DNA of 62,142 nt, the filler included, from Basidiobolus ranarum (taxonomy: Eukaryota): NCBI GenBank assembly GCA_040143965.1. It is 9 parts of 9 records of this genome, joined end to end, with 100 filler letters (N's around TTAATTAATTAA, not from the genome) between each part and the next. Parts side by side here need not be neighbours in the genome. Positions count along the whole stretch, not along the records: positions 41,528 to 48,336 come from JASJQH010008115.1; 8 more parts are not named here. One strand, written 5' to 3'. The translations under genes and the position numbers were made by a program. Positions within the stretch are counted from its first letter, which is position 1. The number at the start of each line of letters is the position of its first letter. Below the pieces are notes generated by a model. It worked only from the letters and a program-made list of their open reading frames with translations, had not been told where the DNA came from and made no database searches. Of this stretch, positions 1 to 62,142 are shown in pieces.

Positions 1-224
1 CATTGTTGACAAACCATTTTTAGCTTTGTTACTCCCTCCCACTCCACTTAACAGTGTCTTAGATTCTACTGACTTAACTTTTCTGCTTTGCAACATTCAT
101 ACAAATACTCCTGATCACCATACATTAGTTAAGAAACTACAAAAGTAGTTATGGCTTCTTTGTTTTGTTTGAAATAAAGATTTCACCTTTTGGTGACTGT
201 CTCCCCCCCTAACCCTAAAGTTAG

Positions 225-345
225 TGACAATATTTAAAGTAAATTCCAATGGAAAATAATGGGCAATATCTTAGTTCAATATAAGATAACTAAATACCAA
301 GATATATATAACTATATAGGTGTTTAGACATTGCTAATTTCATCA
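225..345 (-). mobile_element. Partial copia LTR (family B)
   Basis: Matches the end of the LTR-B copies at 28574-28921 and 37004-37348 (aatataagataactaaat...tataggtgtttag...aatttcatca). Left boundary approximate. Confidence 0.7.
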
Positions 346-719
346 ATTTTCTCCCCTCCCCCACCTGCACTCTTACCAAGAGAGCAGCTTGGCATAAGAT
401 GCAGGTGCCTTTCATCCCTCCTAACCCAAATCTGCTCTAATCATCTTAAAAACATCCAATTCATCCATTGTACTTATAGGAATGCTTTTTATGATGTATC
501 AGCAGAGTAACACTCCACTCAAGAAAAAGAGAATACACAAGCTATTTGAGATATAAAAGTAAATACTGTAAACCCGCTTTAGTGATGATGCTTGCCTCTT
601 CTGGCCCTTGCATTCACTGCTAATTGAGAGTTAGATCATGTATCGAATACTTCCTGCTGCTACTTTTTAATTCGGACTATGAATACAATCTTTATTCTGT
701 GTCGGCGTGTCCGAACAGA

Positions 720-1973
720 TCATTGTTCACCTTTCATTGTTAAAATTAATCTTTCCTGGCTAGATCTATCAAGAGTTGCTTGGTAAGCTTTAACGATGTT
801 CTCTAGAGAGTCAAAGGGAACTTCGGTCACATCTTTCCCTATCTTATAAGTACCATCGTCGAAATGTGGTCTCAAGGTGTCCAGCATTCTAGCTCCATCA
901 ACTGGATTCATTCGACCAGAGCTCAGACCAAGAAGAGTTAGAGACTTGGCGTAAAATTTACGCAGATTAAGAGATGCGTGACCATCTTTATTGTGGACTG
1001 CCATCACCACTATCTTTCCTCTACCGTTTGAATCCAGGACGTCCATCACATCGTTGATAAGAGCATCAGAACCGTAAGCGTCGATTACTACTGTAATTTT
1101 ATTCCGGAACCCATGATCAGTCAAGAACCGAGCTGGAGAAGGATAGGACGAGAGGTCAATTGGAATATGACTAGTAACCTTCGGCGGAGATTTAGAATAA
1201 GTCCCAAAAATGTTTTTGACCCTTATTTGAGAACACATCTGGAGTGCTGCAGAACCAATTGCACCTCTAGCACCTTGAATATGCATAATAATAGAATGCA
1301 GAGTTGTAATTATTATTCCTATTGATAGAAGCTTATGTTCGGTTGGTCAATGATATCTATTTCTTACCGATTATGAGCACATTATCATCCTCTTCAACTT
1401 TGGCAAGAGTTTTTACCGCCAGGTGAGCACACAACCAAGGTAAGCCCACCGAGGCGGCTTGAGCAAAATTGAGAGTCGTAGGTTTCTCACTTAATGCGTC
1501 CACATGTACCTTTATTACACTGCACTCAATGTTAATGTTAAGAGTTTTGATAGGTATTTTGTACAATCGCTTGGCATGAAATTTACCTCGAATGTGCTCC
1601 ATCTAAGGTAAAACCGACCTCTCCACCGGTACCCCATACTTCCTTTCCTATCCATTTTTCGTTCTGTTGATCAGCCACTTCTTCAACGACTCCGGAAAAG
1701 TCTCTTCCAGGCGTACGAGGGGTAGTCGTAAATGGAAGCCAACCAAGCACGCTGACAACATCAGACTTTAATTACAGAAAATCCATTAGCAACTAAACAC
1801 CATGATTTGCTCTTGTTCCTGAAATATACCATATTAATTCCACTAGCTCTCACACGAACGTAGGCTTCACCAGACTTAAGTAATGGCAGCTCTATCTTCT
1901 CAAGTTTGAGATTTTCTAAGGATCCAACCTTATCAAAGCGAAGGGCACGAGCAACTTTGGTAACAGTATTCAT
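720..1973 (-). CDS. Medium-chain dehydrogenase/reductase, zinc-free quinone-oxidoreductase-like, 4 exons
   Basis: Spliced reading gives MNTVTKVARALRFDKVGSLENLKL...VRVRASGINM|SDVVSVLGWLPFTTTPRTPGRDFSGVVEE...EVWGTGGEVGFTLDGAHS...KPTTLNFAQAASVGLPWLCA...VLIIG|ARGAIGSAA (Rossmann GxxGxxG). GT-AG introns are present, for example 1829-1766. Stop TGA at 720-722. No catalytic Zn cysteines. Confidence 0.9.
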
Positions 1974-4198
1974 GATTGATGCGTACTTCTTCGTCCAGGT
2001 AGCATTATAAGTACTTTGAGGTATCAAATCGTACGCCGTATCAAGATTTGGGTTTTGGGTGTTACGTCCGACTATATTGCCTATTTTATCACGCCTTCTC
2101 AATTCTCAGTGTTTGTGGTGGAATATAATTACTGGGAAAATTGAACTGGCAGACGAATTGACATGATTTAGTTTTTTTAAATCCATTCATTTAAGCTGTA
2201 GATAGATTTGTTTGGCAAATAGGCACAGAGCTGGTACGTGACGCAAGTAAAACAACTAAAACAGGGCCGCTGCTAGATAGAGATATGAATCAGGGGGATA
2301 TTCACCTAATCAAAGCCTCATTACGAATTATGCTGGGCCAATCAGGATGCGCGCACCAAGGTGAAAGCATTAGATTAGAGTATAGATTAAGTAGCCTAAG
2401 CTGACAGCCATCTCATTGATGTTTGATGCTACAGTACTAAGTAGAGGGGTGTGGTGTGGTTTACATGTGGTCGCATAAATACCGCCAAGGGTGATGCTGT
2501 AATGGCTGAGATTGAGTCAATGGTGTCTCAGTGTCAGCATGAATATGGTTTGTATTTGGTAATTATTGGAAATCACATGAGATATTTTCCTCCTTTTGTA
2601 GTCTCTGAGCGGTTAAGAATTATCTTTGATCATATTCTCGGAGAGTCAAGGACAGGTGTAGTAACCTATGTTTCTTTAATAAACTCAAATAGGGTGTAGA
2701 ATCTATGACTTTTCTTTTTACTAGCAATACTGTCAGGTTATCTTTTAATTTCAGTTACTGCTACATTTGTCTGGAATTATTGCTGATTACTTCGATCACA
2801 GGCTTCTTGGCATCAAATTCGTTTTCTTAATAATTAGCATGAATCCTATGTCAAATGATTTAGCTATACTACATTCCATGACAATGGACACTTCCGATTA
2901 TTATATTTGGTCTAAGATCTATAACTCATTGGCCAAGTATCCTGCAAGAGCTATGCCCTACGAGGTCTAATGGTTACCGCAGTGTCAACGGAATTGGCAT
3001 TAGAAACTATCCGTAGCCAAGCCTCAAGTTAATTTATAAAATGCTCTTCACTCTTTGTTCACTCTTGTAGAGTATGCAATACAGTAGATATCCCTTACTA
3101 GTTGTCCACTTGATAAAGCACCCGAGACATGTTGAACCGCAGCTCCTGTATATAGTAAGGTCAAGATTGTTAGGATTGCATGTTTAAGCAGCAACATCTG
3201 CCAACAAAAGCCATTGTTCAAGTTCAATAATCACAATATTATACAAGCATTCGTTGAACTTTATAGTATTATTGTATAGTGAGTTTAATATGGATAGCAG
3301 GAAACTATCATTTATCAGATGTTATGCTTACATTGTACCTGCCTCACAACCCTGTATACCTCGAAATAACACTATTGGTGGCAAAACTTGGAGCATATTA
3401 TGTCTTTAAACACATTCATTATATTCATGTTAGTAGCATGCGCCACTATTAGGATGCAGTTGAATAACACAAAAGTTTAGCCGCGATTTGAACACGGGAA
3501 TCTCCATACTGTTCACGATTCTAGCCTATTATATCAACCAAGCCTTCATATATTGTGGTCCGCAGTACACAATTGACTCGTCCCTTGTTTACCCGGATCT
3601 TCGTACCATGTACATGGATGCTGCTGGAACGGAAATCTACTCAAGTGATCAAATGTTACGTCATTGCGGGGAGTGTAACCAGGTACCTCATAGCAACTTC
3701 TAATTAACTGGAGACAACTCATTGTGTGTATTGTTTCTCAAGTGGTAAGTGATGTAGATTGTCAAGATCGAATTCTGATTCAAGGTCAGGTAAAAGGAGA
3801 AAAGTGTCGTTGGTTGGTTCGATAACCGCTCCTGAAGTTGGGTTAGTGCCAGAGTAGGTTGCTAGGACTTTGAAGTCACTCACGCAAATGTGTCAAAGTG
3901 GCAAATAGACCAGGTGGCTATCATAGATCGAGTGTGTCAGAGGATGAGAGTCAAAGTAATCATGGGGCAGGTTGGTGAAAGTAAATTCTCCTGCACTCTC
4001 CCCAATCACCGAGTATATGTGCTACTTGAGTTCGTGCTTACCTGCGCCCACCCCATACTTCCCAAGCCCCAATGATAACATCATCTCATTGGTATCTCAA
4101 AGCAATGTCTATCGACGAAAATACTATTTTAACGCTGCACGGCATGGAAAACCCTACAACCAAGTATTCCTCTACATACATCTGTTTACAAGTCCAAC

Positions 4199-5486
4199 AT
4201 GTCATTAAGTGCCTCATCTACTAAATGGGATGCTCGATTTACTGGTCCTGTTCCCCATAATAATGCCTACTATGGAAAATGCTTCGTTGGTGGTATCCTA
4301 GCTTGTGGCTTAACCCATACCGCTATCACTCCATTAGATGTTACAAAATGTAATATGCAGGTAAAATCACTCTTTGACTGGTTCTACAGTGTTTGAATCT
4401 AAAATGAGACGAATTCAAAAAATCAATTTGACTGGTTCTATGAAGACTGTTCACACCCGATTTGGTACTCCATTAAATCTCGATTTGTTTTGTCTAGGTC
4501 AACCCTACTCAATACAAAGGATTGTTTTCTGGTTTACGCTTGATTGTCGCTCAAGAAGGATCTAAGGCTCTTTGGAAGGGCTGGGGACCTACTTTAGCTG
4601 GGTATTCAGCTCAAGGTGCCTTTAAGTTTGGTCTTTATGAATTTTTTAAAGACTTCTATGGCAATCTAGTTGGTCAAGAGAACTCCATCAAATACAAAGA
4701 ACTTATTTGTATGCATTTCTCCATCATTCTTTATTTCATTCTGGCGGCTTAATAAGCTTCTTGTTTTCAGGGTGTGCTGGTTCTGCTTCGGCCGAGTTCT
4801 TTGCTGATATTGTTCTCTGCCCAATGGAAATGACTAAAGTCAAAGTTCAAACCTCTGTATCTGGTACTTTCCCCACCGCATTTGGTGCTGCTCTCAAGCA
4901 AATGGCTAACAATAGAGTGGAGACTCGCTTTCCCTTTGGATCTCTTGGTCCTTTATGGTCACGACAGTAAGTATTTCTACGTTGATTAGAACCATTTGAG
5001 AAAATTATTTTTATTACTTGAATTTACATTCTTAGAATCCCCTACAACGTCTCCAAATTCTTCTTCTTCGAAAAGATTGCTCAAGGTTTCTACACTTACG
5101 TCTTTACCGCGCCAAAAGATTCCTACTCCAAAACCACCCAACTTGGAGTTACATTTGCTTCTGGTTATTCCGCTGGTGTTATTTGTGCTATTGTTTCCCA
5201 TCCCGCTGATACCATAGTTTCGTTGATGTCTAAGCCAAGTAATAAGGGGAAAACCATCACTGAAATTGCCAAGGAAACAGGATTCAAAACCTTGGTTTCT
5301 AAGGGATTAGGAACTAGAGTTCTTATGATCGGTACTTTAACCGGTAAGCATATATCGTGGCATAACGCTTGTACCTGATTCCAATTATTGACTCATATAT
5401 CTTAAGGTCTGCAATGGTGGATTTACGATTCGTTCAAATCAGCCTTTGGAATGGGCACTACTGGAGGTGCCGTGGAAAAGAAATGA
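4199..5486 (+). CDS. PIC2: Mitochondrial phosphate carrier (SLC25A3/PIC2-type), 5 exons
   Basis: GGILACGLTHTAITPLDVTKCNMQ|VNP, GWGPTLAGYSAQGAFKFGLYEFFK, AEFFADIVLCPMEMTKVKVQT, LWSRQ|IPY, SHPADT, RVLMIGTLTG|LQWWIYDSFK. Carrier PxDxxK-type motifs and canonical GT-AG introns. The first helix resembles PIC2 and animal PiC more than yeast MIR1. Confidence 0.93.
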
Positions 5487-6829
5487 TTGTCGACTCGGTT
5501 ACCAAATATTAAGTAGTTTGACGGATGATATTCATATTGGTATCTCAATAGCAAGATTTGCAGTTGATCTACATTTAAGTATAAAATACATCGAATTTAT
5601 TAACAGGCGTGGTTAGCGCATGAATAGATTGTTGAGATTCATTTTCGGCAGAATTGTTGATCGTAGTTAGCTCCTTATTTGCTATATATAATCACCATTA
5701 TGAAAACATTTCTAAGTCCACACATAGGTGACAGAGTGACCAGCAATTTACTATCTACTGAACAATTTAGCGTACCAGATTGATATACTCCTCTTTCCTA
5801 AAAAGGGACATTCGATTACAAGTGGAACCAAGCAGACATTATAACCATGTGGAACTTCAACTACCTAATGAATTATTAAACTGGATTTCCTGGAATGTAA
5901 AACAAATGGTTACATCTCGTGAAATATTGAGAACCCCAAAATCCATCAATCCTTGGTCCGTACTACTTGGTTTACTAGTTATTTTTGGCTTGAGCCATTG
6001 CGATCACTAATTTTCTAAATCTGCATATATTTATGATACGTGAATACCAAGCATCCCCAGACATGAGAAACTTGACCACAGAAGTGAAATCATATTCTCA
6101 AGTTTGGTAATGTTGCATATATACCAAATGTTCACTAGTAAAAAGACAACTTAGATCACATCCCATGGTTTTTGAGCTGGAGGGCTGTATCACACGAGCG
6201 GTGTTTCTCTCTGCTACCCTTGGAAGCATAGGTCCAGCCGCAACCCATTGCATATGTTATGAACTATATTTCAACCTGGAGTATAGGTTCAGTTTAATAA
6301 TGCGAGTAGTTAAATTTAGCAAACAGCTCCCAGTCATGAAATTGATGGAAGGCTTTGTCTATACCGGCCTTCTACTGTGGAAACGTATCAAGTACGAATT
6401 GATTATGTTTCCACCAGGCCATTCTTGACAAGTGTTAACCATCGTATGATTTTCTTACCTGCATAGTTGAGATCGTATAAGATCATGCGGCTAGATATCC
6501 TACAGTGTTTTAATCTATAATGACAGGAATTAAAACAATCAATTAGGCATTTTAAAGTGGACGAAAACTTATGATTGTTCAAAGACTTACTCTGTATCAA
6601 AGGTTTAGTGTTGCGATAACCACACAGGATTGTTTGCTTTTTTCGTTGGTCGACTGCTGCTAACTGATAAGATACCCTTTCTTTTTGTTGCTTCAATACG
6701 CAAAACGTTCTGATCATTCACCCTTCTTACCCCGATAATTGAGTATTAGATCTTTGTCAGTTCTTGATTCTTTCGAAGCTTTCTGTTTGTCTGGCTTGTA
6801 GTTATTGAGGAGTGACAAAAAGACTTCTT

Positions 6830-6929
6830 NNNNNNNNNNNNNNNNNNNNNNNNNNNNNNNNNNNNNNNNNNNNTTAATTAATTAANNNNNNNNNNNNNNN
6901 NNNNNNNNNNNNNNNNNNNNNNNNNNNNN
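6830..6929. other. Artificial contig linker N44-TTAATTAATTAA-N44
   Basis: The same 100-nt linker, with stops in all six frames, also occurs at 13758-13857, 20683-20782, 27603-27702, 34517-34616, 41428-41527, 48337-48436 and 55241-55340. Confidence 0.99.
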
Positions 6930-7268
6930 AGCGGCGTAAGCACTGCTGCATTATCACCACCATTGCCAGTGCCGCCGTTACCATCACCATGGCCGTTTCC
7001 TCCTTTTCCAACATCATAAGCACCAGTGCCATTACTACCGTTGCCACTGCATTATCACCACTACTGCCAGCATCGCCGTTACCGTCATCATTGCCTTTTC
7101 CAGTATAAGCATTGCCATTATCTCCTCCATCACCAGCACCACCGTTAAAGAGATCCTTGGTGTCGTATGGCCCATTGCCTCTTGCTTATAACCTTGGATT
7201 TAGTGCAGTTGCATTAATAGCCCCAAGTCCGGAGAGAAGACACATAACTTGGGAGCGGAAAATTTCAT
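6930..7268 (-). pseudogene. Disrupted secreted Gly/Asn/Asp-rich repeat protein (runs off the contig end)
   Basis: ATG at 7268. After a frameshift it reads SQVMCLLSGLGAINATALNPRL*ARGNGPYDTKDLFNGGAGDGGDNGNAYTGKGNDDGNGDAGSSGDN, then after a second frameshift SGNGSNGTGAYDVGKGGNGHGDGNGGTGNGGDN. TATAAA on the minus strand at 7365-7370. Confidence 0.65.
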
Positions 7269-9639
7269 TATGAAGTATTTATATGTTTCTGATAGCTCAA
7301 AGTTGTTTCTATACCATCTAGGAAAGATATTTTAGTGATTTCTTTTAGCGTACTGTGGTTGCCTTTTATAATCCTCTATTCTTTACACTTAGTTACCCCT
7401 TCAACTCTTTGATACCAATTTTATTTCTCCCATTTTAGTGATGCGTATGCATGGGGTAAGATCCAAATCGGAGTATAGCATCAATGTAGTGTATGGCAGC
7501 GATAATGTTAACTGTTATGAGGACGTTAGTACCCTTTCTGATATTGAGTCAACTGTGATTATACTGAAGGGTTAACTTCCCCTAGGCAGGCTATACAATG
7601 CATGATATATCACCAACCGCTTTCTTTTAGCGTTATCCAAGATATTGAAATCTTTTGCAGCGCTTGTACCATTTGGAGTGAACCTGCAGCGTTTAAACTT
7701 TGTTGGATTTGACATTGGGAATTACCCCCTTCCATTTGACCCTAAATTACCGAACATTTTGATATTAAACCTAAAGTTACAATATACCATATTTTACTTT
7801 ACGTTATATTTTACACATATCTAACAAAAATAATTTTACCCATAGTAAACCTTATATTTTATACATTATTTTAATTATCTAATATTATATATTACATTAT
7901 TAAAAAGGTATTCGCCTATATTAAATAATATTTAACATGCATATCGATCTTTTTTCTGTAGTTTATATATATATATATAATGGTAGAAACCAAATTTGGT
8001 AAATTACTTAAAAAGGTACTTGTGATAGCGTGCAATTTAACACTAACTATTCGAGAGAGACTACTATACGGTCAAGAATAAGAATATCTAATTAGTTGGT
8101 AGTTGAACTTTATTGTAGCATCTACTGATGACCATTCACTCGGAGTTGCGAACCTCTGGCTGTCCCAGTACACCTGATTTTCGCAAATCTGTCACCAGTA
8201 TCACGCGTTTCTCAAGTCTTTAATATTCTTGACATCATATATTAATGTCAACCCTAGGTTCCAGAGGGCAACATCCTCAATATAAATTGAAACCATAAAT
8301 AGGACATCTGACTTTGCTATATATAAATTACCTTAGCCATAAAGGATGCACAACTTCTTATACATACAGCAATAATGCATTCAAAAACTTCATAATGTAT
8401 GCAAAAAACTCATCCTACTTGTTTTCAAGCAATTACTTACCATATGCACACAGGAATGGCATTTTGGAACGTAGCTACTTATTTCATAGTCAAAAATATG
8501 GTGCTTTATGGGTTTCATATACGTGGATATTTCACTTGCATGTTGTGGTTATGGGAATTTGTGTATTACTCATTTATCCACCGGTTTTTTCCGAAATCGG
8601 TGCTATAAAAGGACAGAGTTCCATTACATTTCCAGTCTTTGTCTCCTAATGTTAGCATAGATGAGTATTAGTGTGCTGTCCGTAAAGAGAAGTGTAGAAA
8701 TAACTCTTCGGTTGATGATCTTGACTTTTGATTTGATAGCAAACTGTCAGAATGCGCAAACTTTTCTCGCCTGGTTATTGGAGTAATTAATTGACAAGTT
8801 AACTCATGTGGTAAACAGGACTGGTCTTTCACTGTGATTCGTAATCATTATTTTATAGGATTCTCATCTGTTTGTGGCATTTGATCGGGCTGAGATAAAA
8901 GAGTATTTCCTAACTGTGATGCTATTGCCATTGAACCTGAATTCTGTAACTTTTCTCTTTTGTAATGTTATTCTCCACTTCAGGCTGAGCCGATACTTTA
9001 CGTCCGAACTTCCTTGACTGTTGAAACTCGCGTCATTCAAATGATAGCAGGAATAACTTCCTCGAGTTGAGGGGGTTTAAGGTTCAAGTTCTGACCAGAT
9101 CGGTATTTCTTTCTTTTTCAGCCAGCTTATGATTTATCTTTGAACGCATGCATAATAATTCTTCTATCTTATTTATCAGTTACACTAGTGCTCATATATA
9201 TTCACTTTTTTGCATGCATGTTATCAAATGAAAATATCTCAGAATTTACTCGATGTATCAACCCGATATCTGTCTATTTATTGATTGTAAGAAATTTGAT
9301 TGGTGCTAGCAAGCAAGATTTATATGAAACATGCTATGACAATATAATTATAGTGCCAAAAACATGCTAATCTCAAAACTGATTCACTCTCTGTAATGAA
9401 TATAAATGTGTAAATATCACCAAGAGTAGTGGAATCACTTTCAATACATGATAGACTGTTATTTGGGCTCTACTTAAGCAGTGTGACAAATAGCAAGTTA
9501 ATATATTGAGTAAATGCAAAGATATTGTCATTTGAAAAAATGCATGCAAAATAGGTGAATCAGTTATGAGCGCTAGTGTATATTGGGTGCGGTATGATAA
9601 AACTGTCAAATTGCTATATCATCATCTCAAGAATTCCTG

Positions 9640-10000
9640 ACCCATTCCCAGGGATTGGTACATTCAAAGATATGCGAATAGCTTTCATAGAATTTCTAAC
9701 ACTTACACAAACCATTCAGAGAATTGAACCATGTACACAACAACTATAACAGACATATAGTACTGTGTATAAGCCAATTTATCAGTTGCACAGATTCGTT
9801 GAATAAATGATAGCGCATGTCACTGAAAAGATATATGCTGCTGCACTACACAGTTTTTATTGAGTTGAATATAAAAACGCAAACCACAAGTCTACTGAGG
9901 CAGCGAAATCTACCAAGATCCACAAATCTACTAAAACTCATAAATCCACTGAGACTCCTAAGAGTCAACTGCCAAGATTACTGAGACTGTGAAGACCGTA
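9640..10000 (+). pseudogene. Decayed remnant resembling the Ser/Thr/His-rich Cys-domain protein at 11883
   Basis: About 9880-9970 reads NHKSTEAAKSTKIHKSTKTHKSTETPKSQ, and upstream agccaatttatcagt reads SQFIS. Both echo THKST and SQFISD in the intact gene. No open frame. Confidence 0.4.
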
Positions 10001-11820
10001 TAAAGCAAGTACACTATGTATGGGTGAGATTACCCTTAATAATTTTATGCTTAGAGGGTACACGTAGCTTCTGGTTCTACGAACAAGTAATGGTCTAGAT
10101 GAACCATCTGGACGATACGATTAAAAGCAGATTAACATTCCGAATTCAGTACTTCCTTACTCCTGTATCTCCTTGAAATGGTCAGGTGCATGAACTCGGT
10201 TAAATCAACCCGGCGAGCAGATCGATCAGTACCTCCAATAGAAACAGTGCAAATGGGGATCCAAGTCAAAACAAATAAAATTTGGCCCAAAAGAGGAAGC
10301 CATACGATTTAGGCTTATCCTGTACTTGAATATTGTAAGACACAGTACTTAATATCAAGTTGAGAAGGTATGACCAATTACAACTCCTCTATTCACAGCT
10401 TAGTTATACTCTTTTAGTAGCATCCAAATGATTTCTCAATAAAAGATGGTGTCTACACAGGTATATGCTAATCTATTGCGCTCTGGTGTGTGCTGGATTT
10501 GAGCATCTCGACACTACTCATTAGTTCAAAAGCTCTAGACAGTGTATATTTGATCACTGTTCATACCATTATAGGCCATGAACTTAACATACATTATCGT
10601 TTGACTATAATGTCTAAATAGAATTCTTTTGAGAGATAACAAGAGACAAGTGAGAAGTCTAGGGTAGAGTGCAGGATACTCATTAAGGGGCAATCAGTAA
10701 CATACGAAAGAAAATGATGAGTTCGAAGTTAAGCCAAGAAATATCAGTGACATGGATGCCGGCAAAATTGAAGCATCATATTGGAACTAAACAGAAAGTA
10801 ATCCGAGTTCATCCAGAAATTCGGTTTGTTCGAATGATACTTCCAAAAGTGCATTTGCGAAAATCCTGATGTTACAAACATAGAGGTCACTCATTATTGA
10901 AAAGAGCATACGTTTACACCATTGGAAGTAATGTGGGATGATGTAAACGAACAGATCGATCAAATAATGCCTTTGGAGGAGCATTAGGTACCTGTATAAA
11001 ATGAATATTGCCTATTCCCAACCATCGTATGATGATCTTCAAGTGCCGTTTACTTGTTAGCCGATAAAGTAGATTCTATTTGCTATGTAATCTTTGTAGT
11101 TGCTGATCATGTACCACGTGTCTATTTCCAACATTTCGGTTACTTGGCAAAAGCGGGATTGCGGCAATCAGGCATCATCATGCCATATAGTTTACTCTTA
11201 CCATTTATCACATTTATAATGTGGACAGTATCCATGAAATCATCCGGGAGTTAGTAATCTGATCGATACATTCGTCATCTGTTGCTTCATCAGAAGCCTA
11301 AGTAGAAGATTCTGTCAGTATGAGCGTTCTAGGTATAGCACGTTATTATTGATTCATGGTTCTTACATCGTAATGGAAATCTGGACCATTTGCTCAACTC
11401 TAGCCTTGCTTCATTTTGTTAGACTGGACACTATAGCAAACGCAATGGTATAATTTCATTTTACCATGATTTAGGTAGTAGGTAGATTGCGAAGCCCAGT
11501 GCAAGTTTTTTGAGCACAATTCGCATGTGTATTCGGGGTTCAGTCCCATTGCTTTAAAAACATTTCATAGTAACCACGTGCAGCATAATAGCTTTGACTC
11601 TCTCAGTTACCTTCCTTATTCGATATGACCTTGCAGAAATATCCTTATTCAGCTAATCAGTTTGGGCCAACCTTATATTAGTAAAATACAGACCGGGAGT
11701 GACATCGAGGTCAGACAGAAGGAAAAATTATCAACATTTGAAGCTGAACAATGATTCCAGATCGTAAATGACGAAAATGCCAAGATATTGATACAACACT
11801 TGAATTGCAAAGTCAAATTA

Positions 11821-11828
11821 TATAAATA
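11821..11828 (+). promoter_or_regulatory. TATA box
   Basis: TATAAATA about 60 nt upstream of the ATG at 11883. Confidence 0.55.
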
Positions 11829-11882
11829 CAGTGATGCTTTACAAGTCGTAAGTTAGTGAAAGACTGAAAAGTAACCCGCAAA

Positions 11883-13757
11883 ATGCACATTACGACCCAA
11901 GTCATCACTGGTCTTACTCTGGCTGCTGTCGCCTCAGCATCCGTAACCTTTCCGTATAGTTTTCCCAATAGTTGTATTGCATCATGCTCTATGGAAGCTG
12001 GTAAGAAGTGTTGGTCAGATTACACGCATGATCAAAGTAGCCCATACTTTATAGAATCGTTGTCATGCCCATGTGGTACTGGTTCCAAATCCACCCAGTA
12101 TAACAACGAAATGACAAATTGTATGAGCAACAACGATTGCGGATGGTGGGATACCCTCACTTATAACTGGGATAAGAGCTCTGTGTGTGACTGGTACAAT
12201 GAACACAAAGATATGATCAAGTCACACGTATCTACTACAACGCACAAGTCTACAAAAAGATTAACAAGTCGCAGTTCCCAACACAAAACTTTTAGCAAAT
12301 CGACTGACTCATACAGCAGTGTTCAAAGTGTTTCGTCTCAAAATGTTACCACATTACCGAAATCACACAGCTTTGCTGGAACCTCTGCAAAAGTATCCAA
12401 CAAAGTGAAGACTGCTTTGCATAGCAAAAACTACACGACCCTCGTAATTCCCTCATCCATCAGGGGTAGTGCAACAGAGGATCAACAGCATACCAAATCA
12501 CATGATGATAATGGGACTGCTGTCTCCCATAACAGCATTGCAACCACATCTCACAAATACAGCAGTGCGGCTATTTCTTCACCACAATCCCTTTCAATGA
12601 GTTCAAAAACTAAGGAGATCAAGCTGAGCAAGTCTACCGCAAGTCACGCAACTCATTTGTCCACAGAGAGTACTGAGTCAAAGACCCAATATCACACCAA
12701 GTCTCATTCTGAGAGTGAGCTTTCTTTATCTGACCACAGCGCTATCACTACTGCATCTGACCCCTCCTCAGTGAGCTTTGAGACCTCGAAGGTCCCTACA
12801 ACCACTGAAGCCCAATCTACTTGGATTCCCAGACCATCGAACTACTTCCCCTTCCCACCCCCCAACAAGTGTATGACTGACTGCTCGTTCAAGGCTGGCA
12901 GGAAGTGCTGGTCCAAGTACACTCAGGATATTCATAGTCCTTACTTCGTAGAGTCCTTATCGTGTCTCTGTGACAGCAGCAACCCTGGACACTCCCAATT
13001 CATCAGCGACAGTGCATCCTGTATGATAAGTAGTGATTGTGGGTTCTTTGCCATGATCAAGGCAGAGGGACAGCAAAGCGCAATTTGCAAGTGGTACAAT
13101 GAGCACAAGCAGGTAATCAAGCCAACTGAAAGTCACTCAACCACTGAGACCCACAAAGCCAGTGCTCCAAGTGTACATTCAGAGTCAACTGAAAGCTCGA
13201 CTGCTCACAGTTCTACTTATGATGTTACTTCCCAAGAGTCAAGCAAGTCAACCCAGTCTCCCAAGGCTTTTATGACAACTATGTCGCATAATCCTAGCCA
13301 TACTTTAAAATCTGAGTCTAGCTCAGTTGAGACCACTAAGTCGAAATCAAATACAACTGCAAGTCAGTCATCCTCAAAACCGGTTAAAAGTAGTGAACCA
13401 AAGAGTCAAGTATCTGTTGACATTTCCAGGTCCGATAAGTATACCTCAAGTCGCGCAGCTTCTTCCGCTGAGAGTACTGAGTCAATGACCCAGCATTATA
13501 CTGAATCTCATTCTGAGAGTGAGTTCTCTGTATCTCACAGCAGCGCTATCACTTCCACATCTCATCTTTCCTCAGTGAGCTCTGAGACTTCAAAGGTCCC
13601 TACTTCTACCGAGGCTCAACCTACTTGGATTCCCAGACCATCGAACTATTTCCCCTTCCCACCTCCCAACAAGTGTATGACTGACTGCTCGTTCAAGGCT
13701 GGCAGGAAGTGCTGGTCCAAGTACACTCAGGATATTCATAGTCCTTACTTCGTAGAG
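11883..13757 (+). CDS. Secreted Ser/Thr-rich (mucin-like) protein with at least three 8-Cys CFEM-like domains; 3' truncated by the contig end
   Basis: Intronless ORF with signal peptide MHITTQVITGLTLAAVASA. Domain pattern C-x3-C-x7-C-x18-CxC-x15/16-C-x5-C-x15-C-x-WYNEHK occurs twice in full, plus the start of a third copy, separated by S/T/H/K/E-rich spacers. Confidence 0.88.
12666..13757 (+). repeat. Intragenic direct repeat with 804-nt spacing (12666-12953 vs 13470-13757)
   Basis: gagagtactgagtca...tggattcccagaccatcgaacta...ccttacttcgtagag is duplicated. The Cys-domain part is nearly identical at DNA level, and the contig breaks inside it. Confidence 0.95.
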
Positions 13758-13857
13758 NNNNNNNNNNNNNNNNNNNNNNNNNNNNNNNNNNNNNNNNNNN
13801 NTTAATTAATTAANNNNNNNNNNNNNNNNNNNNNNNNNNNNNNNNNNNNNNNNNNNN

Positions 13858-14966
13858 AGAGGGACCGTAGGAATAACATTACAACATTCTCAGATGGGAG
13901 GGATTTTAGTATCTCAAGGTTTAGGAATTCCATTTGCCACTGTACCAGGCTGGCGTTGGTTGATGGGCGGAACACTAGCCCCCGCTATTTTGCAAATGAT
14001 CCTTTTGCCATTTTGCCAAGAAACCCCTCGATTCTTAATTATGAATGAACAATACGACAAAGCTAGGGATTCCTTACTAAGACTACGAAAGGGATGTCAA
14101 GTTGACTTAGAGTACGATGATATGCTACGAGCACAAAAGGAATCCGGGTCAACTGGTTTCTCAGGAAATACAGCAACCGTAGGATCTTCAATGCGTTTGA
14201 GTATAATTGAGGTAGCTAGACCTCCAGTAGAACTTGGTGAGACTAAGGTGGCTGCACCCTTAAATATAATAGAGATCCTGAAAAGTAAGAAGTTACGTAA
14301 GATGGCACTTGTCGGAATTACTTTATTTGCTCTGCAACCACTAAGTGGAATGATCGGGATCGTATACTACTCTACTTCAATCTTTGAAAAAGTATTTGGA
14401 GCGGCTAAAGCCTCTTATGTGACTCTTGGTATTGCATCCATTAACTTTCTACTGACATTTTTGTCGGCTGTGGTTATTGAAAAAGCTGGACGGAAATTAC
14501 TTTTGATTATCAGTGAGGTTGGGATGATGGTAGCCTCGGCTCTTCTTGTTGTGGGTTCTACCCTTGCTCTTGATCCATTAGTCATTGCAGCTGGTAGGAA
14601 TGATTCATTTACACCCTTTCAAAAGCCCAACTAACATTTCAATTGTCTAGCATTTTTGTTTGTTGCTGCATTCGCTATCGGCCTTGGACCTATTACAGTG
14701 ATTCTTATTCCAGAATTGATGCCTACGAAGGCGGTCAGTGCAGTTATATCTATGGCGAATAATGTTGGTTGGATGTAAGTAGTGGGAAAAACGTTTATCT
14801 CGAATAGAAACTAACGTTAGTACTATGTAGATGCACTTTCGCAGTAGGGCTACTCCTCCCTTTATTGACCGAAAGTTTAATGACTTATACGTTTACGATT
14901 TTCGTTGGAACCAATCTTTTTGCTTTAGTCTTTACTTTACTTTTTGTTCCTAACAAAAAGAAGTAA
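13858..14966 (+). CDS. MFS sugar porter (GLUT-like), 5' truncated
   Basis: RGTVGITLQHSQMGGILVSQGLG, GWRWL, LPFCQETPRFL, QPLSGMIGIVYYSTSIF, IEKAGRKLLL, FAIGLGPI...PELMP. Two GT-AG introns (about 14594-14650 and 14775-14830). Stop TAA at 14964-14966. Confidence 0.9.
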
Positions 14967-15550
14967 TTCCAGTATGCCTTTGGTTACCATACAAACTCAA
15001 CCAATAACAAATATGGCGAACCTCTCTGTCCGATTACCTCTAATAACCCTTCCCCTTTATCTATACTGAGATGCCTATATTGTACAGCTAATAACGCAAC
15101 CCGACCTATCGTATGGCCTTTCCTTGATGCTCGAAATACCTCAAGACAAAGAAAGCCCTCAGACTAATGTCCAAAAGATTATAGATTACCTAGTATTACT
15201 CTCTAGATGTTAAAGTTTCTTTAATTATTTATTAGTGTGTTTAGTAAAATTAGATATCTCTATTTCGTCTCATGTACTACATGTATTTAACTAACGAAGA
15301 GTCGTAAATAAATATTTAGGAATTGAAAACCTATTTCAAATCTCAGATCATTAACTCGTAACATCATTCATTAGATATAATGATAGTTACATTAACTTAA
15401 CATCTACAAACCGAAGTAATATCAAAACCTGTGATAATGACCTCATTAAAGAGAATTATTTGAATATCATTAAGAGAACAAAGTGAATGTCCATATAACA
15501 CCACATACCATCCATTGTAACTACTTCGCAAGAAAGTAGTTCACAAGAAA

Positions 15551-16098
15551 ATGGCCAACGGAAATATTTCTGTGCAAGTGTTTGAAGCACGTAACATCCA
15601 CGCTAGGACTGGCCACAAAAAAAATTATCTTTCAAGCCAGGAGACCTGTTCCGAAAATGAATCCACCTCCTCTACTAGTGAACAACTTAACTCCCCTGCT
15701 CAAGTTGCTGTACATTTATATACGCATAATCACCTACATAAGATTCCTATATATCGGCAGCAATATCAAACACATACGCAGCCTTTGTCTAATCTCATAT
15801 GGAATGAAACGTTTACTTTGAATGTTGATGATAAACATACAACTTTATACGTTGAAGTTTTGGACAAAAGGAAAGGACTCCTTGAACATCGTAAACTAGG
15901 TAAGTTCTTTTTAGAGTAAATAATCAGTGGTTTCTTTAAGGTTAACTTTCAATATTGGCATTGTCTCAAGCCACTACCAATATATTACTCGAGGAGATAT
16001 TCGAAAAAAAGGAATTGGATAATTGGTATGCTTTATTCAATGAGCATAACACAAGCTCGGGAGAGATCCGTTTAAAGATAAGCTATCAACCGAACTAA
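15551..16098 (+). CDS. Small single C2-domain protein
   Basis: GNISVQVFEARNI...LIWNETFTLNVDDKHTTLYVEVLDK...KL, then an intron of about 15900-15970, then TTNILLEEIFEKKELDNWYALFNEHNTSSGEIRLKISYQPN*. Confidence 0.85.
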
Positions 16099-16801
16099 TT
16101 CTTGCACACTCTTTGCTTAAAAATGGCTCAATATTTTTCTGCTCGGTTATTACTTTCTATGGGTGGAAGTCTAAGAGATAGCTTAGTTGCAGATTCCTCT
16201 ACATTACAACTATAAAAAATGTACTCTAGTTGATATCCTTGAATATATAAATCATTCACTAAAGCAACAGAATTTACTATCAGAGCCCAATAATGAACAT
16301 GAAGCCATCTTCACATTCCAGAAGCTCAATCTCAGCAATATCTTTAGTTTCTCATTACTGTTTCATGAAGTTGTTGGGGCGATGCATACTTCTGTTGAAT
16401 TCACTGGATTATCTGATATAATCAGTGTCTGAACATCTGTCATTAACGAATTTGAGCTAGTAATCGTAACTATCTTTCATAAGAGATCATGAACCGTTCA
16501 ACTTCGGTCAAACTGAAAAATTTAGGTAAAATCAATGAGTTGAATGAAAAATGGTGAGATTTAACCTTGCTCTACAAACCGATGATATTTCACCGATTCT
16601 ACTCACATTTACTAGCCCATTACGTCACTTATACATGGCTCATCTTAGTCATTTATTTGCTTGCTCCACTTGCCGAATGAAGTCTCAGCGGTGATTGCCG
16701 TATGACATACGGCTTTCGGTGTACAAATTTGAATTTAGTTCTCGATAAGACCTCTCAGTGTTTTTAAGTTTCGTTGGACGCACTACTCCAGTTAGTATGC
16801 A

Positions 16802-18539
16802 ATGGAAACCGCCTGTAAGGACTACTTAAATGCTCTGGGTAGCTTTGACTACTTCAACGCTAGCCGTTTATCTTCAAAACTTCTAAAAGTGCGTCTTTTC
16901 TTTTGATTTGGTTTTGGTTTGCTCTTAAACTTAAGATATACTATTATGTTAGTTGTCCCCGACAGTAGGAACCATATTAAATAGGCTAGCAACTTGTGAA
17001 GCCCTATACACTGGTTTAGCCTTTCTCAAACCTAAATTTTTTCGACGAGAAAATGTAATATGTCAAATAGTTCATCCGAGGAATATCGTTTCGAAAGGCT
17101 AATTTTATTGATTTCTCCACCCAGTTTTTAAATATTTTAAATGCCGCCATCGGAGATGATGCCATCAAAGAGGCACAAATATTGTTTTCTGGGGGTAGTC
17201 CTACTCCTCTGGAATCGGCTTCATCAACCTTTTTGAGCAAACTCTGTAGAGCATTAAACAATCTGGCAACAGTACGTCAAGAGCAAATCAACATGTAAGC
17301 ACAAGTATTCTTATTATAGAAAGCCCTTGACTTTGCAGAGAGCATATGAGAGCTGAAACCTTTTCGAATTCAGCTACCGTAGTTTATCTGGAGATCCTGC
17401 GGGGATCAAGTATGAAGCTATACTTGAGAACATATTAATTGTTCAGGCAAATTTAAAACGAATGCATCTAGAAGATAGTCTTGGATTACTTGCTCTAGGA
17501 CTCAGGTAACATATGCATATATACAACAGACTCACCAGCGTATATATCTAACACTATACTTTACGATTGATAGAAAAGAGCTCAACATGCTTTATAACAT
17601 ATTCAAAGCTCAGATTGCTTTGAGTGAGTATAATTTTAAGCGTTCAACTGTTAGCCTTTACACAGCGAAAAGCGAACTACACGAGTGGAAAAAGGCTTGC
17701 TCTTTACTAGAGGCTCATGATGTAATATTTCAAAGTGATTCGATCTACTACCATGTATATCTTGGCTAAGTCATTCGTCTTAGAAACACTCGCGTCCATT
17801 TCGAAATACTCCACAATTACCAAATAACATGGGCTGGGTATCTCAATTTACCAACGAATTGATGTCAAAGTTGACATTTTATTTCCAGGATACTTTGCTT
17901 GAAAAAGAACGGATACTTGGAGGAGAGCTGAAAAATCTATGGCGGCGGATTGAACCAGATTACTTCACATTGTAAGCTTACAGTTGCATAGTCCACACAA
18001 GCACCATATTCACATAATTATTTTGGGATGGTTTTTGAATTTAGGATCCGAAACTTTCGGAGACGTTCAGGTGCACATAGTATCTCATTGATCTATGAGA
18101 TCGATTCTGAGAAACCTTTTCACAAGAAAGGTTACGTTTGCCCTGTAAGAGACTATGAAACACCAACCGGATTGATGTCATTTCCATGTATTTACAGTTA
18201 TCCAGAAGTAATTTGCTCACTGATATATATATAGTAATTAGCTTATAACTAACCCTAACATGATAGAGCCCGCCCTACGAGCACTGGCCCAATCTAATAT
18301 CCATCATGCAAGTGAATGAAGAACTCTTGACGGACACTCGATCGAAGTGTATTCACTTCTATGATAAGAAGGTTGGGAGTACGTACTATTTAATCCGAGT
18401 CGATGTGCAGATTACTCTGGTAGTCATATTCTTGGATAGACACGGAAATCCCGAAAACAGTACAGTCGAGTTCATGAAATATATAGCTAGGCATTTAAGA
18501 AATACCGAAATCTTTGAGATGATGTCTAAGATGGAGTGA
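16802..18539 (+). CDS. KICS2: KICSTOR subunit 2 (C12orf66) homologue, multi-exon
   Basis: Exon blocks are colinear with human C12orf66 as I recall it: METACKDYLNALGSFDY, LNRLATCEALYTGLAFL, ELNMLYNIFKAQIALSEYNFKRSTVSLYTAKSELHEW, LMSKLTFYFQ, IRNFRRRSGAHSISLIYE, GYVCP..DYETPTGLMSFPCIYSYP, HWPNLISIM, IHFYDKKVGSTYYLIR, LRNTEIF. Exact exon boundaries not fully resolved. Confidence 0.85.
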
Positions 18540-20479
18540 TCAGTCTCCAAGTTTAGTTCCACCCAGCATTTTCTAGCACACAGATACTTCAAGCCCCTCT
18601 ATGGCGCCATATTGACCAATGTCTGTTGCTGCTAAAGTCAATGTGTACAGTTATATTCCTCCACTCCTCTTCTATCGATAATAAACCCTTCGGTACATGG
18701 CTAAATTTTTGCTACAACCCTGCAATTTTGTAAGATTAGAAAATTGCATAAACAAGCCTAGATGGTAACATGTAGAATCGTTGGTTGTACACAGATCCTG
18801 GAAAGTAGCTGACATTGAGCAATCTGATTAAATTATGTTCTGGCTAAAAAAATTTAAGACTAATAACCTGTAGCAACTGGCCGAATTAGGCTATAGGATC
18901 CTCCTCAAATAGGACTGTGATGTTCCCTATACATACTCTCCTGGTAAGAACATATATATATTGATTATCCTTGGAAGCCATTTTTACCGGGCTTATTATA
19001 CCAAGGAATGCGGATACTACCGTCGATTAAAGCTCAATGTACCAACATATTTGTCAGCTAATTCGACGCGTTGATCAAAGACAAGAATTTACTGAGACTT
19101 GCCTACTGCAGACCCAGCAGTCCCGCTATCATCTCGTTTCAATATCTGGGACACCTGGGATTCCATATGGTGTCTCTTTTGATTCTTTGCACCTTACTAT
19201 CGTTACCACCAGGTAAGCACATAAAATGAAAATAATGATGACAAGACCAGTTGAACTAAAATGGTCTACTCTCAATCCTGTTATAGTGGCATCCAATGGA
19301 AATACATACCTAGCATGTTAGTTGCAGCACACGATAACCCTAACCGATATGGGTGAAGCAATATTCGATCCTCTAGTTCTAGAATCCAAGTAGATTTGAT
19401 TGAAGGGTGCTGGGGTTAAAAGATTATCAGCAAAGCTTATTTGAAAGATCCAAATATAATAGGTTGCATATCTCCTCGTCCAATTTGGACTCTGATGTGT
19501 GGCAGTAATGTCAATACAGCATCAGTCGGTTAACCGTTTCGAACACTCCAGAGGTTAGCTTGAATACCACAGCTTTGGATTGGACCATTGAAGGTATCGT
19601 GATTTGACTGGCTTCGTGCAATGAAAGCGTATACCGGATTATCTTAATACCATTCTTGTATGATTCCCATTGAGTCAATATGTACCACCAAAGACACAAG
19701 ACCAGGATCTGATAGAGCTGAACCTCATATGTCCCTTTTTCAGTAATGCTATCAGATGAAGTTTGGTTGGGGTTTCAGGAAAAAACGTTTATATATAGTG
19801 CTACAATGTTAATCTTCAGTTGCGCATCGCTGCGATTTGCGATAACTCTCACGAAATCGGATGACATGGAATCTCAATGTGTCCCAAATTTCCAAAAATA
19901 AATATCTGATCCTTAACATGAATAGCAGTGAACCAATCTGATTAATTGACATTGTTTGCAAACAAATTTAATCTTGGCTAGTGGACATCAACAGGCATCT
20001 TATTACTAATGAAGATAGATACTGCATCTAGGCCAAGGTATGCTAGGATATGACCATCCGCCTTGTAGGTAGAGAAAGCGCATTGGACATCAAACTCTCG
20101 CTCTAGTGTTACCTTTCATTTCCGTTTTTTTGAATCATCAATCGCTCTTCGGTTGTAATGGCATTGAATCAGTCATACGATATATGATTTCTGGTGGGGT
20201 ACGATAAATCTTGTTTTAAGCCATTTTAAGAAATAATCCAATTCCATATTCTCTCCATAATGACTTGAAATCTGTTTACAGTAAAAAGAGCTTAAGATTT
20301 CTCCTTTGGGGCAATCACAACAAGTGTAACCTGGGATTCGTATTGCTCAGGAAACGCATTGAGAAACCGCATGTCTTAAACAGTAACCTAGCAAGTTATC
20401 GGTGAGTGACAGAATCTAATAAATAGAGCTGAATGGCTATACCTGATATTTATCTCCACAACACTCTCTCACTACCAAT

Positions 20480-20682
20480 ATGTCGAGTGATCACAAGAAA
20501 TCAGAGAAGGACGACCTCGATGTAGATCATGAAAAGAATGAGCATAATCTCGCTGGTCGTCAATCCACCTACCCTTGGCGTTATAAGGCTTTTGCTCTGT
20601 TCTGTGCTCTTGCCATGTCTTTAGGTAGTCACTTTGCCAACTCTGCTTTAAGCGCCACCACTGATAATATCACCAGGGTAAT
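20480..20682 (+). CDS. MFS transporter (MFSD1-like), first exon only; truncated by the contig end
   Basis: YPWRYKAFALFCALAMSLGSHFANSALSA is a typical TM1 of fungal MFSD1-like proteins, and it ends at a GTAAT donor site. Confidence 0.65.
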
Positions 20683-20782
20683 NNNNNNNNNNNNNNNNNN
20701 NNNNNNNNNNNNNNNNNNNNNNNNNNTTAATTAATTAANNNNNNNNNNNNNNNNNNNNNNNNNNNNNNNNNNNNNNNNNNNN

Positions 20783-20992
20783 CAAACATGCCTGTTAAGC
20801 ATGGGTGAAAATTTAAGGTGATTTGGAGAAGTTTTGAGAAAATAGTGAAAATTGGTAAAAGTGATCTAATTCATATTTCTATCAATTAGAGCAATCAACA
20901 CACATTTTCGAATAACAGAATTGAGTGCTAAATAATCAGAATATGAATAAACTGACTACTAAATAATGAGTTGCTATTTACCTAATTTCAAC
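20783..20992 (-). mobile_element. Copia LTR family A, partial
   Basis: Near-identical to 34986-35193 and 52260-52463; ends in cctaatttcaaca. Confidence 0.9.
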
Positions 20993-21599
20993 AAGTATCA
21001 CATTTCTTAGAGAACCAAGCATGCTCAGCACTATCATGGGAGGAAGTACAACAACTAATATTTCATGAAGCAGAGAGACATATGGCATCAACAAAACTCT
21101 CTACCCTGTTGTTGATGATGGAACATCCAAAATAGCAAGTATTTGCAAACTGTGGCACATCATCCAATTACCAGTGGAGTCATCAAGAGATTGAATGGGT
21201 GCTTTAGCATGAAGCTATTGAGTAAGCCAATGGATCACACACTAGTGGGATGAGTATATTCATCAGGCTTTATTTGCTTGCTGCATTGGAGTAAATAGTA
21301 CAACTCAGAAGTCACCTTTCTACTTAAGACTTGTAACATTTTATTGAGCCAGATCAGGCCAGCTAAAAAGTCAGCCCAAACAAATTGGCATCACGGGCAC
21401 CATCTGGCATAATGTTATTTACCATTCCATTTCCAATAGTTTTACTTATGTAGTACACTTAGGAACAGTACTTTTAGATAGTATTGCATGTTCAGGATGA
21501 TGAAAGCTTTATTCATAGTTTCTTAAGGCTAGAGCTCTCAATGGATATTTTTGAGTATGCTATATTTGTTGAGAATATAACAAGATTTTGACAACTTTG

Positions 21600-22450
21600 C
21601 CTAACTTTTATTGAGTCCCACAAAACAATTTTCCCCTTTACCTTCCTGTTACAATACAATATCTTTATTGGAAACCATAGCTATATTCTATTCTTGCTCT
21701 AAAATGGGAAAAATGTCATTATAAAGCTTTTACCTCTCTGTGAGTATCTCTCCCCTGGGCCTCTTGTTAGCTGTGAAACATCCTAGCCTTCTGCATTTTT
21801 CCCCAACATATGCTAAATCAGCCATAGTCTTCTCAGATTTTACAAATGGTGCTTGCCTCTCAACCCAAAGGCTGTTGTGTTGGCATCTCCCGGGATGTGG
21901 CCCACATAACCATATGATACTTCCTTATAAATACGTAAAAGCCTTGAACTTTATTCAGTGAGCTTTGCACTCACCAGCATAGAATAGCTTTTGGTTGCTT
22001 TTGGGCCTGTTAATTCCCATAGGAAATATATCAAGAATACTTGTGATATGAACTCTGTTGGGAAATACTCCAGGAAATGGAAGGAAATCGGGGTCCCTGC
22101 ATCTTTTGTCCCAGGCACCTTCAATATTGTTCATCACTGAAGCAAGAAAATTCTCACTTTCTTGATGCCTGGAAATGCAAGCTATTCCCACTTTTACCAC
22201 CTTTAATAGTGCACCAAAATCTGATTGGACAATAGTTTTGTAGTAACAAAACAAATTGACTAGCTGGTTTCTGGTAGGTCTTGGAGTATATGGGCCACAG
22301 TACTTGTCAAATATTGCTTAAAAGGTAGCAATAGGAAAGCCAGTAGTTGCTTGTGGATATATGAGGCATGACCACTTAGAGTAGGTGGAGGGCATGATAC
22401 CATTCTTGTATTGCACTGGCGCAATACTGAATGATCTGGCTTGCATGAGA
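21600..22450 (-). pseudogene. PIF/Harbinger (DDE_Tnp_4-like) transposase remnant
   Basis: ILDIFPMGINRPKSNQKLFYAGECKAH*IKFKAFTYL*GSIIWLCGPHPGR...TMADLAYVG...KRPRGEILTER*KLYN, then by frameshift RARIEYSYG. Boundaries approximate. Confidence 0.8.
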
Positions 22451-23559
22451 TATTTATTAGAGAGTTTCAATTATTATGGTAAAACTCCCTACATTCTGCA
22501 AAATAAAATTTCTCTTTACATTTATTATCCTTATTATTTCATTTATGTCTAATTGCATTAAAATTATATACAAAACTGCATCAGCAAAGTAAATCATAGA
22601 TTGATTGGAATATATTTATTTTGCATATCCATCCAAATGGCCCAAAGCTGAATGCATTATGCTTGAATACACTATAGTAAATTAACTTAGATATTTAACC
22701 AAAAATATAAAAAGAACACTAATTCTGATTGAAACCAATGAAGTCTGACATCACAGATATATATAATAGTTGTGTATCATGTCAAAACAGATTCTTCCTG
22801 CTTCATAACCTAATTTGGTACAGGAAACCACCACTTCCAAGATTTTGCACATGTAGATAAATGGAGGTGTAGGTGGCATAAAGCAGTGCATGCCCAACAA
22901 TTTTACAGATGCCTAGGTATCCACTATCAATTCTTGATTGGATATACGGGAGTTATTGATAAGCTTGATAGAAGCTGGGCAAGGGGGCATTAGACAAAAG
23001 TGGAATCAACTATTCACTCTGGCTTGGAGAGAATACCATATCTTCATGCCTGTAGGAGTCTACAAGAAAATATTCAATAAGACTCATGAGGATCGAAAGC
23101 ATGTATTGAGAGCTGGGAATTTAATTTTGTGTCCACAAAGACACAATTTCAACCCCATTTTGCTTGTATTTGCCAGAAGTGACCATGACAGCCTCAACTT
23201 TAGAGACAAAAGATGTTCTAAATAAATATGTGCCACTACTTAATGAGACTTTGAGGCAAATGTTGATGGAAGTTGCAGAGTTCAAAACAATATTTAAGGA
23301 CACTATGGCAAGAGTAATCAACAGAGGTGTAAAGAGAAAAGTAAGACAGTTTATTGAAACAGAAGATATTCACAAATGCAAATTAGAGCAGTCTAGACTG
23401 CTACACAGATGTACAAGATCACTCTAAATTGAAGAGACTCCTGACAAGATTTCTAGTTTACAAGAAAAATCTACAAAACTCACTACTAGATGTGAGGTAA
23501 AACCTCCAACAAGGGTAAGAGCACAACAAGTTGGCTCATCATCTGGTAGTACACATCAA

Positions 23560-24560
23560 CAGCAATGCCAGCCTGGAAGAGTCTGTGATGTTTCTCCCAT
23601 TTCTGATGAAGAGCAAGCAGTTGATGAAGAACTGGAAAGAGGCTGGCCCATATTCTCATGCACAAATTGCCTGATTCAACCAAACCAACCAGTGATCTTT
23701 TTACATCTGAAGAAGAGTTACTGAGCTTGAAGAAGCCACAACAGTTAAACACAAGCCACAAGGTATACAATATGTTCCAACACATTCTGCCATGCAACAG
23801 AGGATGCAGCAGCCAGTCAAAAGAGATGAAGCTTTGACCATGGTTGAAGAGGCAAGAACTGCCAAACATAAGCCTGAAGGTAGATGACATATACTGGAAT
23901 ACAACCATGGCAATAGTAAGTCAAAAGAGATGAAGCTTCCACTGTGATTCAAGAAACAATGACCACCCAACACATATCACAAGGTAGAGACTTGCTCCAA
24001 AACACTGCTGCCCTGTGACTGCAGCCACAGCCAGTTGCAAGAGATGAAGCTTCTGTTGAAATTAGCTTTGCCTAAACTCCTATATAGTCATATATAGCTT
24101 AGTACTTGGTAATCTTATGATTCACTAAGAAATTAATGATTATTCTCAATCAGAACTTACCAAGAATATATTTACCAACTTGGACATTGTCAGAGGTATA
24201 GATTTTAAAACTTGTGCTAGAAGCCCCAAACTTTGCACCCATGTTTCTGGGACCTTCCTTAGTATATTCTACATCTTGATTTGTTTAGATCTTGACAAAA
24301 CTATAAATATCAACTTTCTAGTCAATAAATCAATAAGTGAAAACAAACAATTTCTCTAATTCTTGAAACCACTTCCAACAGGCTGCAAATACTTCAACAA
24401 TTTCTAACATATTTGAAGAGGCAAGAACAGCCAAGCATAAACCTCATGGTAGACAACTTGCTCCTACACATACTGCCATGAGACCATGGCCATGGCCAGC
24501 CAAAAGATATGAAGCTTCTACCATGGTTGAAGAATCAATAACTGTTGAGCAGAAACCTCA
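23560..24560 (+). repeat. Degenerate coding-type tandem repeat of about 110-130 bp in the Harbinger second ORF, interrupted by a solo LTR
   Basis: The motif aagagatgaagctt...gaagaggcaagaac recurs at about 23820, 23925, 24040 and 24500. Confidence 0.7.
24054..24399 (+). mobile_element. Solo copia LTR family B
   Basis: TGTTGAAATT...TTCAACA. Flanks gcttc/atttc look like a decayed 5-bp TSD, and the host repeat resumes in register after the LTR. Confidence 0.85.
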
Positions 24561-27184
24561 AGTGAGGCATTCAAGGTCAATGCATAGAACTGCTTGCCAG
24601 CAGCAATGGCTGGTTAACCCATTAACTGAAGGCTCCATTTCTGAAGAAGAGACTGTAGATACAGACAAACCACAAACAAGATCAGACAAGCCAATGCATA
24701 ACCAATGCTGGTCATGGTAGAGGCACTTCATCTTGATCTAACCAAACAACCCAGTGCAGAGATTCAAGCAAAGTTCCTTCCATGGGAATATCAAGGAGAC
24801 AACAAAAATAAAAGAAGCAAATCAGGATGTACCACTTCAAACCTGGGCAACTGCTGAACACTGTTGTTAATACTTGCATTATCCTATCTTTACTGCTTAG
24901 CATATCATGCAAAGTCAATATGGATCACAGTTGAATACAGCATAAATAACTTTAATTTGATCATGACAGCTTATGTCTTTATGAAACACTGAAAGCATGA
25001 AATTGGCATATATCAAAAAAAATCATTGATGGCCTATTGATACCAACAATTCCAATACTATCAAACAAAAAATATCTGTCAATAAAAAGCTTGTGCAGCC
25101 ATGTTGGCTTGATATGACTCAATCCATTCACATTCTCACCCATTTGGAAGCTTACATCATTGAATGACTAATTTGCTGTTCCAAAAATGATGATTCAAGC
25201 AGTCCTGATCATAGCTAGCATACTGCAGATTGAGCCATCATCAAGTGGTATGATTTGTTGCCAGTGTGCTGAAACTACTGTTGTTTCATAATACAGGAGC
25301 CATTGGGCTCAATTAAAGATCAGAATATTCTGTGAGGGAGAGACAAATGACTGGCCTATAAGCATGTGAATGTCTCAGTTAAACATTTGATATTGTAAGT
25401 TACAGTATATATTGTTTATTGTTATATATTCAATACTTGGTAAGCTACAAACAAGTGCATGAACTTGCTTTGTCAGTTACCCAAAATATTAATTTGGCAA
25501 TACTAAGTGGGGCAACTTGGAATGAGCTGGCACAATATCTCCAAAAAAATTGTTATGTCTCATTTTGATAGGTTACTGCCATACTGTTCCTTATTGTGTC
25601 CAATCAAATGTTACAGGACCTAGCCATGGTACTTGACAGATTGCACCAGATGGTGTGATAGCAGGCTGGATCAAGCAGCTCAATTTGACCTGGTCCAATG
25701 GAACAAGTCTTTAGTCTATGGATTTTATTCAATGTTATCAGTATGTTAGTAATATCCCTAGATCAGCAATATCAATATCATGAGTTGCATTTATCTAGTT
25801 ACCAATCAGTATTAATAAGCAGTCCTGTAATATTCTAGTAGTTAGTCACAGTAGGTCACATGATAATCTTACTTTCAGAGTTCATTCAAGGTTATATAAT
25901 CATATCCCTACCCTTCCATTATGTCCCCTGCTAATATGGATTAAGCCATAACAACATATATTGGCTGATTAATGATCCACCCACAATGTCTTTACTCAGT
26001 ACTGTGCTGCCCCTTTATGATGGAGCTAGATCCTTTCAAAGTATTTATATTAATAATCAGAAGATGACAATTACTCATCTTGACTAAGTCAACATAGTAA
26101 TATTCAGAGCTGACAGACCTGCCAGAACTTTTCCTCAACACATCCATGTGGTGGCTCCATGTAGATCTCTTTGTTGGAATTCACACTCTTGAAGGCTGCT
26201 TCTTCAACCATTCAATTAAAATCAAGGACATGGTTGGCTGAGGCTACCAAGAATCATCAAATGAAACAAAAATTTCATTTAAGTTGACTCCTAATCTCTG
26301 GAATAACATTTAGCAGCTGATCTTCCTTTGTGTCTGTCTATACCACAATAGACTATTTTTCTCACAATGTGGAGAAATAAGCAACCTATTGACTCTCTTT
26401 CTGCAGGTTGAGGACTTAAAGTATGCATTTTGTGGACCTGGGTGAAGCCAACTTATCTAAAATCACTTTTTCCAAAGATTGATTCAAGATACTGGTCAGC
26501 TTGAACTAGAGTGTGCAACCTATCACAGATCCTGCAAATGTACAATAATAGTAATTAGAAGCATTCCACCAGATCCCTAGCTGATTACTCCTTCTGGATG
26601 ATCTATCAGTATCTCAACCTTTCTCTGATATAATTAGGGCTAGCATATAGGTTTCAAAGAGCTTGCATACAGTTATGTGTTCTTCAGATAATTTCTGAGT
26701 TATTTTACTTCTATAATCTGGATCAAGAGATGTAATTTGAGGAGAAATTATTCCTCTTGAACAAAAACTACCACTCTGCACTTGTTTGCCTACTGATTTC
26801 CAGTTTCAAACTGATAAAAGTATATATGGGACTTGGAAATGTTTTGACTAAGATTTGCAGATATGAATATAACACTTCAATTTTTTTAAATTGAATACGT
26901 CCTGATAGTAGTTTGCTATAAAATGAAACTTTTGAATATGCATAAAATATAGCAAACACATATTTAAACCAAGGGTTAAATTTCAGGTGATTTGCCAAAG
27001 ATTTGAGTAACTGGTGAAAATTTATCAATGTGACCTGACAGATATTACTATCACTTAGGACAATATACACACATTTCTGAATAGCAGAATAGAGTGTCAA
27101 GTACTGATAATATGAGTAAACTAACTGCCAAAAAATGAGGTGCTATTTATATAATTTCAACTTTTGTCCTCAAATAATTATTTT

Positions 27185-27365
27185 AGACTTAATTCATTGG
27201 ACCAGGTCAGATTGTGCCAAATCTACCCTGTCAAATGTATAATAAACACATTCACATGGTTTTAGGCCAATCATTGTCTCTCACTGATACAACATCCTGA
27301 TCTTCCATATAGGCCAATGACTCCTGCATTATGAAAAACGTGTAGTTTTGGCACACTGGTGGCCA
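27185..27365 (+). mobile_element. Internally deleted Harbinger terminal fragment
   Basis: agacttaattcattggaccaggtcag... is the reverse complement of the terminus at 25250-25710. Confidence 0.7.
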
Positions 27366-27702
27366 ATTACAGCACTCAATGATGGACTGATCTGCAGTAC
27401 AATAGCAATGATCAGCATCACTTGATTTATCATTTTGGATCAGAAATTGTTGGAGGATCTTGACATAATGGGGGGAGACTTTGAGTATTAAAAGCAACTT
27501 ATGATAGTGTGTTTTAGTTAGTTTATTCTTAAGAGTATATGGTGACTTATATAGTAGAAAAGTAAATCAATTGTTTGAGATATTCAGGAGTTTGTGTAAT
27601 AANNNNNNNNNNNNNNNNNNNNNNNNNNNNNNNNNNNNNNNNNNNNTTAATTAATTAANNNNNNNNNNNNNNNNNNNNNNNNNNNNNNNNNNNNNNNNNN
27701 NN

Positions 27703-27894
27703 ATGCATGCCAAATTTAAGGATCAATATTTTAACATGTATGAATACCATTAAGATACCATCAAGAAACCGCCATCACACCATCAAAATCCTTGGCAGAA
27801 TGCAAGCCAACAATATTGTTACTGTTCTCTGATGGTTTTGCTATTTTGGAGGGTAGATCCAATCCTGATCAAATCAATTTTATTTTTGTTAGGG
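27703..27894 (+). mobile_element. CMC/EnSpm element 3' terminal region
   Basis: Reverse complement of 37555-37742; ends ...tttttgttaggg. Confidence 0.65.
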
Positions 27895-28149
27895 TTTCTA
27901 CATAACAAGTATGTCTTATTACCCCCACTTATCTATTATATCTTATTACACAAACTCCTGAATATCTCAAACAATTGATTTACTTTTCTACTATATAAGT
28001 CCTCATATACTCTTAAGAATAAACTAACTAAAACACACTGACATAAATTGCTTCAAATACTCAAAGACTACCCCCATTATGACAAGATCCTCCAACAGAT
28101 TTAATGAGTTGAAAGTTCATATTAATAGCTTTGTCAAGAAGTAAACAAC

Positions 28150-28449
28150 AGTGGCTGGGAGAAATGGAGCAATTGGTGGTTTTTACATGTTGATTTATTA
28201 GGTATTCAATTAACATTTATAGTTTTGTCAAGATGTTAGCACACTAACTTATAGAATGTGTTGAAAAAGGTCCCAGAAACATGTGTGCAATGTTTGAGAC
28301 TTCTAGCATAAGTTTCAAGATCTTAGATATCTGAGAACTTTTAAGTGAATTCCTCTTGATAATAGTGGGAGAAATCTTGGTGAAATATAAAAAACTAAGT
28401 ACTAAGCTATACATGACTATGTAGATGCTTAGGCAATGGTATTTCAACA
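28150..28449 (-). mobile_element. Copia LTR family B, degenerate
   Basis: Aligns with 28574-28921; ends taggcaatggtatttcaaca. Left boundary approximate. Confidence 0.75.
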
Positions 28450-28573
28450 TTCTTAACAATCTAGAATGACACTTTAGTTGTTATTTTGCATCTTGTCCAA
28501 TATTGTTAATAGTACATATTTTCAGTCAAAAAATACATGCAAGTCACAGATCTTTTCCAGTTATACTAAACAT

Positions 28574-28921
28574 TGGCAGAGTATTTGAGAGCCTGTTGGA
28601 AGTGGTTTGGAGAATTAGAGAAATGGGTGGTTTTCATTAATTGATTTATTGAGTTAAAAGTTGACATTTATAGAGTTGTCAAGCTATAAACCAACTAGCA
28701 TGTAGAATGTGTTAAGAAAGGTCCCAGGAACCTGTGTGCAAGGTTTGGGGCATATAGCACAAGTTTGAGAAGTCTATATATCTGAGAACTTTTAAGTTGG
28801 TAAAAATATTCTACATATATTCCTCATGAGAATAATGGGTAATATCTTGGTTCAATATAAGATAACTAAATACTAAGCTATATATGACCATATAGGCATT
28901 TAGGCAATACTAATTTCAACA
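28574..28921 (-). mobile_element. Solo copia LTR family B
   Basis: TG...CA ends with flanks aacat/aacac (4/5-matching TSD); homologous to 24054-24399 and 37004-37348. Confidence 0.88.
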
Positions 28922-29697
28922 AACACTTTCTTAAATCTCAAACACTATCAATGTGGATGACTCTGTCACTTGGAATTTGATATTGCTAATTCTTGGAGAA
29001 CTCACACATATGCAAGTAACATTTTCCTATTGATAGTAAAGTGACTTTTACTAAATATTGCCAACTAACTTGGGCATGACAAAAGGAATAGATAGGTGTA
29101 TAATAATAGATATAAGAAATATGATAATGACAACAAAGTTCAACACTCCAATCAAGCCAATTATTCATATTCCATCAAAGATGTTAAGTCCTAGTGCTTC
29201 AAATTTAACTATCAACAAAGATTGTATTAGAATATTAGCAAGCATACTCTTGGTAGGATAGCCCTCTAACTGAGCCCATATATTGAAGTTTTGGATCTTT
29301 AGCTAAAGATATACAACTGTAAATATTATTAAATTGTATATTTATGGAATCTACCACCAAAGTATTGGATTCTTTCACCCTTTTATGTTATGACTCTCCA
29401 CAAGTATAATATTCTCCATCGATAGATATAAGGCTAAACAGGCACAATGTAAGAAAATCTGGATGCATATTTGTGATATTCTATAATGATGGAATGCAGG
29501 ATTAGGAATGGTTACCCTCACTAATCCCCAGAAAAGTGATGGATTGCTTCTCTGCTGAGAAGTGTTGATGTTTGAATTATAGAAACTTGTATGACAAAAT
29601 GTAATGAGAAAGTAGTGCATGAGCAAAACTTAACACAATTCATCTCACTAGATTATTGATTAGAGCGGGTGTAAAGCTACAACTACCAAGGAAAGAA

Positions 29698-30941
29698 CTA
29701 CGCGATGATTGACACTGTCGAGAGGGTAAGTTGCTGAAGACGGGGTATTTCTGCATCATCTTGTTCAGTCATTTGAAGGATTGAATGATGTAGGCTAGGG
29801 TCATGGCTTGATATGAGACGTGATGAGTAGGGTCGGTCACATTCAAGAGAATCTAGGTGTGGGTAATATTGAAGATAAGAAAAATACGCGCTGGTAATCC
29901 CTGAACGCTTTTTATGAGTACGCTTATTCAATGGGAAGATCTACATCTTTGAGAATCAAAGCATGTACCTATTAAGCTACCAACTAGAACATCTTCCCAA
30001 TGATGTCGATAATTACAAATACGTGATACACCAACCAAAGTGGCCCCAATCAAGGGTGCAGAACAAACGAAACTCTTATAGATATGTCCATGGCGATCGA
30101 AGAGATGTAATTTACCAGCAAGATAAAAAGTCAGAAAGGCCAATCCCGCGAATGACACTGTGAGCACAAGGCATTAATACTACCAAAAGAAATTGAACCT
30201 CCGTGAGTTACTTACATGACGTATGGCCACTGGGAAAACTCTTCATTCCATCTAACAACAACTTGTTATTGGCTTGTGTACATGCATTTACTCCTATCAA
30301 TCCGACCAGTGCGACCTCATTGTCAGGTTGACATCGATCAAGGAAGTCGGGACGAAGCCGGCCTACTGTTGTCTACAGGGGTCAGGCGAAGTGAAGCATT
30401 TAGAGGCAATCTCTCCGGAAATAAACGAAAAAACGAACCTTCAAAATGTGGGTTATCATCAGAGTTAGCGACATAGAGAAACTTAAGCCTAATCGTTAAG
30501 AACACGTAAATTTCTGCTTATTCAAGTGGATTACAAAAGCACATACCTAACCAGGCGCAGTGACAGTCATAAGAGCTTCTGCGAATACCCAATGATATTG
30601 CGGACATAACAAGCAGTGGGACCAGGAAAGAGAGCACCTACAATAAAGAGATCAAGACACGTTAAGATATGCTTGCCAAGTGAAAGGAGATGTAGGTAAT
30701 AATCACCACATACAAACAACTGCCAGGTAGGTATAGTCCCATGAACAGTGTGAGGGAAACTGATACTCTTGTCTTGTAGGGAGAATTCGCTGCGGAATGG
30801 TTGTAAGCTGTCAAATAACCAGAAGCCTAAAGAAAATAGCCCCACTAGGATCCAATCTACACCGTAAGATAATACCAAGCTACGTAGATGAGGTAGTGGA
30901 CGCAAAGAAGTTCGGAAAAAGAGGCAGCTGCAAGAAACCAT
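29698..30941 (-). CDS. PAP2-family lipid phosphate / diacylglycerol pyrophosphate phosphatase (DPP1/LPP1-like), multi-exon
   Basis: SYGVDW...PFRSEFSLQDKSISFP. Catalytic motifs K|TTVGRLRPDFLDRC (KX6RP), KSFPSGHTS and SRICNYRHHWED (SRX5HX3D). GT-AG introns. Confidence 0.92.
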
Positions 30942-32053
30942 ATATTCCTAGAATGTTATCCAGAGAGGAAGTTAATCTAGGCTCTAATGCGACAATAGCT
31001 CAGCAACTCATCCCTTACCAAATAAATCCCCTATAACTCATTCGGAATCCTGATACAGAATTGAAGAATGCTATTAAAATCAAAGCAGAGCTGAAGTGTA
31101 CTACTTAATGTCCTATAAAAATGCTATTTTGGAACCGTGTTTGCACGATACACATGGTAAGTTCTCCTCAAGTCATCCCTGATTAAACTGGGTAGTTTCT
31201 CATCGTGAAAGCCAACCATCAGCTATATATCGATAGAGGAGACACAAACAAACCTATATGTATGCATAGGATCATACCAATGTGACCTTACAATGTATAC
31301 ATCATATAGCATAAAAACCTAGTAACCGAACGATCGCCCCTACTATTTGTGCAATTTAGACAGCAAAGAGCTGCATCGCTATTGAGTCCCTCCCCAATAG
31401 ATTCCAGTGGGCGTTCAACTTTAAAGCGAAGATCGGATGCTACTTGTTGACGAGTAAGTATCAACTCGCCTAACTAACTCTAATGGGATCTTGGTTTACT
31501 TTACCCTCCCTCAATATTCAGTACCAGACCTGAAGCTAACTCAGCTGGAGAGGCTCACTCACTCCGAAGAGTAATCAACAATAACTTTCTACCAATATAG
31601 AGCCTCAGAAATGTATAAAGGTAGAGTTAGAACGCGAGTTGAATGTTCACTTCAGAGCGATGCTATACTGGAGAGTCAACCTGCACATCATCCGGACATG
31701 GTATAGAGCAGTGCGGCCACTGTCATCGCACAATGCATCTCATAGAAATGATATCTAATAAAAAAAGGGCGTCTACATACCTTATGTTATATCTAACCTC
31801 TTCTCAAGATGGTTAAAGGCAGTTTTTTGCATGAAAACTTTACAAAAACCTTGCATCTATTAAACTCCGAATTTACATTTTTGCATGGATTCAGTTTCTC
31901 CTCATCGTAATAGATCACACTGTTTGGAAAGCGATTTGCACTTCATGTGGCCAATTAACTATATATATCTCCTCCTCTGAACTAGTCCCCAGAGTTCTAA
32001 ATTAATTTCTGATTACCTAGACGAAAATTAGAGACAACAGAATCAGTAAAAGC

Positions 32054-32536
32054 ATGAAATTCTTGGCGATTTTAGTGATTTTAATCATACAGATGGTCGT
32101 TCTTACCTGTTCTCTTTCCAGCTCTCAAGGACAAGCAATCAGCAATACAGGAAGTTCAACCAACGTCCCCACTACAACAACACAAATTCACAGTAACGAG
32201 AGTAAGAATGAAAACCTGGATGACGTTGGAGACGAGGATGAAGATGAGGATGAATCCCTAGCTGAGTCGAAGACTCCTACCAAGACTCGAAAACTCCTTG
32301 CTAGTACTGCTGATGCCTCCCCAAGGTTGATTCCTAGCTCCAAAATGCCAGACTGGTTAGATTTCTTTCCCACATCCACCCCAATATCCGCCTATTTCCC
32401 CGAAGGAGCCGAGGCGGAGGTAGCATTATCGGCACAAACGGCATTTCCTGATCACCGAAATTCAGCTGCCCCTTCGTTACCACATATACTTTCTTTTTCG
32501 CTGGGCCTAGTGCTGTTGGTGATAAACGTTAAATAG
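32054..32536 (+). CDS. Small secreted, probably GPI-anchored, low-complexity protein
   Basis: 160-aa intronless ORF with a hydrophobic N-terminal signal, S/T-rich and acidic stretches, and C-terminal NSAAPSLPHILSFSLGLVLLVI typical of a GPI signal. TATA-like run at about 31960. Confidence 0.75.
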   Translation: MKFLAILVILIIQMVVLTCSLSSSQGQAISNTGSSTNVPTTTTQIHSNESKNENLDDVGDEDEDEDESLAESKTPTKTRKLLASTADASPRLIPSSKMPDWLDFFPTSTPISAYFPEGAEAEVALSAQTAFPDHRNSAAPSLPHILSFSLGLVLLVINVK

Positions 32537-33130
32537 AAGAATAGATATTATTACGACCCTACGATGGGTGACATTCTAGAGAAAGTGTAAAATAATCCAG
32601 CGTTTATCCATATTACTCTCTTATACTTCCGAAGCATAATTAATACCGTTCATATTCTTCCGGTCTCTCTTTTAGATCCAAGTGTTATTTATCCTTTAGC
32701 AGGAAATGGGCCTTCTATGCCCCATCCACCAAAAATTTTATATATCAAAAATGTAAGACCACTTACAACAAATACAATAAACTACACCTGAATTGAACAC
32801 CTAGGGCTTCGTACTGAAGACGCATACTCAGTACTTCTAGAAGTGTGCTAAAAAGGAGATTCTTAATATGGATTCAGTTAACCTTTTCTTTCTTAATTTA
32901 TGTCGATTCAAATGGTTTATTTATATTCATTTTGACACTCTTTCATGAACTATCTGGTGATACGATTTATCCAATCAAGCCTTTACAAAAACTAGCAACT
33001 CGCTTTGATTAGAGTTGAGGCTGAAATGAAATAGAAAGTGAACTTTTTACATTGATGATTTTTCTCTCAGAAAGAGGATGAACGTTGAACTGAAAGAGGT
33101 ATACATGACAATTTGACCAATATTCTTATA

Positions 33131-33613
33131 TCAAACAGAATGTTCATATGTGGGTGGGACTGGCATTATCGCCACTCCCGACTCTAAGGAAACGTTTCTT
33201 TCATTTCTTTCAGAGGCACTATATTCCGGTGGTTGCTCCACAGTCGAGTACACAGGTAAAGGTAGATCTAATTCCAGGGTTTCTGTAGAGTGTTCGAATT
33301 CTGTAGCGGCAGATTCCGGTCCGGTCGAGTCAATAATAAACGATTGGATGAACGCAGCGTTATTTGTGTCGTGATCGACCCAGAAAGGGAGAATCACCAC
33401 CGTATTACTACTCAAGGACTGTCGAGTGTCAAGCGCCCCCAGTATATTCTGTGATATCACTATTTCTCCAGAACAGTTGGTGGAATCGGAAGGAACTTTA
33501 CGAGATGAATTCTTGTAATATCGGTGAATGAACGAAGCTAAAGCCATCATCCCTGTGACAATAGCCGCACCCACTATTACATATACAAATATGAAAATAT
33601 TTGGTTTAGACAT
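33131..33613 (-). CDS. Single-pass membrane protein with PY motifs
   Basis: MSKPN, then a TM helix (IFIFVYVIVGAAIVTGMMALASFI), a basic stop-transfer segment, and a tail with LPVY, PPEY and PPTY. Confidence 0.7.
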   Translation of the reverse strand: MSKPNIFIFVYVIVGAAIVTGMMALASFIHRYYKNSSRKVPSDSTNCSGEIVISQNILGALDTRQSLSSNTVVILPFWVDHDTNNAAFIQSFIIDSTGPESAATEFEHSTETLELDLPLPVYSTVEQPPEYSASERNERNVSLESGVAIMPVPPTYEHSV

Positions 33614-34616
33614 AGCCAAGTTCCTTGGAATGTAGTGAGGAAAGAAATAGTAGATATAAGGCTGTTATTTCCCTGAATATTCAATATTAATACTCTGGTT
33701 GAAAGGGCACACAAAGAAAGATAAAATTTGAAGAGTCAAGAGTTTTGTTTCCATCCAACTTGCATAAGCGGTTACTACGTGGTAACCGAAAAGCACAGTG
33801 TATATGAAGATTGGTACTGCCAGAACTGGAAATTTGGAGCTCACAAAAACGTCAAATATGTGACTACATTGGAATATTCTATATGTACATGGATCACCGT
33901 GCCGTTTGAGTCCCGATCCAAAAACACAATTGCGTTCCGCAGAACGAATCATGGCTCTGATTTGTTCTTCACTGTTCTTCATTCGTGAGTAGACGGCGAA
34001 CATATTTTTGGAAGCGAATGGCAAGTGACGAAATGTCTCGTAGATGTAGATTCGTTTGTTTGCCATCGATTTCACAAACCACGTGCTTAATTGATCTTAC
34101 TGATCGGGAATGCATACGCCATCTGGGAAATGGCGTACCAAGGTTTATTTTAGGAATTACACGGATTGGTAATGAGTGGGTAACAGTACAGGGCTTCCGG
34201 GGACAATGAGGATTATGAGGGTTATGAGGAATAGAAAGTTGCCCATCGCCATGGAACCTATCTGGGGATCTATTTAGCATAATTGAAGACATTTCCTTTC
34301 TGGATTTTCTGAGTTCCAGCGATGCCATTCATGGCATGAATCACCGATACCGGGAGAGAATAAGGACTTGTCAGTACAGCTTTAGACTTCCCCGGGGTTA
34401 TTAAGACCCCCGCCCCTATCATGTGCTTTTCAGGCTACTTGCTTCGACTGACACCAAACCATGAATATTTCCAAGCATCAAAGGCTATGATCAGCAAGAA
34501 AGCCACTCCAATCCCANNNNNNNNNNNNNNNNNNNNNNNNNNNNNNNNNNNNNNNNNNNNTTAATTAATTAANNNNNNNNNNNNNNNNNNNNNNNNNNNN
34601 NNNNNNNNNNNNNNNN

Positions 34617-36063
34617 AAGCAACTGATTGGCCTTAGACTTTGTGTTCAGATGCAGTCACCATACTCCATATTTTCCTCTTTAGGAATTACTGCTTGTACC
34701 ACAAGTCACCAGACTTTCAACAATATAGGGCTTCCAATAGAGTAGAATTCTATAGCAATCTTGTTGGGCATCTGTTTTAGATATAGACTGCAGTGGAGAC
34801 AGATTCAGCCCAATATTTGTGATCTAACTTTTGATTATGCGACTGATAAAAGTGTATAGGGGATTTGGAGGTGTTTAGAACAAGATTTGGATATGTGAAT
34901 TAGACACTTAGGTTTCTATAAATTGAATATGTCCTATTTATAGTTTACTATGAAATAGGACTATTGGACATGCTTAGATGATGACAAACATGCCTGTTAA
35001 GTGTGGGTGAAAATTTGAGGTGATTTGCAGAAGTTTTGTGAAAATAATGAAAATTGGTAAAAGTGATCTAATTGATATTTCTATCAATTAGAGCAATAAA
35101 CACATTTTTGAATAACAGAATTGAGTGCTAAATAATCAGAATATGAATAAACTAAATACTAAATAATGAGTTGCTATTTACCTAATTTCAACAATTGATT
35201 CTAGGGCAATTATGAGGTTCCCAAACATTTCTGACAGGTTTCTAAGTGGTGTTCTGACTATATCATCTTCATTCAGAGGTATTCCACTGGATAAGGGCTG
35301 CTCTGCCATAGTTTTGATACAATTCATATACTTAGCCATAGAACCACTGGAAGCAATCTGAGCTGGGAATGATTCATGTACAAAATATAGGCAATTAGCA
35401 AAACATTTGTTCTCTTAGAGTCCCTCTGGTGTATTTCAAGCATTTTTGATCTTTTTGGCTGAGAATATGTCCTCAATAAATAATCTCTCAGTTGTAGAGA
35501 AACTGCAGAGTGCACTTTCCTCTGCTTCTTGGCAAAGGCAAGGATAGCTTCTGGTGATCCCTTTGGCTTTAAATGTACTCCTGTAATAAATCCCCAAAGG
35601 GCCTTGTCTGCTAGCACCATCTGCATTTTGAACTTCCAAAGGTGCAAGTCTTCAAAATCAAACTTCTTTGTGGATGCAGAAACATTGGAAAAGTACAGGT
35701 AAACACTCCTTTGACAGCTAGCTTGGAATTCATAACCTGATAAAAGTGTTCAGAGAATTTGGAAGTGTAGTGGACAAGATTTGGTCTTGTGATAATAATA
35801 TGTCCTATATATAGTTTACTTTGAAATTAGACCATTGGATAAGCTTAGATTATAACAAACTAGCCTGTAAAGCATGAGTAAAAATGGGAGGTAATGTGTA
35901 GTACATTTTTCAAAGTAGTTAAAATTGTTAAAAGTGATCCAACTGTGATATTTATCAATTATAGCAAGAAACACACATTGAATAGCAGAATTGAGTGCTA
36001 AATAATTGGAGTATGAATAAACTAACAAACAAGTAATGAGCTGCTATTTATCTAATTTTAGCA
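34617..36063 (-). mobile_element. Rearranged copia family A fragments: 5' LTR (35738-36063), PBS, gag remnant, second LTR (34844-35193), integrase remnant
   Basis: Both LTRs have TG...CA ends. PBS GGTTATGAA directly follows the 5' LTR. Gag FDFEDLHLWKFKMQMVL. 34740-34843 aligns with the integrase region at 51060-51160. Confidence 0.85.
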
Positions 36064-37348
36064 AGTTTGAAATAAAGACCTAAAAATACATATTTTTACT
36101 TATTGGATCAATTTTAGACCAATATTTGGTCATAATCTTGACATAAAACATGCAAGTTGTAAAACTCCCAATCTTTAGACATACAGCTAGAGCAATAAAT
36201 TCAACCCAAAATTATGAGAAAATTTTTGAGCACTTATCATATTTATTGCCACTTCTATCATATTCCTGTTAACCCTTTCAGCCACTACATTTTGTTGAGA
36301 TGAACAGGGGGCTGTAAATTCTTGCTTAGTTCCATAAACTATGCAAAAGTGATTAAATAGTGTTGAAGTGCACTCTTCACCATTATCAAAATATATTTTC
36401 TTGAGTTTAGCTCCTGTATCAGTCTCTACAAGTATTACAAAATTTCTTAAGATAGAGACGGCTTCTTTTTTTTGTTCCATAAAGTAGACCAAAGTGTGAC
36501 TTTTACAATCAAAGTTTAGTTGAGGGATTAATTTAAATACCAGAAATTAGGCAATATTGATTTTTTGATCATTTTGGTCAGGTATTCAAATCTAATACGG
36601 CCAAATCTGTAATGCCATAGTTGAGTAGTTTCTTGATTGGAATATATTTTATTTACACTTAAATCCCTAGGATGATAAGAAGACTTGAATAAGATGTGAT
36701 ACTTTTCTCCTGAAGCAAAATAATTCCCACTCTGATCAGTGATGATGCATCCTGACTTATCAAATTTCAATATTAGCCCTTCTGAGATCGCCTTGCATGC
36801 AGATATTAAAATCATGGCACTATCTGGGCTTTGCATTGTATTTGTCTCCTATAACAATGTCCCAATGTCCTTCTCTGGCAGCAGCATTTTCACATTAAAT
36901 TTCAAAGCTTGTTAGTTGGTTTCATCCCATATTTAAGAAAAAGTAAAAGTTCCAGAAATTGCAATTATTGATTACAGAGAGTGCTAGCCCAGGGCTCATA
37001 ACTTGTTAAGGTATTTGGGAGCCTGTTGGAAGTTGTTTGGGCAATTAGAAAAATAGGTGTTGTTCACTTATTGATATATTGGGAAGAAAGTATACATTTA
37101 TGGTTCAGTCAATATATAAGCAAATTAATGTGTAGCATTTAAGAATAAAGGTCCCAAGATCATGAGTGCAAAGTTTGGGGCTTCTAGCACAAGTTTGAAA
37201 AATCTTTACAACTGAGAACTTGAAAGTTGGTAAAAAAAACTAAATAAATTTATATTGATGATAATGGTGATTACCTTAGTGAAATATAAGATAACTAAGG
37301 ACTAAGAAATATGACTATATAGGTGTTTAGGCAATGCCTATTTCAATA
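36064..37348 (-). mobile_element. Copia family B 5' portion: LTR 37004-37348, PBS 36990-37003, GAG-pre-integrase and integrase remnants
   Basis: LWHYRFGR (pre-integrase); KLKKIYFDNGEE...FTAPCSSQQNVVAERVNR (rve integrase). Confidence 0.85.
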
Positions 37349-37554
37349 ATTGTTAATTAATTGGATTTGATATCTCTTTCTGCCCAATGAACAGTATTAC
37401 ATCCGGGAAGATAAAACTAAAATAATTAAATGCAGCTTCTTTGACAGATTTGATTTGATTAGACCCATGAGTCACTGCCTGCTTGGTTCTTCCATATGTA
37501 CAAATCTTCAGGGTTCTCATTTTGGTTGGGGTCTGATTACACATCTCAAAATAT

Positions 37555-39550
37555 CCCTAACAAAAATAAAATTGATTTAGGCTGGATCAAAACCACTCTT
37601 CTGGAGCACAAAACCATTAGAGGATTGTCACAATACCAATGGCTTGCATTCTGCCAGAGATGATGATGGTGAAATGGTGGCTTCTTAAAGCTATTATGAG
37701 GGTGACTACTTATGGTGAAATATTAGTCCTAATAGTATGCATCCATTATTTAATTTCCAACAAAAAAATCAAATTTTAAAATAGCAAATTACTTGGTTTG
37801 ATGCTGTAGGAATTCAAATTAATATACATGCTGGTAATGTGATATTGTGGTCTTTGTACTTCAGCCATAATTAGAATCAAAAAATATAAGAATGTTGTTG
37901 TGTATAGTCTCTCCATATGTGCATACTTGACTGTTCAGATACAACTCAACAACATTAATCTGCTTTACCAACAAACTAATTGTAAACAATTCCTAAACAT
38001 TGAAAATCTTGAGTATCACTGGCACTTAGCCAATAGCTGACTCTCACAACCATTGGTAACAAAAATAAGGTCTTGGATTTTTCCAAAATTCTTTGAAGAA
38101 TTCAGTCAAAATATCCTCATCTTGCAGTCAACAAATATCATGCCACAGGTAGATGTGATATTGGTTGAATGGAAACAAGAATGCCATGTTACTCAATTTA
38201 TCTCTCCAAGATGTTCATCTTGTAACTGCCCCACAAATATCATCACATTATCACACAAACAAAATAGTCTGACCTAGAGAGATACTTACTCTGTCTTGAT
38301 GAATTGGGTTTTTTGCTATTGTTGTGCACAAACTATGCAAAGCCCATGAGCACATTTAAATGAGCACTGTGTGGGAAGATTGATATAGGCTGGAGTCTTC
38401 TTAACCCATTGCTTAATATTTAACACTGATGTTGCTGACACAATATGAGTTAGATTGAATACAGTATTACTCAAAATTTCACAGGAAGCATCATTACACT
38501 GCAGGTACACCCCTTTGGGAACTTCTAGAATGTATAGCAATGGCCAATATCAGCTCAGCATTGTGAAAGATGCAGCAGGAACAATAAGAATACTTTAACA
38601 ACACCTGCAAGTAGCTTCCAGTGTTGCCAATATTTATCAGGCAGAAATTTTTGTAAGATTCCACTCAAATATATCCAAGTCCATTACTTCTAGTCTTTGC
38701 ACTTGAATAAATGCCTAGATGTGTGGATATTGATGGAAGTCCTGGAAAAATATGATGGTATCTTGATGTTTTCAAGCATATTTGCATTCAATTCAAACTT
38801 TCAACCTATCTCAAATAGCTTATTCATATTGATTTTTTCACTATGTAGCTGAGTAAGTAGTGTCACAAAGTTGATGAACAGTAAGTGCATAGTGCCTAAT
38901 GGGAGGCTCTGACTCCAGGTAATCCCCTTTATTAATATAATCTTGGGCTCACAGCTACTTCCATGTTTGATATTAAACTTACTATTTGGTAAATGCATAT
39001 CTGTGACCTTGTTGAAATCAAACTGGGCTCTGGATGGTAAAATCATGGAGATTAGTGTTTTATTTTTGATGGTAGTGATTCATAGTCCTGGCAGAGTAAA
39101 CTCAATTGATCCAACAGAACTTGGGGCATAAGTATTAAAAAGCTAAGACAAGATTATCAACCCAATCAGATTAAAGCAGATAAGTCAAGATCAATAAGTA
39201 AATTGGGCAAGAGACAATGAGTACAGGTTATATACAACTGGTTACTAAATTTTTGGATGTGATGGAGATATATCTTTACATTCAAAGAAATAACCTACTA
39301 AAAACTTTCTACTACAGATGCAGCATTAATTCCTGCTTATGAAGCAACAAAAGAAGCAATAAGGTTATGTAAATATTATAGATTTTGGTTGTTCTGGATT
39401 TTCTCCAGCTACAATATTTCACATTATTCAATACTTTATCAAATTTGCTACAAATTCAACATTTGTTACCAAAGCCAACATACAAGAATTTGATATCCTC
39501 TATTGTGTAGAAAATCAACAACAGATATATAGATTAAAAGCGTTGCTTTG
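37555..39550 (-). mobile_element. CMC/EnSpm (Tnp2-like) transposase remnant and 3' terminus
   Basis: ITWSQSLPLGTMHLLFIN, NIKIPSYFSRTSINI...FKCKD*K*WTWIY...LPDKYWQHWKLL. Terminus CCCTAACAAAAAT at 37555. Right boundary approximate. Confidence 0.7.
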
Positions 39551-39869
39551 TTTAAATTTGTAAGTAGCTAAGAATGATAGTTGGGTAAGCTAGTGTCATA
39601 TTCAATAAAACTAGACTGCAGTTTGTTAGGGGAGTTACCTCTGTATTTATATCTCAACTACTCAATCAAGTAAGTAGGCAAACATCTGCTAATTACCAAT
39701 TTAATTACTATATCAGGATCAATCTGCATCAAAATGCGGTAGCATAGTAAGCAGCTGATACATGTTGGGGTGGCAGAGTTTATAAGATCATGTGATCTAA
39801 TAGAAGGGTAGAGATGTGAGCATCAAACTATCAAGTGCTCTACTATGACTAGCTGCTTGAACATCACAG

Positions 39870-41050
39870 GCCTGCAGACTATACAGGACTTGTTACATGT
39901 GCCAGGATTTGTTGGACCTTGGATCAATACATTAGAGTAAGGTGCTCATAAGAGAGTTTCTTCTTGAACAACTAGTTTCTCAGCTTCTTGATATTTTAAT
40001 TATGTACTTCCTCACTTGTGGGTTCTGACAATATTTGGTCCTCCAAAAATTGAGGTATTTGTGTTGACCAAGCATTTCAGTAATGACATAAATATTCTTG
40101 GGCTTATCAACTCAAGTCAATGAATCTGCTATAACATTGAATTTTCCAGGACAATAGGTAATATCCAAGTCAAACTGGTACAGGTGTTCACTCCTTCATA
40201 TCATTCTTCTTGATAAAACCTTTTGGGTACTATCATATTTCAGAGAGGCATGATTAGCCTTTGCAGCAGTCTTCACTCCTTGTAAAGTGCAGCTCAAGAT
40301 TTTAGGCCAATGGACAATGGCAAGCTTCTCCTGTTGATGTGTCAGATAGTTCTGCTGAGCAATATTCATCTTCTTGGTCTCAAAGGCAATTAGGTATTCC
40401 ATATCATGATGAATCTGTCCAACAACTCCATCTACTGCTTATTATGAGGCATCTGTAGTAAGAATGAACGGCTGGCTGAAATCTTGAACCTTCAAGGTAA
40501 GTAACTTTGCTAGTTCAACTTTCATGGATTGGAAAGCTCCTTTACTCTGGCTGCTCCAAGTCATGACACTTTCCTTCTTGAGTAGCTCAGTCAATGTAGC
40601 AGCAATTGAGGCAAAACCTTAAACAAATTTTCTGTAATAGAAAGCCATTCCTAAGATAACTTGGGTACTGATATGGCAGTGGCCTCCTTCCATGTCTGAG
40701 TTACTTCAACATTTCTGGGAGCCATGGCTAATCCTGCACTTGTTATAATATGTCCTAGATATTCCACTTGGTCTTTCAAGAATTTACACTTGCTGAGTTT
40801 TCCATAGATTTGGTATGCTTGGAGTTTCTCTCAAACTTTCCTTACATGTTGTACATGTTCTTCCTGCTTCTTACTTTAGATTAGGATGTAATCTAAGTAA
40901 ATATTGACAAGCTGTTCCAAGTACTTGGTGAAGATGTTCTGCATTAATGTTGTAAAAGTTGCTGGTGTACTGGTTAGTCTAAAACACATGATAGGATACT
41001 CATAGTGTCCATATTTTGACTTAAAGGCAGTTTTGAGTGAATCTGCAGGT
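39870..41050 (-). mobile_element. Ty3/gypsy RT-RNase H remnant
   Basis: KTAFKSKYGHYEYPIMCF, VNIYLDYILI, KCKFLKDQVEYLGHII, PFILTTDAS, IAFETKKMNIAQQNYLTHQQEKLAIV, DITYCPGKFNVIAD. Confidence 0.88.
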
Positions 41051-41158
41051 CTTACTCAGATCTGCTTGTAGCATGATATAGCATCAATTTTGCCGCAGGC
41101 TTTTGCTTGTTTAAGTTGAACTAGTAGCTCATCTAGATTGATTCCAGTCAAATGGGAG

Positions 41159-41427
41159 TTATTTCTTTGTGAGGTTTGTTGAGAGAGCAGATATTTTAGA
41201 GTAGTTCTTGACAAACTGTTGGTAAAAGTTTGCAAATCCAAGGAAAGATTGGACAACCTTCACATTCTTTGGAATATCCCAAGAAAGAACAGATTCAACC
41301 TTCTTAGGGTCCATGAAGATGCCTGATGGGCTGATGTTATATCCAAGGAATTCAACTTGAGCTTGATCAAATTCACATTTCTCAAGCTTAGCATAGAGCC
41401 CAGAGGTTTTCAACTTTTCTAGGACTT
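41159..41427 (-). mobile_element. Second Ty3/gypsy RT fragment
   Basis: LYAKLEKCEFDQAQVEFLGYNISPSGIFMDPKKVESVLSWDIPKNVKVVQSFLGFANFY. Confidence 0.88.
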
Positions 41428-41527
41428 NNNNNNNNNNNNNNNNNNNNNNNNNNNNNNNNNNNNNNNNNNNNTTAATTAATTAANNNNNNNNNNNNNNNNN
41501 NNNNNNNNNNNNNNNNNNNNNNNNNNN

Positions 41528-44500
41528 TAGGTCGCCATTCTCGAAAAGACGCAATCCACTCTGGATAATCAATACTTTATCTTGATAAATTAGCGACCGC
41601 GCGCCATAGACCTCTCCTGAATATGATCGCTCTGCGCTGTGATAGTACACATCTGTCTCAGCTGAGTACCAAGAATCAGGTTGATCATGCGGCCCAAGAA
41701 TTATGAGAGCACCAACTAGACCGTGATGCTTATGATTCCTCACATCTGCAAAATCCTGAAGGAGTATGGGGCCCAGTGGTTGGTCAGCATGCCAGGTATA
41801 GGTCCTAGTTTTCTTGGGAGGAACTGTCTGATCCGGATTGAAACCGACATTACTTCCGTCGTTATCACGAACATCAAACTTAAGTAAATCAGCCCGGATG
41901 GAGACATGGTTAGAAACTCTACGTCTCGGATTATCAGCTGGAACTTGAGGCGCAAAAGGCTCGGGGCGAATTTTGCTAGGTAAGTTGTTTGTCAAATGTA
42001 CTTGAATGAATTCACCAGTACGACCGCGAATGATCAATGGCTCCAAATGGCCTTTATGGTAATTGAGGCAGCCGTGTGCTCCAGTAGCGTTCACCCATTG
42101 TTCCGATAAGGGTCCTCTATACCCCTTCAGGCAATACACAATGGCAAATGGATCCGTCCAGTTATTGTAATTGTATTGAAGAATCCGTGGTTGTGCTTCT
42201 ACCATATATTCACGTAATCTTGAACGCTCCGCAACAGGTGGAGATAGCATATCCATCCCATGATACCCGAATGGATCATTATTATTTGGAAGTGAAGGAA
42301 GATGCTCTTTCACCTTGTCGTGCACCCGTATAATTCCCCAACAACCAATCCATAGATCATCAATACCCGATAATTTGTACAAGTGGTCGCCTGGAGAGTA
42401 ATCTGATAGTACATCCAAAGTGAACCCTTCGGAGATGCCTATGGTTTGCTGATTGGATACTTGCACTTCGGAGTTTGTGAAGAACCTCGTCCATCGCATG
42501 CCATGAATTTGGAAACTGTGGGATTCTTCATGTGCACCTTGAACTAGTCGAATCACTATTCTGTCTCCAGGATAGGCCTCGAATAATGTAGTTGATGGAT
42601 CACCATATTTAGTTTTGCTGCTAAACTGTTCCGAGGGATCCACATCCCTCCTCTCTACTAGCGGCTCATTCCTGTAGTTCAGTACCATGATTCCTTGATC
42701 TTCATTGGGGTCGCTATTAGGGTTGATGGGATTATTTCGAGAGTCAAAGGCTGGTGTAAAATCCCCGATGAATTGAACTTGCTCGCGGAACGATTGTCCG
42801 GAATCTGGGGTCAATATAACGGAGCTGACTCCATCTCGCTTTTGTTGACTTAAATCAGAAGGGTTAAAGTAAAAGGAGCCTTCTGGTTCTACAGGTGCTA
42901 GACCGTAAAGCCCCTTCTTTTGGCGATAATTCGCAAATAAATGGTCGTGGAAGAAAATATGCCCTAAAGCATCATCGATCCACCATCTATTAATCAAATA
43001 CTTTCCAAAGCTGGCCCCACTGATAAAGTTCCATCCAACGGAGGCTCCATCGCTAACTAGTACATCGAATTTAACGAGATGAACGTGCATGCCAGCCTCA
43101 CCTGCATGGTTAAGTGCCTGGCAGCGTGGAAAGTCTTCATCAAAGGCTGTTCCCGGTATAAATCTAGGTAGTTTGTTGGTGAATTTGTTGACCCCAATGG
43201 TATTCTCATTCATTCGTAGAACAATTGGCTCAAATTTGCTTGGCTTTTTTAAATCAACAGGGGTTTCTTCCTCATCCAAAATGTATAAGTGCCCATAAGG
43301 ATAGTGCCAACCATGCTTGTTGTACTCAAAATGGCGTAGTGATATTGAAATGTTGGCTCGCACCTCCTTTGGCTGACGTGGAGTGGGGATTCTCGTGAAA
43401 AGATTACCAATTTGCGGGTCTCTATTCATATTGAGAACCTCCAATTTAGAGGCAGCACGATAGTCCGAATCTTCCGGTATCTTACCAAAGATCTCAACAG
43501 GCCAGGGAACCCTGGGTGATTTTTGACCAACGACGCCATTAATAAAATTAGGAAATCCTGGGTGGTTTTTGTCCTTCAAGGGTGGGTCTGGACGTGTAGG
43601 CAGGATCTCTAGTCTTTCAATGGGAGTACCATCTGGATACTTACCCTTCCCTTCTTGAAAACGATCTAGCACTCGAATCATACCCCACATTCCAGACTCA
43701 AAATGTGGATATAAGTGACAATGCCAGATAACATCTCCGATCGCCTTCAACCTGGACCCAGCACCGTAGTGAATATCAAGATCCCATGAAGTCTGCGGCG
43801 ACATAGAGAAAGAATCAATCGTAAGACTTTCGCGGTCACCACGTAAGGCACTCCATTGATGAACATGTAAATGGAAGACATGAGTTTCCTTAACTCCGGC
43901 ATGTACCACCCTAAATTTGATTGGATCGCCAGCATAGGCTCGGAAAATAGGTGTAGCAGGATCTCCAAACATCCAACTAGAATGATGCTGCTCTTCACCG
44001 TTTATATTTAACTTTTCGCCCTGCCGGATTTTTTCATATATTACGAACTCGCGATTTCTCATGGGCTCAGAGCGATAGTTTAGAGAATTGGTCATTCTCT
44101 CAAGTTTTGCGGTCTTATTCGTACATGGATCAATGGGACGAGGATTGAAGTTGATGACATCTGTCTCATCATGGAAAAAAGAGACAAATTCGCGAAATGA
44201 ACAGTCAGGATGCGTGAACTTGTCTTCTTCGTCCAAGAATCCTCGTTTAGGACATCCACCATACCTTTTAGGAGGATGAATATCTGCAATAACTCCATCG
44301 TCTGTGGGCTCTCCAGTGATCGGATTAGTCCAAGTCGATCCTCTTGGCTCTACAATAATCGCAGCAAATAGTCCATGGATGTGTGTGCCTTGGTCAGTTC
44401 CATCGTAGTCACCATTATTGGATATCAGGTAGGTTCCCTCCTTAAGGCACGGCCAGCGATATTGTATTTCTTGATTGAATCCAACTGTAGAGTCTGGATT

Positions 44501-45031
44501 TCTACCCACTGCCGAGCCGTCATTTTCCACACTTTGTCCAAAAAGATGAGGATGAAGACTAACTCTTCGTCCCTTAATCTCGTTTTTCAAGTGGACATAT
44601 ACGTGATCTCCTTCGTTGCAACGAAGTACCAAAGGGCGTACTAAAGGGTCCATATGCAGATTGACCTTTTTCTTAAGACCGTCCTTTACTTCATTCAGAA
44701 TAGAGCTGCGTATCTTTCTTAGGTAGTTTCGATTTCGACTCAATGTAAACATTACTCCGTTAAGGTCGATATCTCCGTATTTGTTATATACTATAGGCAT
44801 TTCAATAGCCACAACGTTATACGAGCGTACGAAAGCTTGAGTGAGATTAAAGTTTGTTGTTGCCGAATAATTGCCATGAGGGGGAGCAAAAATTGATGCT
44901 CCTCCATAATCAGGATAAACAAAGCTTGCGGAGCAGTAGTCAAGTAATAATAAGCACCAGGTAAGTAACCACAGGCTATACTTGACTAGCGAATATAGCC
45001 AATTGATAGAACTGAAATACTGTAGCAACAT
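41528..45031 (-). CDS. Large MnxG-like multicopper oxidase (putative manganese oxidase) with N-terminal signal peptide; intronless; 3' truncated by the contig end
   Basis: At least 1168 uninterrupted codons, colinear with Bacillus MnxG as recalled: VYNKYGDIDLNG, PLVLRCNEGD, GSTWTNPITG, FREFVSFFHDE, EEQHHSSWMFGDPATPIFRAYAGDP, GVKETHVFHLHVHQW, IWHCHLYPHFESGMWG, PGFPNFI, MHVHLVKFDVLVSDG, FFHDHLFAN, QGAHEESHSFQIHG, QQTIGISE, HKHHGLVGAL. Confidence 0.92.
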
Positions 45032-45085
45032 ATCTCAATCTTGAACTAGTTGGATGAGTTGACTTTAGACTGAAGGACCGAGCCC

Positions 45086-45091
45086 TTTATA
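45086..45091 (-). promoter_or_regulatory. TATA box upstream of the MnxG-like gene
   Basis: CCATATAAAGGG on the minus strand about 55 nt upstream of the ATG at 45031; no Shine-Dalgarno-like sequence before the ATG. Confidence 0.55.
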
Positions 45092-45649
45092 TGGCCCGAG
45101 TTCTTATCTCTTGAAGCTAGCATCAAGTTGTCAGTAAAATCAATATGCTAAACATTCGGTATAGAGTTGAGTGGCGTATAGCAATTCTTTCTTCGAGATG
45201 AAAGAGGTAGCAGCCTTTGTTACATCTCCAAAAGAACATGTCTTTTGAACGCTGGTATAGATATAAGCTTAAACCAGATTGAGTATTAAATGAGTCGGCG
45301 CTATTGGTATACTTGAAATGTGTTTAGGCGTAGTCTTTGTCGGATACATTTCAGCTAGCTCGATTGTGAATACGGTGGCTTAACTGTCCCGGGATCATTT
45401 ATGTTGAATAGAAATCTATATGTGCCTTGGAAATGTAAATGCTAGAAACGAGCCCATTCTTGAGATAATATCCTATATTATAGTCCTTTCTGCTCTAGAT
45501 AATCGCGATCGTTGCATATTCTCAAATAATCCACAACCATGATGTAGCACGATAGAAGTGCCTTATCGGTCATCATTTATGCAACAAGCGCCCTATGACA
45601 ATACTTCTAACTACTTGATTTTTGTCGAAAAATAACCTGTGATGTAGCA

Positions 45650-46690
45650 ATTATCCCTCATTGTGTACTGAGTTAAACAGGAAACTGCCGATATTGTTGA
45701 GAGGAAATACATTAGTTGGTTTTCATTGGGCAGTAGACGTTGTATCAATAATCTATCCGTCAATAGTAGAAGGTATGTTTCTCAAAATATCTGTAGAGTT
45801 TGTGGATACATGTGTAACTGCTTCTTGAATTGCACCGGTTTACTAATGCGAAATTCTGTGAAGCTAGACTACAAGGCACAATAAATCGAAGCTCGGCTTG
45901 TCTATTGTACAAACAAGCTTGCCGCCCATGCCAAAATAGTCTGATATTGACACATACGATGTGGTGTCAAAGCATTCCAACCCCAAATGTCCACAGCCAA
46001 TACCTTGACACTATCCTTGGATAAAATTGTCGTCCACAAGCCATGGTAGTTTCCGACCAAAAATATTTTCATATTTGTAAATCCATATAGGCAGTCCGCC
46101 ACCAAGCTACGCATAATAACTTGCATACTCGTAGCTCTCACGGTCAAGGGGTACTTAAATTCACCAACTTGGGTGGAATTAACGGACACGCTAGGCGCCT
46201 AAATGTAAAGGAAATAGCTTGGGATAGTAGAGGATGCTGAAAACCTACTGTTACCCAGTTTCCTGATTATTTCGTTGCCCAAATTCGAACCAGAATAACA
46301 CTGATGGATCTCATCCTGTGTGATCACGCTGCTTGTGAGATAATTAGGTAAATTAAATCCTATGAGATGCACCTGGTTCCACATGATCAGAAGACTCAGT
46401 TATGTTGTCACAAAACCTATCCGAAAACTCAAATTAAATGTACTTTATTTGATCTCCATAAGAACGTGGTCCTACCTACCAAATTTGGAAATATGCATTC
46501 AAATAAAATCCACCGCTATCGTGAGATTCCATTTCCCATAAGCAAGTCCAACGAGTGATGGGGAGCACAATCAAAGCTGAACTACAAGGTGATTCAGCCA
46601 TCAAATCTGGTTTCATACACTCAATACTTATGGAAGCCGCATACACGCCATCTGAAGGTTTATAGCACACAGGCTCATCAAAGACCAAAA
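45650..46690 (-). pseudogene. Decayed coding-like region of unidentified family
   Basis: ORFs 46199-46384 and 45902-46189 are in the same frame, separated by one stop, and read as continuous protein-like sequence. No family recognised. Confidence 0.3.
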
Positions 46691-48436
46691 TGGTGCAGAT
46701 TTACGATGCCTGTCTAATAAGCGGCCGGTTGACTTGCTCACTTAGGTACGACATCTAGTGCTACGAAAATATCATAGGTATCACATGTCATTCTAAGCTC
46801 AAGGGTCTCGGTTGTATTGTCGGATCAGCTTCTCCAGAGCGTCTTAAGAGAGCACTATTCTTCGGAATTCCTTATTCAATGAAGAGCATTTATGGACTAC
46901 TGTAATTGTGACAAATGAGAACTTTGACAAGCAGGTGCCTTGCGCAAATCCCTGACCACTGAAATATGCTCTTTGTCTACTTTTTTACACAAATCTCAGT
47001 ACGATCTAGCTAGTAGATAGATATACTTTTGTAGGATTCTAATATTGTAATATGGGAGATGGAGAATACACATTACAGGAATGGGATCAGAGGGCTCAGC
47101 ATATGATATCGCCGATGAAGAAGCGGGGTTTAGCAAGCCTGGTGCTCCAACACTTGGAATCTACTGCTGATGCAGAGTTATCTCTTAAAATCACTTACCG
47201 TAAATGACTCTTTTTACTCTTTACCAATACGTGACGTTTGGTTACTCTTACCAACACTGTAGTTTCAAAAAGGTGAAAATCGAGTAAATAAAGCCCATCC
47301 AGTATACGGGTGAGAAATTGGACTGGTGGAATCAAGGTGGTAATATCTCACTTGTATACATTGGATGCACCTCCTCCGCTGTATACCAGTGAGATATCTC
47401 TCCCGGATACTACAGATGGGGCGAATGCTCTTCTAGTGCAACGCTTAGTGTAAGCGTGTGGAAGTTAGCTCAATGATTTGGATTTTATTATGGATTAAGT
47501 GGATGAACATTTAAACTCAGTGGCTATGTACATGTATCCAAGCGCGCTGAAAAGAGTGGAGATAGTGACGAACGGAATAGAACTGATACTTACGACATCA
47601 ATGGTGGTATTAGCAGTAGTGCTAATGATACCGGGGAAATCAGTCTACTGACTATACCTCTGGCAAAGGTGCAAATGGAAATATTGCTTAGCACTCGCAA
47701 TGGTAATTGACTGCTAAAGGGAAGGTATAGTGGAGATGAAGCAGGTGATTACCACTCTGTAAAAGTTGGAAGCGATGATGGTGATGCCAATGCCTGTTAT
47801 AGAGGTGATAAAGGTAATGGGGACAGAATATAGCAAGAGTTTGCTACACTTATTAAGAACGAAGAGAAGCGTGTCTCAATATCGATAGATCATGTCAATC
47901 GTTGACGCAACATTTTCGATTTGTAACTGTTAATTGGATGGTTCAAATACTCTCTCGATTGGAAGACCATGTCTGAGGTCCTATAAATAGTTTTGTGTAA
48001 CATGTGGAATTTAGGGCTCACACAATTTGACTCCTCGGAATTAAAAGTGGAAAACATCAAAAAGAAAAGTAGTATACTGATGTACTAAGCAACCTACTTT
48101 ACTATTCATAGTTGCATCCTTCATATCCTTCGTTGTGATATTACGACCCTAACTGGTTTAACATATTGATTCAAGAGTCTCCAACAGTTAAGGTAGGATG
48201 TATCAGGAGAAGTATTGGCAAAATATGGGCTGTTTGGAGGAACTTTAGAAAAGTGGAGTTGTGAATAGCTTAGTGAGATAATTATTTATTATCCAGAAAT
48301 GAAGCATTTATACATTTTGATGGAAATACAGAAAACNNNNNNNNNNNNNNNNNNNNNNNNNNNNNNNNNNNNNNNNNNNNTTAATTAATTAANNNNNNNN
48401 NNNNNNNNNNNNNNNNNNNNNNNNNNNNNNNNNNNN

Positions 48437-49042
48437 CATCATCTTTTGAATGTGCAATAATGTCTAAAAGTACTTTTCTTAAATATACCACAAAAGTAAA
48501 ATAAACTGTTTCCAAAATGGTAAATAATATTGTGCCAGATAGTGCCCAATCATGCCAATTTATGCTGGCACACTTTTTAGCTGGCCTTTGTCCCTGATGG
48601 GCCTAAACTACTGGTGTGCTGTAATGCAGGAGCCATGGGGCCCAATTGAAAATCAGGATACTGCATTAGTGAGGGACAAATGATTGGCCTAAAAACATGT
48701 GAATGTCTTGGTTACACATTTGATTGGGTAAGTTACAGTATAAATTGTTTATTGTACACATTCAATAATTGGTAAGTTACAAACTAGCGGATGAACTTGC
48801 TTTGTCAGTTACCCAAAATCTCATTTTGGCAATACTAAATCAGGTAACTTGATACAGGCTGGCGCAGTATCTCCAAAAAAATCATTGTGTCCAATTGTAG
48901 TGGGATAGTGCCATATTGTTCCTTACAGTATCCGATCTATTGTTATAGGAGCCAGTCATGGTAATTGACAGATTACATCAGATGGTGTACTGGCAGGCTG
49001 GATTGAGTGGGACAATCTGACCTGGTCCAATGGATCAAGTCT
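48437..49042 (+). mobile_element. Harbinger terminal region including the long TIR
   Basis: 48600-49042 aligns with 25265-25710, and 48437-48590 is the reverse complement of 21355-21500. Ends tggtccaatggatcaagtct. Confidence 0.8.
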
Positions 49043-52000
49043 TTTGTATTTCTCTTACTTCTAACTTATATGTCAATAATTCAAATTGTGCTTCAGATAA
49101 AGGTTCAGTGAAGATGGCAGCAATTAATTCTTTAATAGGGCATAATACTACTTCTATTGTATCATTCTCTATTGCTTCTCTAACAAATGATGCTTAATAT
49201 TCATATTTTTTGTTCTAGCATGAAACATAGGGTTTTTAGCTCAGGAAGTAAAACTCTGATTATGTTCAAATACAGCAATAGCACATAATTGCCTGTATCC
49301 TAAGTCTTTAAGTAACTTACTTAACCACATGTCTTTTGTGTAGTAGCAGATGCAGCCATATACACTGCTTCTGTAGTCTGAAGTACTACAGTTGGTTGCT
49401 TCTTCCTATTCCAAGTTATGGTTCCATTACCATAGAGAAAAGAGTACCCCATGGTTGATCTTCAATCATCAAGGTTTCTTCCCCAGTTTGAATCACTGCA
49501 GCCTTCAAATTTTTGTGCATCAGAAGTAGCAGAATAATCAAGAACTAAATCTACAGTTCCTCTCATATACCTGAATAAATGTTTTACTGCAGTTTTTTGC
49601 TCAGATCCTGGATTTTTGAGATATCAGCTGACAGTTCCCACAGCCAGAGCAATATCTGGACATGTACCAACCATTGTATACATTAATCTGCCCATCATGG
49701 ATTGATAAGAGAACTCCTGGCTGAGATTTGAGTCATGTTGGGCCAAATTGGACAATGTTTTGATTAATTTCACATTGGGATCCATTGGCATTGATACAGG
49801 CTTGTTATTCTCCATGCTGAAGTGCTTTAGGATATCCAGCATGTATCTAGACTGATTCAGCATGATTTTTTGAATGGGCTTATCTCTATTGATTTGGATT
49901 CCAAGAAAGTAACTTAATTCACCCATATCGGTCTTCTGAAATTGGTGTGATAAGCTGCTTTTCATCTTATTAAGTGCTTCTAGATCATTTGCAGCTATGA
50001 TGAAGTCATTGTCATACAGTGCCAAGATAAGGATCCTATTTCCGGTTGATCTGATGTAAATACTGTGATCTGCTGTGCATTTTTGGAATTCCAATGATTC
50101 CAAATAGGTACCTAGCTTGTATCACCATGCCCTGGGTGCTCACTTGAGTCCATATAGTGATTTTTGCAGCATACAGATCATGTAAGATGTTTTTGATGAA
50201 CAAATCAATCTGGCTGCTCCATATAGAACTCCTCTTCTGAATTTCCATTCATCAAGGCTGTTTATACTTCCATTTAATGCAAATCAAGGTTTTGGATGGT
50301 TGAGAGTGCCAGGATTAATCTGATGGAGCTAAACTTGTTTGCTGGAGCAAAGGTTTTATTAAAATCAGCTCCTGAGTGTGAGAATAAACTTTTTTCAACT
50401 AATCTTGCTTTGTACTTTTATATGGTTCTATCAATTGGTTTTTGACTTTGTAGACCCATTTGCAACATGTTGGGTTTCTCCCTGATGGTAGAGGACTTAA
50501 AACCCATGTTTGTTGTTGTGAGGTAAAGAAAACTCATCAGACTTTGCTTTCTCCCATAATATTTATTCTGGACAATCCTAAGCTTGATCTAGCATTAGTG
50601 GCTTATCACAGAATGCCGCATAACCATATACATTATCATTGAAAGTGTTCTACCAGTTCCCTGGCTTATTTCTTTCCTGCATAAGCTTATGGATCCTAAA
50701 TTATCCTCTGATGTAATTAGGACTGGAATTTTTGTTGAGAGGGGCTCAGATACAGCTGGAACTTTGTCAGACACTGCCTGAAAAGTGCTGATTATGCTTG
50801 CTGGATCAAGAACTGTGACTTGTGGTGAAACATTTGCTTTTCAGCAAAATTTACATCTCTGCACTTAATTAACTTCCGATTTTTGATAGTAAACAGTCAG
50901 TAGGCCTTGCATTAATCACAGTAACTAAGAAACATGCATTTTAGGCTTTTGGGTTCCAATTTAGAGCAGTTTTGAGCTGGAATTATGCAATACACTGTGC
51001 AATCAAAGATCCTGAGATGATCCACACTTGGTATTGTTCTATATAAGGCATCAAATGAAGTAGAATTAAGTAGCAATCTTGTTGGGCATCTGTTTTTGAT
51101 ATAGACTGCCATGGAGACACAATCAGTCTAATATTGGTAATCAAACTTTTGCTCATGTAATATTGATTTAGCCATCTCCACTGTTTTCCTATTAGTGCGT
51201 TCTTCAACTTCATTTTGTTGTGGAGTATAAGGTACAGTAGTTTCATGCTTAATTTGATATTTATAACAGAAACTACAGATGAGTTTCAAGCAGGAATACC
51301 AATCTTTCTTGTTTTTACATATGTTGGGAAGCTCCTGAATTGATGTACCATGTTTTGGAATCTTCTTTACTGGTTACTGATAGGGCTGACACAAATAGAT
51401 GATCCCTATCAGTGCTTACTTGACTTTCCTGATCCAATTTTTCTTATTTGCAATGATCCTTTTTGTGCAATCTTTGATTAAATGGCATGGTTTCTTGCAA
51501 TACTTGCAGCTGATGGCATTTGTATTAGGGGCACCATTATTGAAGCTCTGTTGGATGGTTTACAGCTCCAAATAATGCCTGATCTGCATTATTTGGCTGA
51601 GAATCAGATCTCCTGAATTCCTCATTCAAAAGCATAGCATAAATATATTCCATTGTTAAAGGCTCTGATCTCATTTCTGTGGCAATTATAAGATTCCCAA
51701 ACCAGTCTGGCAGGCTCCCAAGTAGTGTCATGACTAAGTCTTCTTCATTTAGAGGTGCTCCAATAGAAGAGAGCTGATATGCCTTACCTTTTCCAATTTT
51801 TATGATTAAGCATAGATTCATCTGAATTCATCTAAATTGAGAATGATTTCTCCCCAAGATTTAGCCTATTAGTCAGACTTTCAGTCTCATATAGTTCCTC
51901 AAGTGTTTCCCAAGCAGTGTAGATATTTTGGCAGATGGTATATGCCTCATTTGAGAGTCTCCTAGATTTAGACACAGTGTAGAGAATGCTTCCTATGCTT

Positions 52001-52463
52001 CTTGTGAAAGGCAAGGAAAGCTTCTGGTGGTCCCTTTGTCTATATTTCTTCTCCTGTATCAAATGCCCAAATGTTCTAGTCTTCTAGCACCATTTGCATC
52101 TTGAACTTCCAAAGGTGAAAGTCTTGACCATCAAACTTCTCTGTGGATGCAAAAACATTGATAATAGTTCTGAACTGGACACTTAAGTTTTATTGAATTG
52201 AATATATCTTATTGATAGTTTACTGTGAAATAGGACTATTGCATGTGCTTAGTTCTGAACAAACATGACTGTCAAGCAGGAGTTAAAATATAAGATGATT
52301 TGGAGAGGTTTTAGATAATTAGTGAAAATTGGTAAATATATGATATTTCTATCAAATAGAGCAATAAACACATGTTTTGGAATGGCAGAATTGAGTGCTA
52401 AACAATCAGAATATGAATAAACTAACTACTGAATAATGAGTTGCTATTTACCTAATTTCAACA
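49043..52463 (-). mobile_element. Degenerate Ty1/copia family A element (5' LTR about 52177-52463, gag, integrase, RT, RNase H)
   Basis: FDGQDFHLWKFKMQMVL; EEDLVMTLLGSLPDWFGNL; zinc knuckle CKYCKKPCHLIKDC; YIKNRCPT...KLEPKSLKC; DMGELSYFLGIQI; YQSMMGRLMY...PDIALAV. Many stops and frameshifts. Confidence 0.92.
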
Positions 52464-52780
52464 TTCTCAGACATCCTGAAATGCTTTAACGAGCAGAATA
52501 TCAAGTATGCATCCACACCAATTAATCCCATGTGAACTTAATCAAAATTTGATCTAATTAGGCCCAAAATGACTTAAATCAAAGCCAGGAGTTCCATTAC
52601 CAATCCATGGTAGATAGTTCAAGGTATTCAATGGTTTGAACACATCCAAACATTGCTGTGGCTGTAGGGGCTGTCAGCCCTCATCTTAAAAATCCAGGAT
52701 CTGAGCACAAAACTGCAGTAAAACAAATATTCTGGTATTTAAGAGAAGCTATAGATCTAGTTCTGGAATACTCTGCCATT
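52464..52780 (+). mobile_element. Copia RT fragment
   Basis: Aligns with 59895-60220 (aatccaggatctgagcacaaa...; KNPGSEHKTAVKQI). Confidence 0.8.
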
Positions 52781-53273
52781 CCCAAAAGGAATATCATGCT
52801 ATGTGGGACTCAAATTTTACTACTACAGAACTGGCTGCTTTGACTATTAACCATATATGTAATAGGGTAATGTAAGCCATTCAAAAGTTTTATCAACAGA
52901 AAATATCATAACATGCATTTGAAAAAATACTGCATCAGTATTTGGGCCAGTTCCTAGCTCCTCAATGCCTCCTATCATGGGCATTATATTGCTGAAAAAT
53001 TCATCTGCCAAGTTTTCTCTTTATTCTGGAATTGGCTTTTCATGTATGTTGGTTTTTGCTTGGATAGAAATTTGAATTCATGTTGCAGCCATGTTTTCAA
53101 TAGCATTGAAATCTTGAGTTGGTAAGTTGAGTGTGACCAAATAACTATGATATGACTAAATTAACCTAAAACATAATGCAAAATCTTAGCTACTTGCATA
53201 TTGCTTGATGACTCATGTGTGACACAGCCTAAGAATGGGATAATCTTTTTGATTTTGTAATGTTTCAACATTG

Positions 53274-55240
53274 CCCCTATGAAATTAGTACTAACAGTAA
53301 TTAGAGGAATGGCATCAGAGGAAAACTATATCAATTTTAATCTATTTTGGATTGACCATTTACTTACCATCATAGAATTCTAAAATTAGATTTAATTTTA
53401 ATCAATTGTTTCAGTTTAGGAGTGAAATTTCATGATCTTGCAAAATAGTTGCACATGATTGGCTAAAATCTCAGAAAACTATAGATCAACATATGTGCAA
53501 AAAATGTAACTCAAATATTGCATGTATACCACTTCACTGCTAATCTCACCTTTGTAGATTCTTATATTCTTTAATACATTCTCCTGAATATTTTAAAGAG
53601 TTGTTTATACCTAAGGTTTAGCTCATATCCAACACAAGTTTCTATCAATATCTCTATCAAAGCCCACAATTGTATTAATGTTGCTGAATCAACATTCTTC
53701 CAGCTATCTGGTTCCTACCCTGCAATATTGTGCCACTCTGTATTAAATTCTTCCCAGATATCTGCACAGTCAAAACCATGTGAATTTCAAGTGAATGCCA
53801 TTCTTTTGCAATCACTTTATGCATACTTGCCCTGCATTTTTCCTGTCATACTTTTGAAAAAACTCCTCAGGCACTTTTACTTTTTTATACAACCAGGTAG
53901 TGTTACACTACTGAGATTGATTTGCTGTGTTTGTGTGGCTGTTTTCTTACCTTCAAGTTTGGGACTAATTTGAACACTTTGAGAAGTACCAGTTGAGGTT
54001 GGAGAGCCATGACTTTATTTGCTAATGTTTTGGCTTGTTGAGAGGTGCCATGTGTTAGATAAACTTCCAAATTTAGCACTCTTTCAAACAGTGTACCTGG
54101 TTCCATGGTAAAATTAAGCCTTTTTGCCAGTATATCAGTACAGATCTTCAGAATGGTGTGAAGAATTTGATAAATGTGCTAGTAGAGCCTAAACCCACTG
54201 GCCCCTTTGCTTTTCCTGTGGGTTTAATAACTTCCTGCTTCATGAGTACTTCTTTAGCTGCTTTTCCTTTTGTGCCAGCAGGCTTTTGCTTGAAAGCCAA
54301 TTTTGATCTAAATTTTGAATGTGTTTTGAATGGCAATGAAATTTTTCATATGGCAAACTTGGTCTAACAAAGTTACCAAGAAACAGCTTATATAAATCAA
54401 AATTGCAATCCTTTACAAGAAATATGCTCTAAATCCCCTGAAGACTCACCTGGGACATTGTCTCAGAAACAGCTGATGATATATCTGATCAATATCCTTC
54501 TCCTGCCAGAAAACAAAGTTTAAAAAAGCACTGCTATTATTGTCACAAGCTCCAGTGCTATGAAAGCCAGAGGCTTTGAAGAAAAAATAATCACAAGCAT
54601 AGTCACTGTACAAAGCCACCAGCTGCACAAAGCCTGGAGAATATCAACAGTTATAAGTGCACATAATTGACTTGAGTTTTGCCTACTGAGTCCACTGACA
54701 GTACTTTGCCTCAAAGTTTTGATGACACTGCTAAAAGTTGAGATACAATGGAGTTATGACAATTCTACAAACAAAATGATGCAGGTAGAAATGCTACTTT
54801 GGTCAAACCAGTAACTCCAGCCAACTTTGTGGACATGCTGCTAGATGTTGACCTTGATTATTTCAGTACTGAAGGTGGTACAGCAGAAGGTGAAGAATAC
54901 AATGGTTTTGTTACAAACTCTTTCATATTTGGTTTGCATACCATTGATTCCCCATCTCAAAGTTTTGATGAAATGACCAAAATATGGATCATTGATCCAA
55001 TACAAAAGTACTCACTGTAAAACTGATGGAATTACCAATATACTTGATGGATATCACTACTAGAATCTGAAAAGTTGAGGTTTCTTTGAGAACATGTATG
55101 ATCATGCATTTGCATTGGCTCTGGATGGTTTCTCACTGAACAAATATATCATTGGAAACACTTGCTGGCCAATAATTTTAATTAACTTAAATCTTCCTCC
55201 TTCTGAATGATATAAGAGTCATAATATTTTGATACTATCC
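53274..55240 (+). mobile_element. CMC/EnSpm element: 5' terminal region and Transposase_21 (Tnp2)-like remnant
   Basis: FFENMYDHAFALALDGFSLNKYIIGNTCWPIILINLNLPPSE*YKSHNILIL near 55080-55240. The 5' region is homologous to 55341-56000 (minus), 56749-57600 and 62032-62142. Confidence 0.78.
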
Positions 55241-55340
55241 NNNNNNNNNNNNNNNNNNNNNNNNNNNNNNNNNNNNNNNNNNNNTTAATTAATTAANNNN
55301 NNNNNNNNNNNNNNNNNNNNNNNNNNNNNNNNNNNNNNNN

Positions 55341-56000
55341 TTCGGGTCAGTTTAAGCCTTCAAGAGCTGCTTCTGTGAATCACTTACTTTCTCAATAGAT
55401 TGGTACTCAGTGCCAACTTGTTCCTCTTTAGCATGGGTAGGGATATAATAATAAAAAACAGAGTGTAAGTAGCAGAAAGTGGTTTCAGAAGAAGAATATT
55501 CAACTTGACATTTAGTCTGATGTTAACCATGCTTATATCTGGGAAAAATTAAATTTAAAGTGGCACATTATTGCAGGGTATCCACCAGATAGCTGGAAGA
55601 ATGTTGAAGCAGCATCATTAATACAAATGTGGGCTTTGATGGAGATATTGATACAAACTCATGTTATATATGCGCAAAACCTTGGGTATGTAGAACTCTA
55701 TACTAATATTCAGGAGAATATATTGGGGATTTTGAAAGTAACAAATTAACCTTGAAGTGGTAAATGTATAAAATTTGAGTTAAATTTTTTGTGAATGTGT
55801 TGATGCATAGTTTTCTGAGACTGTAGCCATTGATGTGCAACTATTTTGCAGGATCTTGAATTTTCACTCCTAAAACCAAAAAAATTGATTAATATAAATC
55901 TAACTTGACTATTCTACAATAGCAGGTAAATGGTCAATTAAAAATGGATTAAAATTGTGATGGTTTTCTTACTATAACAATCCTCAAACTTCTGTAAGGG
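55341..56000 (-). mobile_element. CMC/EnSpm 5' terminal region
   Basis: Reverse complement begins CCCTTACAGAAGTTTGAGG and aligns with 53274-53830. Confidence 0.7.
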
Positions 56001-56748
56001 ATTAGTGCAGAAAGAGCTAGAAGAAATATTATGCATGTGGAATATTGTCCAACAGACAATATGATAGCTAATGTTCTGACTAAAGTACCAGCAATGGAGA
56101 AGTTTGACAGCTTGGTGAACTTGATGGGACTTGAAAGTTCCTAGTAAGACAAACTTAGTATATGTAAGGCATCCCTCACCCTACATAATAAGCAGCTCTA
56201 TCCATGGTTACATTCCATGATCATACAACCATTCTTAAATCACCAATTATAGACACTCAGCCACTAAGCTTTTCCAACAGTCCTATTTCCCAATAAGCTA
56301 TAAATTGGACATATTCAATTCAATAAGTCTTAAGTATCTAATTGACAAATCCAAATGTCATTCAAAAAACTTCCAAATCCCCAAAACACTTATTTCAGAT
56401 TATGAACCCCAAGCTAGCTGTCAAGGGAATGTCTACCAGCACTATAACCAGCATTGTTGCAACCATGTAGAAGTTTGATGGAGAAGATTTGCATTGGTGG
56501 AAGTTCAATGTGCAAAATAAGTTATAAGGCAAGAACCTTGTGTGATTTTTTGTTGGAGATAAAACAGAGTCAAAGAGGCCACCAGAAGCTATCCTTGCAT
56601 TTTGAAAGAAGCAGAGGAATGCAGCTTTCTAACTTTGTCTGCAGCTGAGAGACTCCAAATTAAGTTACATACACTCAGTTAAAAATATCACAATTCCTGG
56701 AAAACACTTCATTTTCTATATGAGACTAAATATCTAGCTAATAGACTG
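56001..56748 (+). mobile_element. Copia fragments: RNase H end, LTR remnant, PBS and gag start
   Basis: HVEYCPTDNMIANVLTK; an LTR end ...acacttatttca followed by gattatgaaccccaagctagctgtc (the same PBS and leader as 35700-35737); gag VEKFDGEDLHWWKF. Confidence 0.75.
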
Positions 56749-57600
56749 CCCCAACAAAAGTTTGAGGATAGTTATAGTCAGAAAAACGGCATAATTTGAT
56801 CCGTTTTGTGTTGAACATTAACTTATCATCAGAAAGTCAGCAAGTTAGAATGGATTTTCATCACTTTTTGCAATGAGTAGAGTGATTTTTAAGGGTCTTG
56901 CAAATAGTTACACATGATTAGCTACAATATCTGAGAACTATAGATTAACACTTGTATGAAACATGGTAACCTAAATTTAAACATTTAGCACTTGAACACT
57001 AACTTCTTGCATTAGAAATCCTTAGTTTCTTTGAAATATTCTCCTGAATATGATTAGACAGTACTTCATACCCAAGATTTGGCTCATAGCCAACCCAAGT
57101 GTATATCAACTCCTCCATCAAAACCTACCATTATAATAATGTTGCTGAATCAACATTCTTCCAGCTACCTGGCAGATACCCTGCAATATTGTGCCACACT
57201 GTGTTATGTTTTTCCCAGACATGGTCAATATCAAACAGAATGTCAAGCCAAATGTTCTCTTCTGCAGCTACTTTCTGAATACTTCCATTGCATTTTTGTG
57301 TTCATATTTTTGAAAATGCTCTAGGTGTGCCTTGTGGGGTCTAGATGGCTTTTTGCTGGCCCTCAAGTTTGAGGCTAGTTCAAACAGTTTGAAAAGTACC
57401 AGTTGTGGTTGAAGAGTAGTGAGTATTAATTGCTGTAATCTCAGCTTGAAGAGAGGTGGCAGGTATTGGATAAACTACCAACTTTTGAGCTCTTGCAACT
57501 AGTGTTCTTGTTTGCATAGTAAAATCAAGCCTCTATGACAGAATATATGTGGTATATCTAACTCAGGAAATAAAGGTCTTTGGATTGGTGTGAAGTAGTT
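56749..57600 (+). mobile_element. CMC/EnSpm 5' terminal region inserted in copia gag
   Basis: Starts ccccaacaaaagtttgagg and aligns with 53274-54160. Confidence 0.7.
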
Positions 57601-57999
57601 GGCAAATGAGAAGTATAACCAAAATTCACTGGCTCCTTTGCTCTTCCCTTGGGTTTGGTTACTTCCTACCTCTTGAGTACAGCATTAGCTGCTTTTCGTT
57701 CTTTTTCAAGTCCATAATTGTGTTCATTTTCAAGATGTCTCATGAGTTGGCCTATACCAGCCCAGTTTGCAAAAACCTAGGATATGCCAGTTGAAATAAG
57801 TCCAGGACCTTCTGAGTGACACCTAGTCTTTAGTTTTCCCACAACTAGCTCAAATTGAGATGGTTTCAGGAAAGCTTCCATATGTATTTTAAAGTGTTAA
57901 ACCATTCATTATTAGTGCAAGTAACAACAGCTCTGAGATTCAGAGTCTTGTGGTTTCTTGATTTTAAGATCAGATTTCTACTACCAAATTAGCTACAGG

Positions 58000-60893
58000 G
58001 ATCAAAACTCATATGTTATACAAGCTAGAAATAACAAATTGCAATCTGAGCATGCAAATTTGGCCAAAACCAGTGAATTAAGCTGTTAAACATGGCATAT
58101 AAGATTAGGCCACTTTGGGAAACAAAAACAGACCCTAAAGTTCCAAAATCAGCTTGTTTCAGGTTTAGGAATTGAAAATATGAGCAAATTGGATCTGTGC
58201 AAAGGATGCATATATGGAAAACACCAAAGACAGGCATATTCAAGCTCTGGAGAGATTATCTATGTGGGCCCATGTAAATTGTCTCACTAGGAGGCAAAAG
58301 GTTTTCTATTAACTTTGTTGATGACAAAACAACAATTACATTGGTCTTTATCAAATCAAAATCTGAAGCCTTATATAGATGTAGGTACTACAAAACAAAG
58401 GTAGAGAAACAATCAGCACAAAAAATACAGGCACTAATGAGTGATAAAGGTTGAGATTAATTCTCTGAAGACTTTGCTACTTTTTGTTCTAAATATGGAT
58501 TTATGCAACAAACTGATGGACCTTATACTCCATAGCAAAGTGAATTTACAGAACATGCCAATAGGACCGTAGTGGAGATGGTAAGATCAATGTAACATAT
58601 CAAGAAGTAGATTACCATAGTAGGCTGAAATTGTCTCTACTGCAGTGCATACCAGAACAGATACCCACTAAGAATGCTACATAAATCTACTCCATTTGAA
58701 GCCCTGTACAGATTAAACCAAGTGTGGATCATATTGGGATCTTTGGTTGAACAGCATGATGCCAAATTCCAGCTCAAAAATGCTCTAATTTGGAATTCAA
58801 AAGTAGAAAATGCATATATCTTGGTTAATGTGATGGATCTAAGGCTTAGAGACTGTTTGATACCAAAATTCATAAAATGGCCAAGTGTAGAAATGTGATC
58901 TATGATGACAGAGCAAAGTTTTCATCTCAAATCACAATTCTTTATTCAGAAATCATAATTACCACAATTCAGGAAGTTTCTGAGAGAAATACAGCAGTAT
59001 CTGAGCCTTATTCAACTAAAAATCCAGCCCCAATTATACCAGAGGGTCATTTGGGCCCTAGAAGATCTTCCAGAGGGTGTAAAATGCCAGAGAACCAGTG
59101 GAACACCTTGACTGATGATGTCTATGCTTATGCAGCTTTTTGTGACAAACTTCAGACTCTTGAGCAAGCTCTAGAGTATCCAGAATCAAAGTTCTGGGAA
59201 AAAGAAATGTCCAAAGAGTTTTCTTCACTTTTGGAGAATAAAATGTGGTTTTCAAGTCCTCTACCATCAGGAAGCAGGCCAATAGGTTGCAAACAGCTAT
59301 ACAAAGTCAAAGTCAAGCTGATGCACCCACAAAAAGGTACAAAGCCAGATCAGTTGCAAAAATTATTCTCAGACTCTAAGAGCTGATATTAAAAACCTGT
59401 TGCCCCAGTAGCTAAGTTTAGCTCCACTAGATCAATCCTGGTACTCTCAGCCATCCATAAACTTAATATACATCAAATGGATGTAGAAATAGCCTTTCTG
59501 AATGGAAATCTAGAAGATTTTTATGGAGCAACCAGATTGGTTTGTTTAACTGGAACACCCTGATATGGTCTGTAAACTGCAAAACTAGCTATATGGACTC
59601 AGGTAATCACCCAGGGTATGGCACAACAACACAGATACCTATTTGGAATCACATGAATTCAAAAATGCACAGCATATCACTGTATTTACAACAAAGCAAC
59701 CACAAATACAATCCTTATCTTGGCACCATATGTGAATGACCTGCTCATAGCCACAAATGATGTAGAAGCTCTTAAGCAGACAAAAAGCATCTTATCAAAC
59801 CAATTTCAGATAATGGATATGGGAGAATTAAGTTAATTCCTTGGAATACAAATCAAGAGAGATAAACCCAATCAGGAATTCATACTAAATCAGTCTAGAT
59901 ACATCCTGGGCATTCTGAAATGCATCAACATAGAACATAGCAACTCTGTATCAACATTAATGGATATCAATGTGATGTTAATAAAAATATGAATCAATTT
60001 GGCCCAAAATGACACAAATCAAACACAGGAACTCCCTTATTAATTGATGGTGGGTAGTTTAATGTACACAATGGTTCAAACACATCCAGAAATTGTGTTG
60101 GCCGTAGGTCTGGTCAATCAAAGTCTCAAAAATCCAGGATCTGAGCACAAAGCTGCAGTAAAACAAATACTCAGGTATTTGACAGGAACTGTAGATCTAG
60201 TTCTGGAATACTCTGGCACTCCTGATGCACAAAGCACTGTGGTTAAGGAAGTTACTTACAGACTTAGGATACATGCAAAAACATGCTATTACCATATTTG
60301 AAGATAAGCAAAATTAAATTTAATTTGTTAAAAACCCTACATTTCATGCTAGAGCAAAAATATAGATACTAGGCCTCACTTTGTTGGAGATGCAATGGAG
60401 TATGATATAATAAACTGGTCCTTTGCCCTACTGAAGAAAAGATTGCTGACATCTTAACCAAACCTTTAGCTGAAGACAACTTGAACTATTAAGACATAAG
60501 TTAGATTCAAGAGAAATACAAAATGATTAGCTGAGTGGCAATATTTAAATTAGAGAAATAGCCACTCATTATTTAGTCATTTGTTTATTCATATTCTGCT
60601 TATTTAGTGCTCAATTCTGCCCTTCATTAATGTGTGTTTATTGCTCTGATTGATGGAAAGAGCAATTAGATCACTTTTACCTATTTTTACTATTCTCTCA
60701 AAACAGCTCCAAATCACCTCAAACTTTCAACCATTCTTTGCAGGCACATTGGTTATGATATAAGCACATCCAATAGTTCTATTTCATATTTGACTATAAA
60801 TAGGATGAATTTAATAAAATAAAATGTAAGTGTCTAATTTGCATATCCAAATCTTGTCCCAAAAACTTCCAAATCCCCTAAACACTTTTCTCA
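58000..60893 (+). mobile_element. Degenerate Ty1/copia family A pol and 3' LTR (60542-60893)
   Basis: Pre-integrase and integrase (CKGCIYGK, NFVDDKT), RT (HQMDVEIAFLNG; MVGSLMYTMVQTHPEI), RNase H (CPTEEKIADILTKPL). The LTR is the reverse complement of 34844-35193. Confidence 0.9.
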
Positions 60894-62031
60894 CCAGAGC
60901 CAATGCAAATTGATCATCTTATGGATTCTCTAATAGACCTTCACTCTTGAAACTCTGGTAGTGATGTTCATCAAGTATAATGGTAATACCATCAGCTCTA
61001 TGGTGAGTACTTTGGTAATGGATCAATGAACTATATTTGGGAGATGTCATCAAAACTTCAAGATGCTAAATCAATGGTGTGTATCCCATATATGATCAAT
61101 ATTAACCTGATTCAGTGATTGCCAATTGTGTGCAAAGAGTACATGAATTCAGGTTCTTCAGATCATTGGTGATAGCCAAATAACCATTTGGAGATGAAAA
61201 TAGATTAACTGCTGAAGAATTGTAAGTCATATAACTGAGAAGTGTTTTTCACTTGTACCAGGTCTGTGGTAAGCAACAATTACCAATCAACTGTAGTAAA
61301 ATTGTAAGAAACCCAAAAAATACCTGGGTGATAAGATTGGATTGAACTCTCCACTCCTGAAGAATCAAAGCTGCATCCATTACTGTAAGTATTATGCATG
61401 GATTAATACTTGCTAATAACAAAGAGTCTGTAACAAAACCATTGTCTTCTTTTTCATCTTTGATCATACTACCATTAGTACTGCAATCACCAAGGTCAAC
61501 ATCTAGCAGCATGTCCTCAAAGTTGTCTCAGCTTACTGGTTTGGCCTAAGTAGTATTTTACCTTTATCATTTGGGTCATATAACTGTGATAGCTCCTTGG
61601 TATCTTGACTTTTAGCAGTGTTACCTGAACTTCAATGTAAAGCACATCCAGTGGGTCTGTGGGCAAAACTAAAGTCAATTTTGTGCACTTATTACTATTG
61701 ATAGTTGTCAGGCTTTGTGCAGCTGGTGCTTTGTACAGTAGTCATGCTTGCAATTATTTCCTTTACAATTCCTCTATCTTTTGTAGCATAAGAATTTGTT
61801 ACAGTAATACCTGGGCTTTTTTAAACATTACTGTTGCAGCATAAGAAGGATATTGTAGCAAAATAACTTCCACTATGTAAGTGTGGTTTGTTATTTATAT
61901 CACAGCAATATGATCAGCTGACTTTCAGAAGATGTCACAGAGGAGCAATCAGGGAGTTCACAAGATATATCTGGGAATGGATGGCAACTTTTGATTTATT
62001 ATAAGCTGTTTATAAGCAAGGTATTTACACC
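60894..62031 (-). mobile_element. CMC/EnSpm transposase 5' region remnant
   Basis: Reverse complement aligns with 54385-55125 (for example MLLDVDL.. in both copies). Confidence 0.75.
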
Positions 62032-62142
62032 CCCTAACAGAAATTTGAGGATTGTTATTGTAGGAAAACCATCACAATTTTAATCCATTTGGGATTGACC
62101 ATTTACTTACTATCATAAAATCATCAAGTTAGATTTGATTTT
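62032..62142 (+). mobile_element. CMC/EnSpm 5' terminus
   Basis: CCCTAACAGAAATTTGAGG..., homologous to the copies at 56000 (minus) and 56749 (plus). Confidence 0.7.

Follow-up and report, generated by a model that had tools for sequence, protein, structure and literature searches.

The window, that is, the whole stretch of 62,142 nucleotides of Basidiobolus ranarum DNA analysed here, is made up of nine contigs of ~6.8 kb each with N spacers between them, and the gene described below lies on the contig at 41528-48336 (6809 nt). Its frame runs for 1168 codons without a stop or an intron and is interrupted only by the end of the contig at 41528, while its ATG is positioned at 45031 with an in-frame stop one codon upstream (Table 1). 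The GenBank model of the frame, K7432_013123 of B. ranarum, is a 100% match. Domains 1-5 of a six-domain multicopper oxidase are encoded in the window. Domain 6, corresponding to the last ~150 residues and carrying an HLHGH motif, was found nowhere in the window and lies beyond the contig end; it is seen with its HLHGH motif in the B. meristosporus orthologue P0003, which is colinear with window residues 2-1168 and extends for 153 further residues at the C-terminus, and in the paralogue P0157. The intronless frame of at least 1168 residues with an MnxG motif order, initially read from the sequence alone, is borne out by the open frame and by its colinearity with the MnxG structure 9bxa (chain A) described below. 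In the upstream flank the longest stop-to-stop frame is 98 aa, and a Pfam scan of three ORFs from this flank gave no match. No second recognisable gene was found on the contig, and a repeat search of the contig returned short matches at chance level only.

Table 1. Features of the B. ranarum contig bearing the multicopper oxidase gene (positions along the window).
Feature	Position	Strand	Basis or detail
MnxG-family six-domain multicopper oxidase, partial CDS	41528..45031	minus	Codons 1-1168; open frame, phmmer match to 9bxa_A, match to K7432_013123
Arg1046 (codon CGG, motif VSIRADLL, domain 5)	41894..41896	minus	Alignment
Domain-3 copper motifs, residues 649-697	42941..43087	minus	Peptide coordinates and alignment conservation
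Domain-2 copper motifs, residues 384-448	43688..43882	minus	Peptide coordinates and alignment conservation
N-terminal extension, residues 1-36	44924..45031	minus	Hydrophobic segment SLWLLTWCLLLL, then CSA-S
Upstream flank, 3.3 kb, eukaryote-like non-coding DNA	45032..48336		No ORF >=100 aa in any frame
TATAAA	45086-45091	minus	55-60 nt ahead of the ATG

Fold and family assignment

The top phmmer match of the window protein among PDB sequences is MnxG (9bxa_A; E 1.5e-204, 685 bits), with a colinear alignment that pairs query residues 68-1140 with residues 2-1015 of chain A. The second-best matches are two-domain laccases with E ~1e-7, and three-domain fungal laccases and Fet3 are absent from this search at E<=1. 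Both Pfam Cu-oxidase_3 and Cu-oxidase_2 exceed their cut-offs. The AlphaFold model, which is of moderate confidence (pLDDT 66.5, pTM 0.64, 230 residues below pLDDT 50) and lacks domain 6, overlays 9bxa_A, a superposition suggested in the sequence-only reading, with a TMq of 0.75 (E 3.8e-90, 1102 columns). The corresponding scores are ~0.41-0.46 for ceruloplasmin and factors V/VIII and 0.18 (TMq) for three-domain laccases. In sequence and fold the protein is an oxidase of the six-domain MnxG family and not a laccase or Fet3, as that reading had proposed.

With MnxG of marine Bacillus sp. PL-12 / SG-1 (MnxG-E3F3; PDB 9bxa) the window protein probably shares the six-cupredoxin architecture, of which five domains are in the window. 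It also shares the distribution of the copper ligands, with the type-1 (T1) site (His/Cys/His/Met) in domain 2 and the trinuclear ligands split equally between domains 2 and 3. In contrast, the two proteins are only 35-40% identical, fall in separate and rather distant clades and differ in host, that of the fungal protein being a eukaryote. The fungal protein is also longer at the N-terminus, by 67 residues that include a hydrophobic signal. Bacillus MnxG is made with and capped by MnxE/MnxF, whereas neither of these is present in the fungal window. The sole family member with demonstrated Mn(II) oxidase activity belongs to a distant clade and requires MnxE/F. The Pseudomonas putida-type MnxG (NCBIfam equivalog NF041487, ~1900 aa) is much longer and belongs to the same superfamily with similarity at the domain level, the window protein scoring 256 bits against a curated cut-off of 3100 bits.

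Proteins of the ceruloplasmin/hephaestin/Fox1 type also have six cupredoxin domains and are eukaryotic and secreted, but their similarity to the window protein is low (TM ~0.45, 11-13% identity). Ceruloplasmin has three T1 sites, and its trinuclear cluster is positioned between domains 1 and 6, while the window protein has its cluster ligands in domains 2/3 and a single T1 site. Fungal three-domain laccases and Fet3 are secreted enzymes of the same copper chemistry, with three domains instead of six. Their motifs follow the order HxH, HxH, HxxHxH, HCH, so that in laccases the HxH pairs come first and the HCH motif comes last; the order in the window protein is the reverse.

Copper ligands

The domain-2 motifs of the window protein are HVFHLHVH at residues 384-391 and HCHLYPH-x4-M at residues 437-448, and those of domain 3 are MHVH at residues 648-651 and HDH at residues 695-697. 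The assignment of individual residues to copper, which we take from the canonical multicopper-oxidase motif pattern and not from a solved structure of the window protein, gives H384, C438, H443 and M448 as the T1 ligands. The trinuclear-cluster ligands are H387, H389, H437 and H439 of domain 2 together with H649 and H651 (MHVH) and H695 and H697 (HDH) of domain 3. All 12 canonical ligands are kept in the 41 bacterial rows of a 55-row alignment and, wherever these positions are not gapped, in the fungal rows as well. The T1 site and the HxH/HCH motifs of domain 2 are followed by the two HxH motifs of domain 3, the same order as in the 9bxa alignment. This division of the ligands places the trinuclear cluster, like that of MnxG, where domains 2 and 3 meet.

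The complete ligand set in MnxG order that had been read from the sequence therefore stands for the canonical T1 and trinuclear centre (12 of 12), but not for a near-invariant histidine of domain 5. Residue 1046 is Arg in the window protein, whereas His occupies this position in 13 of the 14 fungal rows and in 39 of the 41 bacterial ones. The same Arg is found in P0157, a B. ranarum copy that is 84% identical. Since nearly all relatives have His here, Arg1046 may mark an altered accessory metal site. Beyond the canonical centre, several further positions at which His is near-invariant are retained.

Residence in the Basidiobolus genome

The gene is in all likelihood a genuine B. ranarum gene and not a contaminant. 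A span of 3302 nt of the contig lacks any ORF >=100 aa, the corresponding spans of the other 8 window contigs being 2053-4766 nt, while the longest ORF-free span at 80 bacterial loci has a median of 206 nt and a maximum of 1232 nt. The family is represented by at least 7 gene models in B. ranarum and by 3 in B. meristosporus. B. meristosporus has an orthologue of 76% identity, which lies on a contig of 127 kb. Both species have paralogues of 54-57% identity, and B. ranarum carries a further 84% copy plus fragments. The contigs that bear homologues measure from 83 kb to 1.47 Mb (chytrids up to 1.47 Mb), their fungal residence being judged from the record names, which are fungal, and the sizes of these contigs. 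Composition carries little weight in this respect because, although tetranucleotide and codon usage fit the host, they do not discriminate against low-GC bacteria: the tetranucleotide correlation of the upstream flank with the other window contigs is 0.909, that of the gene with the window is 0.75 and low-GC Bacillota loci reach 0.78-0.87, while the GC3 of the gene is 0.40 and that of six other, short window ORFs is 0.33-0.46.

Bacterial contamination of the fungal assembly, to which the lack of an intron, an overwhelmingly bacterial family, the shortness of a contig without a second recognisable gene and the similar k-mer profile of low-GC Bacillota DNA might point, is very improbable in view of the long ORF-free flank, the best bacterial identity of only ~45% against 54-84% for the fungal orthologues and paralogues, the multiple copies in two Basidiobolus species that form one fungal clade including chytrids, and the hydrophobic N-terminal extension on fungal copies. 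The 100% match to K7432_013123, the ORF-free flank and the multi-copy family all point to the fungus, and the contaminant origin that the sequence-only reading had named as one possible refutation very probably does not apply.

Phylogenetic position and origin

The family is overwhelmingly bacterial: a relative is encoded in the genomes of 562 or more prokaryote species, and grouping at 50% identity (E<=1e-30) yields 563 clusters. Among the best 80 prokaryote loci, 48 derive from Clostridia. Among the matches listed, the named fungal holders are two species of Basidiobolus and, from the Spizellomycetales and Rhizophlyctidales, five chytrid species, a distribution that is patchy and not broad. 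In a search with a fungal profile the fungal members score 1821-2174 bits and the best bacterial ones ~1500 bits. No other named eukaryote occurs among the best 120 of the 1906 matches of this search, nor is any besides Basidiobolus and the five chytrid species found among the matches listed in three database searches.

Two trees were computed, both by quick searches with SH-aLRT as the only support measure and with many rows that fail the composition test. In the first tree, built from 55 rows and 1225 columns, the 14 fungal rows all fall into a single clade (SH-aLRT 100). The second tree, of 48 rows and 1209 columns, was rooted with an outgroup, and its 10 fungal rows likewise form one clade with a support of 100. 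The root is provided by four rows of distant family representatives. These include P0248, which, at 892 bits, is the closest to NF041487 of five distant representatives tested; when 301 genomes were searched with NF041487 (E<=1e-100), no Pseudomonas-type MnxG was obtained for rooting. In the rooted tree a mixed bacterial group (98) is the sister of the fungal clade, the two joining at 100, followed outwards by two further bacterial groups, one of named Actinomycetota rows and one of three other proteins (100), and then by the Bacillota (95). The fungal clade is therefore nested four supported nodes deep in bacterial groups, while the Bacillus/Paenibacillus clade is not its sister, the Bacillota lying two nodes further out.

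The closest bacterial proteins are annotated as 'multicopper oxidase domain-containing proteins' and originate from the cyanobacteria Leptolyngbya and Oculatella, from Archangium, Belnapia/Roseomonas, Acidobacteriota and an Actinomycetota MAG (P0013-P0018 and relatives). This group is 40-45% identical to the window protein over ~94% of the query, is sister to the fungal clade on the rooted tree and displays the same ligand set. It has no MnxE/F within 3 kb, and none of the 7 of its proteins that are among the 14 bacterial proteins sampled carries a hydrophobic N-terminal extension. All are uncharacterised.

Within the fungal clade the Basidiobolus copies group with chytrid copies (support 99-100), and the chytrids are paraphyletic in the gene tree, group B (P0016, P0092) branching first, followed by Basidiobolus plus chytrid group A. 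The window protein is ~45% identical to the nearest bacteria and 44-48% identical to the chytrid proteins, and two deep paralogue groups (54-57% identity) are common to both Basidiobolus species. As judged from the rooted tree, the fungal copies are of bacterial ancestry, nested and old. Descent as an ancient eukaryotic gene without any horizontal transfer, which would agree with the long stem and deep internal splits of the fungal clade, is scarcely credible given the four supported nodes inside bacterial groups and the lack of any other named eukaryote among the matches listed in the three database searches.

Tabima et al. 2020 (PMC7466969) report a bacterial appearance for 2-5% of the genes of Basidiobolus, 61% of these being without an intron. 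These figures, like the gut Clostridia that account for many of the best prokaryote loci, would suit a recent transfer from gut or soil bacteria into Basidiobolus only, of a kind often reported for this genus. Such an event is nevertheless very improbable: Basidiobolus groups with chytrids and with no bacterium, gut Clostridia belong to the far Bacillota clade, identity to the nearest bacteria is the same as to the chytrids, and the two deep paralogue groups occur in both Basidiobolus species. Thus, the horizontal acquisition proposed earlier holds in that the fungal rows are nested in bacterial diversity, with Basidiobolus and five chytrid species as the only named eukaryotic relatives among the matches listed, but it is neither private to this fungus nor recent, because the fungal rows form a single clade with the chytrids. 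The broad vertical distribution in fungi that would have spoken against it is found only in part, as patchy occurrence in the two Basidiobolus and five chytrid species.

The pattern suggests a single ancient entry of the gene's ancestor from bacteria into fungi, which would have been followed by duplication and by survival in Basidiobolus and the soil chytrid orders Spizellomycetales and Rhizophlyctidales. An alternative route from the same bacterial acquisition is a later move between fungi, from the stem of the Spizellomycetales/Rhizophlyctidales to the Basidiobolus lineage or the reverse, in place of inheritance from a common ancestor with many losses. The restriction of named eukaryotic matches, among those listed, to two distant fungal lineages, the paraphyly of the chytrids and the losses across all other fungal phyla that vertical descent requires argue for such a move. 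However, Basidiobolus is sister to chytrid group A and not nested within it, a topology that an old duplication with vertical descent explains equally well. The stems are long, each of ~0.5 changes per column, and since the searches list the best 120 matches, members of lower score in other fungi may have escaped notice. We regard this move as possible but on the unlikely side.

Predicted secretion and partner subunits

A total of 67 residues of the window protein precede the start of the MnxG alignment at query residue 68. The AlphaFold model forms a helix at residues 12-30 of this extension, followed by a low-confidence linker. A hydrophobic window ahead of the core is found in 10 of 14 fungal proteins and in none of 14 bacterial proteins sampled. 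We infer from these features that the N-terminal segment is a secretion signal peptide or a signal anchor. It would route the protein into the secretory pathway, and the fungal MnxG-type protein is thus predicted to be secreted, with an expected site of action that is extracellular or at the wall or membrane.

MnxE and MnxF were identified in a Paenibacillus locus (L017). An iterated search with these proteins detected MnxE/MnxF in 3 of 80 bacterial loci, all of the Bacillus-type clade, and none in the 62-kb window. Most probably, the fungal enzyme works without an MnxE/MnxF cap, like most bacterial members of the family. The explanation as a whole, of a fungal nuclear gene for a six-domain MnxG-family oxidase that entered once and anciently from bacteria and encodes a secreted protein independent of MnxE/F, is quite probable.

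Candidate activity and substrate

The fungal protein is putatively catalytically competent. Its T1 copper site would take single electrons from the substrate, while the trinuclear cluster at the domain 2/3 interface would pass four electrons to O2, giving water. The candidate substrates are Mn(II), a different metal ion, for example Fe(II) or Cu(I), and phenolic wall or pigment precursors. Multicopper oxidases are promiscuous enzymes. Because the nearest bacterial relatives are uncharacterised and Bacillus MnxG belongs to a further clade, Mn(II) oxidation is extrapolated from a distant relative only; by this analogy Mn(II) is a plausible substrate, with chances well short of even. The large share of Clostridia among the best prokaryote loci argues against a single uniform function of the family.

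A different activity has close to an even chance: the protein may oxidise phenols or pigments in association with the wall or spore, or be a ferroxidase or cuprous oxidase. It is favoured by the promiscuity of multicopper oxidases, the uncharacterised nearest bacterial relatives, the abundance of the family in anaerobic Clostridia, the altered residue 1046 and the confinement of MnxE/F to the Bacillus-type clade among the 80 loci. In the account of a 2026 review (PMC13689576), MnxE/F form the ring through which Mn(IV) leaves the protein. In contrast, Mn(II) oxidation is given as the sole biochemically defined activity of the MnxG family in PMC13689576 and PMC5622069, and the window protein agrees with MnxG in overall fold and T1/trinuclear order and keeps several extra near-invariant His outside the canonical centre. 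By analogy with MnxG, a secreted, stand-alone enzyme of Basidiobolus and soil chytrids might act on the surface of cells or spores, converting Mn(II) to Mn(III/IV) oxide without the MnxE/MnxF cap, although we consider this full proposal doubtful.

Discussion

Among enzymatic routes to manganese oxide minerals, that of the MnxG family is the best understood, and the family has been treated as prokaryotic. The known routes of Mn oxidation in Dikarya are laccase-like, peroxidase and superoxide. The stable and expanded fungal branch, with its predicted secretion signals, indicates that the MnxG fold has been acquired and retained by eukaryotes. If the fungal protein does oxidise Mn(II), it would represent a eukaryotic manganese biomineralisation unrelated to the laccase-like, peroxidase and superoxide routes. 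It constitutes a testable lead as to possible oxidation of manganese or other metals by early-diverging fungi of soil and gut and, with MnxE/F probably not needed, a single-subunit candidate for expression and assay. The transfer itself would be an unusually clean case of an old bacterium-to-fungus event common to two distant fungal lineages, and bears on the spread of genes among fungi.

A full-text literature search found no paper describing MnxG-like proteins in fungi, in keeping with the earlier statement that no characterised eukaryotic member is known. The MnxG relatives given by Vasin et al. 2013 (PMC3600357) are bacterial and archaeal only. The main text of Ciach et al. 2024 (PMC11291939) makes no mention of copper, multicopper, cupredoxin, laccase or manganese, nor does the text of Tabima et al. 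2020 (PMC7466969) mention copper, multicopper, cupredoxin or oxidase; the supplementary lists of both may include the family. The fungal protein is not a new kind of protein, its sequences being already public as unnamed 'copper oxidase' or 'cupredoxin' models.

The MnxG-family gene and its fungal homologues

The exact sequence of the MnxG-family frame corresponds to GenBank K7432_013123 of Basidiobolus ranarum (P0002), located on a 6809-nt contig (41528-48336); the window of 62,142 nt comprises nine contigs of ~6.8 kb separated by spacers of the form N44-TTAATTAATTAA-N44. The deposited model begins at Met78, losing the hydrophobic N-terminus. It treats the conserved RNHKHHG stretch around residue 1098 as spliced out and closes with 21 residues of unrelated sequence. 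The Basidiobolus meristosporus orthologue K493DRAFT_374135 (P0003; 76% identity, 127-kb contig) is colinear with residues 2-1168 and starts at the homologous first Met, and thus the uninterrupted frame from Met1 is the better model. This frame stops ~150 residues early, as the orthologue runs 153 residues further and the paralogue P0157, an 84%-identical B. ranarum copy, is similar; in both, the extra C-terminal residues carry an HLHGH motif and represent domain 6. The missing domain-6 piece was not found on any other contig of the window, and stop-to-stop frames in the remainder of the gene's contig (45032-48336) reach 98 aa at most.

B. ranarum also encodes K7432_015839 (84% identity over 913 residues), the C-terminal fragment K7432_012581, the paralogues K7432_009757, 005044 and 009995 (54-57% identity) and the fragment K7432_017654. 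Two more paralogues of B. meristosporus, P0004 and P0007, lie together on one 83-kb contig (83,466 nt). Homologues with 42-48% identity are carried by five chytrid species: Rhizophlyctis rosea (two assemblies), Spizellomyces punctatus (1.47-Mb contig), Powellomyces hirtus (795 kb contig), Borealophlyctis nickersoniae and Fimicolochytrium jonesii, the latter with two copies (P0016 and P0026) on one 459,799-nt contig. The orders of Borealophlyctis and Fimicolochytrium were confirmed by taxonomy look-up, and the other three genera are presumably placed among the Spizellomycetales/Rhizophlyctidales. The pairs sharing one contig, P0004/P0007 and P0016/P0026, could be local duplications.

Features of the MnxG-family gene and of other contigs in the window
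Feature	Position	Strand	Details
MnxG-family frame	41528-45031	-	ATG at 45031, in-frame stop one codon earlier; 1168 codons, no closing stop before contig end 41528
TATAAA	55-60 nt 5' of ATG 45031		
T1 copper site ligands	H384, C438, H443, M448		
Trinuclear cluster ligands, domain 2	H387, H389, H437, H439		
Trinuclear cluster ligands, domain 3	H649, H651, H695, H697		
Arg1046	41894-41896	-	codon CGG; His in 13/14 fungal and 39/41 bacterial rows
RVT_2 frame (Pfam, copia-type reverse transcriptase)	49624-50121	-	165 aa; E 1.7e-20; by its sequence a retrotransposon fragment, on neighbouring contig
Sugar-transporter fragment, PF00083	13858-14634	+	E 5.6e-35; begins at contig edge
630-aa open frame	11868-13757	+	runs off end of contig before that of the sugar transporter; no Pfam match

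Fold and copper sites

Pfam matched multicopper-oxidase domains in the 1168-codon protein in pieces only. A sequence search of the PDB retrieved 9bxa_A, the MnxG chain of the Bacillus Mnx complex, with an E of 1.5e-204 and 685 bits, colinear with residues 68-1140 of the query, and the matches that follow it are two-domain laccases (E ~1e-7). An AlphaFold2 model of moderate quality (pLDDT 66.5, pTM 0.64), built from a 12-sequence alignment, superposes with 9bxa_A in Foldseek at a TMq of 0.75 and an E of 3.8e-90. In contrast, ceruloplasmin and coagulation factors V/VIII reach a TM of 0.41-0.46 against the model, and three-domain fungal laccases a TMq of 0.18. Identity with the Pseudomonas-type MnxG was rejected because the NCBIfam model for that protein gives 256 bits, the cut-off being 3100.

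The original observation is confirmed, and the four copper motifs quoted from the sequence are all found, namely HVFHLHVH at 384-391, HCHLYPH-x4-M at 437-448, MHVH at 648-651 and HDH at 695-697. The canonical copper centre is intact in both its T1 and trinuclear parts, and in the 55-sequence alignment the twelve canonical ligands are kept in 41/41 bacterial rows and, among the fungal rows, in each that has a letter at the position. The 9bxa chain has Ala in place of the second T1 His, which is the H340A mutation given in its PDB title ('Mnx H340A complex from Bacillus sp. PL-12'); Paenibacillus MnxG has His at this position. Arg1046 is absent from the B. meristosporus orthologue and is considered real, since the 84%-identical second B. 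ranarum copy has Arg too; the replacement may change an accessory metal site.

Origin of the fungal branch

A bacterial contaminant was rejected as the source of the contig, as its longest stretch lacking any stop-to-stop frame of >=100 aa measures 3302 nt (2053-4766 nt in the other eight window contigs), compared with a median of 206 nt and a maximum of 1232 nt in the 80 bacterial loci around homologues. The k-mer comparison suggested with the sequence-only reading agrees, the correlation of flank tetranucleotides with those of the remaining contigs of the window being r 0.909 (0.925-0.972 among those contigs), and the gene's GC3 of 0.40 and its codon usage fall inside the range shown by six other ORFs of the window, although such composition tests weigh little because low-GC Bacillota loci score nearly as high.

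Prokaryotes have a great many members of the family: relatives occur in at least 562 species genomes, and clustering at 50% identity gives 563 clusters when E<=1e-30 is required and 1974 at the looser limit of E<=1e-3. The first tree (55 rows x 1225 columns; IQ-TREE quick search, LG+C20 PMSF, SH-aLRT support only) combined the query and 13 other fungal proteins with 41 representatives from bacteria. The bacterial rows were chosen greedily at <62% identity from 120 listed proteins and from prokaryote loci with a longest frame >900 aa; nine rows were added by hand and the 659-aa partial protein P0107 was left out. All 14 fungal rows fall in one clade (100), in which Fimicolochytrium P0016 and Borealophlyctis P0092 split off earliest, and Basidiobolus (100) unites with the remaining six chytrid proteins (100) at 99. 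Four distant representatives, among them one with 892 bits against the Pseudomonas MnxG model, served to root the second tree (48 rows x 1209 columns). Here the 10 fungal rows group together (100), and their sister, at a joining node of 100, is a mixed bacterial group (98) of cyanobacteria, Myxococcota, Acidobacteriota, Bacteroidota, Alphaproteobacteria and one Actinomycetota MAG. Fungi and sister group are nested at 100 inside two more groups of bacteria, the first made up of named Actinomycetota rows and the second of three other proteins; next outward lies a Bacillota clade (95) with Bacillus and Paenibacillus MnxG, and other distant relatives are outside all of these. In a search with a fungal-only profile, fungal members score 1821-2174 bits versus ~1500 bits for the best bacterial proteins, and no further named eukaryote appears in the best 120 of 1906 matches. 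A search for shorter proteins added one more B. ranarum fragment and nothing else.

From the trees and the bit-score gap, a bacteria-to-fungi direction with a single entry is well supported. The bacterial origin proposed for the gene stands, as the fungal clade is nested in bacterial diversity on the rooted tree, but the acquisition was neither recent nor private to one lineage, the clade being common to Basidiobolus and chytrids. Within fungi, the gene may have duplicated early and then been lost many times, or it may have passed between the lineages of chytrids and Basidiobolus.

Proteins of this kind are already known, and the sequences have been deposited publicly under unnamed models. Full-text searches of the literature retrieved no account of MnxG-like proteins in fungi or chytrids, nor any paper in which these locus tags are cited. 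The MnxG relatives presented in a 2013 survey of six-domain copper proteins are bacterial and archaeal only (PMC3600357). Copper oxidases are absent from the main text of two studies of horizontal transfer in early-diverging fungi, Tabima et al. 2020 (PMC7466969) and Ciach et al. 2024 (PMC11291939), whose supplementary gene lists may include the present gene models. The novelty lies in recognising that the MnxG family has a fungal, apparently signal-bearing branch with a single old bacterial origin.

Proposed catalysis, partners and secretion

Multicopper oxidases oxidise their substrate at the T1 copper and reduce O2 at the trinuclear cluster. In the fungal enzyme, one-electron oxidation of the substrate would take place at the T1 copper of domain 2, and O2 would be reduced with four electrons at the trinuclear cluster, where domains 2 and 3 meet. 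The probable activity first proposed is upheld; a Bacillus-like manganese function for the fungal enzyme is hypothetical. Mn(II) oxidation is the sole activity shown for the MnxG family, and the characterised enzyme is a distant relative of the fungal ones.

Bacillus MnxG is reported as isolated in the form MnxG-E3F3 (PMC5622069, PMC13689576). The Paenibacillus locus L017 (1626-6663) displays a mnxD/E/F-mnxG operon layout, with ORFs of 220, 106 and 94 aa preceding mnxG. Since an iterated search placed homologues of the accessory subunits MnxE/MnxF at 3/80 bacterial loci (L017, L051 and L043, one small Bacillus-type clade) and none within the window, the fungal enzyme most likely works without MnxE/F, acting alone like most of the family. 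Of the best 80 prokaryote loci, 53 belong to Bacillota (48 to Clostridia), and gut metagenome bins supply many of them, a composition that is unexpected for oxidases which reduce O2. A uniform role for the family is disfavoured because Clostridia account for 48/80. Mn(II) is a possible, rather doubtful substrate of the fungal enzyme, the alternatives being other metal ions or phenolic precursors of wall or pigment.

The first 36 residues contain a hydrophobic segment followed by CSA-S, and a similar segment precedes the conserved core in 10/14 fungal versus 0/14 bacterial proteins sampled. We infer that this N-terminal segment, and the tail of P0016, would direct the proteins into the secretory pathway and towards the cell surface. 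The N-terminus of Fimicolochytrium jonesii P0016 (alignment columns 1-300) forms a long Cys-rich and Pro/Thr-rich extension and its C-terminus (columns 1900-1988) a Ser/Thr-rich stretch followed by a hydrophobic tail, so that this paralogue may be anchored in the wall or membrane.
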